Source of the DNA: Anaeramoeba ignava BMAN
Taxonomy: Eukaryota > Protista > Anaeramoebae
DNA: 64,000 nt
Reading direction: 5' to 3'
Assembly: GCA_028826165.1 (NCBI GenBank)
Contig: JAPDFW010000117.1
Location: forward strand, 62,001-126,000
The notes under the pieces were generated by a model. That model was not told the DNA's origin. It saw only the letters and a list, made by a program, of their open reading frames with translations, and ran no database searches. Below, piece by piece: positions 1-64,000 of the stretch. Every line of letters starts with the position of its first letter. Within the stretch, counting starts at the first letter, position 1. Made by a program: the position numbers and the translations under genes.

Positions 1-860
1 CTGAAATCAAATCATCTTTATTTGAAAATGATGATAATATTCTTGAATTTTCTGTTGGATATTTACATACTTTGATTTTAACTTCAAAAGGAAAATTAAT
101 TGGATTTGGAAATAATAATTTTGGTGAATTAGGAATTGAAGACATTGAAAAAATACAAACAATTCCAATTCAAATTGAACTTCCTAAATTAAGATTTAAT
201 GAAGATATTTCTAATTATCATATTTCTTGTGGAGATTCCAATTCATTTCTTTATTATTCTCCTTTTCTTTCTTCTTTTTCCAATCTTGAAGAAGATTTGA
301 TAAAACTATTTAGAAGAAAAGAATTTTGTGATATTTCATTTAAAACCGAAAATGGAGAAATAATTGAAGCTCATAAATTAATATTAAAATATAGATTAAA
401 TCAAAAAAATGAAAATCAAATTGAAAAACTCCAAGAAATTATTTCAAAAAAATCAATTAAAGAATCAAATCAAATATTTGAAATGATTTATTCAAACAGA
501 ATAATAAATCCAAAATTATATTTTGAAATTAAAGAAATTATAAATCCAAATGAAAAAATTGAAGAAACAATTAAAAGAATTTATTTAAATGAAAATGAAA
601 ATGAAAAAGATTTTATAATTGAAAGAAAAGAAAAACAATATAAATTTCCAAAATTAATATTAATAATGAGAAGTGAATTATATCGAGGAATGTTTTTATC
701 TGTAACAAAAAATACTTCTAATAAAGTTACAGATTATAGTGAATTAAGTAATAAATCATTCCAAATATTTGAATATTGGATTTATTCAAATCAAATTAAA
801 GAAGGAATTCAAATTACACAAGAAATTATTGATAAAATTAAAATTCTAAAAATAAATTGA
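1..860 (+). CDS. RCC1-repeat + tandem BTB-like domain protein (5'-partial; begins before the window)
   Basis: Frame is open from position 3 (EIKSSLFENDDNILEFSVGYLHTLILTSKGKLIGFGNNNFGELG = RCC1 repeat; ISCGDSNSF). BTB-like motifs FCDISF..IEAHKLILKYR and KDFII..FPKLILIMRSELYRGMF follow. Stop at 858-860; the C-terminus may be slightly truncated. Confidence 0.85.
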   Translation, partial: EIKSSLFENDDNILEFSVGYLHTLILTSKGKLIGFGNNNFGELGIEDIEKIQTIPIQIELPKLRFNEDISNYHISCGDSNSFLYYSPFLSSFSNLEEDLIKLFRRKEFCDISFKTENGEIIEAHKLILKYRLNQKNENQIEKLQEIISKKSIKESNQIFEMIYSNRIINPKLYFEIKEIINPNEKIEETIKRIYLNENENEKDFIIERKEKQYKFPKLILIMRSELYRGMFLSVTKNTSNKVTDYSELSNKSFQIFEYWIYSNQIKEGIQITQEIIDKIKILKIN

Positions 861-900
861 TTTTATTTTTAAAATTTATTAAAGAAAATCAAAATCTTCT

Positions 901-3900
901 TTACAAATTAAATTGATTTTGATTTTGATTTTGATTTTGATTTTGATTTTGATTTTGATTTTGATTTTGATTTTGATTTTGATTTTCTATGATTGAATCT
1001 TCTTGATTAATTAATTCTTCAGAAAAAAATTGAAAAAAAATATCATTTGCAAGTTGAGAAATTTTTGAATTTTGATGATTAAGAAGATTTTCAAGTTTTT
1101 GAACGAGATTTGCTTCTTCAAAAAGAAAAGCTATTTCATTAATAGAAGAATCAGTAATAAAATCACCAATTGATAACATTTTTGAAATTCCTTCTAAAAT
1201 AATTTGAATCAAAACAGGATCATTTGAATCAAGTAAATCAACATAAGGAGAAGCGCCATTATTTTTAAGAAAATCCTTGACGCCTAAAATATTTCGATAG
1301 TAAGCAAGATAAGAAATTGCCCAAGCTGCTTCTTTCTTTGTTTTGAATTCATCTGTTTTCATAATTGCAACTAAAATTGGAATTGCTCCATTTTGTATCA
1401 CTTCATTTTGTTGTGATTCAGTTCCTGCGCAAATGTTTGATATTGCCCAACATGCATTGTTTCTTTCAATTTCGTATGAACTTGTTAACATTTTTACAAG
1501 TGCTGGTATTGCTTTTTTTTCGATTACATATTCTGAAATTTTATCATTTCCGCTGAGAAGATTTGCAATTATTTTCAATGATGGTATATGGAGTGATTGA
1601 TTTTTATGACTAACAAAAATAAAATATTTAAAATAAATATTTAAAATAAATATTTAAAATAAAATATTCAAAATAAATATTCAAAATAAAATATTCAAAA
1701 AAATATTTAAAATAAATATTTAAAATAAAATAAAAATAAATATTCAAAATAAATATTCAAAAATAAATATTTAAAATAAAATATTTAAAAATATTCAAAA
1801 TAAATATCCAAAATAAATATTCAAAATTTAAATATTCAAAATAAATATTCAAAATAAATATTCAAAAAAAATCCAAAAATAAAAATAAATATTTAAAATA
1901 AATATTCAAAATAAATATTCAAAATAAATATTCAAAATCAAAAAAAAATTTATAAAAAAAATATTTCAAAAATATCAAAATCCAAAAAAATAAATATTCA
2001 AAATAAAAAAATTAAATTTAAAATAAAATATTAAAAAAAATAAAATATTCAAAATAAAATTTCCAAAATATTTTATTCAAAATAAATATAAAATAAAATA
2101 AAAAAATATAAAAATTTTAAATAAATATAAAAAATAAATATTTAAAATAAATATTCAAAATAAATATTTCAAAAATAAATAATAAAATATTCAAAATAAA
2201 TAGGAAAAATAAAAAAATAAATATTTAAAATAAATAAATAAAATTCAAAAATAAATATTCAAAAAATATTCAAAATAAATATTTAAAAAAATAAAATAAA
2301 AATATTCAAAAATAAATATCAAAAATAAATATTTTAAAATATTCAAAAAATAAATATTCAAAATAAATCCAAAAAAAAATAAATATTCAAAATAAAATAA
2401 ATATCAAAATTTTTCTAAAATAAATATTTTAAAAAAATAAAATAAATATTCAAAAAAATAAATAAATATTCAAAATAAATATTTTAGTAAGAAATATTCC
2501 AAAATAAATATTCAAAATAAAATAAAAATAAATATTCAAAATAAATAAAAAAATAAATATTCAAATATTAAAATAAAATAAATATTTTAAAATAAAATAT
2601 TCAAAATAAAAAAAATAAATATTTAAAATAAATATTTTAAAATAAAATTTAAAATAAAATAAAATATTTAAAAATAAAAAATATTTAAAAAAAATATTCA
2701 AAATAAATATTTTAAAATAAAAGCAAAAAAATATCCAAAATAAATATTTAAAATAAAAATAAAATATTTAAAAATAAATATTCAAAATAAATATTCAAAA
2801 AAATAAATTCAAAATAAATATTCAAAATAAAATATTTCAAAATAAATATTCAAAATAAATATTTAAAATAAAATATCCAAAAATAAAAATTCCAAAATAA
2901 AATATTTAAAATAAAAATATTCAAAAATAAAATATTCAAAATAAATATTTAAAATTTCAAAATATATTTAAAATAAAATATTTTAAAATAAAAATATTTA
3001 AAATAAAATATTTAAAATAAATCCAAAATAAATAAAAATATCCAAAAAAAAATATTTAAAATAAAAAAAAATTCAAAATAAAATCAAAATAAAATATTTA
3101 AAAAAATATTCAAAAAATTAAATATTTAAAAAAAAAATATCCAAAAATAAAAATATAAAAAAAAATTTAAATATAAAATAAATATTTAAAATAAATATTC
3201 AAAAATAAAATATTTAAAAAATATCCAAATAAATATTTTTAAAAATAAATATTCAAAAATAAATATTTTTTAAAATAAAATAAATTAAAATAAATATTCA
3301 AAATAAAATAAAATTAAAATATTTTAAAATAAATATTTAAAATAAAATATTAAAAAAATATTATCCAAAATAATATATTAAAAAAAATATTCAAAAAAAA
3401 TAAAAATAAAATTTTAAAAAAATATTTTAAAATATTTAAAATAAATATTTAAAATATTTAAAATAAATATTTAAAATAAAATATCCAAAATAAAATATAT
3501 TTGATACGTGAAATAATTAATTAAACTTTCACAAATATTCATTCCTATAATTTCTTGTTGATATTTTTCATCTCCTCTACTTAAATAAGAAAAAGCCCAT
3601 AAAACATCATGAACAATTTCTTCCGAATTAATATAAAGAAGTTTTGATAAAATAGGAAAAAGAGGTTTAACATATTCAAAAGCAGGAATTGGTAAATCTC
3701 TTAATAAAATTGATAAAGACCAAGTGCAATTTCTTATTGTTTTTAAATTTTCCAAAGTTGTAATTATTTTAATGATTGAAGAAATAATATCTGCCTCAAT
3801 AATTTCATTTCTATATTTTATATGATCACTTGCTATATTTCCAATTGCCCAAATACACTAAAATTTATTATTACTTTTTTATTTAAATTTTTTATTTATT

Positions 3901-4611
3901 TTTTCTATTTAATTTTTTTACTTGATCTAAAACAAATTCTGATTCGGAATTTTTTATAATGTTACAAAGAATTGGAATAACTCCAATTTCCACTATTTTT
4001 TCTGTTTGTTCATGTGTTCCACTTGTGATATTTGTTATACACCATGCAGCTTCAAGCTAATTTCAAATTAAAAATTAAATTAAATAAAAATCGGAAAAAA
4101 AAATTTTTTATTTTGATTTTTTTTTACTTGAAATTGTGGATCATTTTCTTGTAAAAAATATAAAATTATTGGAAGACCTCCTGAACTAATAAATTCATCA
4201 ATTGGAAGATAAAAATTCCAAGATAAAAGTGCACGAATTTCAACTAATAAAGAATATTTATTTTCATGAGAATTTTCAAATTGATTAAAAATTTCTTGAA
4301 ATTTCTTTTTCTATTATTTTTTTTGAATTTGAATTTTAATTTGAATTTTAATTTTAATTTTAATAATTTTATTGGAAAATTACAATTGATTCTGAATCAA
4401 CTTCTTGATTTAAAGAAAAAGAAAACTGTTCATTTAATTTTTCATCTTCATTTTCATTTAAATTTAAATTTCTTCTTTTGAGTAATTGGTTTTCTTTTTT
4501 GTTTTTACTTAATTGTTGAGCATAAGAGAATCTTTTATCTCTTGCTTGTTCAAAATCAATTTTTTGTTTATATTTTGATTTTCTTGATGTAATTCTTTTT
4601 GAATAAGACAT
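901..4611 (-). CDS. KPNA/SRP1: Importin subunit alpha (karyopherin alpha), 5 exons: 4611-4384, 4310-4128, 4056-3922, 3857-3508, 1609-901
   Basis: N-terminal IBB domain (RKSKYKQKIDFEQARDKR..LSKNKKENQLLKRRN) and ARM repeats (LEAAWCITNITSGT, CIWAIGNIASD, RNCTWSLS, NACWAISNICAGT, KKEAAWAISY). All introns are GT-AG and join in frame. Confidence 0.93.
1620..3500. repeat. Degenerate ~12-13 bp satellite (AAAATAAATATTY) filling the 1.9 kb importin-alpha intron
   Basis: Repeated aaataaatattca/ttta units between acceptor 1610 and donor 3507. Confidence 0.9.
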
Positions 4612-4680
4612 TTTAAAAAAAAATGAAAAATGAAAAATGAAAAAATAATTTTTCATTTTTTTCTTAATTTTAAAAAAAAT
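4612..4680. promoter_or_regulatory. 69-bp bidirectional promoter with Inr-like TCATTTT motifs on both strands
   Basis: Divergent ATGs at 4611(-) and 4681(+). AAAATGAAAA occurs three times (sense TTTTCATTTT for the - gene), and TTTCATTTTT lies at 4651-4660 for the + gene. Confidence 0.6.
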
Positions 4681-6289
4681 ATGAATAACTCAACAAACTC
4701 TTTTCAAGAAATTTTAGAATCAATTCAAAAAACAGGAAAATTTTCAGATGTAAAAATAGTCGTTGGAGAAGAAAAAAAAATATTTCAATCACATCAATTA
4801 ATTCTTGCAGTTAATTCACTTTATTTTAAGAAATTATTTTATGGAGCTTCATGGAAAGAAGTTCATGATAAAAAAATACCAGAAATCGAACTTCCAGGAA
4901 TAGAATCATCAATATTTCAATTGATTTTAACTTTTATATACACAAGAAAAATAGAATTTTTTGATTCGCAAGTTCTTTTTAAAATTCTACAAGCTGCTGA
5001 TTATTTACTAATTGATTCACTAAAAGAAAAATGTGAACAAATTCTTTTGGAAAATTTGGATCATGAAAATTTTTTCTCTTTATTTTTCTTGGCAAAGGTT
5101 TATGAACTCAAACAACTAGAAAAGGAAATTAAAAAAATATTTGAATCAAGATTTGATTTTTTTCAAACAGAAAAAATTCCTTCTGATTTGTCAGTATTTG
5201 AAATGAAAAGGATTCTTGAAATATCACTTTTTATGGCTCCAGAAATTGAAATTTGGAAATTTTTTTTGAATTGGTGGAAAAATTTTGCTAAAAAAAAAGA
5301 TGAAGATTTAAAAATGCTTTTGAAACTTATTAGATTTGATATTATGAATGAAAAAGAGTTAGGAATTGTTATGGAATCCAATATAATTCCTGAACATTTT
5401 TTTGATAATTTCAAGAAGAGGGAAAATATAAATGATTGGCAGAATGTTTCAAGAAGAAGAACGAAAAAATTATCAGATGATGAAGTGATTTAAATTAAAA
5501 TTCATTTATAAAATTAAAATTTATTTATAAAATTAAAATTTATTTATAAAATTAAAATTTATTTATAAAATTAAAATTTATTTATAAAATTAAAATTTTA
5601 AAAAGATTAAAGTATTAATAACTGCTGCAGATGATTCAACTGAATATATAAACGAAACAATACGATTTGTGAAAAATAACTCAATAAAAAATGTAGATTC
5701 TTTAGTTGTTAGAAATGAATTACCAAGTCTTGAAACAATGTGTAATTATGATGTAATTTACACATATTCACGATTTAGTCAATATAAAGATCCAAAAATT
5801 TGGGGAAATCGATTAGTAGAATATTTAAAAAATGGGGGAAACATAGTGATTTCATCAAGAAACTCACTTAGACTTGATAGTCAATATCATTTAAAAGGAA
5901 AAATAGCAAAAAACAAGTATTTACCTTTAACAATTTCAAAAAGCGTTACTCATCGAAAATCATATTTATCCAAATTTGATGAAAATCATCCTTTGATGGA
6001 AAATGTGAGAACTTTTGATGGTGGAATTGGATCTTTTCATGTCTCAGGTGTTCCTACTGAAGATACAACAGTTGTTGCTTGGTGGGATGATGATTCTCCT
6101 CTTGTTTCGTTCAAAAGAGTCCCCCTAAAAGGTGTTGTTGTCGCTTTAAATATGTTTGCCGTTTCAGATGAAGTTGGTCCTAATTGTTGGGATATTAAAA
6201 CTGATGGTGGTTTTCTTATTTCAAATACTGTTCGATTTGCTGCAAATTATTTTTTTTATGAAAACAAAGATTATTTACAAAAATTTTGA
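4681..6289 (+). CDS. BTB/POZ-BACK protein with C-terminal class-I-GATase-like (flavodoxin-like) domain; exons 4681-5484, 5606-6289
   Basis: BTB: FSDVKIVVG..FQSHQLILAVNSLYFKKLFYG..FQLILTFIYT..ILQAADYLLIDSLKEKC. BACK: PEIEIWKF..LIRFDIM. Exon 2 reads IKVLITAADD..YDVIYTYS..GNRLVEYLKNGGNIVI..HPLMENV..VVAWWDDDSPLV. Phase-0 GT-AG intron 5485-5605. Confidence 0.85.
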
Positions 6290-6415
6290 AAAAGAAATTT
6301 TTTTTTTTTGATTTTAGTTTTTAAAAAAAAATTTTAAAAAAAGATTTTTTTCATTTTTTCTTCTTTTCTTCTTTCTTTTCTTCTTTTTTCTTTATCTTTT
6401 TATTTTTTAAAGAGA

Positions 6416-9400
6416 ATGACAGATGTTATAAGATTTCCTATTGAAAGAAGTGCTTATAAACTTTTAGATAAAATTGGATCTGGAGCAACTTCAACAGTTA
6501 GTTTTAAATTTATTTATAAAATCAACAAAGAAAATCAACAAATAAAATTAAATTAAATTTATTTATAAAATCAACTTAAATTTATTTATAAAATCAACAA
6601 ATAAAATCAACAAATAAAATTAAATTAAATTAAATTTATTTATAAAATTAAATTAAATTTATTTATAAAATCAAGAAAGAAAATTAAATTAAATTTATTT
6701 ATAAAATCAACAAATAATCAAATTAAATTTATTTATAAAATCAAATTAAATTTATTTATAAAATCAACAAAAGAAATCAACAAGAAAATCAAATTAAATT
6801 TATTTATAAAATCAAATTAAATTTATTTATAAAATTAAATTTATTTATAAAATTAAATTAAATTTATTTATAAAATCAAATTAAATTTATTTATAAAATC
6901 AAATTAAATTTATTTATAAAATCAAATTAAATTTATTTATAAAACCAAATTAAATTTATTTATAAAATTAAATTAAATTTATTTATAAAATCAAATAAAA
7001 TTTATTTATAAAAATTAAATTAAATTTATTTATAAAATTAAATTAAATTTATTTATAAAATCAAATTAAATTTATTTATAAAATCAAATTAAATTTATTT
7101 ATAAAATCAATTAAAATAAAAATCAAAAAAAAATCATTATTCTTTATTTTTCTTTTTAAATTTTTTTTTTAAAAAAATATGGAGAAATTTATGTATTAAA
7201 TTTAGAAAAAAAGTTGCAGTTAAATTTTATTTATTTAGAATTAAATGATTCAAATGTCAAGTTTTCAATTTATTTTCAAAATTGGAAATTAAATTTAATC
7301 ATAAAATATTGTTCCTTGTTGATGAAACTTGTATTTAAATTAAATTTATTTATATAAAATCAACAAGAAAATCAAATTAAATTTATTTATAAAATTAAAT
7401 TTATTTATAAAATTAAATTCCAAAAATTTATCATTATTCTTTTTTTTCTTTTCTTTTTCTTTTTCTTTTTAAAAAGGTATGGAGAGCTTTATGTATTCCT
7501 TTAGAAAAAGAAGTTGCAGTTAAAATTATTGATTTAGAACAAATGAAAGTTCAAATGTCAAGTTTATCACAAGAAATTCAAAATTGGAAACTATGTAATC
7601 ATCCTAATATTGTTCCATTTTATTGTTCTTTTGTTGATGAAACTTGTATTTGGTTAGTTATGGAATATCTCTCTGCAGGTATAAAAATAATCAAAATATA
7701 AAATATTATTTAAATTATTATTTAAAATATTATTTAAAATATTATTTAAAATATTATTTAAAATATTATATTAAAATTATTATTTAAAATATTATTTAAA
7801 ATATTATTTAAAATATTATTTAAAATATTATTTAAATTATTATTTAAATTATTATATAAAATATTATTTAAAATATTATTTAAAATATTATTTAAAATAT
7901 TATATAAAATATTATTTAAAATATTATTTAAAATATTATTTAAAATATTATTTAAAATATTATTTTAAAATTATTATTTAAAAAATATTATTTTATTATT
8001 TAAAAATTATTTAAAAAAATATTTAAAATATTATTTAAAATATTATTTAAAAATATTATTTAAAATATTATTAAAAAAAAATATTATTTTAAATTATTAT
8101 TTAAAATTATTATTTAAAATATTATTTAAATTATTATTTAAAATATTATTTTAAAAATTATTATTAAAAATATTATTTAAAATATTATATAAAATATTAT
8201 TTAAAATATTATATAAAATATTATTTAAAATATTATTTAAAAATATTATATAAAATATTATTTTAAAAATTATTAAAATTATTATTTAAAATATTATTTA
8301 AAATATTATTTAAAATATAAAATATTATTTAAAATATTATTAAAAATATTATTTAAAAATATTATTTAAATTATTTAAAATATTATTTAAAATATTATTT
8401 AAATTATTATTTAAAATATTATTTAAAATATTATATAAAATATTATATAAAAATATTATTTAAATTATTATTTAAAATATTATTTAAATTATTATTTAAA
8501 TTATTATTTAAATTATTATTTAAATTATTATAAAAATTATATATTAAATTATTATATTAAATATTATTTAAAAATTATTTTATTATATTTAAAAATATTA
8601 TTTAAAATATTATAAATATTATATAAAATATTATTTAAAATTATTATATAAAAATATTATTTAAAATATTATATAAATTATTATAAAATATTATTTAAAA
8701 TATTATTTAAATTATTATTTAAAATATTATATAAAATATTATATATAAAATATTATTTAAAATATTATTTAAAATATTATTTTAAATTATTATATAAAAT
8801 ATTATTAAAAATTATTTAAAAATTATTATTTAAAATATTATTTAAAATATTATTTAAAATATTATTTAAATTATTATTTAAATTATTATTTAAATTATTA
8901 TTTAAAATATTATTTAAATTATTATTTAAATTATTATTTAAAATATTATATAAAATATTATATAAAATATTATATAAAATATTATTTAAATTATTATTTA
9001 AAATATTATTTAAAATATTATTTAAAATATTATTTAAATTATTATTTAAATTATTTTAATATTATTTAAAAAAATAGGAAGTTGTCATGGAATTTTAGCT
9101 CATTCTTATCCTAATGGATTTAGAGATGAAAAATTAATAGCAACAATTTTAAGAGATATTTTAAAAGGAATTACATATCTTCATGAAAACGGACAAATTC
9201 ATCGAGATATTAAAGCAGGAAATATTTTAATGAGTTCAAATGGTGAAATTAAACTTGCAGATTTTGGAGTAAGTGGTTCTCTTTATGAACATGGAAAAGC
9301 TCGTGATGGAGTTCGTACTTTTGTTGGAACACCTTGTTGGATGAGTCCTGAAGTTATTACTGGATTGAAATTTCAACAAGGTTATAATGAAAAAGCTGAT

Positions 9401-10303
9401 ATTTGGTCTTTTGGTATAACTGCTTTGGAACTTGCTTATGGAAAACCTCCTTATCTTCAATTTCCTGCAATGAAAGTATGTCAGGCAAAAAAAAGAAAAA
9501 AAAAAAAGTGGAACAAATTTTCATTCCAAAAAAATTTTTTGCTTTTTTTTAATTTCTTTTGTTTTTAGGTTCTTTTAATGATTGTTCAAAATCCTTCTCC
9601 TGTTCTTACTGAAGAATTTTCTCGTCCTTTTAGAAATCTTATTTCTTTATGTTTACAGAAAAATCCAGAAAAAAGACCATCAGCAAAGAAATTATTAAGC
9701 CATAAATTTTTTAAACAGGCAAAAAAATCTTCTTATTTAGTTAGTTCTTTACTTTCTTCACTTCCATCACTTTTGGATAGAAATCAAAAATCAATTATGG
9801 AAAAATTTCAAAATTTAGTAAATGGACAAATTAATTCAAAACAACCAAATGAAATTTTAAATGAAAATAATCAAAATCAAAATCAAAATCAAAATCAAAA
9901 TCAAAATCAAAATCAAAATCAAAATCAAAATCAAAATCAAAATCAAAATCAAAACCAAAATCAAAATCAAAATCAAAATCAAAATGAAAAAATTCCAAAA
10001 AATCGTCTTGTTGAAATTAAAAGTAATTTTGATGAAGAAAACTTAATTAGTTGGGATGAAGTTAAATTTGATTTGGATTCAATTAAATCTTCAGAACAAG
10101 ATGAAGATGTTGATACAATTTCTTTTTTTGATGAAGTAACTGATTCTCCTCAAGTTCAAAAACAAAATACTAAAACTGAAGAAACTCCAAGAAAATTTAT
10201 TGTGAGAAAAGTTGACAAAGAATCAAGAGTAAAAAGTAGAGGAGAACAAGATTTAAAAACTCAATTATCACCAAAACCTCCTCCAAAAAAAGATTACTTA
10301 TAA
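6416..10303 (+). CDS. STE20-family Ser/Thr kinase, OSR1/SPAK(Fray)-like; exons 6416-6496, 7477-7678, 9078-9475, 9569-10303
   Basis: [78 protein letters not shown]. Introns splice in frame. Confidence 0.92.
6500..7420. repeat. ~22 bp satellite (AAATTAAATTTATTTATAAAATY) in kinase intron 1; related unit in the BTB intron 5490-5600
   Basis: Directly visible tandem units. Confidence 0.85.
7690..9070. repeat. ~12-13 bp satellite (AAAATATTATTT) in kinase intron 2
   Basis: Directly visible tandem units. Confidence 0.9.
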
Positions 10304-10410
10304 TTGAAATGATTCAGTTTTTTTTTTTCTTCTAATTGATTTCACAATTCATTTTATTTTCAAATCAATAAAAAAGAAAAATATTTCCTATTTTTTGTTT
10401 GTTTCTCTTT

Positions 10411-13400
10411 TCAAATAAATTCAAATCTTTTTCTAATCCAAGTAAATACTTTGTATTTCTTTTTTCTAACAGAATTAGCATCAGGAATTAATTTTTTGAA
10501 ATTTGATTGATCCAATTCAAATATTTCATTTGATTTAATTTTTTTTGGAATAAAATTGTTTTTGATTGATTCTTTTATTTTTGAAAATTGTTCAGAATCT
10601 TTTTTTCTCCAAGGTTTCATTTTTTCAATATCATTAATAATTTGTTTTGTAATTGTTTCTAAATAATTAGAATTAGAATTAGATTTAGATTTTTTTGGTA
10701 AAACATAGCAAATATATTGAGTTGATTCTTGAAAATTTGTTAAATCTTCTACAGTTGGTTTTATATTAAAAATTCTTAAATGTTCATATAAAATATAACC
10801 AAGAAAATCGTAATATTGGTCGATTTTCTTGTATGTTAATTTGATTCTGCATAAACATACAATAAAATTTTTTAAACTGCTTCTTTTAATTGATTTGATT
10901 GATTTTACTAACTAGAATTTTTAAATAAATTAATAAATAAATTTTTAAATAAATTTTTAAATAAATTTTTAAATAAATTTTTAAATCAATTTTTAAATCA
11001 ATTTTTAAATAAATTTTAAATAAATTTTTAAATCAATCTTTAAATCAATTTTTAAATCAATTTTAAATAAATTTTTAAATGAATTTTTAAATAAATTTTC
11101 AAATCAATTTTTAAATCAATTTTTAAATCAATTTTTAAATAAATTTTCAAATAAATTTTAAATAAATTTTTAAATCAATTTTTAAATAAATTTTTAAATA
11201 AATTTTTAAATCAATTTTTAAATCAATTAATAAATAAATTTTTAAATAAATTTTTAAATCAATTTTTAAATGAATTTTTAAATGAATTTTTAAATAAATT
11301 TTTAAATGAATTTTTAAATAAATTTTTAAATAAATTATTAAATAAATTTTTAAATAAATTTTTAAATCAATTTTTAAATAAATTTTTAAATAAATTTTTA
11401 AATAAATTTTTAAATAAATTTTTAAATAAATTTTTAAATAAATTTTTAAATCAATTTTTAAATAAATTTTTAAATGAATTTTTAAATAAATTTTTAAATG
11501 AATTTTTAAATAAATTTTTAAATAAATTTATAATAAATTTTTAAATAAATTTTTAAATCAAATTTTAAATAAATTATTAAATAAATTTTTAAATCAATTT
11601 TTAAATGAATTTTTAAATCAAATTTTAAATAAATTATTAAATAAATTTTTAAATCAATTTTTAAATAAATTTTTAAATAAAATTTCAAATCAATTTTTAA
11701 ATAAATCTTTAAATGAATTTTTAAATAAATCTTTAAATAAATTTTTAAATCAATTTTTAAATAATTTTTTAAATAAATTTTTAAATAAATTATTAAATAA
11801 ATTTTTAAATCAATTTTTAAATAAATCTTTAAATAAATTTTTAAATCAATTTTTAAATCAATTTTTAAATAAATTTTTAAATCAATTTTTAAATAAATTT
11901 TTAAATCAATTTTTAAATCAATTAATAAATCAATTTTTAAATCAATTTTTAAATAAATTTTTAAATAAATTTTTAAATCAATTTTTAAATGAATTTTAAA
12001 TGAATTTTTAAATAAATTTTTAAATAAATTTTTAAATAAATTTTTAAATAAATTTTTAAATCAATTTTTAAATAAATTTTTAAATGAATTTTTAAATAAA
12101 TTTTCAAATCAATTTTTAAATAAATTTTCAAATCAATTTTTAAATAAATTTTCAAATAAATTAATAATCAAAAATACCAAATTTGAAAGAACTATATATT
12201 CATTCCATTTCTGTTTTAATTTCCTTTCATATTCTTCATAACGTTCTTCTTGATCATCATTCAATTCTGAATATGAAAATAATAATCTTTGATTATCTGA
12301 ATATTCTTGAAGATCAAAGGAAAAAGTTCGAAAAAATTCATTCTCCATTTTTTGGATTTCTCTTTGGGAAATCCACCAAGTCATAAAATTAGTATTATTT
12401 TGACTCATAACAAAATGAGGAAAACTTTTCAACATTATATCATTATCAGGATTTTCTTTTGAATAAGCAATATCTTGCAAAATTTCCTTCTTCTTTTTTT
12501 CAATCATTGATTCAATATCCTTCATTTGAATTGTACTTTCCTTGTCCAAATTCCATTCAGATAATTTTTTTCTAAAATCCTCATTTTCATACTTAATTTT
12601 TTGGAAAATTTGAGGAGGAATTTTGGAAATTAAAAAATCCAAATCCCAATAAAAAACGTTATTTTTCTCCATTTTTTCTTTGTGTGGATTTTGCTCTTCA
12701 AATTCTATTCTTCGATATATCAAAACACAAGCCTGTTTGAAATTGTTGACCTTTCCTTGGCCATCCTGAAATACTTGTTCTCGTGATACTTGAAAGACTC
12801 TTGAGTCATTAAATTGAATCCATTGATTTGTATCACATTGTTGAATGTAAAGATAATAATGACCTTCATTAATTTCATATCCTTCATGAATAACAACTGC
12901 AAAAAGCTTGTATGAAAGCTCGTTTCCTTTATTTTTATTTCGTATTTCCAGAACTTCCTTTTCATGAATAATTTCCTGAATTTCTTGAAGTTGTTCTTCT
13001 TTTTTTCTCAAGAAATCAATATGTTGTTTTGAATTTTCATCATTTTCATTTTCCAAATAATATATCATATCATTGAAGAGTTGTTTTATTGGTGTTTTGA
13101 TAGTATTTGAAGAGAATAACGAGGGGTGTTTTTTCTTTATTTCACGAAGTCGTGATTCAATTTTTTCTTCTAGTATTTTTGCTTTTTCATTATTTTTTGT
13201 TTTTTTCTTTTCTTGGAATGGATCCATATAAATAATATCTTCAAAATGAAAAGGACGGGAATCCTTTTTCGATTTTTGTTCCGTTTTATCATATTGTACT
13301 CTCATAATATTAAAGATTAAAATTTTGGGGAATTTTTGGAAAATTGTAGTTTTTTTTGCTTTTTGTGTTTGATATTTTTCTTCCTCTGATTTTTGATAAA

Positions 13401-14555
13401 CATAATCTTTTATATCACTTGGTTCTAAATACTCTTTTATTGCTTTTAATAAATCTCCTGATTGGGTTTGGATAGGCAATATTTGGAAATCGGAAGATTT
13501 AACTTTTCTGATTTTCTTTTTGATTTCAATTGCTTTTGCATTTATTTCTTCTTTCAATTTTCCAGTAAATAATTTATTAATAATTGTTCTTTTTTCTTCA
13601 ACTTCATCAATTTTTGTTATTATTGATTTGATTTTTTCCCAGAAAATTATTGTGAATTCAACAAAGTCTTGTTGTTCTAATTCTTGAATTGGTATTTTAA
13701 GGAATTTTTCAACAAAATTAGTTGTTGAAATTTTTCTTCTTTGTGACATGAGCATTCTAGCAAAAACATTTTGGAGTTCTTCAATTGCTTTTTAAATTAA
13801 ATTTTATAAATGAATTTTATAAATGAATTTTAATTTTAATTTTAATTTTAATTTAATTTTATAAATGAATTTTAATTTTAATTTTAATTTTATAAATGAA
13901 TTTTAATTTTAATTTAATTTTAATTTTAATTTTAATTTTATAAATGAATTTTAATTTTAATTTAATTTTAATTTTAATTTTAATTTTAATTTTAAATTTA
14001 ATTTTGTAAATGAATTTTAATTTTAATTTTAATTATAATTTTATAAATGAATTTTAATTTAATTTTATTTTTAATTTTAATTTTAATTTTAATTTTATAA
14101 ATGAATTTTAATTTTATAAATGAATTTTAATTTTAATTTAATTTTAATTTAATTTTAATTTTAATTTTAATTTTAAATTTAATTTTATAAATGAATTTTA
14201 ATTTATTTTAATTTAATTTTAATTTAATTTTAATTTTAATTTTATAAATGAATTTTAATTTTATAAATGAATTTTAATTTAATTTTATAAATGAATTTTA
14301 ATTTAATTTTAATTTTATAAATGAATTTTAATTTTAATTTTCAAATTAACTTGTTTTTTCATTATGTTCATCTTGTGGTTCTAATGAAAATATTTTATTA
14401 ACAAATCCTGCAATATGAAAATGAAGTTGCAAAATAACATTCACAAAACATGTTGAACCTGAATTAGAAAGACCAACTGGAAATGATGGTTTTCTTATTT
14501 CTTCAAATGGATTATCTGGAATATTTGAAATTTGACTAAAATCTTCTGAACTCAT
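10411..14555 (-). CDS. Ubiquitin-specific protease (C19), USP25/28-like; exons 14555-14351, 13787-12178, 10911-10411
   Basis: Cys box VGLSNSGSTCFVN, EQQDFVEF, His box AVVIHEGYEINEGHYYLYI, WIQFNDSRV. Exons join in frame at GT-AG sites. Confidence 0.88.
10920..12170. repeat. 12 bp satellite (AAATAAATTTTT / AAATCAATTTTT) in a USP intron
   Basis: Directly visible tandem units. Confidence 0.9.
13795..14345. repeat. TTTTAA / ATAAATGAA compound satellite in USP intron 1
   Basis: Directly visible tandem units. Confidence 0.85.
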
Positions 14556-14697
14556 TTTATTTTATAAAAAAAGGAAAAAAAAATAAAAAAAAGGAAAAAA
14601 AATGAAAAAAAAAAAAACGGAAAAAAAATTTTGATTAAAAAAAAAAATATTTAATTAAAAAAGTGGATTTTGATTAATTTTGATTTTAATTTTAAAT

Positions 14698-16386
14698 TCA
14701 TTTAAAACTTTCATTAAATTTTTTCAATTTTGGTTTTTCTTTTCTTAAATCTTTTAAATTTTTAACAGGTTGTGAAATAGATCTTGTAATTTGAGGATTA
14801 AAAGAATTTTGAGAATAAAAATCTCTAATATTTTCATAAGAAATAGAATGAAGTCGTTGTAAATTTTGGATTGAAATTCTTCTCAATTTTGAAAAGTGTT
14901 TCATTTCTGTTCGAAATTTTTTTTGTTTCATTTGAACATAATTTTTTGGTTCACAAAATTCAATATTTTCTTTTGAATAAGTAAAAAATTTAGAATAACC
15001 TCCTCCAAGAACATAAGCTTGAGGATAAAATAGTTTTGGATAATCATTACATTTTCTATCAATTCTTCTGAATAAATTGTAAGTTTCTACTGCTCGATTA
15101 ATTGAAAATTCACAATGAAAAATTATGCATGAATTTTCATAAATTTTTTCACAAAATAAATTTTGAAATAATTTTTCTGCTAAAAACCAATTTACTGCTG
15201 TCATAATGTGTCCTCCTTCATATTCATATGGAAATCTGCAATCAATAATAAAAATAAAATCAAATAAATTTGAATATTTGCCTGTCAATAAGTCGATCAT
15301 CTTTTTTTTTTATTTATTTAAATTAATTAATTAATTAATATTTATTCCACTTTTTTATTTTATTCAAATTAATTAATATTTATTCCACTTTTTTATTTTA
15401 TTTTATTTATTCAAATTAATTAATATTTATTCCACTTTTTTGTTTTATTTATTTATTTAAATTAATTAATATTTATTCCACTTTTTGTTTTATTTAAATA
15501 AATTAATATTTATTCCATTTTTTTTATTTTATTTTATTTATTTAAATTAATTAATATTTATTCCATTTTTTATTTTATTCAAATTAATTAATTAATATTT
15601 ATTTATTTATTTATTTTATTTAAATTAATTAATATTTATTCCATTATTTTATTTTATTTATTTAAATTAATTAATATTTATTCCACTTTTTTTATTTTAT
15701 TTATTTTAAATTAATTAATATTTATTCCATTTTTTTATTTTATTTATTTATTTAAATTAATTAATATTTATTCCACTTTTTTGTTTTTTATTTATTTATT
15801 TAAATTAATTAATATTTATTCCACTTTTTTTATTTTATTTATTCAAATTAATTAATATTTATTCCATTTTTTTATTTTATTTATTTATTTAAATTAATTA
15901 ATATTTATTCCACTTTTTTATTTTATTTTATTTTATTTTATTTATTTATTTAAATTAATTAATATTTATTCCACTTTTTTATTTTATTCAAATTAATTAA
16001 TATTTATTCCACTTTTTTTTTGTTTTGTTTGTTTTTGTTTTGTTTGTTTTATTTATTTATTCAAATCAAAATTTATATACAGTTTCTATTGAAATTGTAG
16101 GTATTTCTGGTGGATTATCATTTGATAAAGGAAGTAATAATTCTTGATTGGTTGAATAACTCCATGCTTTTAAACAAAAATCATCTTCTGGAATTGATTC
16201 TAAATTTGTTTCATTTTCTTTTCCTTTATAAAAATTAAACATCATTTCATTAAGAAATTTTCCTCCAATTTCTTTTGGATTTTCAAGTATGTTTAAACAA
16301 ATTGAATCTTTGTTTTTGATCCTTCTTTCTTCTTCTTTATTTTCTTTAAATAATTCTTTATTACTTTTTATTTGTGTTTTTATCAT
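14698..16386 (-). CDS. CDC25: Cdc25-like M-phase inducer phosphatase (rhodanese fold); exons 16386-16081, 15300-14698
   Basis: IIDCRFPYEYEGGHI, catalytic FHCEFSINRA (HCX5R), YPKLFYPQAYVLGGGYSKFF, FCEPKNYVQM. Confidence 0.92.
15305..16065. repeat. ~40-45 bp minisatellite (TTTAAATTAATTAATATTTATTCCACTTTTT...) in the Cdc25 intron
   Basis: Many copies of aattaattaatatttattcca with variable T-rich linkers. Confidence 0.85.
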
Positions 16387-16557
16387 AATTTTTTTTTAAA
16401 TTATTTAAAAAAAAAATGAATTTTGTTTTGGTTTGTTTTTTTCTATTCAAAATTTTGATCAAAATGATCTTATCTTTATTTAAAAAAAAAATTAAAACAA
16501 AAAAATCCTTTTTTTTAAAATTTTAATTTTTTCATTTTTTCTTCTTTTCATTTTTTA

Positions 16558-19500
16558 ATGTCATTATTTGATCTTATTCTTTCAAATTCTTTAAAAAAAA
16601 TTAAAGAAAAAATTAATTCAAATAATATTAACGAAAAAGATGTTAAAAATTATTAATTCTTTTCTTATATTTTAAATTAATAATAATTATTATTTTTTAA
16701 AAATAAAAAGTCTGTAAAAATTAATAAGAAAAATAAAAAGAATGAAAATTATATTGAAAATTAATTATTTAAAAAATTTTTTAAATTAAAAGATTGTAAG
16801 AAGTTTTCTATTATCATTTCAATCAAATTTTATATTCAAATTTTTTTATAAATTAATAAATTAGCAAAATTCTCTTTTACATTATTCAACTTTTGAAAAT
16901 ATTTCTGTTGAAATAATTGATTATCTTTTATCTTTAGGCGCAGATATAAATGCAATAAATGTTTTCATTTTATTTTATTATTCTTTTTTCTTTTCAAAAT
17001 TGCAATTAAAAATAGAATTTAATTTAGAAAGTAAAAATTAAAATTAAAAATTAAAAATTAAAAATTAAAAATTAAAATTAAAATTTAAAAAAAAAAGCTT
17101 GTAAATTTTTATTACATTTCCTTTTGCATTCATTCACTCATATTTAAATAATAATCTAAAAGGAAGAAACTCCAATTTGTACTGCTTGTAGAAAAGGGAA
17201 TGTAGATGCAATTAATTTTTTACTTTCAAAATCTCCTCAAGTCTCAATAACAAATGTTAATCTCCTTTCTTTTAAATTTATTACTTTATATCATTTTATC
17301 TCATTAAAATTTTATTATTTTATTAGAAAGTAAATATTTCTCTTTCTTTCCTTTGATTTATTATTTTATTTTATTTTATTTTATTTTAGATGGTAAAGTT
17401 CTTTTTTTCAAATAAACAAAATTCTTTTGAATTATTTTTTTAACAACAAAATATTTGTTAATATTTTTCTAAATAGAAAGTATCTCCATTACATTATGCT
17501 TGTAGAAATGATTTAGGTTTTGAAATAATTGAAAAATTAATGAAAGCTGGTGGAAAAATTAATGAACCAGATGTAAATATAAAATTAATTTTAATTTTTA
17601 TTTTATTTCTATTATTAAATAAAACAAAATTAAAGGATGTAAATTTATATTTCTTCTCAAAAAAAAAAATTTATTCTTGAATTTAATTTAAAAAGGAAGT
17701 AATTTTTCAAATCCAAATTGAAATTGGAATATTTTTTTTTAAAAAAATTTCTAATAATTTCTAATAATTTAGGGAATTTATCCTTATGAATATTCAATTA
17801 GGAAAGGAAATTATGAAGTTGTGAAATATTGTGTTGATAATTTTCCAATAATTTTTGAACAAGTATTATTTATTATAATTCCAAAAAAAAAAAAAAAAGC
17901 AATCAAACAATTTTTCATTCTTTTCTTTTATATTATTCATTTTATAGATGAAAAATAAATTTAATCAATATCAATTTACAACAACAGAACCGAAAATTAC
18001 AAAATTATTACTTAATAGGGTTGATAATATTTCTGTTAGTAAAAAATTTAATTTTAATCTTAATCTCATAAAACAAATATTTACATACATAAACAGAATA
18101 AATTTCTTCATTTTTTAGTGAAAACAAATCAAGCTGATGAAGAAATAATTGATTTTTTCCTTTCTAGAGGATATGATATAAATTCAAAAGATGTATTTAT
18201 TATTGTTATTTAAAACCTTTTTTTTTTCTAAAATTAACTCTATTAGGAAGTAATTTAATTTATTATTTAATCAAGAAAATTAAATTAATAAAAATTCTAT
18301 TTAGTCAGTAAATTCTACTTTAATTTTTTTATTTTTATTTTTATTTCTATTTCTATTTTTTAGGGAAATAGTCTTTTACATTATACTTTTACTCAAAATG
18401 CAAGTATTTTGAAATATTTATTATCAAAAGGAGCAGAAATAAATATTTTAGATGTTAGATTTCCTTTTTTCATTAAATATTATTCAAAATTTAAATCTTG
18501 TCTTCTTCTTCTTCTTCTTCTTCTTCTTCTTCTTCTTCTTCTTCTTCTTCTTCTTCTTCTTCTTCTTCTTCTTCTTCTTCTTCTTCTTCTTCTTCTTCTT
18601 CTTCTTCTTCTTCTTCTTCTTCTTCTTCTTCTTCTTCTTCTTCTTCTTCTTCTTCTTCTTCTTCTTCTTCTTCTTCTTCTTCTTCTTCTTTTTTTTTTAT
18701 TTAATAGTCTGTTAGTTTTAAAAAGAAATTGAAATTGTTTTAAAATGAAAAAAAGTTTTGCGAAATTAAAATGATTTTGAAAAATAAAAGGAAGTAAAAG
18801 AAAATATAAATATAATTATAATAAAAATCAAAAAGTTGATCATGATAGTTTTTATATAAATTTAATAGAATAAAACACCTTTTTGGAAAAGTTGGTATTA
18901 TGGATTTGAAGAAGTTAGATATTTTTATCTTGAAAATGGAGCTGATCCAAATTTTTATCCAGTATAAAGATATTTAGAATTTAAATTTTAATTTAATTTT
19001 AATTTTAATTTTAATTTTTTATATTTTATCAATTTAGTCAGTAATTCTTTTTTTAGTTTTGATCAAAAAATAAAAAATTCAAATTTAAATTTTTAAAACA
19101 ATCTTTTTTTTTCTTTTAATAATTTTTTTATAGAGGTTCAATTTAGGATATTGGCCTTTAGAAAACAGACATGAAATTTTAAAGAAATTTATTGAATACG
19201 GAATGTCTTTGGAAAGAATTGTTTGATTTTATATTAATATAATAATAATAATAATATTTTTATTTAGTTTGTGATTTATCTTTCTTTATTTTAAAAAAAA
19301 AAACAAGAAACAATTTTCTTATGATGGAATAAAACCAGAAGAGCTTAAATTTTTATCCAAATATGAAAATGAATATAATTATTTTTTAGATGATTTTAAT
19401 CAATTATTTATTCGAGGAGAGTTTACAGATTTGACTTTTCATTGTTTGGATGGAGATATTGAAGTTCATAAATTAATTTTACTTCTTCGTTTAACTGAGA

Positions 19501-20957
19501 AAATTCAAATTCAAAATGAAAATGAAAATGAAAATGAAAATGAAAATAAAAATGAAAATCAAAATAAAAATCAAAATCAAAATGAAATTAAAAATCAAAA
19601 TCAAAATCAAAATCAAAATAAAAATCAAAATCAAAATCAAAATCAAAATCAAAATAAAAATGAAAATCAAAATGAAAATGAAAATGAAAATCAAAATCAA
19701 AATCAAAATCAAAATAAAAATGAAAATCAAAATGAAAATGAAATTAAAAATCAAAATCAAAATCAAAATCAAAATCAAAATCAAAATCAAAATAAAAATC
19801 AAAATCAAAATCAAAATCAAAATCAAAATCAAAATCAAAATCAAAATCAAAATAAAAATCAAAATCAAAATCAAAATGAAAATCAAAATCAAAATGAAAA
19901 TCAAAATCAAAATCAAAATCAAAATCAAAATGAAAATCAAAATCAAATTGAAAATGAATTTAAAAATCAAAATCAAAATCAAAATCAAAATCAAAATCAA
20001 AATCAAAATCAAAATCAAAATCAAAATCAAAATCAAAATCAAAATCAAAATCAAAATCAAAATCAAAATCAAAATGAAAATGAAAATGAAAATGAAAATC
20101 AAAATCAAAATAAAAATCAAAATCAAAATCAAAATAAAAATGAAAATGAAAATGAAAATGAAAATCAAAATCAAAATCAAAATCAAAATGAAAATCAAAA
20201 TCAAAATCAAAATAAAAATCAAAATCAAAATCAAAATCAAAATCAAAATGAAAATGAAAATCAAAATCAAAATCAAAATCAAAATAAAAATCAAAATCAA
20301 AATGAAAATGAAAATGAAAATGAAAATGAATTTGAAAAACAAATGGAAAAAGCTGAAATTATTTTACAAAATCTTCAAAATTATGCAAAAACCAAAAATA
20401 AGAAAAAAATTTTAATATTTATTCAATTTCTTTATTCAACAAAAATTGATAATAATGAATATGAAAAAAATATAAATAAAATTCGAAAAATAAGTGAAGA
20501 AATTGGACTTTCAAGACAATGGTATCATGAAAAAAAAGGAAAACAAGGATTACTTAAAGATATGAAAAAATTATTTGAAAATGATTTATCAAAAGATTTT
20601 ATAATTATTGTTCAAGAAAAAGAAATTCATGTTCATAAATTAATTCTTGTTGCAAGAAGTGATTTATATAGAGGAATGTTTTTAAGTGTTAAAGATGATT
20701 CTAATAAAGTTCATGATTATAGTTCAAAATCTTTTAATTCAATTCTTTCTTTAATAAAATTTTTATATTTAGATCAAATTGATAATGATTTGGATGAGGA
20801 AATTAAAAAAGAACTTTGTGATTGTGTTGATTATTTTCAATTAAATGAATTTTCAAAAGAAAAATTTATATTTAAAACAAAAAGGAATTGGAAACAAAGA
20901 TTAAAAGCAAAATTTTCAAGAAAAAAGAAAAAATCAAAAAAAATGGAATGGAATTAA
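16558..20957 (+). CDS. Ankyrin-repeat + tandem BTB protein, ~24-25 exons. Major exons 16558-16641, 16865-16960, 17163-17255, 17477-17572, 17773-17862, 17948-18034, 18097-18192, 18364-18453, 18869-18961, 19134-19220, 19308-20957, plus 13-14 three-nt microexons
   Basis: Each internal major exon is 87-96 nt, phase 0, and encodes one ankyrin(-like) repeat (QNSLLHY..LLSLGADINAIN; EETPICTAC..; KVSPLHYAC..AGGKINEPD; GNSLLHY..LLSKGAEINILD; NKTPFW..ENGADPN). The last exon has BTB motifs (FTDLTF..IEVHKLILLLR; KDFIIIV..IHVHKLILVARSDLYRGMF) and is in frame with ORF 19431-20957. Confidence 0.88.
16711..16795 (+). other. Microexon pair 1: TCT (16711-16713, Ser) and ATT (16793-16795, Ile)
   Basis: aaaag|TCT|gtaaaa and aaaag|ATT|gtaaga; introns of 69, 79 and 69 nt; yields EKD-S-I-QNSLLH. 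Confidence 0.85.
17028..17100 (+). other. Microexon pair 2: AAA (17028-17030, Lys) and CTT (17098-17100, Leu)
   Basis: tttag|AAA|gtaaaa and aaaag|CTT|gtaaat; introns of 67, 67 and 62 nt; yields AIN-K-L-EETPIC. Confidence 0.85.
17327..17392 (+). other. Microexon pair 3: AAA (17327-17329, Lys) and ATG (17390-17392, Met)
   Basis: attag|AAA|gtaaat and tttag|ATG|gtaaag; introns of 71, 60 and 84 nt; yields ITN-K-M-KVSPLH. Confidence 0.85.
17636..17698 (+). other. Microexon pair 4: GAT (17636-17638, Asp) and GAA (17696-17698, Glu)
   Basis: taaag|GAT|gtaaat and aaaag|GAA|gtaatt; introns of 63, 57 and 74 nt; yields EPD-D-E-GIYPYE. Confidence 0.85.
18247..18307 (+). other. Microexon pair 5: GAA (18247-18249, Glu) and TCA (18305-18307, Ser)
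   Basis: attag|GAA|gtaatt and tttag|TCA|gtaaat; introns of 54, 55 and 56 nt; yields SKD-E-S-GNSLLH. Confidence 0.87.
18501..18690. repeat. (CTT)n microsatellite, ~63 units, intronic
   Basis: Perfect ctt array inside intron 18454-18707. Confidence 0.95.
18708..18793 (+). other. Microexon pair 6: TCT (18708-18710, Ser) and GAA (18791-18793, Glu)
   Basis: aatag|TCT|gttagt and aaaag|GAA|gtaaaa; introns of 254, 80 and 75 nt; yields ILD-S-E-NKTPFW. Confidence 0.83.
19038..19040 (+). other. Single microexon TCA (Ser)
   Basis: tttag|TCA|gtaatt; flanking introns of 76 and 93 nt. Confidence 0.75.
19268..19270 (+). other. Possible single microexon TTT (Phe)
   Basis: tttag|TTT|gtgatt; flanking introns would be only 47 and 37 nt, so a single 87-nt intron is equally plausible. 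Confidence 0.4.
19510..20330 (+). repeat. Coding (AAAATC/AAAATG)n hexamer array giving a ~270-aa NQ/NE tract inside the first BTB-like domain
   Basis: In-frame in ORF 19431-20957; no flanking GT/AG pair suggesting an intron. Confidence 0.85.
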
Positions 20958-21028
20958 ATGGAATTATTTTGAAATTTTATTATTTTGATAACCCAAAAAA
21001 GAAAAAAGAAAAAAGAAAAAAGAATTTC

Positions 21029-22436
21029 TTAATCAAATTTTTTTTCATTTTTTACTTCTCTTTGATTTCTTACTTCTCCTTCATTTCTGAATCTTCTTCC
21101 ACTAATATTGATTATTCTGAGTATATTTCTTAAAAAAAAACCAATTCCAACAATAAGAGAAAAATAAGAATAATTCAAACTAAATGTTTCAGTCAAATAA
21201 ATTTTTAAATATTCTTTTTCTTGAAATTTTAAAAATGCCATTATATAAAATCCCAAACAAATGAAGTTGTAAATTGCAGACATAAATGTTTGAGTGGAAG
21301 TTCTTTTTAAATTAAATATTAAATCAAATATTAAATATTAAATATCAAATATTAAATATTAAATATTAAATATTAAATAATAAATATTAAATATTAAATT
21401 AAATATTAAATAATTAATATTAAATATTAAATATTAAATATCAAATATTAAATATTAAATAATAAATATTAAATATTAAATCAAATATTAAATAATAAAT
21501 ATTAAATATTAAATATTAAATAATAAATAATAAATATTAAATATTAAATATTAAATATTAAATAATAAATATTAAATAATAAATATTAAATATTAAATAT
21601 TAAATATTAAATATTAAATATTAAATATTAAATATTAAATATTAAATATTAAATATTAAATATTAAATATTAAATATTAAATATTAAATATTAAATATTA
21701 AATATTAAATATTAAATATTAAATATTAAATATTAAATATTAAATATTAAATATTAAATATTAAATATTAAATATTAAATATTAAATATTAAATATCAAA
21801 TATTAAATATTAAATATTAAATTAAATATTAAATCAAATATCAAATATTAAATTAAATATTAAATATTAAATCAAATATTAAATATTTACAAAAGTCTGA
21901 ATAAAGGAGAACTTGTCATTCTAAATGGGATTAAAATATTCACAAAACAACCTATAAGTTGAATTAAAATGAAAGTAATAATTAAAAGAAAGAATAAATC
22001 TGGAACATTTTCTTTCAAAGGAAAAATAACACCAAAAATCATGAAAAAATAAGGAAAATTTGATAAAAATATATTGAAAAAAGAGAAAGAAGAAAATCTT
22101 TGAGTAATTAACTTCAAAATATTTAAAAAAATTGATAATAATCTGAGAATAATTAAAAAGAATTTTAAAGAATCAAAACATTGAAAAGCAGTTAAACCAA
22201 TTAAAGCTTGATAAATTGTTTTAATCAAAACAAAAAACCTAAATTTTAAATAAAAAAAATTAATTTTTTCTTAAATTTTTTTTTTTGTTTACCATCCAAT
22301 AAAAAGTAACAAATAAATTGGTAAAATTATCCCAGAAAAATGAAAGTCTAAAAATCTATATTTAATTTTTAAAAGGAAATTTATTTAAAATTTTGATTTA
22401 AGAAAAGAAAAACAAAAATTACTTAATTTGGAACAT
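21029..22436 (-). CDS. Multi-pass ER membrane protein, divergent HACD/PTPLA/Phs1-like; exons ~22436-22423, 22355-22293, 22238-21891, 21302-21029
   Basis: Four exons splice in frame to ~230 aa with about 6 hydrophobic segments. IYLLLFIGW..LKFF..FSLNYSYFSLIV and the C-terminal KKFD (KKxx) resemble HACD proteins, judged from memory. Confidence 0.6.
21305..21885. repeat. (AAATATT)n heptamer satellite in an intron
   Basis: Near-perfect tandem array. Confidence 0.92.
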
Positions 22437-22528
22437 AAATTGAAAAAAATTTTAAAAAAAGGAAAAAAATGATTTTATTTTTTTTCATTTTTTTCATTTT
22501 TTTTATTATTTTTATTATTTAAATTTAA

Positions 22529-25500
22529 ATGAATTTGGTTCAAACTCCAAAATCAAAAAGATCTAAAAAATTAGGAAATGCAAAAGTAAAAAAAAAATTT
22601 ATTGAAAAATTATAAATAAAAACCAAATAAATTTAATTAAAAAAAAAAACAATAAAAAAAAGTTTCTTATAAATTGGTGTAATTGGAAATTATCTGTAAA
22701 AAATTTGAAAATTAACAATATTAAAGAAGATTTTAATAACGGACTTTTATTGATTCAACTTGCTGAAATTGTTTCAAAGAAAAAATGTTTATTAAAATAT
22801 AAAGAAAAACCTAAAAATAAAAGAGAAAATACTGAAAATTGTTCAAATGCACTAAGTTTTCTTAGAAGTCTTGGTGTTATTGATACAAGAAATTTGGCAA
22901 TAAATTCAAATGGTATAATTATAGCCAAAATTATTCCTTATTTTGTTCTCGTTCTGTTTTAATTACTTTATATTTATAGATATTGTTAATGGTGATGAAA
23001 AAAAAATATTAGAATTGATTCAATCTATCATTTTAAAATTTGAGTTATTAAGATTTAGTTTGTCTCAGAAAACTACAAAATTTGGAACTTATAATTATTT
23101 GATTCCTTTGGAATCTATTCAGAAAAAATTATTGGTTTGGATGCGCAGAAAATGTCAAGAATATAAAATTACGATTGATAATTTTCCATCAAGGTTTTTT
23201 TCAATTATAATTTATAATTTAAAAATCAAATTTATAATTTAATATTCAAATTATTTCAATTATAGTTTTAATGATGGATTAGCTTATTCAGCTTTACTAG
23301 CTTCATATTTTCCTGAATCTATTGATATTACAAAAGCTTGATCCTGTAAATAAAAATCAAATTCAAAATTTAAATTCAAAATTAAAATTAAAATTAAAAT
23401 TAAAATCAAATTCAAATTCAAATTCAAATTCAAATTCAAATTCAAATTCAAATTCAAATTCAATTTAAATTCAAAAATCAAATTTAAATCAAAATTTAAA
23501 TTCAAAATTAAAATTAAATTCTAATCAAAATTTAAATTCAAATTTAAATTCAAATTTAGAAAAATGGAGAATTTAATTTAACTCAAGCCTTTGAATTAGC
23601 AACAAAATTAATGTCTATTCCTAAACTTCTTGAACCCAAAGAAATTATATCAGGAAAAGTTGATTCTTTTTCTCATTTAGTTTATATTTCTCAATTTTAT
23701 AAATATAATAAAGTAATCTTGAAATTAAAATTAAAATTAAAATTAAAATTGGAATTGAAATTGAAAAATTATCAAATTATTTATTTTTTAGAAATTAAAA
23801 ATGAAAAAAGAAAAGGAAAACAATGAAGAAGAAAAAGAAAAAGAAAAAAAGAAAGAAAAAGAAGTTAAAAAACAAACTTATTTAAGAAAATTTTCAAAAA
23901 CTCCAACAAAATTAACATTCAAACAAACTCGAAAATCAGGAAAACATTCAAAAAGTTCACATGCACTTCATAAAAAAGTTGGAAATATGCAAAGTTTTTA
24001 TCAATTTATTCTTTTTAAATATCAAATTAAAATTAGAAAGTTTTAAAATTTATTTTTATTATTAATTTTTTAATTAGAAGAAGAACCAAAAATTAAGTTG
24101 AAAAATATTAATTATTCAAATGATGAAGTTATAGTTGAATGGGAAAATATTAATGAATTAAATTTATCAGGAATTTATGAAGTAAAATATAATTCAATTA
24201 ATAATAAATATTTAAATTAATAATAAATATTTAAATTAATAATAAATATTTAAAATAATAATAAATATTTGAATTAATAATAAATATCCAAAATGATAAT
24301 AAATATCCAAAATAATAATAAATATTTAAAATAATAAATATTTAAAATAATAATAAATATCCAAAATAATAATAATAAATATTTAAAATAATAATAAATA
24401 TTTAAATTAATAATAAATATCCAAAATAATAATAAATATTTAAATTAATAATAAATATTCAAAATAATAATAAATATTTAAATTAATAATAAATATTTGA
24501 ATTAAATAATAAATATTTAAAATAATAATAAATATTTAAAATAATAAGGTTCTTCTTGAAGATCCAATAGGAAATAAACATTCATTCAAAGATATTTCAG
24601 AAACAAAATTAATGATTCAACACTTAAATCCAAAAACAAAATATAAAATTTATATTCGTCTTCAAACAGAAAAAGGAAGTTGGGATATTGAAACAGAAAT
24701 TATTACAGAAAGTATTAAAAAAGAATAATTCCAAAAATTAAATTTAATTTAATTTAATTTGAATTTAATTTGATTTAATTTGATTTTATAAGATTGTTTG
24801 CCAGAAAAAATAGAAGATGTTAAAATGACCCCATCATTTGAATCATGTTTAGTTCAGTGGTATTTACCCAAAGACTCAAAAAGTGTAGTTTCGTATTATG
24901 AACTTCAAATTTATGAAGAAGAAGATGAAAAATATTTAGAAAACACAGTTAATAATGAAATTGTATTAAGAAATTTATTAATGGGAACAAAATATTCTTT
25001 TAGAATAAGATCTTTTAATGAAAAAGGAAACTCAGAATGGAGTAATTTTTATCATTTCAGAACAATGTTTAGTTTGGTTCCTTCTATTGTTTATGAAATC
25101 AAATGTGAAAAAATTGATGAAAATCGAAAAATGGTTCAATGGAATTTTCCAAATTCAGAAAATTTTCCAATTGATTATTTTCAATTAGATATTAATGGAA
25201 TGATTATTGAATATCTTGTGGATAATTTTTATGAAATTGAAAATTGTGAAAATGATAAAAAATATACAATCAAAGTTCGATCACATAATAATAATGGTAT
25301 CAAAATCAAAATATTTAAATAAAAATATCTAAATCAAAATATCTAAATAAAAATATTAAAATAGAAATATTTAAAATAGAAATATTTAAATCAAAATATT
25401 AAAATCAAAATATTTAAATCAAAATATTTAAATCAAAATATTTAAATCAAAATATTTAAATAGAAATATTCAAATAGAAATATCAAAATCAAAATATTAA

Positions 25501-26760
25501 AATAAATATTTAAATAGAAATATTTAAAATAGAAATATTTAAATCAAAAATATTTAAATCAAAATATTTAAATCAAAATATTTAAATCAAAATATTTAAA
25601 TCAAAATATTTAAATCAAAATATTTAAAATAGAAATATTTAAATCAAAATATTTAAATCAAAATATCAAAATCAAAATATTTAAATAGAAATATTTAAAA
25701 TCAAAATATTTAAATCAAAATATCTAAATAAAAATATTTAAATCAAAATATTTAAATCAAAATATTTAAATCAAAATATTTAAATCAATATTATTTAAAT
25801 CAAAAATATTTAAAATAGAAATATTTAAATAAAAATATTTAAAATAGAAATATTCAAAATAGAAATATTCAAATATAAATATTAAAATAGAAATATTTAA
25901 AAGAAATATTTAAAAGAAATATTTAAAATCAAAATATTTAAAATAATATTCAAAATAAATATAACTTCAATTTAGGATTTTCTGAATGGTCAATGGAACA
26001 AACAATTCCAACAAATAGTAATCAAGCAAAATTAAAGCAATGTATTGCTCAAAATAATCAAGTGTATTTGAATTGGGAATATCAAATCAATTATCCAAAA
26101 ATTGAATATAGTGAAATATATTTAATTAATTCTTTTTTTGGATTTGAAAGATTTATTGGATGCAAAAAAAACTCAATTATTATCAACAATTTAACTACAA
26201 ATAAAGATTATATTGTTTATATCAGAAATTTTGATGGTAAATTTTATTCTGAATGGAGTTCAAATTATAAGTTTAAAACATTAAGGAATTCTGAAGGAGA
26301 AAAAATAAATTTTGAAAATATAAAAATTTCTGAATTTCAAAATCAAATGAAAGATTATGAAAAGAATAGGATTCATCAATATCCAAAAATTTCAACAAAT
26401 TACACTGAAAGATCTAATTCAAATACAAAATCCAATTCAAATTCAAATTCAAATTCAAATTTAAATTCAAATTCAAATTTAAATTCTGATTTAAATTCAG
26501 ATTCTATTTCAGTGAATATTGATCTTGATGAAAAAAAAGATTCGCAAGATTTTGGAGAATCACCAAATATGTGGGAAAATATTGATGTTGAGAAATTTAT
26601 TCATGAAAAAATTGAAGATGTTAAAAATGTACCTAAAGTGAAAAATAAAAATGAAATTGATTATGATGATGATTGGGAAAGTTTAAGTCCTCAAGAACAA
26701 TCTCCTCGGTTATTTCAACCAATTTCACCTGAAGATGATAGAGAAAATAATTTTGATTGA
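22529..26760 (+). CDS. Tandem calponin-homology (actinin-type actin-binding) + ~4 fibronectin type III domain protein, ~10 exons; one apparent +1 homopolymer frameshift near 23333
   Basis: CH1: FLINWCNWKL..EDFNNGLLLIQLAEIVS..ENCSNALSFL..DIVNGDEKKILELIQSIILKF. CH2: KKLLVWMRRKCQEY..SFNDGLAYSALL..FNLTQAFELATKLMSIPKLLEP. FN3: VQW..YYELQI..LLMGTKYSFRIRSFNEKGNSEWS. Confidence 0.85.
24190..24545. repeat. ~18 bp intronic satellite (AATAATAAATATTTAAA)
   Basis: Directly visible tandem units. Confidence 0.8.
25300..25960. repeat. ~14 bp intronic satellite (AAATCAAAATATTT)
   Basis: Directly visible tandem units. Confidence 0.85.
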
Positions 26761-26859
26761 AAAAGAAAAAAACAATTATTTTTTTTTGTTCATTTTTGAT
26801 CAATTTAAATAAATGATTTAAGTATTTTTTTTATTGGAATTTTTTTGTGGAATTTTTAT

Positions 26860-27900
26860 TAAATTGATTATTAAATTGATTTTAAATTGATTTTAAATTG
26901 ATTTTAAATTGATTTTAAATTGATTTTAAATTGATATTAAATTGATTTTAAATTGATTTTAAATTGATTTTAAATTGATTTTAAATTGATTTTAAATTGA
27001 TTTTAAATTGATTTTAAATTGATTTTAAATTGATTTTAATTTGATTTTAAATTGGTTTTAAATTGATTTTAAATTGATTTTAAATTGATTATAAATTGAA
27101 TATTAAATTGATTTTTAAATCGATTTTAAATTGATTTTAAATTGATTATTAAATTGATTTTAAATTGATTTTAAATTTTGATTGTTAAATTGATTTTAAA
27201 TTGATTATTAAATTGATTTTAAATTGATTTTAAATTTTGATTGTTAAATTGATTTTAAATTGATTTTAATTTGATTTTAAATTGATTTTAATTTGATTTT
27301 AATTTGATTTTAAATTGATTTTAAATTGATTATTAAATTGGTTTTAAATTGATTTTAAATTAATTATTAAATTGATATTAAATTGATTTTAAATTGATTT
27401 TAAATTGATTTTAAATTGATTATTAAATTGATTTTAAATTGATTATTAAATTGATTTTAAATTGATTTTAAATTGATTTTAAATTGATTTTAAATTGATA
27501 TTAAATTGATATTAAATTGATTTTTAAATCGATTTTAAATTGATTTTAAATTGATTTTAAATTGATATTAAATTGATTTTAAATTGATTTTAAATTGATT
27601 ATTAAATTGATTATAAATTGAATATTAAATTGATTTTTAAATCGATTTTTAAATTAATTTTTAAATTGATTTTAAATTGATTTTAAATTGATATTAAATT
27701 GCTTATTAAATTGATTTTAAATCGATTTTAAATTAATTTTTAAATTGATTTTAAATTGATTTTAAATTGATTATAAATTGATTTTAAATAGATTTTAAAT
27801 TGATTTTAAATAGATCTTAAATTGATATTAAATTGATTTTAAATTGATTTTAAATTGATTTTAAATTGATTTTAAATTGATTTTTAAATAGATTTTTAAA
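26860..27900. repeat. Intergenic 11 bp satellite (AAATTGATTTT)n, ~1 kb
   Basis: Directly visible, fairly homogeneous array between the CH-FN3 stop and the next gene. Confidence 0.92.
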
Positions 27901-28251
27901 TTTTTGATTGTTTTTATTTGTTGAATTTTCTTAAAATTGAATAAACCAATTTTTTTTTTATTGATCAAAAATTAATTAAATTAAAAATTATTTTTTTTCA
28001 CTTTTTATTTTATTAATTAAATTTAAATTTAAATGCCACTTCATTACTTTTTCTTTTTTCTTTTTTTTAAATGAAAAAAATTATTCAAAAAAATTATTTT
28101 TCATTTTTTTTCTTTTCATTTTTATTTTCTTTTATTTTCTTTAATTTAATTTTTTTTTCTTTAATTTTATTTAATTTTTTTTGCTATATAAAAAAAAAAA
28201 CCTTTAAAACTTTAAAAAAAAACTGTTTTTTTTTCTTTTCTTTTCTTTAAA

Positions 28252-31200
28252 ATGGTAATTAAAATTATTTATAAATCTTTTTTTAATTTAAAACGATCAG
28301 TTTTTTTATTAAAAAAAAAATAAAAAAAAAAAAAAATTTTTTTTTTCATCAAATAAAAATATCAAAATAATAAAGATAAAAACAAAAATAAAAATTACGA
28401 ATATTTTTTAAATTGATTTTTTTATTTATTTTTTTAATAAAAGGATTCTTTTCAAGCTATTATTTCAATAAATCAACCAAATATTCCAAAAACAAATTGT
28501 TTAATTCAACTTTTTGAATCAGTATTAAAATTTCAATTACCAAATGCTTCAGTTATTGATTTTGAAATTGATTTTGATACAAAAGTATTTTTATAAATCA
28601 AAATATAAAATTAAAATTAAAATATAAATCAAATTTAAAATTAAAATTAAAATTAAAATTAAAATTAAAATTAAAATTAATATTAAAATTAAAATTTAAA
28701 TTAAAATTAAAATATAAAATTAAAATTAAAATTAAAATATAAAATCAAAATCAAAATTAAAATTAAATTAAAAATTAAAATTAAAAATTAAAATTAAAAT
28801 CAAAAAAAATCAAAATTAAAATCAAAATTCAAATTTAAAATTAAATTTAAAATTAAAATTAAAATTAAAATTAAAATTAAAATTAAAATCAAAATTAAAA
28901 TTAAAAATTAAATTCAAAATTAAAATTATAATTAAAATTAAAATTAAAATTAAAAATTAAAATTTAAAATCAAAAAAAAAAATAAAAAATTAAAATTTAA
29001 AATTAAAATTAAAATTAATATTAAAATTAAATTTAAAATCAAAATTAAAATTAAAATTAAAATTAAAATTAAAATCAAAATTAAAATTAAAAATAAAAAT
29101 AAAATCAAAATCAAAATTAAAATTAAAATATAAAATTAAAATTAAAATTAAAATTTAAAATTAAAATTAAAATTAAAATTAAAATTTAAAATTAAAATTA
29201 AAATCAAAAATAAAAATTAAAATTAAAATTAAAATTCAAAATAGATTAAAAAACAAAACACAAAATGCTTGTTAACTTTTTATGGAAACAAAAAAATTAA
29301 AATTAAATTTCAAACATTACAAAAATGTGAAGAATTTCATAATTATTTTCAAATACAAAAAAAGGAAAAAGAAAAAAATGCAAATCATTATGAAATTAAA
29401 CTTATAAAAATAATTAATGAAAATTTATCATTTTATATTTCAAAACTTACAATAACAAAAAACATGATAATTATAACTCAAAAAAAAACAAATGAACAAA
29501 TAAAAATCAATTTAAATCAAAAAATTATGATATTTGCTCACAAAAAAAATGAATCAAATCTTGCAATTCATATTTCAAATTCTTCACCAATTTTCATTCG
29601 ATTTAAAAACAAAAATGAAAGAGAAAAATTTTCAAAACAATTTTCGGAAATTCATAATCAAAATCCACAAAATCCAAAAAATATAAAAAATACAAAAAAT
29701 ATAAAAAATATAAAAAATACAAAAAATCATTTAGAAAGTGAATCAACTGAATCAACTGAATCAACTAATTCAACTAAATCAACTGAATCAACTAATTCAA
29801 CTAAATCAACTAAATCAACTAAATCAACTAAATCAACTAAATCAACTAAATCAACTAAATCAACTAAATCAACTAATTCAACTAATTCAACTAATTCAAC
29901 TAAATCAAATGAAAAAAATGAAAAAAATGAAAAAAATGAAAAAAATAAATCAAATAAAAAAAATGAAGAAAATGAAATTCAACAAATACTTTTTGAAAAT
30001 GCGCTTGAAGATTTAAATATATTTAGTTTTGATGAAAATTTTAGTGAAAATTCAAATCCAGATTTAAATTTATTTAATTTTAATGACAAATTTAGTGAAT
30101 ATTTTAATGAAAATTCAGCAGAAAATTTAACAGAAATTTTAGATGAAAATTTGTTTTCTGAAGTAGATTTTATATTTGATGGTGAATCAGATAGTCCACT
30201 TAAATCAAAATCAAAATCAAAATCTAAACAAAAATCAAAATCAAAACAAAAATCAAAATCTAAATCTAAACAAAAATCAAAATCAAAATCAAAATCAAAA
30301 TCAAAATCAAAATCAAAATTAAATCAAGAATTAAATCAAAAAGAAAATCAAAAAGAAAATCAAAATCAAAAAATAAATTCAAATTCAAATTCAAAATCAA
30401 ATCAAAATCATAATCAGGAACCAACATTAAAATCAAAATTAAAATCAAAAGCAAAATCAAATCCAAATTTAACTTTAACTCAAAATATGATTCAAAAACA
30501 AAATCAAAAAGAAATACGAAAAAAGAAACAAAATAACCCAAATCAAACCCAAGAAAATATTTTCATCTTTGAAGAAGAATTAGAAAATAAATTAAAACAA
30601 GAAACAAAAAATTTATCAACAAGCCAACCAATTTTATATAGTAAAAAAGGATATAATAAAATTATTCAAGATTCAAAAGATACAAAAAAAGGAGAAGAAA
30701 CTGATTCACAATCAGAAGCACCATTTAGTTTAGTAGCAACATATCAAGTAGATATTTAAAAAATATTTAAAAAATATTTAAATTTAATTTTAATATAATT
30801 TTAATTTTAATTAATTTGAAAAAGGTTTTGCAAATCTCAAAAAGAAAAACAGAATCAGTTCGAATTTCAATCTTAAAATCAGGACTCAAAATAAAAAAAC
30901 AAATGGGAATTGAAAGATTAAACTTCACAGAAAAAATGAAAATAACCAAAAACAAATCCAAAAATCAAGAAATCAAACTCAAAGTAGATCGGAAAGAAAA
31001 TCATCGATTCAGATTTAAAACACATGAAGAAAGAGAATTATTTTATACAAAATTTATATATTATTGGAAGAAAAGAATGCAAAAAATACAAAACTTAGAA
31101 AAAGGATTCATTGTTTCAACATCAAGTGAAAGTGAAAATGAAGGATTTGAAAGAATGGTGAATGGAAACTTATTATTTACAGCAATGCTATTAGAAAGTC

Positions 31201-31955
31201 AAAATACACATTGTCAAATTGTTTTATCAAAAAAATGGTTCATGGTTCAAATACTTTATAAAGCACAATTTGTATTCGATTATTCTTTGGAAGACCAACT
31301 TTTCTCCTCACATGAAATACCTAAAGTGGGGATTCAAGTCAACGATTCTTTTATGGGGTTTTTATTTTCAAGTTTCGAAAAACGCAACAAGTTTATTGAA
31401 AACTTTTTATTTTTCCAAAAAGAATTTAAAGTGAAAAAATCAAGAAAAAAATCAGCAAAAAAAATACCATTTGATACGACTCAAAAAACATACAAAAAGG
31501 AAAGCCATTCCATGTCAAACTCACCAAAATCACCATACAATAGAGTATTATCAGCATCACCTAAAAAAAGACTATTTTGTCCAAATACTAATGAAGACGA
31601 AAGAGTTTTCAAAGTGAAATTAATCACTGATTGGGGTGATCCAATTCATGGTGATTGCATAATTCGACCAGAAATGTTCACCATTTCCACAAAGAAAAAT
31701 ACTGTTGTAATTCCTCTTCAAAAAATAGTTGCTGTTCCTCAATCAGAATTCCCTCAAAATAAGTTAATCAAAATAATTTTGGAAGATCCAACTACTTTAT
31801 CTTCAGAACATTTAGTTTTATTTAAAACTCCTGAAAAAGCTAAGGAATTTCTTAACTTCTTATATGATTTGGCTCCAAATTCAACTGGTGTTCGTCCTCC
31901 TCAAGAAATTCGTAAAATGCTAAAAGAAAGTTCAAGTGGAAGTGAATTTGTTTGA
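28252..31955 (+). CDS. Hypothetical protein with ~5 PH-like repeats; exons 28252-28254 (ATG only), 28444-28584, 29245-30747, 30825-31955
   Basis: ATG|gtaatt, with phase-0 introns joining ORFs 29269-30759 and 30816-31955. Recurrent strand+helix motif (IFIRFKNKNEREKFSKQF, HRFRFKTHEERELFYTKF, GFLFSSFEKRNKFIENF). Confidence 0.7.
28590..29240. repeat. (AAAATT)n intronic satellite
   Basis: Directly visible. Confidence 0.9.
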
Positions 31956-32136
31956 ACTTTATTTTGGATTTTATATTGATTTTTTTCAATTGTTTTTGTT
32001 TTGACACTTTTTTCTTTTTTTTTTAGAAAGAAAAATTTTTAAAAAAGGAAAAAAAAAATTTTTTTATTTTTTGGGATTTTAATTTTGAATTTTGAATTTG
32101 AATTAAAAATTTGAATTGAAAATTTTTCTTGTTTGT

Positions 32137-35100
32137 TTAATTGGAATTTTGAAAAGATTGGAAACTTGAAACAAATGAATTTCTTTGTTCTTCATCATCA
32201 AAAGCAATCATAACGGAAATGCTATTGAATTTCAATCGTAAAATATTATGAAATTTTGGATGAGATTCAAGAAGAATTTTTTGAGGATTTTTTTCAATAA
32301 TTTGTTTGTGATCTCTTTGATCCTCATAACAAAATCCATCAACAAAGGAGACTTTAATAGAAGAGATCTTCTCAAACTTTGAGTTTACAATAGTGAGAGT
32401 AAATTGCTTTGATTGAGCTTGTTGTTTTCTTTGCTTTTTGAGCTCATGAAATTTTTGCGAAAATTGACGAACATATTGAAGTGAAGGAAATTTGATCAAA
32501 ATTGGCTGTTCTGAAGACTCAAAAGTGATTTGATAAACACACGGTCTTTTTGTATGCTTCCTGATCTTGGCATTTGTTTGGGCGTTGATGAGAAACTCCT
32601 TCTCAGTAGTGAATATTTTTATGAAGAGATCTGAGAAGACCATTTCACCCGTATCGAGAATTTTCAAATCCTTTGATAAAATATCGAGATGGATACTGTT
32701 TTGATTGAGCTTTTCTTGAGATGTGTTTTGTTTGGGATCTTCCTGGAGTTTCTCCATGAACAAAAGAAGCTTGTGTGAAGAGTGGAAGGATATAACAAGA
32801 TGTTCTGAGCCAGGAAACAAGATTTTTCCCAAACGTGGATTTGTTTTATGAGCAAAAAACTTGATCTCGGACTTTGGAGCCTGAGTTGTGAACGGAAGAG
32901 AGTCGACAATAAGCTTGACAGTGGAGTTTTCTGTCTCGATGATTCCGTCACCGAAGTAGTTTTTGAACGGGATTGAGACAACAACTGAAAAAATGGAAGG
33001 AATTTTTTTTTCATCATTTTTTGGATCATCTTCTTGATCATCACTGCTTTCATCCTCGCTTTCAAATGTCTGGCGAGACTTCGAAGTGGATGTCAAAGAT
33101 GTTGTATCTGCTGTTGATTGGGACGAATATGAGCGTGTGGAGTTTGTTTGTGAGGATTTTGTGAGGGAGATGTCTGAGGTTGTTGAAGTTGTTGAGGTTG
33201 TCACGACTTGGTTATTTAAATTTTCAGAACTGTTCTTCTTAGTATTGTCGCTATAACCGAGCTTGATTGAATGTTCTTTGAAGAATTTATACAGCATTAG
33301 GAAATGTTCTGCTTGTTTTTGTGACGGAAATTTGACGAAATACGAGTGTGTTTTGAAATTTATTCTCGCAAGAATTAGCGATTGTGGTTCAAAATAGATC
33401 TTGAGCTGCTTGTTGTATCTTGTTCGTGTGATGTTTTCAGGAGTGACTACGTTGAACTCCTTTTCTTTAAGCACTAGATATGCTTCTTGTTTTGTTTGGA
33501 ACAATTCATCCAAAATTTCAACAAGAAATTTCACTTCGCAAATTTTTTGATCAAGTTCAAGCATTTCATCAAGTTTGGATTTCGCTTTGGACTTCTTTGG
33601 CTTCTTTTCTTGCTTCTTTTTCTGCGTCTTTGGCTTCTTCTTTGTCTTTTCTTTCTTTTTATTTTTCTGGTTTTTTTGCTGATCTTTTTTCTCGTTTTTT
33701 TCTTTTGATTTTAAATATTGGATCACATTTTTATATTTTTTGCCCTTATTTTTTTGTGCCAAAATGATGTGCTTGATTTTGGTAAATTCCTCCACAAACA
33801 AATATCTTTCTTCATGATTGCTAAAAAGTATGAAAAAAGTTTTTCGATCGAAAATCAATTTTATCACATTTGAATTTTGAGGATGAATTTTGATTTTAGT
33901 GTTTTGATTGATTTCTTGCTCAAAACTTTGTGCCTTTTGATAAACAGTGATTTTTTTGTTGACTAATGTTATGCTTCCTGTTTCTTTGATTTCATTGTTT
34001 GAATCAAGAAAATGAACTTCGAAAAAATTTCTTTTGGATAATATTTGATTTTCGTAAAAATCTGTTTGAACTTGTTTTAAGATCAAAATCATTTGAGTTT
34101 TATCAAGTTTTTCTAGTGCTTTTTCTGGGACTCCTTGTTTTTTAGAGATTTTTTTGAATTGTTCTATTACGTTTGATGGTGTTCTTTTTATTTATATTTA
34201 TATTTATATTTATATTTATATTTATATTTATATTTATATTTATATTTATATTTATATTTATATTTAATTTATATTTATATTTTATATTTATATTTATATT
34301 TATATTTATATTTATATTTATATTTATATTTATATTTATATTTATATTTATATTTATATTTATATTTATATTTATATTTATATTTATATTTATATTTATA
34401 TTTATATTTATATATTTATATTTATATTTATATTTATATTTATATTTATATTTATATTTATATTTATATTTATATTTATATTTATATTTATATTTATATT
34501 TATATTTATATTTATATTTTATATTTATATTTATATTTATATTTATATTTTATATTTATATATATTTATTTTATATTTATATTTATATTTATATTTATAT
34601 TTATATTTATATTTATATTTATATTTATATTTATATTTATATTTATATTTATATTTATATTTATATTTATATTTATATTTATATTTTATGTTTATATTTA
34701 TGTTTATATTTTATATTAAATTTTTATATTTATATTTTATATTTATATTTATATTTATATTTATATTTATATTTATATTTATATTTATATTTATGTTTAT
34801 ATGTTTATGTTTATATTTTATATTTATGTTTTATGTTATATTTTATGTTTATATTTATATTTATTTATAATTTATTTTATATTTTATATTTTATATTTTA
34901 TATTTATATTTTATATTATATTTATATTTATATTTATATTTATATTTATATTTATATTTATATTTATATTTATATTTATATTTATATTTATATTTATATT
35001 TTATATTTATATTTATATTTATATTTATATTTATATTTATTTATATTTATATTTATATTTATATTTATATTTATATTTATATTTATATTTATATTTATAT

Positions 35101-35871
35101 TTATATTTATATTTATATTTATATTTATATTTATATTTATATTTATATTTATATTTATATTTATATTTATATTTATATTTATAATTATTTATATTTATAT
35201 TTATATTAATATTTATATTTATATTTATATTTATATTTATATTTATATTTATATTTATATTTATATTTATATTTATATTTATATTTATATTTATATTTAT
35301 ATTTATATTTATATTTATATTTAATTATATTTATATTTATATTTATATTTATATTTATATTTAATTTATATTTATATTTTGAAAATTTGAAATCATTATT
35401 ATTTTAATTTATATTTTTGTTTTATATTTAAAACCAATTATTTATATATATTTTATATTTTATATTTATATTTATAATTTTTATATTTATATTTAAATTT
35501 ATTTATAAGAGAATTATTTTTATAAAATATTTATATTTATATTTATAATTATATTTATATTTATATTTATATTTATATATATATTTATATTTATATTTAT
35601 ATATATATTTATATTTATATTTATATTTATATTTATATTTATATTTATATTTATAATTATATTTGATTTATATTTAGATTTATATTTATATTTATATTTA
35701 GATTTATATTTATATTTACAAATTTGAACCAAATTGAGGTAAAATAAGTTGAATTGCTTGGCAAAGATATTTTTGAAAAGTTAAATCATCAATATTAGGA
35801 GTAATTTCAGCTTTCACGACTTCTGAAAACCAATTATAATGTTGTGCAATTAAATCTTTTGAACTTATCAT
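32137..35871 (-). CDS. Hypothetical protein with degenerate CH-like N-terminus and ~5 PH-like repeats; exons 35871-35720, 34183-32137
   Basis: Phase-2 intron joins [29 protein letters not shown] to the 651-aa ORF. Repeated motif [17 protein letters not shown] / [17 protein letters not shown] / [17 protein letters not shown]. Confidence 0.72.
34190..35715. repeat. (TATATT)n hexamer satellite, ~1.5 kb, intronic
   Basis: Directly visible; accounts for the spurious FI/YI/YL ORFs. Confidence 0.95.
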
Positions 35872-36599
35872 TTTTAAATTAAATCCAACAATTTTTTTTT
35901 AAGAATAACTAATAAAAAATAAACAAAATAACAAAAAAAAAAACAATAAGAGAATGAAAGAAAACAAAAAGAAACAAAAAAACTAATTGATAAAGTATTA
36001 AAAGAAAATGAAAGAAGAAAAAAATAAATTAAAAATTTTCTTTTTTATTTTCTTTTTAAAACTAATTTTTAGAATGACTCATCAAGCTTTTTAATTAAAA
36101 AAATTAAATAAAAAATTTCAACTTTCCTTCTTTTTTTCTTTTCATTTCTTCTTTTCTTTTCTTTTCATTTTTGTTCCTAATTTCAATTTAGATCAATTAT
36201 AAAGAAAAAAAATTTTTTTCTTTTTAATAAAATAAGATCAATTCAAAAATTTCTTTTTCTTTTTATTTTTTATTTTTTTAAATCAATTAAAAGCAAAATT
36301 AAAATTGGATTTGGAATTAAATTTAGAATTGAAATTGGAATTAAAATTGAAATTGAATATTAAATTTGAAATGAAAATTGAAATTGAAATTGAAATTAAA
36401 ATTAAATTTGGAATTGAAATTGAAATTGAAATTGAAATTGAAATTGGATTTGGAATTAGATTTGAAATTAAAATTGAAATTGAAATTGGAATTGAAATTG
36501 AAATTAAAATTAAAATTGAAATTAAAATTAAAATTGAAATTAAAATTGAAATTAAAATTGAATATTAAAATTTAAATTTAAATCTGGATTTGAATTTCT

Positions 36600-39042
36600 T
36601 TAATAATTTTGATAATTTTGTTGTTGATAGTTTTGTTGTTGATAATTTTGTTGCTGATAATTTTGTTGTTGATAATTTTGTTGTTGATAATTTTGTTGTT
36701 GAAAGTTTTGTTGTTGAAAGTTTTGATTATTGTTTTGTTGTTGAAAGTTTTGTTGTTGATTGTTTTGTTGTTGAAAGTTTTGTTGTTGAAAGTTTTGATT
36801 GTTTTGTTGGTTATTTTGATGATGATGATGATGATGACGTTTTGAATTGCTTTTTTGAGAATTTGAATTAGATGAATTAGGTTGATTTTTTGATTGTTTT
36901 TGAAGAAAAAATTGAGTCGTTATGTTTTTTTGAGATGATTGAACCGGGTTTTTTGGGATATTTTTTTGATTTTTATGCTGATAATTTTGATTTGATTTTG
37001 AATTTGTACCTTGAATATCCAAATAAATATTCATAAAAAAAGTAAGTCTTTGATCTGGTTTCCAATTTTTAAAAAAATCAAAATATTGATATTGTGAATA
37101 AAATTGAAGATATAATTGATCTAAACTTAATCCTGAATTTTGTTGGAAAAATTGTTTCAATTCATTGGAAATAAAACTTCTGAATTCAAATTTTTTATCA
37201 AAAATAATAGTGAATCCAAATGATCCTTCAAATTTCATTAATTCTTTTGAAAGTTCTTCTTCAATAGTAATCCATGGTTTAAAAACTGGATTGATTTGTT
37301 CATTTGAAACAAATTTCCCAAAAAGAGTAAACATATCATTTGCATTTGAATATCCAATTGATTTTCTTAATAAATAACTTTTTTCATCAGGATAACAATT
37401 TGGATTAATACTTGTAATTAAAGTAAGTGTCATCGATGCAACTGATTTAGTATCTCCTCCAAAACTTAATACTTTCTTAAGTGCATCTTCATATTTTTTA
37501 TCATGATATTTAAGTGCTAACATAATTGATAATAAAATTGAACATAATGAAAATCCATCAGATGATTTATCAACTATTTGGGTTGTATAAAGTTCTGCAT
37601 AGTTTTTAATAAAAGTATTGATATTCTCATCAAATAAACTTTCTTTTTTGTTCTTTTCAAAAAAATTATTAACTTTGATCGCTTTGAAAAAAGAAGAAAC
37701 AGCAAGAAAATAATAGTTTTCTTCTAAATATGGTTTTTGATCCAATTGAATTAAAACATCTTCAAAATTTTTCACTCTTTGATAAACAAAATCGAGAGCT
37801 TCATTTATATTGATTTGAGAATCAGTTTTTTTTTCATCCAAAGGTGAACCAATAAAATATAAAAGCAAAACAGCATAAGCATATGCAGTTGTAAATGCAA
37901 AAAAATGAGTGTGAGTTAAATTTGTTATTTGAAATAAATCGTTTCGAAGACTTTGGATTGCTTCATCAATATTCGTTGTGTTTCTCCAAGCAGCAATAGC
38001 AACTGGTGCTATTCTTTTTGATGCTCCATTTCCTGCTGATTTTGATGGTGTTTTGTTTCTTATTGCTGTTCTGAACATGTTTCCAGTTCCTCGAAATAAT
38101 CCAAATTGATATTTTTTAGGAGAATATCCATTAACTATCCAAAATAAATTTTCAGATGCTTCAGTCCATTTATCAAATAAGTTTCGTGAATCTAGTTTTT
38201 GATTCCTTTTATTTTTAATAAAATAATTTTAAATAAATATGAATTGAATATTGAATTAAATATTAAATATTGAATTGAATTGAATTGAATATTGAATTTA
38301 ATTGAATTGAATATTGAATTGAATATTGAATTGAATTGAATTGAATATTGAATATTAAATTGAATATTGAATTGAATTAAATATTGAATTGAATATTGAA
38401 TTGAATATTGAATATTAAATTAAATATTGAATTGAATATTGAGTTGAATTAAATTAAATAAATTAAATATTGAATATTGAATATTGAATTGAATATTAAA
38501 TATTAAATATGAATTGAATATTAAATTAAATTAAATTAAATTAAATTAAATTAAATTAAATAAATTGATTTGAATTTAATTGAATTGAATATTGAATATT
38601 GAATATTGAATATTGAATATTGAATATTGAATATTGAATTGAATATTGAATTAAATTGAATATTGAATTAAATATTAAATTGAATATTGAATTGAATTGA
38701 ATATTGAATTTAATTGAATATTGAATTAAATTAAAATAAATTCATTTGAATTTAATTAAATAAATTCGGAAAAATAATTTTAATAAATTAAATGAAAATA
38801 ATTTAAATTAAATATTAAATTGAATAATAAATTAAAATAAGATACAATAAGTAATGTTCACAAATTGAAAGTGTCATTTGTGTATCATCTGTATAAACAT
38901 AAACTTTTTCTTGTGAAATTTTTGATGATATATTTTCAATCGATTTATTTTCAAATAAAGCACCAACTGCATCTCCAACAAGTCCTGAAATTAAACATCT
39001 TCTTACTTTTTCAACCCAAAAAGATTTATTGTTTTTTTGCAT
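36600..39042 (-). CDS. ADP-ribosylglycohydrolase (ARH/DraG family) copy 1 with Q/N/Y tail; exons 39042-38846, 38205-36600
   Basis: RCLISGLVGDAVGA, YTDDTQMT, SAGNGASKRIAP, TNLTH; the second metal motif is altered to GGDTKS. Confidence 0.88.
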
Positions 39043-39941
39043 TTTTAATTTATTAAAAAGAAAAAAAAGGAAAAAAAAATGAAAAAAAATATTTTGTTTT
39101 TTATTGAAAAAGAAAATCAAAAAAAATGAAAAAAAAGATTTCTTTTGATTTAATTTAAATTGAATTGAATTGAATATTGAATTGAATATTGAATATTGAA
39201 TATTGAATATTGAATTGAATATTGAATATTGAATTGAATATTGAATATTGAATTGAATATTGAATTGAATATTGAATTGAATATTGAATTAAATATTGAA
39301 TTAAATATTGAATTGAATATTGAATTGAATATTGAATTGAATATTGAATTGAATTGAATATTGAATTAAATATTGAATATTGAATTGAATATTGAATTAA
39401 ATATTGAATATTGAATATTGAATATTGAATATTGAATTAAATATTGAATATTGAATATTGAATATTGAATATTGAATTAAATATTGAATATTGAATATTG
39501 AAATTGAATATTGAATATTGAATTGATTAAATAATTGAATATTGAATTGAATATTTATTGAATATTGAATATTGAATTGAATATTGATATTGAATATTGA
39601 ATATTGAATATTGAATATTGAATATTGAATATTGAAATGAAATTGAATATGAATTGAATATTGAATATTGAAATGGAATTGAATAAATTGAATATTGAAT
39701 TGAATATTGAATATTGAATTGAATTAATATTGAATAAAATTTTTGAATTGAATATTGAATTGAATATTGAATTAAATATTGAATTGAATTATTGAATTAA
39801 ATTTGAATTAAATATTGATTGAATATTGGTTGAATATTATTGATTTTTTTTGAATATTAATTTTATTGAATTGAATATTGAATTGAATATTGAATATTGA
39901 ATATTGAATATTGAATTGAATATTGAATTGAATTAAATTTA

Positions 39942-42900
39942 TTAATTTTGATTGTTTTTTTTATTATATTTATATGGATTGTTTTTATTATCGAATTGAT
40001 AATTTTGTTGTTGTTGATAATTTTGTTGTTGTTGTTGATTATTTTGATTGTTTTGAGGATAATTTGGTTGTTGTTGATAATTTTGATTTGATTGTAAATT
40101 TGTGTTTTGAATTTGGAAATAAGTATTCATAAAAAAATTAATTCTTTCTTCTGTTTTTAAAATTTTAAAAAAATCCAAATATTGATATTGTGAATAAAAT
40201 TGAATATATAATTTATCTATACTTAATCCTGAATTTTGTTGGAAAAATTGTGTTAATTCATTATCAAGAAATTGGAGGAAATTAAATTGATTATCAAAAA
40301 TAATAGTAAATCCAAGTGATCCTTCAAATTTCATTAATTCTTTTGAAAGTTCTTCTTCCATATCAATCCATGGTTTTAAAACTAAATCAGAAGGTTCATT
40401 TGCAACAAATTTCCCAAAAACAGTAAACATATCATTTGCATTTGAATATCCAATTGATTTTCTTAATAAACTACTTTTTTCATCAGGATAACAATTTGAA
40501 TTAATACTTGTAATTAAAGTGAGTGTCATTGTTGCAAGTGTATCTGTATCTCCTCCAAAACTTAATACTTTCTTAAGTGCATCTTCATATTTCTTATCAT
40601 GATATTTAAGTGCTAACATAATTGATAATAAAACTGAACATAATGAAAATCCATCAGATGGTTTATCAACTTTTTGGTTTGTATAAAGTTCTGCATTGTT
40701 TTTAATAAAATTCCCAACATTAAGATCAAATGAATTTTCTTTTTTGTTCTTTTCAAAAAAATTATCAACTATAATTAATTTGAAAAAAGAAGAAACAACT
40801 GAAAAATAACTTGGATCTTCTAATTCAGGTTGATTGGAAGATTTCATTAAATATTCTTCATATTCAAAAACTTTTTGATAAACAAATTTGAGAGTTTCAT
40901 TTATATTGACTTGAGAATCAGTTACTTTTTTCTTAAAAGGTGAACCAATAAAATATAAAAGCAAAACAGCATAAGCATATGCAGTTGTAAATGCAAAAAA
41001 ATTAGTGTGAGTTAAATTTGTTATTTGAAATAAATCATTTTGAAGACTTTGAATTGCTTTATCAATATTCTTTGTGTTTCTCCAAGCAGCAATAGCAACT
41101 GGTGCTATTATTTTTGATGCTCCATTTCCTGCTGATTTTGATGGTGTTTTGTTTCTTATTGCTGTTCTGAACATGTTTCCAGTTCCTCGAAATAATCCAA
41201 ATTGAAATCTTTTAGGAGAATATCCATTAACTATCCAAAATAAATTTTCAGATGCTTCAGTCCATTTATCAAATAAGTTTCGTGAATCTAGTTTTTGATT
41301 CCTTTTATTTTTAATAAAATAATTTTAAATAAATATGAATTGAATATTGAATTGAATATTGAATTGAATATTGAATATTGAATATTAAATATTGAATTAA
41401 ATATTGAATATTAAAAATATTGAATATTGAATATTGAATATTGAATTGAATTGAATATTGAATTGAATATTGAATTGAATATTGAATATTGAATATTGAA
41501 TATTGAATTGAATTGAATTGAATTGAATATTAAAATTGAATATTGAATATTGAATTGAATTAAATATTGAATATTGAATATTGAATATTGAATATTAAAT
41601 ATTGAATTTAAAATTTGAATATTGAATATTGAATATTGAATAAATGAATATTGAATATGAATATTGAATATTGAATATTGAATATTGAATATTGAATATT
41701 GAATATTGAAATGAATATTGAAATTGAATTGAATATTGAATTGAATATTGAATGAATTGAATATGGAATGAATATGAATGAAATTGAATATTGAATAATA
41801 TTGAATCGAATATTGGGTGAATATTGAATATTGAATTGAATCGAATTGAATATTAAATGAATAAAATTAAAATTGAAATCGAATTGAATATTGAAATGAA
41901 TATTGAATTGAATATTGAATATTGAATATTGAATTGAATATTGAATATTGAATATGAAATTGAATTAAATATTGAATTGAATATTGAATTGAATATTGAA
42001 TTGAAATTGAAATTGAATATTGAATTGAATATTGAATTAAATATTGAATTAAATTGAATATTGAATTGAAATATTGAATTGAATAAATTTGAATTTTGAA
42101 TTGAAATTGAAATAAATTCGGAAAAATAATTTTAATAAATTAAATGAAAATAATTTAAATTAAAATTAAATTGAATAATAAATTAAAAATGAAGATACAA
42201 TAACGAATAATGTTTGAAATTGAAAAAATTGAATATTTTGAATATCATCTGAATATAAACATAAACTTTTTCTTGTGAAATTTTTGATGATATATTATCA
42301 ATTGAATTTATTTTCAAATAAAGCACCAACTGAATATTGAACAAGTCCTGAAAATTAAACATCTTCTTACTTTTTCAATTAAAAAAGATTTATTGTTTTT
42401 GCATTTTTAATTTATTAAAAAGAAAAAGGAAAAATGAAAATAAATATTTTGTTTTTATTGAAAAAGAAAATCAAAAATGAAAAAGATTTCTTTTGATTTA
42501 ATTGAAATTGAATTGAATTGAATATTAAATTGAATATTGAAATTAAATAAAATTAAAATTGAAAATTGAATTTGAATTTTAAAATTGAATATTGAATATT
42601 GAATATTGAATTGAATTGAATTGAATTGAATTGAATTGAATTGAATTGAATATTGAATTGAATTAAATTGAATATTGAATTGAATTAAATTGAATTGAAT
42701 ATTGAATATTGAATATTGAATATCGAATATTGAATATTGAATATTGAATTGAATATTGAATATTGAATATTGAAATTTGAATTGAATTGAATATTGAATG
42801 AATTGAATTAAATTGAATATTGAATTGAATTAAATTGAATTGAATATTGAATATTAAATTGAATTGAATTAAATTAAATAAATTCATTTGAATTAAATTA

Positions 42901-43232
42901 AATAAATTCATTTGAATTAAATTAAATAAATTCATTTGAATTTAATTAAATAAATTCGGAAAAATAATTTTAATAAATTAAATGAAAATAATTTATATTA
43001 AATTTTAAATTGAATATTAAATTAAAATAAGATACAATAAGTAATGTTCACAAATTGAAAGTGTCATTTGTGTATCATCTGTATAAACATAAACTTTTTC
43101 TTGTGAAATTTTTGATGATATATTATCAATTGATTTATTTTCAAATAAAGCACCAACTGCATCTCCAACAAGTCCTGAAATTAAACATCTTCTTACTTTT
43201 TCAACCCAAAAAGATTTATTGTTTTTTTGCAT
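39942..43232 (-). CDS. ADP-ribosylglycohydrolase copy 2; exons 43232-43036, 41301-39942
   Basis: GDAVGA, YTDDTQMT, GNGASKIIAP, GGDTDT; same phase-2 intron as the other copies. Confidence 0.88.
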
Positions 43233-43420
43233 TTTTAATTTATTAAAAAAAAAAAGAAAAAAAAAAAAGGAAAAAAAAATGAAAATAAGTATTTCGTTTT
43301 TTATTGAAAAAGAAAATCAAAAAAATGAAAAAAAATGAAAAAAAAAAGATTTCTTTTGATTTAATTTAAATTGATTTGAATTGAATATTGAATATTGAAT
43401 ATTGAATTGAATTAAATTTA

Positions 43421-45655
43421 TTAATTTTGATTGTTTTTTTTATTATATTTATATTGATTGTTTTGAGGATAATTTGATTGTTGTTGATTATATGGATTGT
43501 TTTTATTATCGAGTTGATAATTTTGCTGTTGTTGATAATTTTGTTGTTGTTGATTATATGGATTGTTTTTATTATCGAATTGATAATTTTGTTGTTGTTG
43601 ATAATTTTGATTGTTTTGAGGATAATTTTGTTGTTGTTGATAATTTTGATTTGATTGTAAATTTGTATTTTGAAATTGGAAATAAGTATTCAGAAAAAAA
43701 TTCATTCTTTCTTCTGATTTTAAAGTTTTAAAAAAATCCAAATATTGATATTGTGAATAAAATTGAATATATAATTGATCTATACTTAATCCTGAATTTT
43801 TTTGGAAAAATTGTGTTAATTCATTATCAATAAATTGGAGGAAATTAAATTGATTATCAAAAATAATAGTAAATCCAAGTGATCCTTTATAGTTAATTAA
43901 TTCTTTTGAAAGTTCTTCTTCCATATCAATCCATGGTTTTAAAACTAAATCAGAAGGTTCATTTGCAACAAATTTCCCAAAAACAGTAAACATTTCATTT
44001 GCATTTGAATATCCAATTGATTTTTTTAATAAATAACTTTTTTCATCAGGATAACAATTTGAATTAATACTTGTAATTAAAGTGAGTGTCATTGTTGCAA
44101 GTGTATCTGTATCTCCTCCAAAACTTAATACTTTCTTAAGTGCTTCTTCATATTTTTTATTATGATATTTAAGTGCTAACATAATTGATAATAAAACTGA
44201 ACATAATGAAAATCCATCAGATGGTTTATCAACTTTTTTGGTTGTATAAAGTTCTGCATAGTTTTTAATAAAATTCCCAACATTAAGATCAAATAAACTT
44301 TCTTTTTTGTTCTTTTCAAAAAAATTATCAACTATAATTAATTTGAAAAAAGAAGAAACAGCTGAAAAATAACTTTGATCTTCTAATTCAGGTTGATTGG
44401 GAGATTTCATTAAATATTCATATTCTAAAACTCTTTCATAAACAAATTTGAGAGCTTCATTTATATTGATTTGAGAATCAGTTACTTTTTTCTTAAAAGG
44501 TGAACCAATAAAATATAAAAGCAAAACAGCATAAGCATATGCAGTTGTAAATGCAAAAAAATGAGTGTGAGTTAAATTTGTTATTTGAAATAAATCATTT
44601 TGAAGACTTTGAATTGCTTTATCAATATTCTTTGTGTTTCTCCAAGCAGCAATAGCAACTGGTGCTATTCTCATTGATGCTCCATTTCCTGCTGATTTTG
44701 ATGGTTTTTTGTTTCTTATTGCTGTTCTGAACATGTTTCCAGTTCCTCGAAATAATCCAAATTGAAATTTTTTAGGAGAATATCCATTAACTATCCAAAA
44801 TAAATTTTCAGATGCTTCAGTCCATTTATCAAATAATTTTGGTGAATCTAAATTTTTATTCCTTTTATTTTTATTAAAATAATTTTAAATAAATATGAAT
44901 TGAATTAAATATTGAATATTAAATATTAAATATTGAATATTGAATTAAATATTGAATTAAATATTGAATTAAATATTGAATATTGAATATTGAATTGATT
45001 TAAATATTGAATTGAATTGAATTGAATATTGAATTGAATTGAATATTGAATATTAAATATTGAATATTGAATTGAATATTGAATATTGAATATTAAATAT
45101 TGAATTGAATATTGAATATTAAATATTGAATATTGAATTGAATATTGAATATTGAATATTGAATTGAATATTGAATATTGAATATTGAATATTGAATTGA
45201 ATATTGAATTGAATTGAATATTGAATTGAATTGAATATTGAATTGAATTGAATATTGAATATTAAATTATTGAATTGAATATTGAATTGAATATTGAATT
45301 GAATATTGAATTGAATTAAATTAAATAAATTCATTTGAATTGAATTAAATAAATTAATTTGAATTTAATTAAATAAATTCGGAAAAATAATTTTAATAAA
45401 TTAAATGAAAATAATTTATATTAAATATTGAATTGAATAATAAATTAAAATAAGATACAATAAGTAATGTTCACAAATTGAAAGTGTCATTTGTGTATCA
45501 TCTGTATAAACATAAACTTTTTCTTGTGAAATTTTTGATGATATATTATCAATTGATTTATTTTCAAATAAAGCACCAACTGCATCTCCAACAAGTCCTG
45601 AAATTAAACATCTTCTTACTTTTTCAACCCAAAAAGATTTATTATTTTTTTGCAT
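43421..45655 (-). CDS. ADP-ribosylglycohydrolase copy 3; exons 45655-45459, 44861-43421
   Basis: All canonical motifs intact: YTDDTQMT, GNGASMRIAP, GGDTDT. Confidence 0.9.
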
Positions 45656-45919
45656 TTTTAATTTATTAAAAAAAAAAAAGGAAAAAAAAATGAAAATAAG
45701 TATTTCGTTTTTTATTGAAAAAGAAAATCAAAAAAATGAAAAAAAATGAAAAAAAAAAGATTTCTTTTGATTTAATTTAAATTGATTTGAATTGAATATT
45801 GAATATTGAATATTGAATTGAATTAAATTTATTAATTTTGATTGTTTTTTTTATTATATTTATATGGATTATTTTGAGGATAATTTTGTTGTTGTTGATT
45901 ATATGGATTGTTAAATTTA

Positions 45920-48431
45920 TTAATTTTGATTGTTTTTTTTATTATATTTATATGGATTGTTTTGAGGATAATTTTGTTGTTGATAATATTGATTGTTTTT
46001 ATCATCGAATTGATAATTTTGTTGTTGAAAGTTTTGATTGTTTTGAGGATAATTTTGTTGTTGTTGATTATATTGATAATTTTGTTGTTGATAATATTGA
46101 TTGTTTTTATTATCGAATTGATAATTTTGTTGTTGTTGATTATATTGATAATTTTGTTGTTGTTGATTATATTGATAATTTTGTTGTTGTTGATAATTTT
46201 GTTGTTGTTGATAATTTTGATTTGATTGTAAATTTGTATTTTGAAATTGGAAATAAGTATTCAGAAAAAAATTCATTCTTTCTTCTTTTTTTAAAGTTTT
46301 AAAAAAATCCAAATATTGATATTGTGAATAAAATTGAATATATAATTGATCTATACTTAATCCTGAATTTTTTTGGAAAAATTGTGTTAATTCATTATCA
46401 AGAAATTGGAGGAAATTAAATTGACGATCAAAAATAATAGTAAATCCAAGTGATCCTTTATAGTTAATTAATTTTTTTGAAAGTTCTTCTTCCATATCAA
46501 TCCATGGTTTTAAAACTAAATCAGAAGGTTCATTTGCAACAAATTTTCCAAAAACAGTAAACATATCATTTGCATTTGAATATCCAATTGATTTTCTTAA
46601 TAAACTACTTTTTTCATCAGGATAACAATTTGAATTAATACTTGTAATTAAAGTGAGTGTCATTGTTGCAAGTGTATCTGTATCTCCTCCAAAACTTAAT
46701 ACTTTCTTAAGTGCTTCTTCATATTTTTTATTATGATATTTAAGTGCTAACATAATTGATAATAAAACTGAACATAATGAAAATCCATCAGATGGTTTAT
46801 CAACTTTTTTGGTTGTATAAAGTTCTGCATAGTTTTTAATAAAATTCCCAACATTAAAATCAAATAATTTTTCTTTTTTGTTCTTTTCAAAAAAATTATC
46901 AACTATAAATGCTTTGAAAAAAGAAGAAACAGCTGAAAAATAACTTTGATCTTCTAATTCAGGTATATTGGAAGATTTCATTAAACATTCTTCATATTCC
47001 AAAACTCTTTGATAAACAAATTTGAGAGTTTCATTTATATTGATTTGAGAATCAGTTTTTTTTTCATCCAAAGGTGAACCAATAAAATATAAAAGCAAAA
47101 CAGCATAAGCATATGCAGTTGTAAATGCAAAAAAATTAGTGTGAGTTAAATTTGTTATTTGAAATAAATCATTTCGAAGACTTTGGATTGCTTTATTAAT
47201 CTTCTTTGTGTTTCTCCAAGCAGCAATAGCAACTGGTGCTATTCTCATTGATGCTCCATTTCCTGCTGATTTTGATGGTGTTTTGTTTCTTATTGCTGTT
47301 CTGAACATGTTTCCAGTTCCTCGAAATAATCCAAATTGAAATCTTTTAGGAGAATATCCATTAACTATCCAAAATAAATTTTCAGATGCTTCAGTCCATT
47401 TATCAAATAATTTTGGTAAATCTAAATTTTTATTCCTTTTATTTTTAATAAAATAATTTTAAATAAATATGAATTGAATATTGAATTTAAATATTGAATA
47501 TTGAATTGAATATTGAATATTGAATTGAATATTGAATTGAATATTGAATATTGAATATTAAATATTGAATTGAATATTGAATATTGAATATTAAATGAAT
47601 TGAATATTGAATATTGAATATTGAATTGAATATTGAATTGAATATTGAATATTGAATATTGAATTGAATATTTAATATTGAATTGAATATTGAATTGAAT
47701 ATTGAATTGAATATTAAATAAATATGAATTGAATATTGAATTGAATTGAATATTGAATTAAATATTGAATTGAATTGAATATTGAATATTGAATTGAATA
47801 TTGAATATTGAATATTGAATATTGAATATTGAATATTGAATTGAATATTGAATATTAAATATTGAATTGAATATTGAATTAAATATTGAATTGAATTGAA
47901 TATTAAATTAAATTAAATATTGAATATTGAATTGAATATTAAATATTGAATTGAATTGAATATTAAATATTGAATTGAATTGAATATTGAATATTGAATT
48001 GAATATTGAATTGAATATTGAATATTGAATATTAAATTAAATTAAATAAATTAAATATTGAATATTGAATTGAATTGAATTGAATTGAATTGAATTGAAT
48101 ATTTAATTGAATATTGAATTAAATTAAAATAAATTATTTAATTTAATTAAATAAATTCGGAAAAATAATTTTAATAAATTAAATGAAAATAATTTATATT
48201 AAATATTAAATTGAATAATAAATTAAAATAAGATACAATAAGTAATGTTCACAAATTGAAAGTGTCATTTGTGTATCATCTGTATAAACATAAACTTTTT
48301 CTTGTGAAATTTTTGATGATATATTATCAATTGATTTATTTTCAAATAAAGCACCAACTGCATCTCCAACAAGTCCTGAAATTAAACATCTTCTTACTTT
48401 TTCAACCCAAAAAGATTTATTATTTTTGCAT
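45920..48431 (-). CDS. ADP-ribosylglycohydrolase copy 4; exons 48431-48237, 47435-45920; 2-nt homopolymer deletion just after the ATG (error or pseudogene)
   Basis: Motifs are intact, but exon 1 is 195 nt versus 197 in the other copies (ATG CAA AAA TAA). Confidence 0.75.
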
Positions 48432-48618
48432 TTTTAATTTATTAAAAAAAAAAGGAAAAAAATGAAAATATTATTTTTCCTTTTTCATTTTTATTTTTAT
48501 TTTTCTCCTTTTATTTTATTTTATTTTTTCTCCTTTATTTTATTTTTATTTTTAATTTTTGATCCACTTTTTTATTTGAAAAAAAAAAATCTAAAACAAA
48601 TCTTTCAAAGAAAACTAA

Positions 48619-50565
48619 TCAAAACTTTTCTTTGAGAAAATTTATATTATTATCATAATGTTCAATTGCATGATGTAATTGTTGAGTTAACGGACGAATT
48701 AAAGATCTAATAAGAACATGTTCCTTTTTATTAAGACGTTTTCTCCAATCTTGAAGATCTTCCAAAATGGAACACAATCCACGATAAATGCGCGAAATTG
48801 TATCCAATTCGGTTGTATATTGCAAAGGAAAAGAAATCCAAAAATTATGAAGAATTTCATTGATTTCCGATTGGAATCCTATTAGTTTAAGTAGTGATTC
48901 TTGAGGAATAGATTCCAGATCTGAGAGACGAAAACGAAACTCATGATCCCGATTAACCAAGTGATTCTCTATATCCATTTCGTTTGTTTTGTGGTTGCTC
49001 ACTTCGCGAAATGCTTGATCCAAATTCGGAGTAAAACTCAGAATCCCATCTACAAATTCCTCCATTTCCTTTTCAAATTGAGAAGAGTCGTTGTCTGTTT
49101 TGAGAAAAGAGTTCGAGTTGTTTTCTGCGATTTTTGTGTGCTGGCGAAAATACTCTCTCGGGTTCTCCAGTCCTAACGGTTTGCATTGTGTCTCGTGAAC
49201 TTTGAGCAGCTGGGAATCAATTACGGAATCAAGAGTCTTTCTTTGGCACGAAGAAAGAGCAAAAGTGGAAGAAAGAGGATCAGAAAATGTTTTATTTTGG
49301 ATGGGATCAAAAAGGTGAAAAATTTGGGGGGATGTTATTTTTTGATAAGGATCACCGCCTGTCAAACAATTATCTTCATTTAAAAAGTACCCCAAATCAA
49401 AAAGAAAATTTTTGACATTTTTTGATTCTGAAAAACCGCAAAAATTCGCATATTTAGAAGCTTCAAGAACAAGATAGGAATGGCGGTTAATTTTGGCAAG
49501 AGTCTTTGTAGAATCCACTGATTGCTGGAGCACCAAAGTGTTATCTCGAAGATTTCCGTAAGCATTTGGATAGAATTCTTCTTTGCATCTCGTCAAATCG
49601 TTGGATAAATCAACATGAAGATCTGCGTTTGTCTGCTTTGCACAAGCCAACGGAGAATAAGATGTTATGAAACGTTCGGATTGCAAAGGTGATTCAAAAA
49701 TTGCGTTTTCGGGACGAGTATTTTGGGTGATAATAGCCTCGTCTTTATTGATTTTGCGGAAGATATTTGTCGAGCTGACATTGCGATAATCGAGGAAATC
49801 AGCCTCAAAATATTGTTTCCAAAACTCTTCTTGTTTTAAATTGATTTCCTCTTCGAATTTTTTAAGAACCATCGGTTGTTCAATGAAAATTTGCTCGATA
49901 ATTCTCGATGAGATATGGAAATGCATTGAACTGAGGTCATAAACAGGGCCCATATGCGATACCCTAATACTTGAAAGTCCCGTTTTTTGTTTCTGGTGTA
50001 TATTCTTATCAATTTGGATCATTTGGTATTTTGATTTCCAAAATTCGCGATCCAAAATAACGGAATTGACAATTTTTCTGAATACAGAAGAAATCACAGG
50101 ATTTTTCATAAGAAACTCTGCTTTTTCATTAAGAAGTTTTTCTTTTGTGTTGCTTTGTTGCTTTTTCATTGGTCGTCTTTTAATGATTTTGAATTGGAAA
50201 ATTTTTCTTTGTCTGAAAAGTCTTGATTGAGTTGGTTTTCTGGGAGCTTTCATTTGCTCTTCAAGAAGCTTTGCAAATTGGTTTCTTTCTTCAAGGGATT
50301 TTGTCTCCGAAGAGAAAAAGAAAAGATAGTTTTCTCCGTTTTTCTTTTTGATTTTAATTCCTGGCTTTTTTTTTGTTAAATCTCCTTTTGGTTGATTTAA
50401 ATGTTTTGATTTTATAAATGAAATTTGAATTGTTAAATCGGGTGATTTTGATTCTTTTTTTTTCCACATGATTCTTTCCGGATATAAATGGATTATTCCT
50501 TCTATTTTTTTATATATTGCTTGAGCTTTAATAATTGCATGACTTTCTGCAGATATAAATGACAT
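48619..50565 (-). CDS. GTF2H1/TFB1: TFIIH subunit p62 (PH domain + BSD domains), intronless
   Basis: N-terminal PH domain (AIYKKIEGIIHLYPERIMWK), BSD-type motifs REFWKSK and EEFWKQYF, KTGLSS, IIEQIFIEQP, INRHSYLVL, C-terminal EILHNFW. Confidence 0.82.
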   Translation of the reverse strand: MSFISAESHAIIKAQAIYKKIEGIIHLYPERIMWKKKESKSPDLTIQISFIKSKHLNQPKGDLTKKKPGIKIKKKNGENYLFFFSSETKSLEERNQFAKLLEEQMKAPRKPTQSRLFRQRKIFQFKIIKRRPMKKQQSNTKEKLLNEKAEFLMKNPVISSVFRKIVNSVILDREFWKSKYQMIQIDKNIHQKQKTGLSSIRVSHMGPVYDLSSMHFHISSRIIEQIFIEQPMVLKKFEEEINLKQEEFWKQYFEADFLDYRNVSSTNIFRKINKDEAIITQNTRPENAIFESPLQSERFITSYSPLACAKQTNADLHVDLSNDLTRCKEEFYPNAYGNLRDNTLVLQQSVDSTKTLAKINRHSYLVLEASKYANFCGFSESKNVKNFLFDLGYFLNEDNCLTGGDPYQKITSPQIFHLFDPIQNKTFSDPLSSTFALSSCQRKTLDSVIDSQLLKVHETQCKPLGLENPREYFRQHTKIAENNSNSFLKTDNDSSQFEKEMEEFVDGILSFTPNLDQAFREVSNHKTNEMDIENHLVNRDHEFRFRLSDLESIPQESLLKLIGFQSEINEILHNFWISFPLQYTTELDTISRIYRGLCSILEDLQDWRKRLNKKEHVLIRSLIRPLTQQLHHAIEHYDNNINFLKEKF

Positions 50566-50814
50566 ATTTTACAAAAAAAAATGAAAAATGAAAAATGATT
50601 TTTAAAAAATATTTTTTAAATTTTAATTTTAATTTTAATTTTGATTTTGATTTTAATTTTAATTTTGATTTTCATTTTGATTTTGATTTTGATTTTTATT
50701 TTAATTTTAATTTTGATTTTAATTTTAATTTTGATTTTGATTTTAATTTTAATTTTAATTTTGATTTCAATTTAAATTTTAAATTCATTTTTCATTTTTC
50801 ATTTTTTTTTCTTC

Positions 50815-52013
50815 ATGTTTGTTCTCTATTTACTTAAAGACACAGCAAAAGTTGAACCATATGATTTTAAAAATAATTTAGATTCAATATTAAGAAGATA
50901 TTTTAATAGAAAATATGGAAACAAAGTAATGAAAAACATAGGTTTAATTCTTTGCGTAACAGAAATAGTTTCAATAGGTGAACCATTTGTTCATCCAAAT
51001 CAAGGAGGTTATCACATTACAACTGTCTTCCGCGTTGCCGTATTTCGTCCCTTTGTTGATGAAATAATTTTGGGGAAAATTTTTGAATCCTCAAAAGAAG
51101 AAGGCATTAAAATATCAATTGGTTTTTTCAGTGATATTTACATTCCTCCAAGTTCTTTACCCAAAAATTCCTTTTTGTTTGTTTTTAACTCAATTAATTA
51201 ACAAAACTTTTCCAATTCAAACTTTATTTTTTTTGAACTAAAAATGGAATTTTCTTCATCAAATCAAATTTTCAAATTTTTTTCAAAATTATTTTTTATC
51301 CGAATTTTCTGTATTTGATTCATCTTTATTTAATAGTGACCCAATGGAAAAGATTTGGATTTGGAATTACAAGCAAGTTAGTCCATTGGATCCTGATGAA
51401 ACTGTTGTTCATAAATTATATATGGATATTGGAGCTGTTGTTAGATTCAGAATTACAAATGTTTCTTTCGGCGATTCTCTTCGTGTGAAACAGTCAAATA
51501 TCATTTCCCCTGTAAATGAAAAAGTTAAGAGTTTAATACAATCTCAAAATTCAGCCAAAATTGAAAAACCAATGAGTGTTTATGTATAAAAAATATTTAT
51601 ATTAGAAATTAGACTTAAAATTTAAAAATAATTTTTCTTTTAATTTTTTTAATTGAAAAATTTTTTTCCGATTTTGATTTTTTAAAAAAAAAAAATTTTA
51701 TTTTATTTTTTAGGGTTCAATGAAAGAATTAGGATTAGGTGTTTTATATTGGTGGAAACAACCAAATCAAAATCAAAATCAAAATCAAAATCAAAATCAA
51801 AATCAAAATTTAAATGAAAATTTAAATGAAAATTTAAATGAAAATTTAAATGAAAATGAAAATCAAAATAATGAAAATCAAAAAGAATTAATTGAGAAAA
51901 TTGAAAGTGAAGATCTTGAAGAACAAGAATTACAAGATGAAAATGAAAATGATAATGAAAATGAAAATGATAATGATAATGATAATGAAAATGAAAATGA
52001 TAATGATAATTAA
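50815..52013 (+). CDS. POLR3H/RPC25: RNA polymerase III subunit RPC8 (RPC25); exons 50815-51176, 51337-51583, 51714-52013
   Basis: MFVLYLLKDTAKVEP..NRKYGNKV..IGLILCV..VFRVAVFRPFVDEIILGKI..GIKISIGFFSDIYIP..WIWNY..LYMD..VRFRI..GSMKELGLGVLYWW. Confidence 0.92.
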
Positions 52014-52091
52014 ATTTTTTTTATTTTTCAATTTAAATTTTTAAAAAAATAAATTTTCATTTTTTTTCTTTCATTTCTTTTCTTTTTTTTT

Positions 52092-52295
52092 ATGCAAAAT
52101 CAAGATAATAATCCTTATAAATCTTATGAAGAATTTGCAAAAATGAATCAAAAAATGTTTCAAAAATGTAAAAATTTATTCAAGAAAAATTCACAACTTA
52201 AAAAAGAAATTCATAAACTTGATCAAGAAGTTAAAGAATTAAAACAAAAAGAAACAAAGTTATCAAAAGAAATGAAACAAAACAATAAGAATTAA
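52092..52295 (+). CDS. Small (67 aa) hypothetical coiled-coil protein
   Basis: Coding-like composition, heptad pattern (NSQLKKEIHKLDQEVKELKQKETKL) and the same upstream TTTTCATTTT motif as bona fide genes. Confidence 0.55.
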   Translation: MQNQDNNPYKSYEEFAKMNQKMFQKCKNLFKKNSQLKKEIHKLDQEVKELKQKETKLSKEMKQNNKN

Positions 52296-52522
52296 ATTTG
52301 ATTTAATTTCAAACAAATGAAAAACAAACAAATGAAAAATTATTTATTTTAATTTTGATTTAATAAATGAATTTTAATTTTATTTTAATAAATTAATTTT
52401 AATTTTATAAATGAATTTTAATTTTATAAATGAATTTTATTTTGAAATGAATTGATTTTATTTAAAAAATTTGATAAAAATATTTTCTTCAATATTTTTA
52501 AAAAAAACAAAAAAAAAACAAT

Positions 52523-54801
52523 TCATTTTTTCTGATCTTCATATTTCTTAATAAATTCAACAGCAGAACAAAAAGTAGCTAAATAATAACCAAGTTCTGA
52601 AGGAAATTCACGAGGATCACAAAGAGAAACAAGCATTCTTGAATAAGATTCCAAATTTTGAGTTTTTGAATGAACAATAACAAAAATAAAAATTGAAAGA
52701 AAATCATCACCAGAAATAGTTACTTTTCCAACATTTTCCAAACGATTTTCATTTTGAATATTTGTTGTGAAAAAAATTCTATCAGCAGTATTAATCAAAT
52801 TATTTAAGAATTCAAAAGGAACTTTACACAATTGAAATTGCATGAAAGTTGATATAGGTGTATTCCAACACAAACGAGATAATTTTTCTGGTAATTGATA
52901 GAATTCAATCTCCTTATCAAGAAGAACTTGAATATTTTGTTTTAATAATTTGTCTTCTTTTTCACATAAAAGTTGAAAAAATTCAAATATCAAATCAACT
53001 AATGGAAGTAAAATTATTCTTTCTAAACATTTTTCCAAAAGATAATATAATATTTCCTTTGCTTCACTTGATGTGTGATAACCCAAGGAAATATCTTCTA
53101 ATAAAAACTTCATCAATTCGGGATTTTTTTTGATTATTTGCTTTCTTATATTATCCAAAAATTTCCGAATTGATTCCATCACTTTTATATTTGGTTTTCC
53201 ATGTTTTGATTTGATTTCTTTGATATTTTCTTCCAAAAATGTACATGCTCTTAAAATAAATTTATCAAATCGATATTTGTTTTGAATAAATAATATTTTT
53301 ATGCATGCCATTTCAAGTTGGATTAAATATTCTGGAATTTCATTGATTTCCGCTATTTTCATTGTGCATGGAAGAAGTTTTTCTAATTTTTCTATATCTA
53401 TAATTGCTTCTTGTGTTTGTTTTCTTTTTTGTGCGGAATTTTTGTTTTCAATTCTTGGTGAATTGTTTTTGGAATTATTTTTTGATTCGTTTTTGATTTT
53501 ATTTTCTATTGATTTATTTTCCATTGATTTATTTTCTATTGATTTATTTTCTATTGATTTATTTTCCATTGATTTATTTTCTATTGATTTATTTTCTATT
53601 GTTTTATTTTCTATTGTTTTATTTTCTATTGTTTTATTTTCTATTGATTTAGTTGGTGTTTGATCAAAATTGTATTCTATTTTTTCATTTTCAATAATAT
53701 CTTTTGCAATTTTTTGACTTGGATTTCTTGAATTTGATTTTATTTTTTTATTTTTTTTATTTTTAATTTGATTTTGATTTTGATTTTGATTTTTATTTTT
53801 AATTTGATTTAAATTTTCATTTTGATTTTGATTTAAATTTTGATTTAAATTTTGATTTAAATTTTGATTTTGATTTAAATTTTGATTTAAATTTTCATTT
53901 TGATTTTGATTTAAATTTTCATTTAAATTTTGATTTTCATTTTCATTTTGATTTTGATTTAAATTTTCATTTAAATTTTGATTTTCATTTAAATTTTCAT
54001 TTTGATTTTCATTTAAATTTTGATTTTGATTTTCATTTAAATTTTGATTTTGATTTCGATTTTTTTCTTTTTTATCAGAATCATCATCAGTTGAAAAATT
54101 TTTTTGAAAATTATCCGAACTTCTATCAGAATCATCATCAAATTTTTTATCATCAATACTTTGCAAATCATCATTAAAATCAGAATTCTGTTGAGAATCT
54201 GAACTTTGATGATTTTTATCAATCAATCTAGAAAGATTACTAGGAACTCTTTTTAAAATTGGATGAGGTTCTTTATGATTTTTCATTGTGACAAGATCAT
54301 TTAAATTTTTAACAATATATTTGTTCCATTTGTGAAATAAATAAAACTTCACAGAACATCTTGATGATATCTCTTGCGCAATTAATATTGCATCATCTGC
54401 ATAAAATTTTTCTACTTCTTTCTTTCTAAAAATTATTTGTAAAATAAATGTATCAATAACTGAAATTTTTGTCACTTCGTTATATTGTTTTAAACATATG
54501 ATTTTCTCATCTTTGTTATTTTGAAGTTTTATTAAACCTTGTGCTGATAATTTTAGTTTAATTGATTTTTTAAATCCAAACCTAAAAAATGATTAAAAAA
54601 ATAAAAAAAAATTTTTTTCAGTTATTTTTTAATCATTTTTTTATTCGTAATTTTTTTTTTTTACATTGATTTTTGATAAACTTCATATGTTATTTCTTTT
54701 GTATTTAAAAGGAAATTTTGAATAATTTCTTCTGTTGTTTTTTTTTCTTTTTTTGTTTTAAATTTCTTTTTTGTATTTTCTTCAAAAAAAACAAATTCCA
54801 T
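52523..54801 (-). CDS. VPS9-domain Rab5-family GEF with N-terminal PH-like region; exons 54801-54665, 54581-52523
   Basis: VPS9 signature ISGDDFLSIFIFVIVHS..NLES..SELGYYLATFCSAVEFI; (S/T)IENK and NQ/NL repeats in the linker. Confidence 0.88.
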
Positions 54802-54868
54802 TTTAAATTAAAAAAAAATGAAAAAAAAAAAATGAAAAAAAAAAAATTTTTTAATTTTAATTTTAGAT

Positions 54869-55924
54869 TTAAATTTCTTTTATTTTTTCATTAAATAATT
54901 CAATAAAAACTTCTTCTGAAATAATTTCTTGATTTAATTTATTTTTTTGTTTTAAAATTTCAAGTATTTTTTTCCTTTCTAAATTTAATTTTTTTGCAAA
55001 TGAATTAATTTCTTTTTTTTTTAAATTTGGATTTTTTTCTTTTAAAAATTCAATTTGATTTTTAATCATTTTCCTAAATTTAATATCTAAAGAATGAATT
55101 AAATTTCCATTTGAATTTTCATTGATTTCCTTTAAAATATTCTTTCCTTGATCTGTTTGTAATTTTTCTCCGTCTTTAATCATAAATAAAACAACTTGTT
55201 CAAGTAAAAAATCAATTTTGAAAAAATCAATTTGGAAATTATTTTCAAGTAAAATTGTATTTGATTCCCAATTTTGCTTTCCTAATTTAGGTTTTTGGAA
55301 TTTCTCCTCCATTTCCAAAATCACTTCATCAGGAACTCTTTGGTTCATGTCTCTTTTGCTATTAAATTCAATAGTTTTTGTGATGTCAGTGTTGATAAAA
55401 ATTTGTATGAATGAATATCCAATTTTTGTTGAAAATTTATAATATTGCTTTCTCATGCTTCTTAAATAGAAATTATCATCAATTATAAAGAAATTAAAAG
55501 TGTGGCTATCTCTTTGTGTTTGTTTTTCTTGTGATTCTATATTGAATTCTATTGATTTAAAATTTCTATCTTGAAAAAATTTTTCCGAATTTTCATTTTC
55601 ATCTTTTTCTATATAATTTTTTATCTTTTCAAACAACTCATTTCTTGCTTGTTTCCAAGTTATTTTGCTTGTATTTATTTGGCTCTCCTTTTTTGGTATT
55701 GCACATATTTTTTTGCTGTTTTCAAACTTGATATTTTGGTTGATATTTTCATCATAAGAAATTTTGTGGATTTTAATTTTAAAATTTTTATTTTGAAAAA
55801 TATCGAATTTTTGATAAATTTGTGAAAATGTTTTGTGGAAATTTTGGATGATATGATTTGTTAGAGTTGATTTTCCAGTTGCAGGAATGCCTAAAATTAA
55901 AATAAAACAACCAAAAGGAAGCAT
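54869..55924 (-). CDS. PSTK: L-seryl-tRNA(Sec) kinase
   Basis: P-loop LILGIPATGKST, IIDDNFYLRSMR, NSKR, VPDEVILEMEEKFQKP..WE, C-terminal HSLDIKFRKMI. The DDNFY..SMR motif fits PSTK better than KTI12. Confidence 0.82.
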   Translation of the reverse strand: MLPFGCFILILGIPATGKSTLTNHIIQNFHKTFSQIYQKFDIFQNKNFKIKIHKISYDENINQNIKFENSKKICAIPKKESQINTSKITWKQARNELFEKIKNYIEKDENENSEKFFQDRNFKSIEFNIESQEKQTQRDSHTFNFFIIDDNFYLRSMRKQYYKFSTKIGYSFIQIFINTDITKTIEFNSKRDMNQRVPDEVILEMEEKFQKPKLGKQNWESNTILLENNFQIDFFKIDFLLEQVVLFMIKDGEKLQTDQGKNILKEINENSNGNLIHSLDIKFRKMIKNQIEFLKEKNPNLKKKEINSFAKKLNLERKKILEILKQKNKLNQEIISEEVFIELFNEKIKEI

Positions 55925-56017
55925 TCCAAAAAAATAACAAAAAAATTAAAAAAATAAAAAATAATTTTTTTTCATTTTTAATTTTAATTTAATTTAATTT
56001 AATTTATTATTAATAAA

Positions 56018-57997
56018 ATGAGTGAATTAATGATTTCTATTGCAAATCTTCAAGGACAAGGTCCTTATGAATTAAGTTTTGCAAAAGGAGAGATTATTCA
56101 AGTATTAAAAAAATATGAAACTGGTTGGTATCAAGGTGAAAAATCAAATGGTCAAATTGGTTGGTTTCCAGTAACTTATTTTGACCCTTATATTCAAAAT
56201 CAAATTCAAAATCAAATTCAAAATCAAAATCAAAATCAAAATCAAATTCAAATTCAAATTCAAATTCAAAATCAAAATCAAAATCAAAATCAAAATCAAA
56301 ATCAAAACCAAAATCAAAACCAAAATCAAAATCAAAATCAAAACCAAAATCAAAATCAAAAAAATCTTCAAGGTTATTTTCAATTAAATTTGAAAATTAA
56401 ATTCAAAATTAAAATTAAAATTAAAATTAAAATTAAAATTTAAAATCAAAATGAAATTTAAAATTAAAATCAAAATCAAAATCAAAATCAAAATCAAAAT
56501 TTAAATCAAAATTTAAATCAAAATTTAAATCAAAATTAAAATCAAAATTAAAATCAATTTAAATTAAAATCAAAATCAAAATTAAATTCAAAATCAAAAT
56601 CAAAATCAAAATAAAAATCAAAATTTAAAAAATTTAAAATGAAAATCAAAATTAAAATTAAAATCAAAATTTAGATTATCCAAATCCTGTTTTTGGAATT
56701 TCACTTGAAGCACTTTTACAAACACAAAAAAACAAAGAACTCAAAATACCAATGATTGTCGAAGAAATTTTAACATATTTAAAAACAAAAGATAAACAAC
56801 TAGAAGATTTATTTTTTAATCATAAATATAAAGAAGAAGAAGTGAATGAATTAAAATCAATATATGATTCAAGAAAAGAAACAAATCAAGGATTATTTGA
56901 TAAATATAGCATTTATTCAATATCACAATTACTCATTTTATTTCTAGATTCTTTACCATCACCAATTTTAACATTTGAATTATTCGATCCTTTTTTAAAA
57001 ACTCATGAAAGAATCGAAAGAAATGAAGATATTCATAGTATTATTTTTTCAATGAGATCTTTGATTCAATTTCTTGCTCAACCAAATAAAGAACTTCTTA
57101 AATCACTGCTTGATTTCATTATCAATTTCCCAAACAGATCTCAACTTGTTCTTTCTGATTCTTTTTTAAGACGATTTGGGGAACTTTTATTAAAACCTGA
57201 TACTAATAATTTTCAAAATGACAAGTTTAAAAATCTTTCTGCAATTCGAATTCAAGTCACAAAACTTTTGATTCAAGAATATCATTATTTTTTTATGGGA
57301 AAAGAATCTACTTTATCTCAAAAAGCAAAAAGTCCTTTAAGAACTTTTAGAGCTGTTGCAATTACTGATTATATAGGAGGAGATGATAGTGAACTTACTT
57401 TTAAAAATGGACAAAAAATTTTAGTACTTCAAAAATATGAAGATGGGTAAAAATTAAAATTAAGACAAAAAATTCAATAACATGAAATTATAAAAAATTA
57501 AGATAAAAAATTCATTAACATGAAATTATAAAAAATTAAGACAAAAAATTCATTAACATGAAATAATGAAATGATTAAAAAAAATCCTTTTTCGTTTTAA
57601 TTTAATTTAGTTGGTGGGAAGGTGAAATTAATGGTGTAAAAGGTATTTTTCCTTTTATTCATGTTGAAATAATTCTTGAAAAATCTCCAAATCAAGAAAA
57701 ACCTAAAATTCCAAGAACTGCTTCTCCAAAAAGAAGACCAAATTTAAGAAATAAATCAAATCCAAATCAAACTCAAACTCAAAAAAAAAATCCAAATCCA
57801 AAAAAAAATCAAAAATCAAATCCAAAATCAAAAATCAAAATCAAAATCAAAATCAAAATCAAAATCAAAATCAAAAACCAAATAGATTTCCTCCTCCAAA
57901 TAGAGGAAGAAAAGCTCCAATTCCAACTGATTTGATTCCAAAAAAAAAAGTAGATGGAAAAATTAATTCTTTACTTAATCGTTTTCAAAATAATTAA
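56018..57997 (+). CDS. SH3-RhoGAP-like-SH3 protein; exons 56018-56372, 56675-57446, 57611-57997 (probable homopolymer frameshift near 57810-57840)
   Basis: SH3 ELSFAKGEII..GWYQG..GWFPVTY; GAP VFGISLEAL..IPMIVEEIL..LFLDSLPSPILTFELF; SH3 AITDYIG..ELTFKNG..GWWEGE..GIFP; Pro-rich tail in the shifted frame. Confidence 0.85.
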
Positions 57998-58072
57998 AAT
58001 CAAAATAAAAATATTGAACTTTTCTTTTCTTTTTTCTTTTTTCATTTTTTATTATTATTTTTTTATTATTTT

Positions 58073-59902
58073 TTAACATTTTTCTTCTTTTCTTTTTTCA
58101 GTTTCTTTCTCAATTTCTTTTTCAATTTGTTGTTTAACTTCAGCTTTTTTTTCATGAAGCAATTTTGGAGTTTTCTCAACTTGATCCAAAAGTTCATCAT
58201 TTGAATAAACAGATCTTTCATATTCTTCCCATTCCAAATTAGAATTTTTCAAATCCCAAGGACAAACACTTCTTTTCCATCTTAAATAAGGAGAAATTTT
58301 TCCAGTTTTTGGATCTCTTCTTGAATAATGAAGAATTTGTCCATTTCTAATACTTGAATCTGGATCCACTAATAATTTTTTAAATCTGACTTGAGGAATT
58401 CTTTCTAATCTAACTCTAAAAGTTGTTAAAATTTCTCTATGAGTAACTAAAATGACAGATTGTTCACAACATTGTTCTCTCAAAGTAGATAAAATTCTAT
58501 CAACTCTTATACAAACTTGGGCAAGTGATTCACCTTTTTATTAAAGAAAAGAAAGATTATTATTTTTGCCAGTTCAAATTTTTTTTTGCTAGTTCAAAAA
58601 TTTTTTTTCCTTATTTTTTCTTTAAAATATTAATATACCTCCTGGTGGAGCAAAATAATAAGAATCTCTTTCATGTCTTTCCATTTCCCTTTTGAATTTT
58701 TTCATTCTTTCTTGAGGAGATAATAGTTCAAATACTCCCCAATCTCTTTCTCTTAAATATGTTGCTATTATCCATTTTGCTTCTTTTAAATTTAATAAAG
58801 CTGCTGTTTCCATTGCTCTTAAATATTCACTTGTATAATATCTATCAAATTTTTCTCCAATATTTTTTCTAACCCATTCTCCTGCAATTCTTGCTTGTTC
58901 TTGTCCAAGATTTGTTAATCTCCACATTGAACCTATAATTATAATTATAATTTTAATTTTAATTTTGATTTTTGATTTTGATTTTGAATTTAATTTTGAA
59001 TTTGATTTTAATTTTGAATTTGAATTTGATTTTGATTTTGATTTGAACTTGATTTTGAATTTGAATTTGAATTTTGATTTTGATTTTTGATTTTGAATTT
59101 GAATTTGAATTTGAATTTGATTTTGAATTTTGATTTTGAATTTGAATTTAAATTTAATTTTAATTTTAATTTTGAATTTGAATTTGAATTTTGATTTTGA
59201 ATTTAATTTTGAATTTGAATTTGATTTTGAATTTGAATTTGAATTTTGATTTTGATTTTGATTTTGAATTTGAATTTGAATTTGAATTTGAATTTGAATT
59301 TGAATTTGAATATAATTTTGATTTTTAATTTGAATTTTAATTTGAACTTAAATTTGATTTTAATTTTGAATTTTGAATTTGAATTTGAATTTGAATTTAA
59401 TTTTGAAATTGAAATTGAAATTGATTTTGATTTTTAATTTTGAATTTGATTTTGATTTTTAATTTTGATTTTGATTTTTAATTTTGAATTTGAATTTTGA
59501 ATTTGAATTTGATTTTGAATTTGAATTTAAATTTGATTTTAATTTTGAATTTGAATTTCAATTTCAATTTCAATTTGATTTTAATTTTGAATTTGAATTT
59601 GAATTTGAATTTGATTTTGATTTTGATTTTGAATTTGATTTTGATTTAAATTTGAATTTTCAAGTACTTGGTCTTTTGCGAAAATCTGGAGTAAAATTAG
59701 TATTATCTCCTTGGTTTGCTTGAGTAAGAATTCTATTTCCTTCACTTTCACCATGTCTAACAAAAACAATATCAATTGGCATTCTTTTACCTTCTGGTGA
59801 TTCAGCAGGTAATCTATCTGTTATTTTACTAAAAATTTGAAAAAATGCTTTTGAAATTTTAAAAATTGAAAATTGTTTTTGTTTTTTTTGAATTGGAAGC
59901 AT
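58073..59902 (-). CDS. Histidine phosphatase / phosphoglycerate mutase family protein; exons 59902-59668, 58932-58639, 58533-58073
   Basis: IVFVRHGESEGN, RLTNLGQEQAR, YTSEYLRAMETA, LRERDWG, PPGGESLAQV..R, VILVTH. Confidence 0.92.
58940..59655. repeat. TTTGAA/TTTTGA hexamer satellite in the PGM intron
   Basis: Directly visible. Confidence 0.88.
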
Positions 59903-59989
59903 GAAATTTTTTTTTTAATCAAAAAAGAAAAAAATGAAAAGATAAAAAAATGAAAAAAATTTTTTTTTTTTTTGATATTTTTTTTTGAC

Positions 59990-60640
59990 ATTTTTCTTAA
60001 TATTTTTCTTAATATTTTTATTAATATTTTTATTAATATTTTTCTTAATATTTTTTATTCCACTTTTTATTAATATTTTTCTTAATATTTTTATTGATAT
60101 TTTTATTAATATTTTTATTAATATTTTTATTAATATTTTTATTTATTCTTTAATTTTTTTATTAATATTTTTATTAATATTTTTTATTAATATTTTTATT
60201 AATATTTTTTATTCAATTTTTTATTAATATTTTTATTAATATTTTTATTAATATTTTTATTAATTTATATTTTTATTAATATTTTTATTAATATTTTTAT
60301 TAATATTTTTATTAATATTTTTATTCCACTTTTTATTAATATTTTTTTTAATTAATATTTTTAATATTTTTATTTAATATTTTTATTAATATTTTTATTA
60401 ATATTTTTATTAATATTTTTATTAATATTTTTATTAATATTTTTATTAATATTTTATTAATATTTTTATTAATATTTTTATTAATATTTTTATTAATATT
60501 TTTATTAATATTTTTATTAATATTTTTATTAATATTTTTATTAATATTTTTATTAATATTTTTATTAATATTTTTATTAATATTTTTATTAATATTTTTA
60601 TTAATATTTTTATTAATATTTTTATTAATATTTTTTTAAA
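59990..60640. repeat. Intergenic 12 bp satellite (ATATTTTTATTA)n
   Basis: Directly visible. Confidence 0.9.
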
Positions 60641-61149
60641 TTTTTAATTTATTTTTAAAAATAATTCATTTTTTTGAAATAAATTTTTGTTCCACTTTTT
60701 CATTTTGATTTTTAATATTTAAATTTATCAAAATAATTTTAATTAAATAAGCAGAATTAATATTTTTTGATTCATTTTTGAATTAATAATTGCAAATGAT
60801 TTTTTTGATATTTTTTTGAAGATTTTTAATTTATTTTTCTTATGTATTTTTTTTCCTTTTTGCATTTCATATTTTTTTATAATTTTCATTACATCTTTTG
60901 CAAAAATTTTTGTCCACAATTATTTTGAACAAAAATTTTTGTTAATATTTTTACAATATTTTTATTAATATATATTATGTATTTTTGGATCACGTTCCTC
61001 AATTTTCGGAACTAATGTAAATTTTTATTAATTATTTTTTTGTGTCTTTTAATTCCATTTTTTATTTTTAAAAAAAATAATTTTAATTTAATTTCATTTT
61101 TTTCAATTTTTTTTTTTTGTTTTTAATTAAATCTTATCAAATTAATTTG

Positions 61150-62620
61150 GTTTTATATTACCGAAGGAGTAATTTTTTTTGATTCAATTGAATTATGAGC
61201 TGCAAATGGTTCCTCCTTTTTGAAGGAATAATTTCCCTTTTTTTGTATTTTCTTTTTCTTTTGGCTTTTTGAAATTTCATATCTTTTTTTATAATTTCAT
61301 CAATACATCTTTTGCAAAAATTTAATTTTAATTAGAATAATTTTGAACAAGAAATGGAATTTTAATTTTTTTTTTGATTTCAAGCAAATTTGAAATTTAA
61401 TTTGATTTTGATTTTGAATTTTAGATTTCCTCAATTTTCGGAACTAATGTAAAGTTTACTTCAATTAATCTTTTGTATCTTTTTAATTCCATTTTTTTAA
61501 AAAATAAAGAAAAAAATTTTTACTTAATTTAATTTCAATTTTTTTCAATTTTTTTCAATTTGTTTTCAATTTTTGGTTTTTATATTGATTTGGTTTTATA
61601 TTACCTAATTGGTTCACCACCTTCTGGACATAAAATATTTTCACTTGGTTTTTTGACTATTGAATCATTTGCTTTTGGAGTTTTTGATGGCTTTTTTTTT
61701 GAAATTTTTAATTTTAATTTTAATTTTGAATTTTGAATTTTAATTTGAATTTTAATTTGAATTTAATTTTGATTTTTAATTTTAATTTTGAATTTTAAAT
61801 TGAATTTGAATTTAAATTGAATTTTAATTTTGATTTTAATTTTAATTTTAATTTTCATTTTTATTTTAATTTGAATTTAATTTTAATTTTATTTTGATTT
61901 CATTTTAGAATTTTGAATTTAATTTTGATTTTAATTTTGAATTTTAAATTGAAGTTGAATTTTAATTTTATTTTGAATTTTAATTTTATTTTGATTTCAT
62001 TTGAATTTGAATTTGAATTTTGATTTATTTGATTTTAAATTTGAATTTACAACCCAGAAACTTTTAATATCATTTTTGGATTTATCTTTCAATTGATTAT
62101 CTTGTTTTCTAATTTCATCAAATTTCTTTTTCTTTTCAATACTTTGTAAATAAACAGGATCATTTTGCAAAATATTTTCTTTAGTTTGAGGAATTTTATG
62201 AAGAGGAACAATAATTTGAGGATTTTTTTGATTTGAATCTTGAAAATTATTAGATTTTCTTTTAGGTAAAGCACTACATTCAGTTTTATGAAAAGAATAA
62301 ATTTCCGAATCCAAAGCAGAAAGAATTGATGATTTCTTTTCCAATTCAATTTGTTTTTGTTGTTTTTTCCATTCCTCTATTTGTTTCTGTTTTTCTTTCT
62401 TCTGTGAAAGGAAATATTCAAGAATGCATTTTTTACAAAATAAATGTCCTTTTTGACAACTCATTGGATTAATAACTGGTTGTAAACATAAACTGCACAT
62501 TTCAAACCCTTTTAAACTATGTCCTCCTATTATTTTTTTCCTTGTTCCATAGCTTAATTTCTGTTTTTCTGCATATGTAAAAAATGCTTTTGCTGTTGCG
62601 TTTTGACTGTGTCTACTCAT
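61150..62620 (-). CDS. NOSIP: Nitric oxide synthase-interacting protein (NOSIP, RING/U-box splicing factor); exons 62620-62051, 61690-61605, last exon(s) garbled ~61478-61150
   Basis: MSRHSQNATA..FFTYAEK..YGT..SLKGFEMCSLCLQPVINPMSCQKGHLFCKKCILEY; SFWV|PSKTP..ILCPEGGEPIR; fragments LIEVNFT, FCKRCIDEIIKKDM and QKGGT..FAAH downstream. Confidence 0.85.
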
Positions 62621-62859
62621 TTAAATTTCTTCAAAAAAAAATGAAAAATGAAAAATGATTTTCAATTTTTTTGTTTTTTATTTTTCTGGCAAATTAAAAT
62701 CAAAATTAAAATTAAAATCAAAATTAAAATTAAAATTAAAATTAAAATTAAAATTAAAATTAAAATTAAAATTGAAATTATAATTAAAATTAAAATTAAA
62801 ATTAAAATTAAAATTAAAATTGAAAAAGAAAATGAATTGGAATTAAAAAGTGGAATTGA

Positions 62860-64000
62860 TTAAAAAATTCCACATTTAATTTTTTCTTTTTTCTTTCGTT
62901 TTTGTTTTGTTTTTTCTTCTTTTTTAATTTCTTCTTTTTTATCAAATTCTTTTTTAATTTCTTCTTTTTTAATTTCTTCTTTTTTAATTTCTTCTTTTTT
63001 ATCAAATTCTTTTTTAATATTAATTTCTGTAAATCCTTCAAGATGTTCTTCTTTCTCTTTTAAAATTAAATCAATTATTGAATTTAGATTTAATTGATAA
63101 TAATCTTTTAAATCTAAATATTCTTCATTTGGTATTTGGTTTACTTCAAATTCATCATGATAAAGAAAATAAATTAATTGTTGAATTGTTTTAAATGATT
63201 TTTTTGAATAATCATGAACTTGATTTGATGTATCTGAAACATTTAATTGAAACATTCCTTTGAATAATTCACTTCTTGTTATTAATATTAATTTATGAAC
63301 TTTGATTTCTTTTTCTTTAATAATTATTTTGAAATCTTTTGTTTCATTTTCTTGATATAATTTTGATAAATCTTTTATTATTCCTTTTCTTCCTTTTTCT
63401 TTAATCCAATTTGAATCAATTTCAATTTCTTCCGAAAAATTTTGATATTTGTTGTTCTTGAGATTTTTGTTCTTCATTAATTTTTTGATTTTGATTTTGA
63501 TTAATAGAAAAATTATTGATTAAATTTTCATGAATTAAATCAAAATTTGGAAATCCTGTATAAATGAAATTAAGAACATTTTTCAACTTCAATTTTGGAT
63601 TTTGTTTTTGCAATTATTGATAAATTTTTGTAAAATTAATTTATTGTTATTAAATCTTGTTAATAATATTAATTGATGAACATTAAATTTAAATAAATCA
63701 TTGCTTTCAATTTGTAAATCTGAAAATTCGTTTGATTTGAATAATTTGTTCATATCTTCATTAATTGAATAAATTTTAAGAATTAATTCAATAAATTCAT
63801 TTGGAATTGTTTGTAAATTATCTAATGTTAAAATATTTGCATTGTTCATTAATAAAAATTGAAATAATTTTAAATTTTTATGTTTGATTGATAATGTAAG
63901 AATTAATTTCCCATTTTCATCTTTTGAATTTATCATTAAATCATTTTCAATCATTAATTCAATAAAATTAAATAAATCATTTTCTTTTTTTCTTTGAAAA
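62860..64000 (-). CDS. Ankyrin + tandem BTB protein (5'-partial) with three 1-nt homopolymer insertions (error or pseudogene)
   Basis: INSKDENGKLILTLSI..FLLMNNANI; FSDLQI..FNVHQLILLTR; NVLNFIYTG; KDFKIII..IKVHKLILITRSELFKGMF. Split over three ORFs by shifts near 63600, 63580 and 63432. Confidence 0.8.

Follow-up and report, generated by a model that had tools for sequence, protein, structure and literature searches.

Tandem single-codon exons at the hairpins of ankyrin repeats in an ankyrin-BTB gene family of Anaeramoeba ignava

The ankyrin-BTB-BTB gene and its 3-nt exons

The window, by which we mean the whole 64,000-nt stretch of A. ignava DNA analysed here, carries at 16558-20957 (+) a gene of 24 exons and 23 GT..AG introns, whose exons, joined and checked for frame, give an open frame of 860 amino acids. 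Its ankyrin repeats are followed by BTB domains, which is the layout of an ankyrin-BTB adaptor. Between the large exons, 13 units of the form AG-NNN-GT (six pairs and one single) were accepted as exons of three nucleotides, all of them frame-neutral and phase 0. The features of the gene are as follows.

16558-16641 (+): exon 1, with ATG start and N-terminal cap, ending at the hairpin Asp (phase 0)
16711-16713 (+): 3-nt exon TCT (Ser), hairpin position 2
16793-16795 (+): 3-nt exon ATT (Ile), hairpin position 3
16865-16960 (+): ankyrin-repeat exon, 96 nt (Pfam Ank, 21.6 bits, over cut-off)
17028-17030 (+): 3-nt exon AAA (Lys)
17098-17100 (+): 3-nt exon CTT (Leu)
17163-17255 (+): ankyrin-repeat exon, 93 nt (Pfam Ank, E=0.0015)
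17327-17329 (+): 3-nt exon AAA (Lys)
17390-17392 (+): 3-nt exon ATG (Met)
17477-17572 (+): ankyrin-repeat exon, 96 nt (Pfam Ank, E=0.0005)
17636-17638 (+): 3-nt exon GAT (Asp)
17696-17698 (+): 3-nt exon GAA (Glu)
17773-17862 (+): degenerate ankyrin-repeat exon, 90 nt, no unit after it (Ank_3, E=0.03)
17948-18038 (+): 91-nt exon without Pfam match; the next intron is in phase 1 and has no units
18119-18192 (+): partial ankyrin-like exon, 74 nt, ending at the hairpin Asp
18247-18249 (+): 3-nt exon GAA (Glu)
18305-18307 (+): 3-nt exon TCA (Ser)
18364-18453 (+): ankyrin-repeat exon, 90 nt (Pfam Ank, 23.3 bits, over cut-off)
18454-18707 (+): 254-nt intron lengthened by a TCT microsatellite
18708-18710 (+): 3-nt exon TCT (Ser)
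18791-18793 (+): 3-nt exon GAA (Glu)
18869-18961 (+): divergent ankyrin-like exon, 93 nt, starting N-K-T-P-F (no Pfam match alone)
19038-19040 (+): single 3-nt exon TCA (Ser)
19134-19220 (+): divergent repeat-like exon, 87 nt
19221-19307 (+): 87-nt intron containing a rejected TTT unit (19268)
19308-20957 (+): last exon, with two BTB stretches (PF00651, 53.6 bits) and an Asn/Gln-rich run (~19503-20328), ending in TAA

Pfam and database searches were run with single exons of the gene, one at a time; of the large exons, five matched ankyrin models, in two cases above the cut-off, and the BTB domains expected from the original prediction are real, as the two stretches of the last exon indicate. 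The best relatives of the last exon are nearly all A. ignava proteins, and no database protein corresponding to the gene was found with this exon or with exon 17948-18037, the latter giving one unrelated match. An in-frame run rich in Asn, Gln and Glu, of about 275 codons (19503-20328, +), follows the beginning of the first BTB stretch, which it seems to interrupt, and no splice signals were noticed there. Elsewhere in the window there are four tandem paralogous ORFs (36600-38078, 39942-41174, 43421-44734 and ~45920-47308), and the one that was tested matches ADP-ribosylglycohydrolase (PF03747, 55 bits).

The introns of the gene measure 54-93 nt, except for the one of 254 nt, and have a G+C content of 9.4%; the sizes of those flanking the units agree with the mode published for A. 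ignava (76 nt at 8.1% G+C; PMC11550330 supplement), and most introns between units hold no GT or AG beyond their own. The long intron (18454-18707), the only one in the gene, ends at a TCT unit, the same triplet as in its microsatellite. If the units were ignored, each spacer would be read as a single intron, of 171-223 nt or, in one case, 415 nt. It had been claimed that AG-NNN-GT units cut these spacers into normal-sized introns, and this was confirmed: all 14 proposed units are present with their codons at their positions (14/14), and when the seven spacers were shuffled 20,000 times, no trial contained more than 4 AG-NNN-GT, as against the 13 observed. The fourteenth, a TTT at 19268 that had been called doubtful, was rejected, since as an exon it would have flanking introns as short as 47 and 37 nt and would depend on a GTG donor, and its surroundings (19221-19307) form a normal 87-nt intron. 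Three further AG-NNN-GT, at 17477, 17547 and 18892, were discarded because they lie at the start of, or within, large exons.

With the pairs included the repeats are 34, 33, 34, 32, 32 and 33 residues long, which agrees with the predicted restoration of 32-34-residue repeats; without them the lengths are 32, 31, 32, 30, 30 and 31. The residues that the units encode occupy positions 2 and 3 in the beta-turn of the ankyrin repeat, as had been proposed. To speak of units at each repeat was, on the other hand, an overstatement, because no unit lies in the junctions 17863-17947 and 18039-18118 (phase 1), and just one lies in 18962-19133.

Recurrence in the genome and inclusion in a transcript-derived paralogue

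The A. ignava genome (42.8 Mb in 147 contigs, the window being C118:62001-126000) was scanned for the same arrangement, with results in the form of pattern counts. Two 3-nt units followed by an x-x-T-P-L exon were found 264 times, against 10 for the reversed pattern, and 264 is a lower bound, given that the pattern finds just one of the six pairs of the window gene. Among the matches listed, 99 true pairs fall in about 47 places, which by rough extrapolation corresponds to about 120 loci. At least one unit before an x-x-T-P-L exon was counted 335 times (control, 45), and direct junctions of Asp/Asn, intron and x-x-T-P-L are at background (36 against 32 in the control), with no excess of unit-free repeats. 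Single 6-nt exons at the hairpin are rare (16 genome-wide). Generic 3-nt pairs, irrespective of what follows, number 965 against 489 in the reversed control, and 4-nt pairs number 85, mostly from one Arg/Ser-rich coding repeat. The genome scan that had been suggested for unit pairs thus bears out the enrichment before ankyrin exons, but unit chains also occur in non-ankyrin genes. No match to the hairpin pattern was found in JGI metagenome contigs.

The units behave as codons. Among the first units of pairs there is one TAA against 46 TAT (P ~1e-14), although the two triplets are about equally frequent in the unit-flanking introns, and a hand tally of 195 units among the matches listed contains no stop codon. 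The earlier argument from sense codons is therefore strong genome-wide, where the stop TAA is avoided, but carries little weight within the window gene, where an absence of stops is expected by chance with P=0.34. Asn and Lys are frequent among first units, Asp and aromatic residues among second units, and both follow the preferences of positions 2 and 3 in outside ankyrins (permutation P=0.006), the corresponding test against intronless A. ignava repeats being not significant (P=0.10). The donors of the units are also distinctive, with GTAA at 12 of 13 units and at two of ten large exons (P=0.0007). These counts show that the layout is family-wide and that the units are under selection as codons.

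The length of the linker from G-A-D-V-N to T-P-L-H provides a further measure. It comprises seven residues in 315 of 389 outside repeats and in 161 of 176 intronless A. ignava repeats, and five residues, the length left when both units are omitted, in 1/389 and 0/176, respectively. Among the repeats that could be scored in NCBI models, the 5-residue linker was present in 24 of 46 from A. ignava and in none of 15 from A. flamelloides. Gene prediction does miss the units, as had been anticipated, and many of the A. ignava ankyrin proteins in public databases probably have incorrect binding hairpins, given that these 24 repeats are two residues short.

Inclusion of the units is supported by a paralogue. 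The EukProt protein EP01156_Anaeramoeba_ignava_P014559 (P0356, 616 aa) clusters with the NCBI model KAJ5069543.1 (P0244, 614 aa) and is identical to it except for an additional K-S at the last hairpin (Y-R-D/K/S/L-K-R-P). Its name is built like that of an ORF predicted from an assembled transcript, so that P0356 appears to be transcript-derived. The gene lies at C93:194894-196976, and at its last hairpin the upstream exon ends at 196027, AAA stands at 196095-196097, AGT at 196160-196162, and the next exon begins at 196269, with introns of 67, 62 and 106 nt in between; two genomic pattern searches for these units gave one match each, both at this locus. Since K-S is present in the transcript-derived protein and encoded by two genomic 3-nt exons, both units are spliced in, in order, and the NCBI model misses them; this support concerns one hairpin of one paralogue and an assembled consensus, which is blind to minor isoforms. 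The same gene is intronless over its first 378 codons and has a unit pair solely at its last hairpin, and thus intronless and microexon layouts coexist in one gene. For another paralogue (P0014) no transcript copy was found among proteins of 171-544 aa.

Public models join the large exons directly, and one could accordingly suppose that the units are not exons but chance motifs, recursive-splicing ratchet points or remnants in longer introns of 170-220 nt, the protein lacking its hairpin tips. We consider this highly improbable. Chance is made implausible by the shuffles and by the 264 pairs against 10 in the control, and a recursive-splicing element should be absent from the mRNA, whereas both units are present in the transcript-derived paralogue. 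The depletion of TAA, the abundance of pairs at 3 nt but not at 4 nt, and the near absence from natural ankyrins of the 5-residue linker that a protein without units would have also argue against it.

It is instead likely that the units are real, mostly constitutive 3-nt exons that grew from an older hairpin intron. The main mRNA of the window gene would normally include both units in order, giving an ordinary repeat of 32-34 residues, and each short, A+T-rich flanking intron would be recognised singly and removed in turn. Being short and nearly free of G, these introns each offer a clear donor and acceptor, as ordinary intron-by-intron splicing would need, and if introns are recognised one by one, exon size sets no limit on splicing. 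The strong GTAA donors of the units would favour inclusion; strong splice sites are a mark of constitutive microexons in human brain (PMC8831610). Forms in which the units are skipped would probably fold poorly, given the rarity of the 5-residue linker in natural ankyrins. BTB domains usually recruit Cullin-3, and the protein may be a substrate adaptor whose ankyrin surface binds the substrate and whose BTB domains probably recruit Cullin-3. Even on this cautious reading, single-codon exons stand in tandem at hundreds of repeats, which should surprise splicing specialists, and A. ignava offers a natural test set for how the spliceosome handles consecutive 3-nt exons.

Origin of the units

In A. 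flamelloides ankyrin-BTB genes, a phase-0 intron lies directly after the hairpin Asn at five hairpins, in the place of the first of the A. ignava introns, and the next two residues are in the downstream exon. No unit pairs were found in the four intron-containing loci among the five A. flamelloides genes sampled. In one gene of this species (P0256), the two ankyrin introns lie inside the G-A-D/N-V-N motif, away from the hairpin Asp/Asn, which indicates that there is more than one intron position in this family. The phase-0 intron after the hairpin Asp/Asn may predate the split from A. flamelloides, and in the lineage of A. ignava an intron and its codon could have been duplicated in tandem as one unit, placing introns between the next codons, the module subsequently spreading with repeat and gene duplication.

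Such duplication is suggested by two non-ankyrin A. ignava genes that carry unit chains, the introns in each chain being almost copies of one another (mean pair scores of 88 and 69, against 29 in the window gene), indicating that tandem duplication of an intron with its three adjacent bases is active in this genome. One of them (C1:409316-413127, minus strand) has 34 3-nt units separated by near-identical introns of 67-91 nt, after a BTB-like and coiled-coil region. Its units are all sense codons and are rich in Tyr, Arg, Asn, Asp, Gln and Pro. The other (about C1:942.3-942.8 kb, minus strand), which may be TLDc-like, has seven phase-1 3-nt units after a G-P-T-F-G motif; Pfam gave no confirmation of this identity on the pieces of the gene. 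With all units included it would read R-D-Y-L-D-Y-Y-Y, and larger arrays similar to this chain are seen at C1:1058078-1073174. Tandem intron-plus-codon duplication would be the simplest source of the ankyrin units as well, but their own introns give no support for it, being no longer alike: in the window gene intron likeness is 29.5 within one hairpin against 28.8 between hairpins. Of the three introns A. flamelloides has the first alone, and the A. ignava chains are young, so that the gain of introns with codons in tandem is directly testable.

Mixed states exist as well. A second ankyrin gene (C1:697130-702210, minus strand) has hairpins with 3+3 nt, hairpins with single 6-nt exons and hairpins with no unit. 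A probable 9-nt exon was noticed further down in this gene.

Relation to known systems and diversification

Exons of three nucleotides are already known. Isolated microexons of 1-15 nt include the 3-nt exons of mouse Ncam and Drosophila troponin T, and in plants the 9-nt exons of AP2 and invertase genes encode motif residues and are widely misannotated (PMC8042270, PMC8831610). The A. ignava units are the same molecular object, being preceded by AG, followed by GT, flanked by normal introns on both sides and frame-preserving, but the animal and plant cases are mostly single, at one site per gene, whereas here tandem 3-nt pairs stand at almost every hairpin and in at least 264 repeats. The micro-exon genes (MEGs) of the flatworms Schistosoma, Echinococcus and Hymenolepis contain many tiny exons of a multiple of three nucleotides, some of one codon (PMC7653826, which cites DeMarco 2010). 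According to the same paper, they are missed by gene finding, as are the A. ignava units, and also by read alignment; they have runs of at least four micro-exons and vary by exon skipping. By the exon counts used there (at least seven exons, at least half of them shorter than 70 nt and divisible by three), the window gene resembles a MEG, with 13 of its 24 exons in this class, but no micro-exon run in it exceeds two, and its units sit pairwise at fixed sites of a folded repeat domain within a BTB adaptor. Those A. ignava genes that carry unit chains are closer to MEGs in appearance.

In the ROCO LRR and NB-ARC-TPR genes of brown algae, which encode a large family of presumed recognition proteins, each exon likewise carries one repeat (PMC3341825, PMC11378527), and the window gene has one repeat per same-phase exon (87-96 nt, phase 0, one phase-1 intron excepted). 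In brown algae it is the whole repeat that is shuffled or skipped, with diversifying selection shown (PMC3341825, PMC11378527), whereas in A. ignava two single residues per repeat have exons of their own. LRR-ROC-COR or NB-ARC-TPR domains are absent from the window gene, for which Pfam gives Ank and BTB alone. The gene therefore resembles both MEGs and brown-algal receptors in layout and belongs to neither class, as it lacks the micro-exon runs of the former and the domain sets of the latter. A literature search covering mainly open-access papers gave nothing relevant on microexons with ankyrin repeats or in Anaeramoeba, and the A. ignava genome paper with its supplements (PMC11550330) does not mention microexons. 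Within this coverage we found no paper describing single-codon exons that stand in tandem at set positions within a repeat family, and the tandem hairpin layout in an ankyrin family is apparently new.

The original prediction saw in the units individually spliced cassettes for binding-surface residues. That they are separate 3-nt exons stands; diversification by means of them is disfavoured by the strong unit donors, by the ordinary diversity of the encoded residues and by the presence of both units in the sole transcript-derived protein. The link to designed ankyrin proteins is also correct as far as it goes, since DARPin and ANK-N5C libraries randomise the beta-turn positions 2 and 3, between Asp1 and Gly4, which are unit-encoded in A. 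ignava (PMC4308713). These are engineered libraries rather than a gene structure, however, and they randomise positions 5, 10, 13 and 33 as well (PMC4308713), all of which lie in the large exon here, so that the units cover two of about six variable positions. Residue entropy at positions 2 and 3 is 3.4 and 3.8 bits for the units, 3.5 and 3.5 for outside ankyrins and 3.1 and 3.5 for intronless paralogues; the diversity of unit residues is therefore ordinary, at most slightly higher than that of ankyrin hairpins elsewhere.

Diversification by splicing would mean that units are skipped independently, one gene giving rise to many binding surfaces (2^13 forms), as in flatworm MEGs. All units are frame-neutral and at binding-turn positions (PMC4308713), about 69% of internal microexons in Drosophila are alternative (PMC8042270), and the chains of 34 units, in a BTB gene, and of seven, in one loop, seem to go beyond what a fixed loop needs. 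For the ankyrin pairs we nevertheless think it quite unlikely: apart from the donors and the transcript-derived protein, two units correspond to exactly two consensus positions, with position-specific residues, and the 5-residue linker of a skipped form, seen in 1/389 natural ankyrins, would probably fold poorly.

Alternatively, the units might be constitutive but serve as cassettes at the DNA level, their introns acting as sites of crossover or conversion and being selected for faster exchange of contact residues among repeats and paralogues. Such exchange is compatible with constitutive splicing, as an added function. It would fit the fixation of the layout at the same two positions family-wide, the mixed states within one gene (C1:697-702 kb), the recent duplication of intron-plus-unit modules in the chain genes and the parallel with exon shuffling of brown-algal LRR and TPR repeats (PMC3341825). 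Against it, introns within a hairpin are not homogenised and residue entropy in the units is at most slightly above that of other ankyrins, and we hold it to be unlikely. On our preferred reading, that of mostly constitutive exons, the layout would allow single hairpin residues to be acquired, dropped or exchanged one unit at a time.

More generally, single-codon exons at the binding loops of adaptor domains, ankyrin among them, might be skipped, chosen or exchanged to diversify these proteins residue by residue, perhaps against bacterial partners, prey or viruses, a doubtful proposal at present, with the ankyrin pairs as its fixed version and the long chains, whose introns are nearly identical, as its active one. 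If skipping or exchange proved true, this would be a new route of diversification for binding proteins in a single-celled eukaryote. The long chains are better candidates for it than the ankyrin pairs, and the MEG-like gene with 34 units is a good candidate for alternative choice.
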